Positions 1-9,950 are shown, counted from the first letter of the stretch. The stretch: 9,950 nucleotides of DNA from Candidatus Caldarchaeales archaeon (GCA_032249095.1 JAVVGN010000069.1:1-9950), one strand, 5' to 3'. Translations and numbers: made by a program. The notes: generated from the letters alone by a model not told the origin.

Positions 1-182
1 GGACATATAGTATACCGTTCAAGACCATCCTATCATCAGCCCTAGGCCAACCAACGCTAAACCTAGGAGTAAGAAACGGCCTAATGATCTCCCACCCACC
101 ATCACTAATCACCCTAAACCTCATAATCCACCAAACTCAGAGGAGCCTTGAATAGTTTGGAGACGAGTTCTAGAATAGGCTT
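1..182. other. A/C-skewed, low-GC non-coding tract with no ORF in the track
   Basis: Hand count of 41-160 gives A41 C39 G18 T22. Stops occur in all frames, and the composition differs from the flanking coding DNA. Confidence 0.5.
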
Positions 183-491
183 GTGGATGAACTAGGTGTG
201 GGTGGTAACTTCGTTGCTATGGAGGCTCTGGCCGAGCTGATAACGTACCTAGATCCATCTAAGGGGTTCAGGAAGACAAGCAACCTGTTAGGGCTGTTTA
301 AACCGATTCGCGAGAGAAGGAAGATCTATAGCGGGCACTTGAGGCGTGCTTTGCAGAGGCTGACGGTTTCAGCAAACAACACCGCATCATTTCAACTGAC
401 CGCGAGGATGGAGAAGGAGATCCTCTCAAGAGTCTGGAGGATTTATAGGCAGGAAGCCCTTGGGAGGCTGGCCATGCCGGCGCAGGGATAA
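183..491 (+). CDS. Hypothetical basic protein. Its last 27 codons are encoded by the left inverted repeat, so it may be a fusion or read-through.
   Basis: 102-aa ORF with a GTG start at 183 and an alternative ATG at 219. I recognise no family and see no clear TATA box. The C-terminal MEKEILSRVWRIYRQEALGRLAMPAQG lies inside the repeat. Confidence 0.3.
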   Translation: MDELGVGGNFVAMEALAELITYLDPSKGFRKTSNLLGLFKPIRERRKIYSGHLRRALQRLTVSANNTASFQLTARMEKEILSRVWRIYRQEALGRLAMPAQG

Positions 492-622
492 AGCCCGGAG
501 GCCGGTATGATCCCTCGATTAACGCGCACCCCATTGTCGGGTGCTGTGATGGGTATTTTAACGTCCGGCCTCCTCTAGGGTTTCCCAGATGCCGCACGGA
601 TGGCCAGCCAACCCCCTCCCCC
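414..622. repeat. Inverted repeat, left copy (IR-L). The 209-bp core has degenerate extensions to about 408 and about 650.
   Basis: It is the reverse complement of 2415-2623 with one mismatch (432 G versus 2605, which reads A in the same sense). It was flagged by an identical 54-aa string (RHLGNPRGG...AYKSSR) in the track ORFs 298..639(-) and 2440..2721(+). Confidence 0.95.
466..609 (+). other. Long imperfect hairpin inside IR-L; candidate structured RNA, terminator or insulator module
   Basis: Stems found by hand: 466-475/600-609 (GGCTGGCCAT/ATGGCCAGCC, 10 bp), 497-505/565-573 (GGAGGCCGG/CCGGCCTCC, 9 bp), 526-531/539-544 (GCACCC/GGGTGC, 7-nt loop CATTGTC), plus 485-488/583-586 and 494-496/578-580. 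A C/T-rich tract follows at 610-635. Confidence 0.55.
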
Positions 623-761
623 ACTCTTTCCCCCTTCATGTTTATATGGATGTGAGTTCCGAGGGAGGGTCCTTACCCGTCAATTCCACGAAGAGTTCCC
701 GCGCATAAGTACGCCTCCGACACCCCGCCGAAAGGGCCCTCCAGGGCGAACCGATTGATAG

Positions 762-770
762 ATTTATATG
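762..770 (+). promoter_or_regulatory. TATA box for the 289-aa coiled-coil gene
   Basis: ATTTATATG is centred about 30 nt upstream of the ATG at 797. The same TTTATAT motif recurs upstream of other genes in the window. Confidence 0.55.
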
Positions 771-796
771 CAAATAATGAAGGTTGATACAGAGAG

Positions 797-1666
797 ATGG
801 GGTCAATAATAGGCCGCAGGTCCGAGGAGCTCGAGGCCATTAACATGAACTTGAAGAATATATTGGAGCGGCTTGAGGAGCTCGAGCTTAGACTCTCGGA
901 GGAGGTCCGGAAAAGCGGAGCCGCGGAGTTGGGCGATATTAAGTCTTCGCTTGAAAAGCTTTCCCAGCGGGTCGAGGCCCTAGCCACTACTCAGCCGGAC
1001 TACCTCGTCGACAGGTTCCTCGAGGGAGTCGCAGTCCTTAAGTCACTTGTCTCCTACCTATCGATCTTTCAGGAGCAGCAGACGGAGCTCAGCAGGCTCT
1101 TGGAGTTTCAGAAGGAGCAGGTGGATGTGCTGGAGAGGGCTAGGAACGCGATAATCCGGGAGAGAGAGGAGCTTGAGCAGGAGAGACGGAACCTCGAGAT
1201 ATTGAAGCAGGAGCTGTCATCCCTTAAGGAGAGCGTGGAGGAGAAGGAGGCCGCCCTACGCGGTTTTGAGAGCGAGGTCGCTGCATTGGAGGAGAAGAAG
1301 ACTGAGCTGGAAAACAGCATTAAGGAGCTGAAGGAGACCTATCTGGCCACCCTTCAAGCCGCCTCCCAGCAGATCGATAAGGTTGTGAAGGAGCTCGATA
1401 GAAAGTTCAAGATTAGGGAGGCCCGTCTCGAGAGGCTGGTGAGACTTGAGGAGAGGAAGAGGGAGGAGATAGCCAAGCTTGAATCAGCTAAAACCATGAT
1501 GGAGGAGTATAACAAGCAATTCTCACAACTGGCCGAAGAGGTTAGGCGGCTGGAGCGTAAAAGGTCGCAGCTCCTCCAGGATATCAGTAAGCTTGAGTCG
1601 GAGCGGCGCGAGCTCGAGAGGATTAAGCAGGAGCTCCGAGGAGGGATACTTAGGGGCCTCTCCTAG
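797..1666 (+). CDS. Coiled-coil protein of unknown function, 289 aa
   Basis: ATG start with a TATA box upstream. The sequence is E/L/K/R-rich with heptad character throughout. A short N-terminal coiled coil is followed by a hydrophobic break (about residues 66-95) and then a long uninterrupted coiled coil. There are no NTPase or Cys motifs. Confidence 0.8.
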   Translation: MGSIIGRRSEELEAINMNLKNILERLEELELRLSEEVRKSGAAELGDIKSSLEKLSQRVEALATTQPDYLVDRFLEGVAVLKSLVSYLSIFQEQQTELSRLLEFQKEQVDVLERARNAIIREREELEQERRNLEILKQELSSLKESVEEKEAALRGFESEVAALEEKKTELENSIKELKETYLATLQAASQQIDKVVKELDRKFKIREARLERLVRLEERKREEIAKLESAKTMMEEYNKQFSQLAEEVRRLERKRSQLLQDISKLESERRELERIKQELRGGILRGLS

Positions 1667-2034
1667 TCCCTCTCGAGCTTGACGTATCTCTCAACTATAT
1701 CAGCCATGTAATCTAGTATGCTTAGCCTTTCATTTATCTCGGCAAGAATCTCCTCCATACTGGCAAGCCTAGACTCTAAGCGCGAGATCTCCTCCCTCAG
1801 ATTTGACAGAAGCTCTTTTAACTCAGCGCTCTCGAGTGGATCATGCCTAGAGGCCACTTTCTTCGCCAGGGCCTCTATCTTTTCATCCTGTTCGAGGAGA
1901 CGCGCAGTGATCTTTTCGAGTGCTTTGAAGGTGCTGTCAAACTCGGGGACGCGGCCACGGGGGGTCTCTATAGCGTCAACCACCACCTCTTCCTCTTCCG
2001 CGCCAACGTCCGCCCCCTCTCCTTCCCCACTCAT
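1663..2034 (-). CDS. Small protein with an acidic N-terminus and a coiled coil, 123 aa
   Basis: Its ATG at 2034 overlaps the TGA of the upstream zinc-finger gene (ATGA), which implies translational coupling. Its stop overlaps the stop of the convergent 797..1666 gene within CTAG (1663-1666). Confidence 0.7.
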   Translation of the reverse strand: MSGEGEGADVGAEEEEVVVDAIETPRGRVPEFDSTFKALEKITARLLEQDEKIEALAKKVASRHDPLESAELKELLSNLREEISRLESRLASMEEILAEINERLSILDYMADIVERYVKLERD

Positions 2035-2231
2035 TCGAGCGTCACCTTACACTTAGGGCATACCGCCTTGGTGTTCTTAAGGCTAGTGTAGCAGTCGGGG
2101 TGGAAGTTGGCGCCGCAGTTCTCGCACTTGAGCGGCTCGACGCCCTCCTCGATCTCTAGGAGGCATGCGTCGCACATAGGCTGCCCCCACTCCCAGCGCC
2201 CCAAGACCCGTCCAGCCTTAACCTTGAGCAC
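2031..2231 (-). CDS. Small C4HC3 cross-brace (RING/PHD-like) zinc-finger protein, 66 aa
   Basis: The ligand pattern is C-x2-C-x12-C-x2-C-x4-H-x2-C-x10-C-x2-C (CDAC...CENCGANFHPDC...CPKC). The GTG start at 2231 lies about 26 nt downstream of a TATA box. An internal ATG at 2177 is an alternative start. Confidence 0.7.
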   Translation of the reverse strand: MLKVKAGRVLGRWEWGQPMCDACLLEIEEGVEPLKCENCGANFHPDCYTSLKNTKAVCPKCKVTLE

Positions 2232-2253
2232 AGAGGCCCTACTCGCTTGAGAC

Positions 2254-2261
2254 TATATAAA
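2254..2261 (-). promoter_or_regulatory. TATA box for the zinc-finger / coiled-coil operon
   Basis: The minus strand reads TTTATATA, centred about 26 nt upstream of the GTG at 2231. Confidence 0.55.
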
Positions 2262-2414
2262 GAAATTACTCCACAGCCTGCCGAAGGGCTGGGGCTAGGG
2301 TATTTATCCTGGAGGATGGAGAGACGGGCTTCATGAGGATGCGTCCCAGCCGCCTACACCTGATAGCGATGATATTCCTTACTCCATAGGTATACATGAG
2401 AAAAGGGAGAGAAG

Positions 2415-2623
2415 GGGGGAGGGGGTTGGCTGGCCATCCGTGCGGCATCTGGGAAACCCTAGAGGAGGCCGGACGTTAAAATACCCATCACAGCACCCGA
2501 CAATGGGGTGCGCGTTAATCGAGGGATCATACCGGCCTCCGGGCTTTATCCCTGCGCCGGCATGGCCAGCCTCCCAAGGGCTTCCTGCCTATAAATCCTC
2601 CAGATTCTTGAGAGGATCTCCTT
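2415..2623. repeat. Inverted repeat, right copy (IR-R). The 209-bp core has degenerate extensions to about 2383 and 2626.
   Basis: It is the reverse complement of 414-622. Coordinates map as L + R = 3037. Confidence 0.95.
2428..2571 (-). other. Second copy of the ~144-nt hairpin module, inside IR-R
   Basis: The sequence is identical to 466-609 in reverse complement. The terminal stems are 2428-2437 and 2562-2571. Confidence 0.55.
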
Positions 2624-2642
2624 CATACTGTGTCTTTATCTC

Positions 2643-2909
2643 TTATGGCCTCGCAACTATGTGGAACCTCTCTATCTGCTCCCTCTCTAGGACTATCGAG
2701 TTGAGTGGTGGTGGGTGGTAGATTCTCGGCGGTTTTTCTCCAGCAGTGGCCTCGTATATTAGCCACCTCAGCGTCTTGAGTGAGGGTATCATCCATGTCT
2801 TCAGCCTCCCATCATACTCGTTCTGCACAATAATGATTCCGTCCGGGGTCGGAGTAATGTTCAGAACCCTCTCCACTGCAACCTCGATCCCCGAATCAGT
2901 CACCACCAT
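2643..2909 (-). CDS. Hypothetical protein, 88 aa from the ATG at 2909; the ORF stays open up to a GTG at 2963
   Basis: A TATA box (minus strand CTTTATAT, 2964-2971) abuts the GTG at 2963, so that GTG probably lies upstream of the transcription start site. The ATG at 2909, preceded by GGGGAGAG, is the more plausible start. I recognise no family. Confidence 0.5.
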   Translation of the reverse strand: MVVTDSGIEVAVERVLNITPTPDGIIIVQNEYDGRLKTWMIPSLKTLRWLIYEATAGEKPPRIYHPPPLNSIVLEREQIERFHIVARP

Positions 2910-2963
2910 CTTCTCTCCCCATGTTTTCACCCGTTTCGGAGAAGAACCCCCCACCGGCCCCAC

Positions 2964-2971
2964 ATATAAAG
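2964..2971 (-). promoter_or_regulatory. TATA box for the 2643..2909 gene
   Basis: The minus strand reads CTTTATAT, the same motif as at the other promoters in the window. Confidence 0.4.
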
Positions 2972-3291
2972 AGTAGTGGCCCCAACAATCGGGCCATCAT
3001 CAACATAGACCCACTATACTCAAGAGAACTACTGCCAAGATAAATAAAGACCTCAAAGAGACTAATACTACTAAGAGAAATCTACCACTCACCAACAAAC
3101 ATTAGGGGTTTGGAGAAGGAGATAGGAGTAGTAAAGAAGGAGAAATCTAAACTAAGACACATACTAGGCATAGAACACGGAAACATACCAATACAGTTGG
3201 ATTTGTGGGGTAACGAGGTAATATTCAGGGGGAAGGACAAACAACACTACACGGATATCCAAGACCAGAAAAGAATCCTTAAAAGCTGGGC

Positions 3292-3915
3292 GTGCCGAGA
3301 AGTGTTGTGCAGCAGGGATATTACCTGATTCCTGGCGCAACCACCGTCGGGATAAAGGGTGTTGACGGTGTCGTACTTGGATCTGAAAAGCGTCTATCAT
3401 ACGGTAACTTCGTCGTCTCCAAGAATGCTAGGAAGATCTTCCAACTCACGCCTAACGCGGGCGTGGCGTGTGCGGGGCTCGTGTCGGACATGCAGGACAT
3501 CATTAGGGAGGCAAAGGCCCTCATAAACCTCTACATCATAGAGGAGGGCCGTCTGCCAAAGATAAACACGGTCGCTAAGATAATCTCAAACTATCTGTTC
3601 GGAAGCAGGTTCTTCCCATATTTCACCGAGACAATAGTCGGAGGTGTTGACCCGCTCGGGCCGCACATTTATGTGCTCGACCCTCTCGGCTCCATTATTG
3701 AGGACGAGTTCGCGGCGGTGGGGAGTGGCGCCGAGATAGCTTCCGGCGTTCTTGAGACATGGTATAGGCCTGGGGCAAGTTTGGAGGAGCTGAGGGAGTT
3801 GGCGATCAAGGCCGTTAAGGCCGGTATGGCGAGGGACGCGGCCAGCGGGAACGGGATTGACATCCTCGTTTTAGGCCGTAACAACTATGCGAGGCTGGAG
3901 GCCGTCCCTGTTTAA
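3292..3915 (+). CDS. psmB: 20S proteasome beta-type subunit, with Ala at the position aligned to catalytic Thr1
   Basis: It aligns without gaps to the Thermoplasma and Methanocaldococcus beta subunits as I recall them (G-ATTVGI..., GSG, RDAASGNG). The start is uncertain between GTG 3292 and GTG 3307. A TTAAAA element lies at 3269-3274. Confidence 0.9.
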   Translation: MPRSVVQQGYYLIPGATTVGIKGVDGVVLGSEKRLSYGNFVVSKNARKIFQLTPNAGVACAGLVSDMQDIIREAKALINLYIIEEGRLPKINTVAKIISNYLFGSRFFPYFTETIVGGVDPLGPHIYVLDPLGSIIEDEFAAVGSGAEIASGVLETWYRPGASLEELRELAIKAVKAGMARDAASGNGIDILVLGRNNYARLEAVPV

Positions 3916-3989
3916 TCTCAAACCCGTTTAGCATCTCAGAATCGGGTAAAACTAATGAGGTGGTATAACGCCATAATATTGTAGGTTAG

Positions 3990-4712
3990 ATGAGGCTAAA
4001 CACACTACACATACGGCTTCTAGCCTATTTATATGAGCAGAAGGGCTTCAGCAACAGCGTTCACACAACAACCCCCATTCTCGCCCGATATCTAGGGACC
4101 TCGCAGCAGTCTGTCTCCCGAATTATGATTAATCTCGAGAAGGAGGGCCTGATAGAGAGAAGGATGGTGGGGCGAAGCTGCTTCGTTAGGTTGACCGGCA
4201 AAGGGGTTAACGAGCTGTCCGAGCTTTACACGGAGCTTAAAAGGGTCCTAGATAGGCCCATCGAGGTCGTTCTAAATGGCCGGGTGTTCAGTGGGCTTGG
4301 AGAGGGGGCATACTATATCTCGCTGCCTTGGTATAAGAACCAGATCCGCGAAAAGCTAGGATTCGACCCGTACCCAGGGACCCTCAACATCAACCTACTC
4401 TCGTGGGACGCGATCCAGAACAAGCGCCTCGTATCCAGATACGCGGATATAATAATCGAGGGCTTCAGGGACCAGCATAGAAGTTATGGAGGGGCGCGCG
4501 CCATACTCGCCACATTCAACCAGAGCGACATCTGCGCGATCTTGTTTATCGAGAGAACACATTATGGCGAGAACGTGATAGAGGTGATCTCCCCAGTCTA
4601 TTTGCGCGGAAAGTATGGATTATCAGACGGGGACAGGGTTGAGGTCAAAGTGTCTCTGCCGACCGCCCCTGTAAAGCAGGAAAGCGGCGTGACGACACAG
4701 CAGCGAGAGTAA
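3990..4712 (+). CDS. ribK: CTP-dependent riboflavin kinase fused to an N-terminal winged-helix HTH domain (RbkR-like)
   Basis: The C-terminal domain carries GRVFSGLGEGAYYISLPWYKNQIREKLGFDPYPGTLNINL and VIEVISPVYLRGKYGLSDGD, matching the archaeal RibK (MJ0056) family. The N-terminal ~85 aa looks like a MarR/winged-helix HTH. Confidence 0.85.
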   Translation: MRLNTLHIRLLAYLYEQKGFSNSVHTTTPILARYLGTSQQSVSRIMINLEKEGLIERRMVGRSCFVRLTGKGVNELSELYTELKRVLDRPIEVVLNGRVFSGLGEGAYYISLPWYKNQIREKLGFDPYPGTLNINLLSWDAIQNKRLVSRYADIIIEGFRDQHRSYGGARAILATFNQSDICAILFIERTHYGENVIEVISPVYLRGKYGLSDGDRVEVKVSLPTAPVKQESGVTTQQRE

Positions 4713-4908
4713 GCAGCCCGTTCGCCGACCACTACCCATCAGCTCCGCCAGAATCTAGCAGAAGAATCCGCGCAATATTTCCGCCCTCACTCTCCTACCT
4801 AATGTATCGTTTTCCTTGTAGGATGGTATTGCTTGTGGGTGTAAAGGAGCTGTCGGCCTGTCGGGGGTCGGAATGCTATTTATTGAGGCGGGTTGGACGT
4901 GCTAATTG

Positions 4909-5541
4909 ATGTCTGAAGCCTTCAGTAGGGCTGAGGAGTGGGTTAAGCAGCAGCTCAAGCAGGGGATGGATCTGGCCTCTATCCAAGCTGGATTCCCAGG
5001 CTTCAAAGACGGCGCAATAAGCGTGAATAGGGTGATATCCGTTGACCCGCTCCTCTTGGGCTATTTCGACGAGAAACTCGCACTCAAAATCACTGAGGAT
5101 GTCATCAGGGCTGTATGGAGGGTCGCGAAGCTACATGGGCTGAATGTTTACACTGCGTCCCAAGAAATCCGGATAGTTAAAGACGGGGTCCTTTATGGCG
5201 TAGTAAGGCAAAACGGATTCGCCGCCGGCAAACCCGCCCTCTTCGCGGACCTCGCATCCATGGTTTTTGGGATTGGGGGTGCACCATTGGCTAGGGTACC
5301 TGTTAAGGATAGCTGGCTCGGCTCCTTAGCAACCTTGATATCGGACAGAAAGGTTGTCGAGGCATTGTTTACTGTGATTCTCGTTGTTCTTCTCCCAACA
5401 ACCCTGGCAGCCGCCTCCCTACTGATCACGCCCTCAATATTTCTCCCCGACATAGGCCGCGTCGCCGCGGTCCTGCTCCTACTATTGACCACGATCTATA
5501 TAGCCAAGCGCTACATAGCCGAGAACATTAGGACGAAGTAG
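4909..5541 (+). CDS. Hypothetical membrane-anchored protein: a soluble N-terminal domain followed by two C-terminal TM helices
   Basis: The ATG at 4909 immediately follows the TTG at 4906 used by the track. A TATTTATT TATA box at 4877-4884 lies about 28 nt upstream. Hydrophobic segments are VVEALFTVILVVLLPTTLAAASLLI and AAVLLLLLTTIYIA. Confidence 0.65.
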   Translation: MSEAFSRAEEWVKQQLKQGMDLASIQAGFPGFKDGAISVNRVISVDPLLLGYFDEKLALKITEDVIRAVWRVAKLHGLNVYTASQEIRIVKDGVLYGVVRQNGFAAGKPALFADLASMVFGIGGAPLARVPVKDSWLGSLATLISDRKVVEALFTVILVVLLPTTLAAASLLITPSIFLPDIGRVAAVLLLLLTTIYIAKRYIAENIRTK

Positions 5542-5589
5542 ACGAGCTAGGCGCGCCGTCAGGGACGCTTAGGAAAGGTTGACCATCTC

Positions 5590-6774
5590 CTATTTTGACC
5601 TGTGCTCAGCCACGAGTCTCGTGAGTATCGTCACGGGAGCGTCGGTCTTTATCGAGGAAGGGTCGTAGTGGGTAGCCGAGGCTCTGTAGCCGATCTCGAC
5701 GAGTTTTTCGAGAATCTCACCGGGCCTTGGAGGAGAGGTCTTAGCCCTCCTGGATAACTCGCTGATGGGGTAGGACCAGGGTATGTCTTGGAGTTCTCGG
5801 TCCAGTCTGCGAATCAAACTTAACACCTCACTATATGTGTCGTCGGACGCGAGCTCGGATGTTAGGATCCTCTGGATGATAGCACCGTCGGTCAGGGGCC
5901 CCAGCCAGATTGGACCGAGTGGAACGTTTTCGTGGCCACAGATGGAGCAGCTTCTGCTCCAATCCTCTAGGCGTTCAAGTTTCATGGTGTTGAGGCAGCT
6001 TCTGCAGTGGGCGAGGTGTCCAGTCATCCTTGAGGCTGCGTAGGCTTTGCTTTTGCCGCGCTCAACCCTGAAAAAGACTCTTACGAAGTGCCTGTATGCA
6101 GCTGAGACAACGGGTGTAGCTGCGAGGCCTAGGCGGCTAGAGGCTCTGACGACAACACCTGCGAGTGCCCTTATGGCGACTTCTTTGAAGAAGACGGTCT
6201 TGCTTAGAGTTAGGCCATATCTCCAGTATGCTGTCCTGCGTGAGGATCCCGAGAGTGCGGCCAGGTCTGTTGCCGAGACGCCCAAAAGGCCATTCCTCTC
6301 CGTGGCCCTCAGGGCGGACTCTAGGAACCTGATCGGCGAACCAAAGGGGTCTATATCGACATAACATGCCCTCCCCTCAAGCGCAAGCCGCGCCAACAGT
6401 AAGTTCGCATCACTGTGCTCCACCCTAAGCCTTTCAGAGAGACCATTTAGGCTCGCGTTGATGCGCGAAAGGGCTACAGCCCAGGGATTAATGTCTCCCG
6501 CGACCCCCTCTCGCGCCACATTAGTCTCAAGCAGCAGTCTTACGGCCCGAGCTCCGGCTCCGGCAAGGGGCTCGGCGAAGAAGCGGCAGCCGGCCCCCCT
6601 GAAATAAGCGTTTACCGCCAACACCGCTAAGTCCCTCGAGGCCTTCGAGGCTGGATTATAGAATGCGGGCATCTTGGAGGAGGCTGGCATTTCCTCGAAT
6701 AATGGGACTAAAAGCTTCGCGGCACCCTCAACGACCATCTTAGTCTTGAATGGGATCTCTGAGGGGCCAGACAT
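5590..6774 (-). CDS. trm1: tRNA (guanine26-N2)-dimethyltransferase Trm1
   Basis: Motifs FYNP, DIDPFGSP, SATD and GPIWLGPL are present, plus a C-terminal Cys cluster. The ORF is open to 6846, but the ATG at 6774 lies 4 nt after the upstream gene's stop and avoids a 68-nt overlap. Confidence 0.9.
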   Translation of the reverse strand: MSGPSEIPFKTKMVVEGAAKLLVPLFEEMPASSKMPAFYNPASKASRDLAVLAVNAYFRGAGCRFFAEPLAGAGARAVRLLLETNVAREGVAGDINPWAVALSRINASLNGLSERLRVEHSDANLLLARLALEGRACYVDIDPFGSPIRFLESALRATERNGLLGVSATDLAALSGSSRRTAYWRYGLTLSKTVFFKEVAIRALAGVVVRASSRLGLAATPVVSAAYRHFVRVFFRVERGKSKAYAASRMTGHLAHCRSCLNTMKLERLEDWSRSCSICGHENVPLGPIWLGPLTDGAIIQRILTSELASDDTYSEVLSLIRRLDRELQDIPWSYPISELSRRAKTSPPRPGEILEKLVEIGYRASATHYDPSSIKTDAPVTILTRLVAEHRSK

Positions 6775-6778
6775 CAGT

Positions 6779-7351
6779 TCATCGAGCCTTCCCCAGTAAT
6801 GCGGCAACTCTCTCGGCCGTCCGTATTGCTTCTCCCCTCCTAACAACGATCAGCTCCCCTACCCCTTCTCTCACCGCCATAACCAAGGGATCTTTAGAGT
6901 AGTAGTGGAAAGTTAGGAGAGCCCGCTGAGCCTCGGAGAGGACCCGCCTAACCCTTGACCTAAAGCCATCGCTCAGAAGCTCCATAGGCCCCACCTCGTC
7001 GATCACAACCACCTCGCCCGCTTCAAGCGATCTATCAACGGTATCTGACAGAGCCCTCTCCAAGTTCTCCAAGTACACAACGTAGCGGCCGATCCTAGGC
7101 CCGCCATGCGCCTCAACCCTCGCCAGTGGTGTTACTCGACCGAGTCCGAGCTCGACTATGTCGAAGCCAATCCTGGCCGCCCCCTGCCGCACTTCCCTCG
7201 TCACAAATCCTCCCACAGGAATCCCATCCCTAGAGAGAAGCTCCGCCGCCCTCTGGGCAAGGGTTGTCTTCCCTGAGCCTGGCGGCCCAGTCACCCCCAC
7301 TATGAGGCGTGCTAACCTCCCCTTTACGCGGTTTAACTCCTCGCTCTCCAA
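6779..7351 (-). CDS. THEP1-like P-loop nucleoside triphosphatase (COG1618-type)
   Basis: Walker A is GPPGSGKT and Walker B is VVVIDEVGPME. The size (about 190 aa) fits. The TTG start lies 2 nt after the glyS stop. Confidence 0.8.
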   Translation of the reverse strand: MESEELNRVKGRLARLIVGVTGPPGSGKTTLAQRAAELLSRDGIPVGGFVTREVRQGAARIGFDIVELGLGRVTPLARVEAHGGPRIGRYVVYLENLERALSDTVDRSLEAGEVVVIDEVGPMELLSDGFRSRVRRVLSEAQRALLTFHYYSKDPLVMAVREGVGELIVVRRGEAIRTAERVAALLGKAR

Positions 7352-7353
7352 CC

Positions 7354-8853
7354 CTACATATCTCTATACATGTCCTTGAATATCAAATCCTCTAGATCCC
7401 TGATTGGGACCCTGACCTGCTGGGCTGTGTCCCTATCCCTCACGGTCACGGTGCTATCTTGGAGCGTCTGGTAGTCGATTGTGACGCAGAGGTTTGCTCC
7501 CACCTCATCATACCTTGCGTATCTCCTTCCTATAGATCCACGGCTATCATACACCACGTAAAGGGGGAGCCTGCTGTTCCTCAAAAAACCATAAACTTCA
7601 CGAGCTTTTGTCACGAGCTCCTCCTTATCCATGAGGGGCAGGATAGCGGCCTTTATGGGGGAGATGGGCCTGGGCATCCTAAGGACTGGCCAGTCCCGGG
7701 CCCCCTCGGTATACGCGAACTCAAGAATTGTGTAAAGTATCCTCTCAATGCCGAATGAGGGCTCAACAACGTGGGGCACGACCTTTCTGCCGTCGTAGTC
7801 TACGGTTAGATCCTCGCCCGAATGGGTCGAGTGCACGGTCAAGTCATAGTCGCGTCTATAAGCATTACCCACGATCTCCTTCCAACCGAAGGAGAATCCG
7901 ACCTCCAGGTCGAAGTTGCCGCCGGAATAGTGGGGGGTCTCCTCGGGGAGAAGGTGTCTAAACCTCATACTCTCAGGCGGGATTCCGAGGGACTTGAAGA
8001 ATCTAACCTCCTTCGCGAGGTAGTAGGCTAGGTAGCGGTTAGGCACAATCCCCTCCTCGTAGGCGTCGGTTGCCCTAATCACTATAGGCTCACTCCCACC
8101 CTTCAGCTGCTCCTCCCTAGTCAGGATCCGAATCTCTGTCCCCCCAATCTCTTGAAGTCCTGAGGGGCCTTGATCATCGCCGGGAGGTATGAAGACCTCT
8201 ATTTCCATCTGGCTGAACTCCCTGAGCCTGATGATTGATTGGCGCGGTGATATCTCGTTTCTAAAGGATCTTCCTATCTGCGCCACCGCGAATGGCAGGC
8301 GGGCCCTCATTGCGTAGACTATCCTCTTGAAGCCTATGAAGATGTTTTGGGCTGTCTCGGGCCTCAGAAACGACACCTCCTCGGCTCCGCCCACGGTTAG
8401 CCTGAACATTAGATTGTGAGGCTTTATCTCGGAAAGCTCCCCGCCGCAGTGAGGGCACCTTACTGCGAGCTGAGCCACAAGCGCAGCCAGTTCCTCAATT
8501 TGCTTCCCCTCGACTCTCACGCCCCTCACCTCCTCAATCAGTTGGTCAAGCCTGTAGATTCTCCTGCAGACAGAGCACTCCGCCTTGGGATCCGTGAACT
8601 TATCCGCATGTCCCGAGGCCTTGAGGACGCTGTAGGGGAGTATGAGTGCGCCGTCAATTAGATATACCTCGTATGAGTTTTCGCGTTTCACGAACTCGTC
8701 GATCCAGTAGTTCACCAAGTTCATCTTCATGAGGGCTCCTAACGGCCCGAGGTCATAGAAGCCGGCTGGTCCCCGGTAAATCTCGGCCGTGGGGTAGAAT
8801 ATGCCTCTTCTCAGGGCCAAGCTAGTAACTTTTTCGAATAGGCTCTCCGGCAT
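7354..8853 (-). CDS. glyS: Glycine--tRNA ligase, archaeal/eukaryotic-type class II
   Basis: The protein is full length, with FYDLGPLG, FRNEISPR, the class II motifs and the archaeal CxxC...CxxC insertion. The ATG at 8853 lies about 28 nt from the TATA box; the track's TTG at 8862 is the alternative start. Confidence 0.92.
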   Translation of the reverse strand: MPESLFEKVTSLALRRGIFYPTAEIYRGPAGFYDLGPLGALMKMNLVNYWIDEFVKRENSYEVYLIDGALILPYSVLKASGHADKFTDPKAECSVCRRIYRLDQLIEEVRGVRVEGKQIEELAALVAQLAVRCPHCGGELSEIKPHNLMFRLTVGGAEEVSFLRPETAQNIFIGFKRIVYAMRARLPFAVAQIGRSFRNEISPRQSIIRLREFSQMEIEVFIPPGDDQGPSGLQEIGGTEIRILTREEQLKGGSEPIVIRATDAYEEGIVPNRYLAYYLAKEVRFFKSLGIPPESMRFRHLLPEETPHYSGGNFDLEVGFSFGWKEIVGNAYRRDYDLTVHSTHSGEDLTVDYDGRKVVPHVVEPSFGIERILYTILEFAYTEGARDWPVLRMPRPISPIKAAILPLMDKEELVTKAREVYGFLRNSRLPLYVVYDSRGSIGRRYARYDEVGANLCVTIDYQTLQDSTVTVRDRDTAQQVRVPIRDLEDLIFKDMYRDM

Positions 8854-8876
8854 CTCCCTCAAAAGAAAATACGCGG

Positions 8877-8885
8877 ATAATATAG
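8877..8885 (-). promoter_or_regulatory. TATA box for the glyS / NTPase / trm1 operon
   Basis: The minus strand reads CTATATTAT, centred about 28 nt upstream of the ATG at 8853. Confidence 0.5.
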
Positions 8886-8936
8886 ATGTCTAACCACGGA
8901 GAACCGCATGCCCATCCTCTACGACTCTAAGCGGCT

Positions 8937-9710
8937 TCATGATGTGAGCTCTGCGTTGCAAGATGGGCATCTATTTCCGAGATCTATCCATACATTCATG
9001 CAGTCCCTGTGGAATGTTGCCCCGCACCCCTTACAGGCCGCTAGCTCTCCGCTAGGAATAGTGTCGCCGCATATCAGGCAGTTCCCACCCGTAGGTGCCT
9101 GGCCGCTTGGCTGGCTCGGTATGTGCTGGGCTGTCTCAACCCTCGTTGTCTCCTCCCAGACCTCCGGGACCTGAACCTCCTGCCCCTCAACACCCCCCTC
9201 GCCTGGTCCGCGGGCCAAATCAAGCTCTTGCGTCGCCCACGAAGGAGGCGGCCCTAAATATACAGTGGACTTGGTCCTAATGCTGGCCACCGTCGCTAGA
9301 ACCGCACTCCCGGTGATCGCCACGCCTGTTATGAGGGCTCCGAACATCCCGAACTCCGGTGTATATGAAAGCTGGAAGGAGGGTAGCTTGACTAGGTATG
9401 TGTATAGGGGGGAGAAGAGCGCGAGTCCTGCTGAGGTGAAGGAGAGTGTTGGAAGAACGACTCTTATCTTGGAGATCTCCCTAAGCGAGCTGGAGAGGAT
9501 GCCCGCCACCCCCGCGGTGCCTCCTGCCACGAGAGATATTATGAGGGGCTCGCTGAAGGTGTAGCCTGAGATCAGGCTACGGCCAACGTTATCATAGTTT
9601 ATCGAGAACCAGGTCAAGAGCAGGCTTAGCGAATGGATGGCCCCTAGAAACGATACCATGGCGCCTATCCTGCTGAACCTGGCCAAAGCCTCACTGACCT
9701 GAGTAATCAT
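8937..9710 (-). CDS. Membrane protein with four predicted TM helices, a Pro/Gly/Glu-rich linker and a C-terminal C4HC3 RING/PHD-like zinc finger
   Basis: Four hydrophobic segments occupy the N-terminal ~150 aa. The C-terminus reads CLIC-x11-CKGCGATFHRDC-x10-CPSC. The ATG at 9710 is preferred over the TTG at 9716. An AT-rich TATA region lies about 27 nt upstream. Confidence 0.8.
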   Translation of the reverse strand: MITQVSEALARFSRIGAMVSFLGAIHSLSLLLTWFSINYDNVGRSLISGYTFSEPLIISLVAGGTAGVAGILSSSLREISKIRVVLPTLSFTSAGLALFSPLYTYLVKLPSFQLSYTPEFGMFGALITGVAITGSAVLATVASIRTKSTVYLGPPPSWATQELDLARGPGEGGVEGQEVQVPEVWEETTRVETAQHIPSQPSGQAPTGGNCLICGDTIPSGELAACKGCGATFHRDCMNVWIDLGNRCPSCNAELTS

Positions 9711-9733
9711 AGACAAACCCTATAGCATCTGCG

Positions 9734-9749
9734 CGATATATATTATTAT
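9734..9749 (-). promoter_or_regulatory. AT-rich TATA region upstream of the membrane zinc-finger gene
   Basis: The plus strand reads GATATATATTATTAT, centred about 27-30 nt from the ATG at 9710. Confidence 0.4.
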
Positions 9750-9950
9750 GTTGCCCCAAGCTCTGACCGGGTACTCGAAGGCCGCGACCTCCCGCCCTAA
9801 AGCAGCATCGCCTAGCCCCAGCGCCGCGCCGGAACGAGCCGATCCACTCTCCTCACCTGTTCTTAGTTAGGTCTCAGTCTTTTATAACACTACGCCGAAG
9901 GGGATTAATAAAGAGATTTTGGTCATTTGTTAGTCTGGTCTTGGGTATCC

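What the first reader, a model, noticed from the sequence alone, without database searches (positions are those of the whole stretch)
414..2623. Near-perfect 209-bp inverted repeats bracket a mirror-symmetric three-gene cassette
Region 414-622 is the reverse complement of 2415-2623 with a single mismatch (432/2605). Similarity decays with indels over about 30 bp on the inner sides. The 1,792-bp interior holds only a 289-aa coiled-coil gene (+) converging on a zinc-finger plus coiled-coil operon (-), each with its own TTTATAT box. The overall layout is gene -> IR -> gene >< gene <- gene <- IR <- gene. Repeats this long and this identical imply recent duplication, ongoing gene conversion or selection. 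They would also permit recombinational inversion of the cassette. No transposase or integrase is present, and I found no target-site duplication at the outer ends (GACCGCGAGG versus ACTGTGTCTT).
Basis: seen in the sequence. Interest (0 to 1): 0.7.

Follow-up and report, generated by a model that had tools for sequence, protein, structure and literature searches.

The report
Two insertion-sequence ends flip a gene cluster
The two near-identical inverted repeats are the right ends of two decayed copies of a previously unannotated IS110-like insertion sequence in a hot-spring archaeon; they sit on either side of an old three-gene cluster and appear to let it flip, and the unusual part is the insertion sequence and the conserved hairpin at its end, which may encode a guide RNA.

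Summary
The repeat is real: arms 413-646 and 2391-2624, with a core of 414-622 versus 2415-2623 and one mismatch.

It is not a cassette-specific structure. Each arm is the last ~210-230 bp (the right end) of a multi-copy ~1.6-kb insertion sequence, here called E.
- E encodes a 281-aa protein with no Pfam hit. Its AlphaFold model matches the IS110 bridge recombinases IS621 and ISCro4, and TIGR TasR (probability 1.00, TM ~0.6).
- The left arm belongs to a copy cut off by an IS5-like element. 'ORF102' is the transposase C-terminus.
- The right arm belongs to an internally deleted copy.

Relatives at 96%, 77%, 64% and 41% protein identity carry the same three genes between the same neighbours with no repeats, so these are empty sites.

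Metagenome contigs show both orientations of the cluster. One orientation-B contig is 99.8-99.9% identical to the window. The arms are 90% identical in some strains and ~100% in others, which indicates gene conversion.

The most likely mechanism is ordinary homologous recombination between IS fragments. The flip should be functionally neutral.

The arm also holds a 144-nt hairpin that is more conserved than the coding sequence and carries two hypervariable blocks. This is a candidate IS1111-style guide (bridge) RNA and is unproven.

The parts
1..173 (-). End of an IS5-like insertion sequence (DUF4096 + DDE_Tnp_1 ORFs; the rest lies left of the window), inserted into E copy 1
   Evidence: Gene calls on L001/L004 give PF13340 and PF01609. 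A terminal inverted repeat GAACTCGTCTCCAAACT is read at L001 12053-12069 and 12846-12862, which corresponds to window 154-170. Homology to element E starts at window 169-171.
171..643 (+). E copy 1: the 3' ~470 bp of an IS110-like insertion sequence (E positions ~1173-1616 plus tail), truncated upstream by the IS5-like element
   Evidence: Window 171-631 is 83-85% identical to E copies at unrelated loci L150-L161. nhmmer maps E 1173-1616 to L004 667-1108.
183..491 (+). 'ORF102': C-terminal 102 aa of the 281-aa IS110-like recombinase. Its last 26 codons (414-491) lie inside the repeat.
   Evidence: 157 homologue clusters, and longer versions extend the N-terminus. The full 281-aa family has 866 hits. 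The fold matches IS621, ISCro4 and TasR.
414..646 (+). Left repeat arm: the part of E shared by copies 1 and 2 (end of the transposase gene, right-end hairpin and pyrimidine tail)
466..609 (+). Right-end hairpin (candidate guide/bridge RNA or recombinase-binding element). Stems are 466-482/593-609, 497-505/565-573 and 526-531/539-544. Hypervariable blocks are V1 at 512-518 and V2 at 552-556 (extended V2 545-556).
   Evidence: MFE -76.9 kcal/mol for the 144-nt core; folding z-score -3.4 for the 233-nt arm 414-646. The scaffold is 87-92% identical between copies whose coding sequence is 67-83% identical, while V1 and V2 are 11-56% identical.
610..643 (+). Pyrimidine-rich tail of the E right end, ending ..CTTCATG; more variable between copies
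   Evidence: Shared with L152 and L162 right ends.
647..704 (.). 58 bp of unknown origin between the E right end and the ancestral sequence
   Evidence: No match to E and none to the empty-site relative.
705..2308 (.). Ancestral three-gene cluster with its own promoters: 289-aa coiled-coil (797-1666, +), 123-aa coiled-coil (1663-2034, -) and 66-aa RING-like (2031-2231, -)
   Evidence: About 95% identical and collinear with L140 3908-5513, which lacks repeats. Synteny is conserved in relatives at 96, 77, 64 and 41% protein identity.
2309..2390 (.). 82 bp of unknown origin between the ancestral sequence and the E right end of copy 2
2391..2624 (-). Right repeat arm: the right end of E copy 2 (hairpin 2428-2571; V1 2519-2525; V2 2481-2485)
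2391..3268 (-). E copy 2: an internally deleted copy. The left-end part (2632-3268 = E ~14-640) is joined directly to the right end (E 1418-1613).
   Evidence: nhmmer mapping on L004 3121-2928, 3491-3406 and 3766-3519. The left-end terminus CTGGTCTTGGATATCC is read at 3253-3268.
3292..9742 (.). The sequence between the left-end parts of copies 2 and 3 (3269-9934) includes the ancestral ~6.5-kb block 3292-9742 (proteasome beta to RING-257). The block is inverted relative to the ancestral order.
9935..9950 (+). First bases of E copy 3 (left end plus the 5' two-thirds of the transposase gene, continuing beyond the window as L004 10434-11693)
   Evidence: Inverted repeat I13; nhmmer mapping.

Best explanation
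The window comes from a hot-spring Caldarchaeales ('Aigarchaeota', Calditenuaceae-like) archaeon.

In this lineage only, copies of a ~1.6-kb insertion sequence (E) landed in or next to the two intergenic regions flanking an old three-gene cluster. E consists of a long left end, a 281-aa IS110-like DEDD recombinase gene, and a ~150-bp right end holding a 144-nt hairpin. The two copies lie in opposite orientation with their right ends pointing inward.
- Copy 1 was later truncated by an IS5-like insertion.
- Copy 2 lost its middle by deletion.
- The only sequence the two copies still share is the last ~210-230 bp of E. That shared segment is the 'inverted repeat'.

Homologous recombination between the two right ends inverts the 1.9-kb segment, so both orientations occur in nature. 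Gene conversion, between the arms or from other E copies, makes the arms nearly identical in some strains.

The promoters of the three genes lie inside the flipped segment and both junctions are the same sequence, so the inversion is expected to be functionally neutral. It is a by-product of IS invasion, not a switch.

Shown: repeat identity, empty sites in relatives, IS family membership of the arms, and the two orientations in assembled contigs.
Inferred: that recombination is host-mediated, that the flip is neutral, and the order of the insertion, deletion and conversion events.
For: - Repeat.
- The arms are E right ends. Window 171-631 matches E copies at the malate-synthase/LUD locus (L150/L151) and the Thi4/RLI locus (L152-L161) at 83-85%. 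nhmmer maps E segments to 169-610, 2430-2623, 2908-2993, 3021-3268 and 9936 onward.
- The ORF ending in the left arm has 157 homologue clusters. The full 281-aa family has 866 hits, mostly on 1-3-kb contigs.
- The AlphaFold model (pLDDT 86.6, pTM 0.79) hits only IS621, ISCro4 and TasR at E <= 1e-4 (probability 1.00, TM 0.56-0.63).
- Distant family members carry KSDENDA. DEDD_Tnp_IS110 is the only Pfam family hit by more than one member (5 of 27, best E 0.0098).
- Empty sites: 10 contigs of a relative with 96% protein identity, plus relatives at 77, 64 and 41%, have the cluster between RING-257 and rpl15e with ~115-140-bp intergenic regions. The breakpoints map to window 705 and 2308.
- Both orientations are seen. 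Orientation A is in the window, L004/L145 and L134. Orientation B is in L001-3, L005, L006, L131, L132 and L146. L146 is 99.8-99.9% identical to the window.
- The SNP at 432 stays with the outer flank and the inner-edge differences stay with the cluster, so crossovers lie within 433-622.
- Conversion: the arms are alpha/alpha, beta/beta or beta/alpha in different strains.
Against: - Orientation A is seen only in strains whose arms are identical over 209 bp, so it depends on assemblers resolving a repeat longer than their k-mer. No reads could be inspected. Several contigs simply stop at the inner repeat edge (L147 and L148 end at window 2415).
- The E right ends do not abut the ancestral sequence. 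58 and 82 bp of unexplained DNA lie between them. The 7-bp (ATTTATC) and 3-bp (ATA) duplications at the breakpoints are not explained by what is known of IS110-type insertion.
- Host versus element-encoded recombination cannot be told apart from sequence.
- The copy number of E in this particular genome is not measured. The genome-wide DNA scan was wasted on a degenerate pattern.
Confidence: 0.85

Rival explanations
1. The inversion is catalysed by the element's own IS110-like, possibly RNA-guided, recombinase acting on the two right ends, not by host homologous recombination. The flip would then be site-specific.
For: IS110 recombinases with bridge RNAs can insert, excise and invert DNA (PMC11208160, read). 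Intact 281-aa family members exist in the same communities. Both arms carry the complete right end with the conserved hairpin.
Against: Both copies at this locus have lost a functional recombinase gene, so the enzyme would have to act in trans. IS110 recombination pairs a donor (right end-left end junction) with a target, not two right ends. 209 bp of identity is ample for homologous recombination. The crossover interval can only be narrowed to 433-622.
Confidence: 0.1
2. The two orientations are an assembly artefact. Only one orientation exists, and assemblers placed the interior arbitrarily because the repeat exceeds k-mer or read length.
For: In a de Bruijn graph an inverted-repeat-flanked segment can be traversed in either direction. 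Contigs L147 and L148 break exactly at the repeat edge and L149 breaks inside the repeat at window 2504. 55 of 83 index blocks carrying the window's 289-aa protein hold only contigs under 2 kb, against none of 33 for the repeat-free relative. Orientation A occurs only where the arms are identical.
Against: Orientation A was obtained repeatedly. The JGI 18-kb contig had two further similar places not shown, and L134 comes from another sample. A 9,950-bp contig on record for the NCBI/ENA 'Candidatus Caldarchaeales' protein P0017, the same length as the window, may add an NCBI MAG contig; that identification rests only on length and the protein match. Assemblers normally break rather than guess. 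The A and B contigs carry private SNPs, so they are different strains.
Confidence: 0.15
3. A programmed invertible switch (phase variation), in which the repeats are recombinase sites and orientation controls expression of the three genes.
For: Inverted repeats flank a small segment, and two orientations are seen in near-clonal genomes.
Against: There is no invertase gene nearby. The promoters (762-768 and 2253-2259) are ancestral and lie inside the segment. Both junctions are the same sequence in either orientation. The repeats are absent from all relatives that keep the genes. The arms are IS debris.
Confidence: 0.03
4. The repeat is a duplicated host small-RNA gene or a MITE, unrelated to a transposase.
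For: The arm folds into a stable 144-nt hairpin, preceded by a TATA-like TTTATAG and followed by a pyrimidine/T tract.
Against: There is no Rfam or tRNA hit. The hairpin's 5' strand is the conserved end of the transposase reading frame (GRLAMPAQG*). In every other copy found the hairpin sits directly after the 281-aa gene. The TATA-like motif coincides with conserved codons (RIYRQ).
Confidence: 0.03

Closest known systems
IS110 family insertion sequences, IS1111 group (bridge/seek-RNA-guided DEDD recombinases, e.g. IS621, ISCro4, IS4321/IS5075)
   Same: The protein has the same three-part fold: RuvC-like domain, coiled coil and C-terminal Tnp/Nop-like domain (Foldseek probability 1.00). It has conserved D6/D48/D93, and distant members carry KSDENDA. 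The element is multi-copy. It lacks long terminal inverted repeats but has candidate subterminal repeats (left end CTGGTC..ATCCGTG, right-end complement CTGGCC ATCCGTG; CTGTCC on both ends in L150). A conserved structured non-coding element follows the gene directly, as in the IS1111 group (PMC11208160).
   Different: Identity to IS621 is only 12-16%. There is no Pfam PF01548 or PF02371 hit at E <= 10 in the E subfamily. The protein is short (281 aa). The first D of KTDxxDA is lost in the E subfamily. The putative catalytic Ser (YSG) is replaced by D or G in some members. The left end is also long (~630 bp). The right-end RNA candidate has one large internal loop with two variable blocks, not two loops. 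Complementarity to target or donor was not demonstrated.
Inversions between inverted IS copies or other long inverted repeats by homologous recombination (flip-flop of IR-bounded segments; general knowledge)
   Same: Two copies of a mobile element lie in opposite orientation. Both orientations of the intervening DNA occur in a population. The arms evolve in concert.
   Different: Only ~210-230 bp of element sequence remains shared, because one copy is truncated and the other internally deleted. That is why the pair looked like a stand-alone structure.
TIGR-Tas (TasR) and box C/D sRNP (Nop5) guide-RNA systems
   Same: TasR is among the top structural matches (E 3.7e-5). The hairpin's internal loop has two tandem variable blocks, each between conserved motifs and closed by stems on both sides. 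This is the 'tandem spacer' topology described for these systems (PMC12045711).
   Different: E is a multi-copy mobile element, not an array-associated effector. There is no CUGA D box and no K-turn could be drawn. No Rfam C/D hit was found. Nop5 structures were not among the top 50 fold matches.

Membership tests
IS110 family (DEDD bridge recombinase IS) | N-terminal RuvC-like DEDD domain recognised by Pfam PF01548 | tested here: not met
   No hit at E <= 10 for the window ORF, long versions, the concatenated 281-aa protein or 48 family members. Only sub-threshold hits (best E 0.0098) appear in 5 of 27 distant relatives.
IS110 family (DEDD bridge recombinase IS) | Overall fold: RuvC-like domain, coiled coil and C-terminal Tnp domain | tested here: met
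   The AF2 model has pLDDT 86.6 and pTM 0.79. The top 13 Foldseek PDB hits are all IS621 (8wt6/8wt9), ISCro4 (9t56) or TasR (9mty), with probability 1.00, E 3e-6 to 7e-5 and TM 0.56-0.63. The next hit has E 0.027.
IS110 family (DEDD bridge recombinase IS) | Catalytic D-E-D-D tetrad and conserved Ser in the Tnp domain | tested here: inconclusive
   D6, D48 and D93 are invariant or nearly so. The E subfamily has K[TS]ARGD whereas distant members have KSDENDA. Ser in the 'YSG' motif is present in most members but is D or G in several. No residue-level structural superposition was available.
IS110 family (DEDD bridge recombinase IS) | Non-coding end encoding a structured RNA whose loops are complementary to target and donor | tested here: inconclusive
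   A 144-nt hairpin follows the gene directly. Its scaffold is 87-92% identical where the coding sequence is 67-83% identical, and it has two hypervariable blocks. None of 51 pairs shows a compensatory double change. No consistent match between the variable blocks and flanks was seen by eye in the five right-end types, of which only two or three copies have both flanks. No expression data are available.
IS110 family (DEDD bridge recombinase IS) | Multi-copy, mobile, at unrelated loci, without long terminal inverted repeats | tested here: met
   At least five genomic contexts were found: this locus (three fragments), downstream of H+-PPase, malate synthase/LUD, Thi4/RLI, and AlaX/MaoC in L162. 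There are 866 protein hits. Only short subterminal repeats are present.
Programmed invertible switch (inverton) | Dedicated invertase nearby, and orientation-dependent promoter or coding change | tested here: not met
   No recombinase other than IS remnants is present. The promoters are inside the segment and the junctions are identical in both orientations.
MITE | Short non-autonomous unit with terminal inverted repeats and target-site duplication, dispersed as such | tested here: not met
   The repeat's outer edge lies inside the transposase gene or at a deletion junction. A 22-mer from the arm found only this locus in the JGI metagenome contigs (4 contigs) and nothing in viral contigs. The termini do not match the neighbouring IS5-like terminal repeat.
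Box C/D sRNA | C box RUGAUGA and D box CUGA forming K-turns; Rfam model match | tested here: not met
   There are no Rfam hits at E <= 1. AUGAU and GUGAUG motifs are present but no CUGA, and the 3'-side motif is AGCGACA in L162.

The most novel reading that the evidence does not exclude
Element E represents an archaeal, thermophilic, very compact (281-aa) branch of the IS110 / TasR / Nop5 superfamily that standard profiles miss. Its partner RNA would be the right-end hairpin: a single-loop, tandem-spacer guide with box-C-like RUGAU motifs. This would be a form intermediate between two-loop bridge RNAs and C/D-type guides. The two repeat arms in the window would then be two copies of a guide-RNA gene. 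The alpha/beta difference between arms (V1 CCCTCGA versus TGAGGAT) would be a re-programmed spacer. Such a clade bears on the open question of whether Nop5 arose from an archaeal IS110-like lineage absent from current databases (bioRxiv 10.1101/2024.06.21.599552).
Probability: 0.15. Interest if true: 0.85.

Novelty: new variant of a known kind. Interest (0 to 1): 0.55.

Why it matters
The inversion itself is ordinary. It shows how two decayed IS copies can pass for a designed 'mirror cassette', and how such repeats fragment metagenome assemblies.

The value lies in what the arms are made of: an unannotated family of IS110-like recombinases.
- The family has no Pfam, NCBIfam or PHROG hit.
- It forms only 183 clusters at 50% identity among 1.84 billion representatives.
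- It is abundant in hot-spring Caldarchaeales.
- Its 3' hairpin is conserved above coding level and carries hypervariable blocks.

If the hairpin is a guide RNA, this would be a compact thermophilic archaeal bridge-recombinase system. It would also be a data point for the proposed evolutionary link between IS110, TIGR-Tas and C/D snoRNPs.

Tried and rejected
- tRNA and Rfam at E <= 1 (also L150, L152 and L162, where the only hit was a chance PVT1_3 match): nothing relevant.
- Hand tests for C/D box, H/ACA, K-turn and bulge-helix-bulge motifs in 466-609: none fits.
- MITE derived from the neighbouring IS5-like element: the termini do not match.
- A relation between the two coiled-coil proteins, or between the two flanking ORFs, as a sign of an ancient palindromic duplication: only weak coiled-coil similarity (E 0.014) and none, respectively.
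- Two exact-protein look-ups failed because GTG starts translate as V.
- Sequence searches of the 281-aa protein and its profile against PDB gave only coiled-coil noise.
- Covariation in the hairpin: no double compensations.
- Matching V1/V2 to flanks or element ends: no consistent pattern with the few copies available.
- The antisense ORF in the E left end is open in 4 copies, but variable sites fall 17/26/28 by codon position, so it is probably not coding.
- The 106-aa ORF at 2643-2963 is not conserved in other E copies.
- Search for E in viral contigs: none.
- The 32 bp beyond the IS5-like element is not E sequence.
Full report
**1. Observation**

The inverted repeat exists as described. 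The repeat finder gives arms 413-646 and 2391-2624 (234 nt, 96% complementary). The pairwise alignment shows 414-622 identical to the reverse complement of 2415-2623 except at 432/2605, with decay and indels over the next ~25-30 bp on the inner sides. The next-longest inverted repeat in the window is 35 nt at 74%, so chance is excluded.

The interior holds three ORFs:
- a 289-aa ORF (797-1666, +)
- a 123-aa ORF (1663-2034, -)
- a 66-aa ORF (2031-2231, -)

The first two give only sub-threshold coiled-coil hits. The third gives near-threshold RING and zinc-finger hits. No tRNA and no Rfam family is found anywhere in the window at E <= 1.

**2. Source and relatives**

The window is identical to part of JGI contig Ga0209670_100717 (L004 499-10448). 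A 9,950-bp contig, the same length as the window, is on record for an NCBI/ENA protein named 'Candidatus Caldarchaeales archaeon' (P0017). Homologues of the 289-aa protein are named Calditenuaceae or Nitrososphaerota.

Relatives were examined at four levels of protein identity:
- 96% (P0001; ten contigs of 10-400 kb)
- 77% (L125)
- 64% (L126 from strain HR02, and L129)
- 41% (L130)

In all but the most distant, the same three genes lie between a 257-aa RING-finger gene and rpl15e. The intergenic regions are only ~110-140 bp, with no repeat and no IS. The 41% relative (L130) keeps the three genes next to the RING-finger gene, again without repeats, but a different gene follows.

Against the 95%-identical empty-site contig L140, the ancestral segment is window 705-2308. 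The breakpoints fall at an ATA (3 bp) and an ATTTATC (7 bp) that are present on both sides of the inserted DNA. The three genes and their TATA boxes (762-768 and 2253-2259) are therefore ancestral, and the repeats are a lineage-specific addition.

**3. What the arms are**

The ORF that ends inside the left arm (183-491) has 157 homologue clusters at 65-100% identity, mostly on short contigs. Longer versions extend it at the N-terminus.

Contigs carrying such homologues at two unrelated loci share 83-85% nucleotide identity with window 171-631 and nothing else. These loci are malate synthase/LUD (L150/L151) and Thi4/RLI (L152-L161).

The full unit (E; L150 ~4019-5613) has three parts:
- a ~630-bp left end
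- a 281-aa ORF
- a ~150-bp right end

Mapping E onto the locus with nhmmer shows three fragments:
- Copy 1 is window 169-610 (E 1173-1616). It is cut off upstream by an IS5-like element whose terminal repeat lies at window 154-170.
- Copy 2 is on the minus strand. Its left-end pieces (3268-3021 and 2993-2908) are joined directly to the right end (2623-2430), so it is an internal deletion derivative.
- Copy 3 starts at window 9935 and continues beyond the window.

The 'inverted repeat' is exactly the portion of E that copies 1 and 2 still share. Its outer edge (413/414 and 2624) is the deletion junction of copy 2, which is why no target duplication is seen there. Its fuzzy inner edge is the variable pyrimidine tail of the E right end, which ends ..TTCATG in the window's left arm and in L162, with variants in the right arm and L152.

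**4. The E protein**

The intact family (866 hits; modal length 281 aa) has no Pfam, NCBIfam or PHROG match, and no PDB sequence match.

An AlphaFold model built on 48 homologues is confident (pLDDT 86.6, pTM 0.79). Foldseek against the PDB returns, at E <= 1e-4, only three proteins: the IS110 bridge recombinases IS621 (8wt6, 8wt9) and ISCro4 (9t56), and TIGR TasR (9mty). These have probability 1.00 and TM 0.56-0.63, and the next hit has E 0.027.

An exhaustive profile search of 1.84 billion representatives finds only 183 clusters. The distant full-length members (21-29% identity) have a consensus KSDENDA, the IS110-type K-T/S-D-x-x-D-A motif. DEDD_Tnp_IS110 is the only Pfam family hit by more than one of them (5 of 27, best E 0.0098).

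I conclude that E is a divergent IS110-like insertion sequence that current profiles do not recognise. In the E subfamily the first Asp of that motif is lost (K[TS]ARGD). The candidate catalytic Ser (YSG) is not invariant. Activity is therefore not assured for all members.

**5. Inversion and conversion**

Two orientations of the cluster are found relative to the same flanks.

Orientation A has the 289-aa gene next to copy 1:
- the window and L004/L145
- L134, from another sample

Orientation B has the 289-aa gene next to copy 2:
- L001, L002, L003, L005 and L006
- L131, L132 and L146

L146 is 99.8-99.9% identical to the window over the flanks and the cluster. Orientation B keeps the ancestral polarity relative to rpl15e and keeps the two ATTTATC copies as a direct pair, so B is the older state.

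The SNP at 432 stays with the outer flank and the inner-edge differences stay with the cluster. Exchanges therefore occurred within 433-622.

The arms come in two haplotypes that differ at ~17 positions clustered in 486-535:
- alpha/alpha in the window, L146 and L134
- beta/beta in L005 and L006
- beta/alpha (arms 90% identical) in L001-L003

The near-perfect identity in the window is therefore the result of conversion, not of a recent duplication.

The larger proteasome-to-RING-257 block (window 3292-9742) is also inverted relative to the ancestor. It is flanked by the left-end parts of copies 2 and 3, which are ~84% identical.

One caveat applies. Orientation A is seen only where the arms are identical. 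Several contigs stop exactly at the inner repeat edge (L147 and L148 at 2415). The polymorphism thus rests on assemblers' repeat resolution, and I could not inspect reads.

**6. The hairpin inside the arm**

Positions 466-609 fold into a long hairpin of -76.9 kcal/mol. The whole 233-nt arm (414-646) folds at -100.2 kcal/mol with z = -3.4. The hairpin's 5' strand is the conserved end of the reading frame (..GRLAMPAQG*).

Five sequence types are available: alpha, beta, L150, L152 and L162.
- The scaffold (stems 497-505/565-573 and 526-531/539-544, plus flanking motifs) is 87-92% identical between copies whose coding sequence is 67-83% identical.
- V1 is the 7 nt after UAUGAY. The five versions are CCCTCGA, TGAGGAT, GGACGTC, TGCCCAT and GGCACTA.
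- V2 is the 5-12 nt after GGGUGC.
- V1 and V2 show 11-56% identity between copies.
- In L162 the left end is unrelated but the right-end hairpin is kept.

This pattern of a conserved scaffold with hypervariable loop segments, directly 3' of the recombinase gene, is what IS1111-group bridge RNAs look like (PMC11208160). It also has the tandem-spacer topology described for IS110, TIGR and C/D guides (PMC12045711).

The guide function is not demonstrated, for three reasons:
- None of the 51 predicted pairs shows a compensatory double change.
- I found no consistent complementarity between V1/V2 and flanks or ends in the few complete copies.
- There are no expression data.

The alternative is a recombinase-binding DNA hairpin or subterminal repeat. 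The right-end terminus and the left-end terminus do co-vary: CTGGTC/CTGGCC in the window type and CTGTCC/CTGTCC in L150.

**7. Verdict**

The 'cassette' interpretation is only partly right.

The structure is best explained as IS debris flanking an ancestral gene cluster, with recombination between the shared right ends producing a neutral inversion polymorphism and concerted evolution. As a phenomenon this is known.

The element itself is a new, unannotated variant of the IS110 kind, with a candidate 3' guide RNA. That is the part worth following up.

Three things remain unexplained:
- the 58- and 82-bp stretches between the E right ends and the ancestral DNA
- the 191 bp next to copy 3
- the 3- and 7-bp duplications at the breakpoints

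Noticed in passing
window 2632-3268 and 9935-9950 (continuing as L004 10434-10991): A second, larger pair of inverted repeats (~560-640 bp, ~84% identical) flanks the block from proteasome beta to RING-257 (ancestral part 3292-9742). These repeats are the left-end parts of E copies 2 and 3. The block is inverted relative to all relatives.
   Followed up: partly
window 1-173 (L001 12053-12862): An ~810-bp IS5-like element (DUF4096 + DDE_Tnp_1, terminal repeat GAACTCGTCTCCAAACT) is inserted into E copy 1. Only 32 bp of non-E DNA separates its other end from the ancestral rpl15e upstream region.
   Followed up: partly
window 647-704 and 2309-2390; L004 10241-10431: Stretches of 58, 82 and 191 bp match neither E nor the empty-site relative. 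The breakpoints carry duplicated ATA (3 bp) and ATTTATC (7 bp). Their origin is unexplained. They may be pieces of a repeated target sequence.
   Followed up: partly
L162 2128-2332: Five ~29-nt direct repeats (CCATTCACTGCTCGCGGCAGGTTTGGTGA), each with a small hairpin, are spaced 32-61 nt apart. They lie ~170-250 bp upstream of a 66%-identical member of the IS110-like family whose left end is otherwise unrelated. This could be a stem-loop repeat array.
   Followed up: no
window 2031-2231 and 8937-9716: Two RING-finger proteins bracket the region in the ancestral layout: a 66-aa soluble one in the cluster and a 257-259-aa one with predicted membrane segments. The RING-257, coiled-coil, coiled-coil and RING-66 neighbourhood is conserved across Calditenuaceae-like genomes. 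A ThiS-like gene lies nearby in the most distant relative (L130).
   Followed up: no
L150 4650-5495: This otherwise complete E copy has a single in-frame stop splitting the recombinase into 109- and 167-aa ORFs. In the family alignment the Ser of the 'YSG' motif is replaced by D or G in a subclade.
   Followed up: partly
window 3021-3268 (antisense to E copy 2; ORF 3110-3328): An ORF antisense to the E left end stays open over ~71 codons in four diverged copies (..KEKSK.RHILGI.HGNI.IQLDL.GNEVIFRGK..). Variable sites are not enriched at third codon positions (17/26/28), so this is more likely a conserved non-coding left-end sequence on a T-poor strand.
   Followed up: yes
contigs carrying the window's 289-aa protein versus P0001: 55 of 83 index blocks for the repeat-bearing lineage hold only contigs under 2 kb (longest 26 kb). 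The repeat-free sister lineage has none below 2 kb and reaches 403 kb. This shows how strongly this IS family fragments assemblies.
   Followed up: partly
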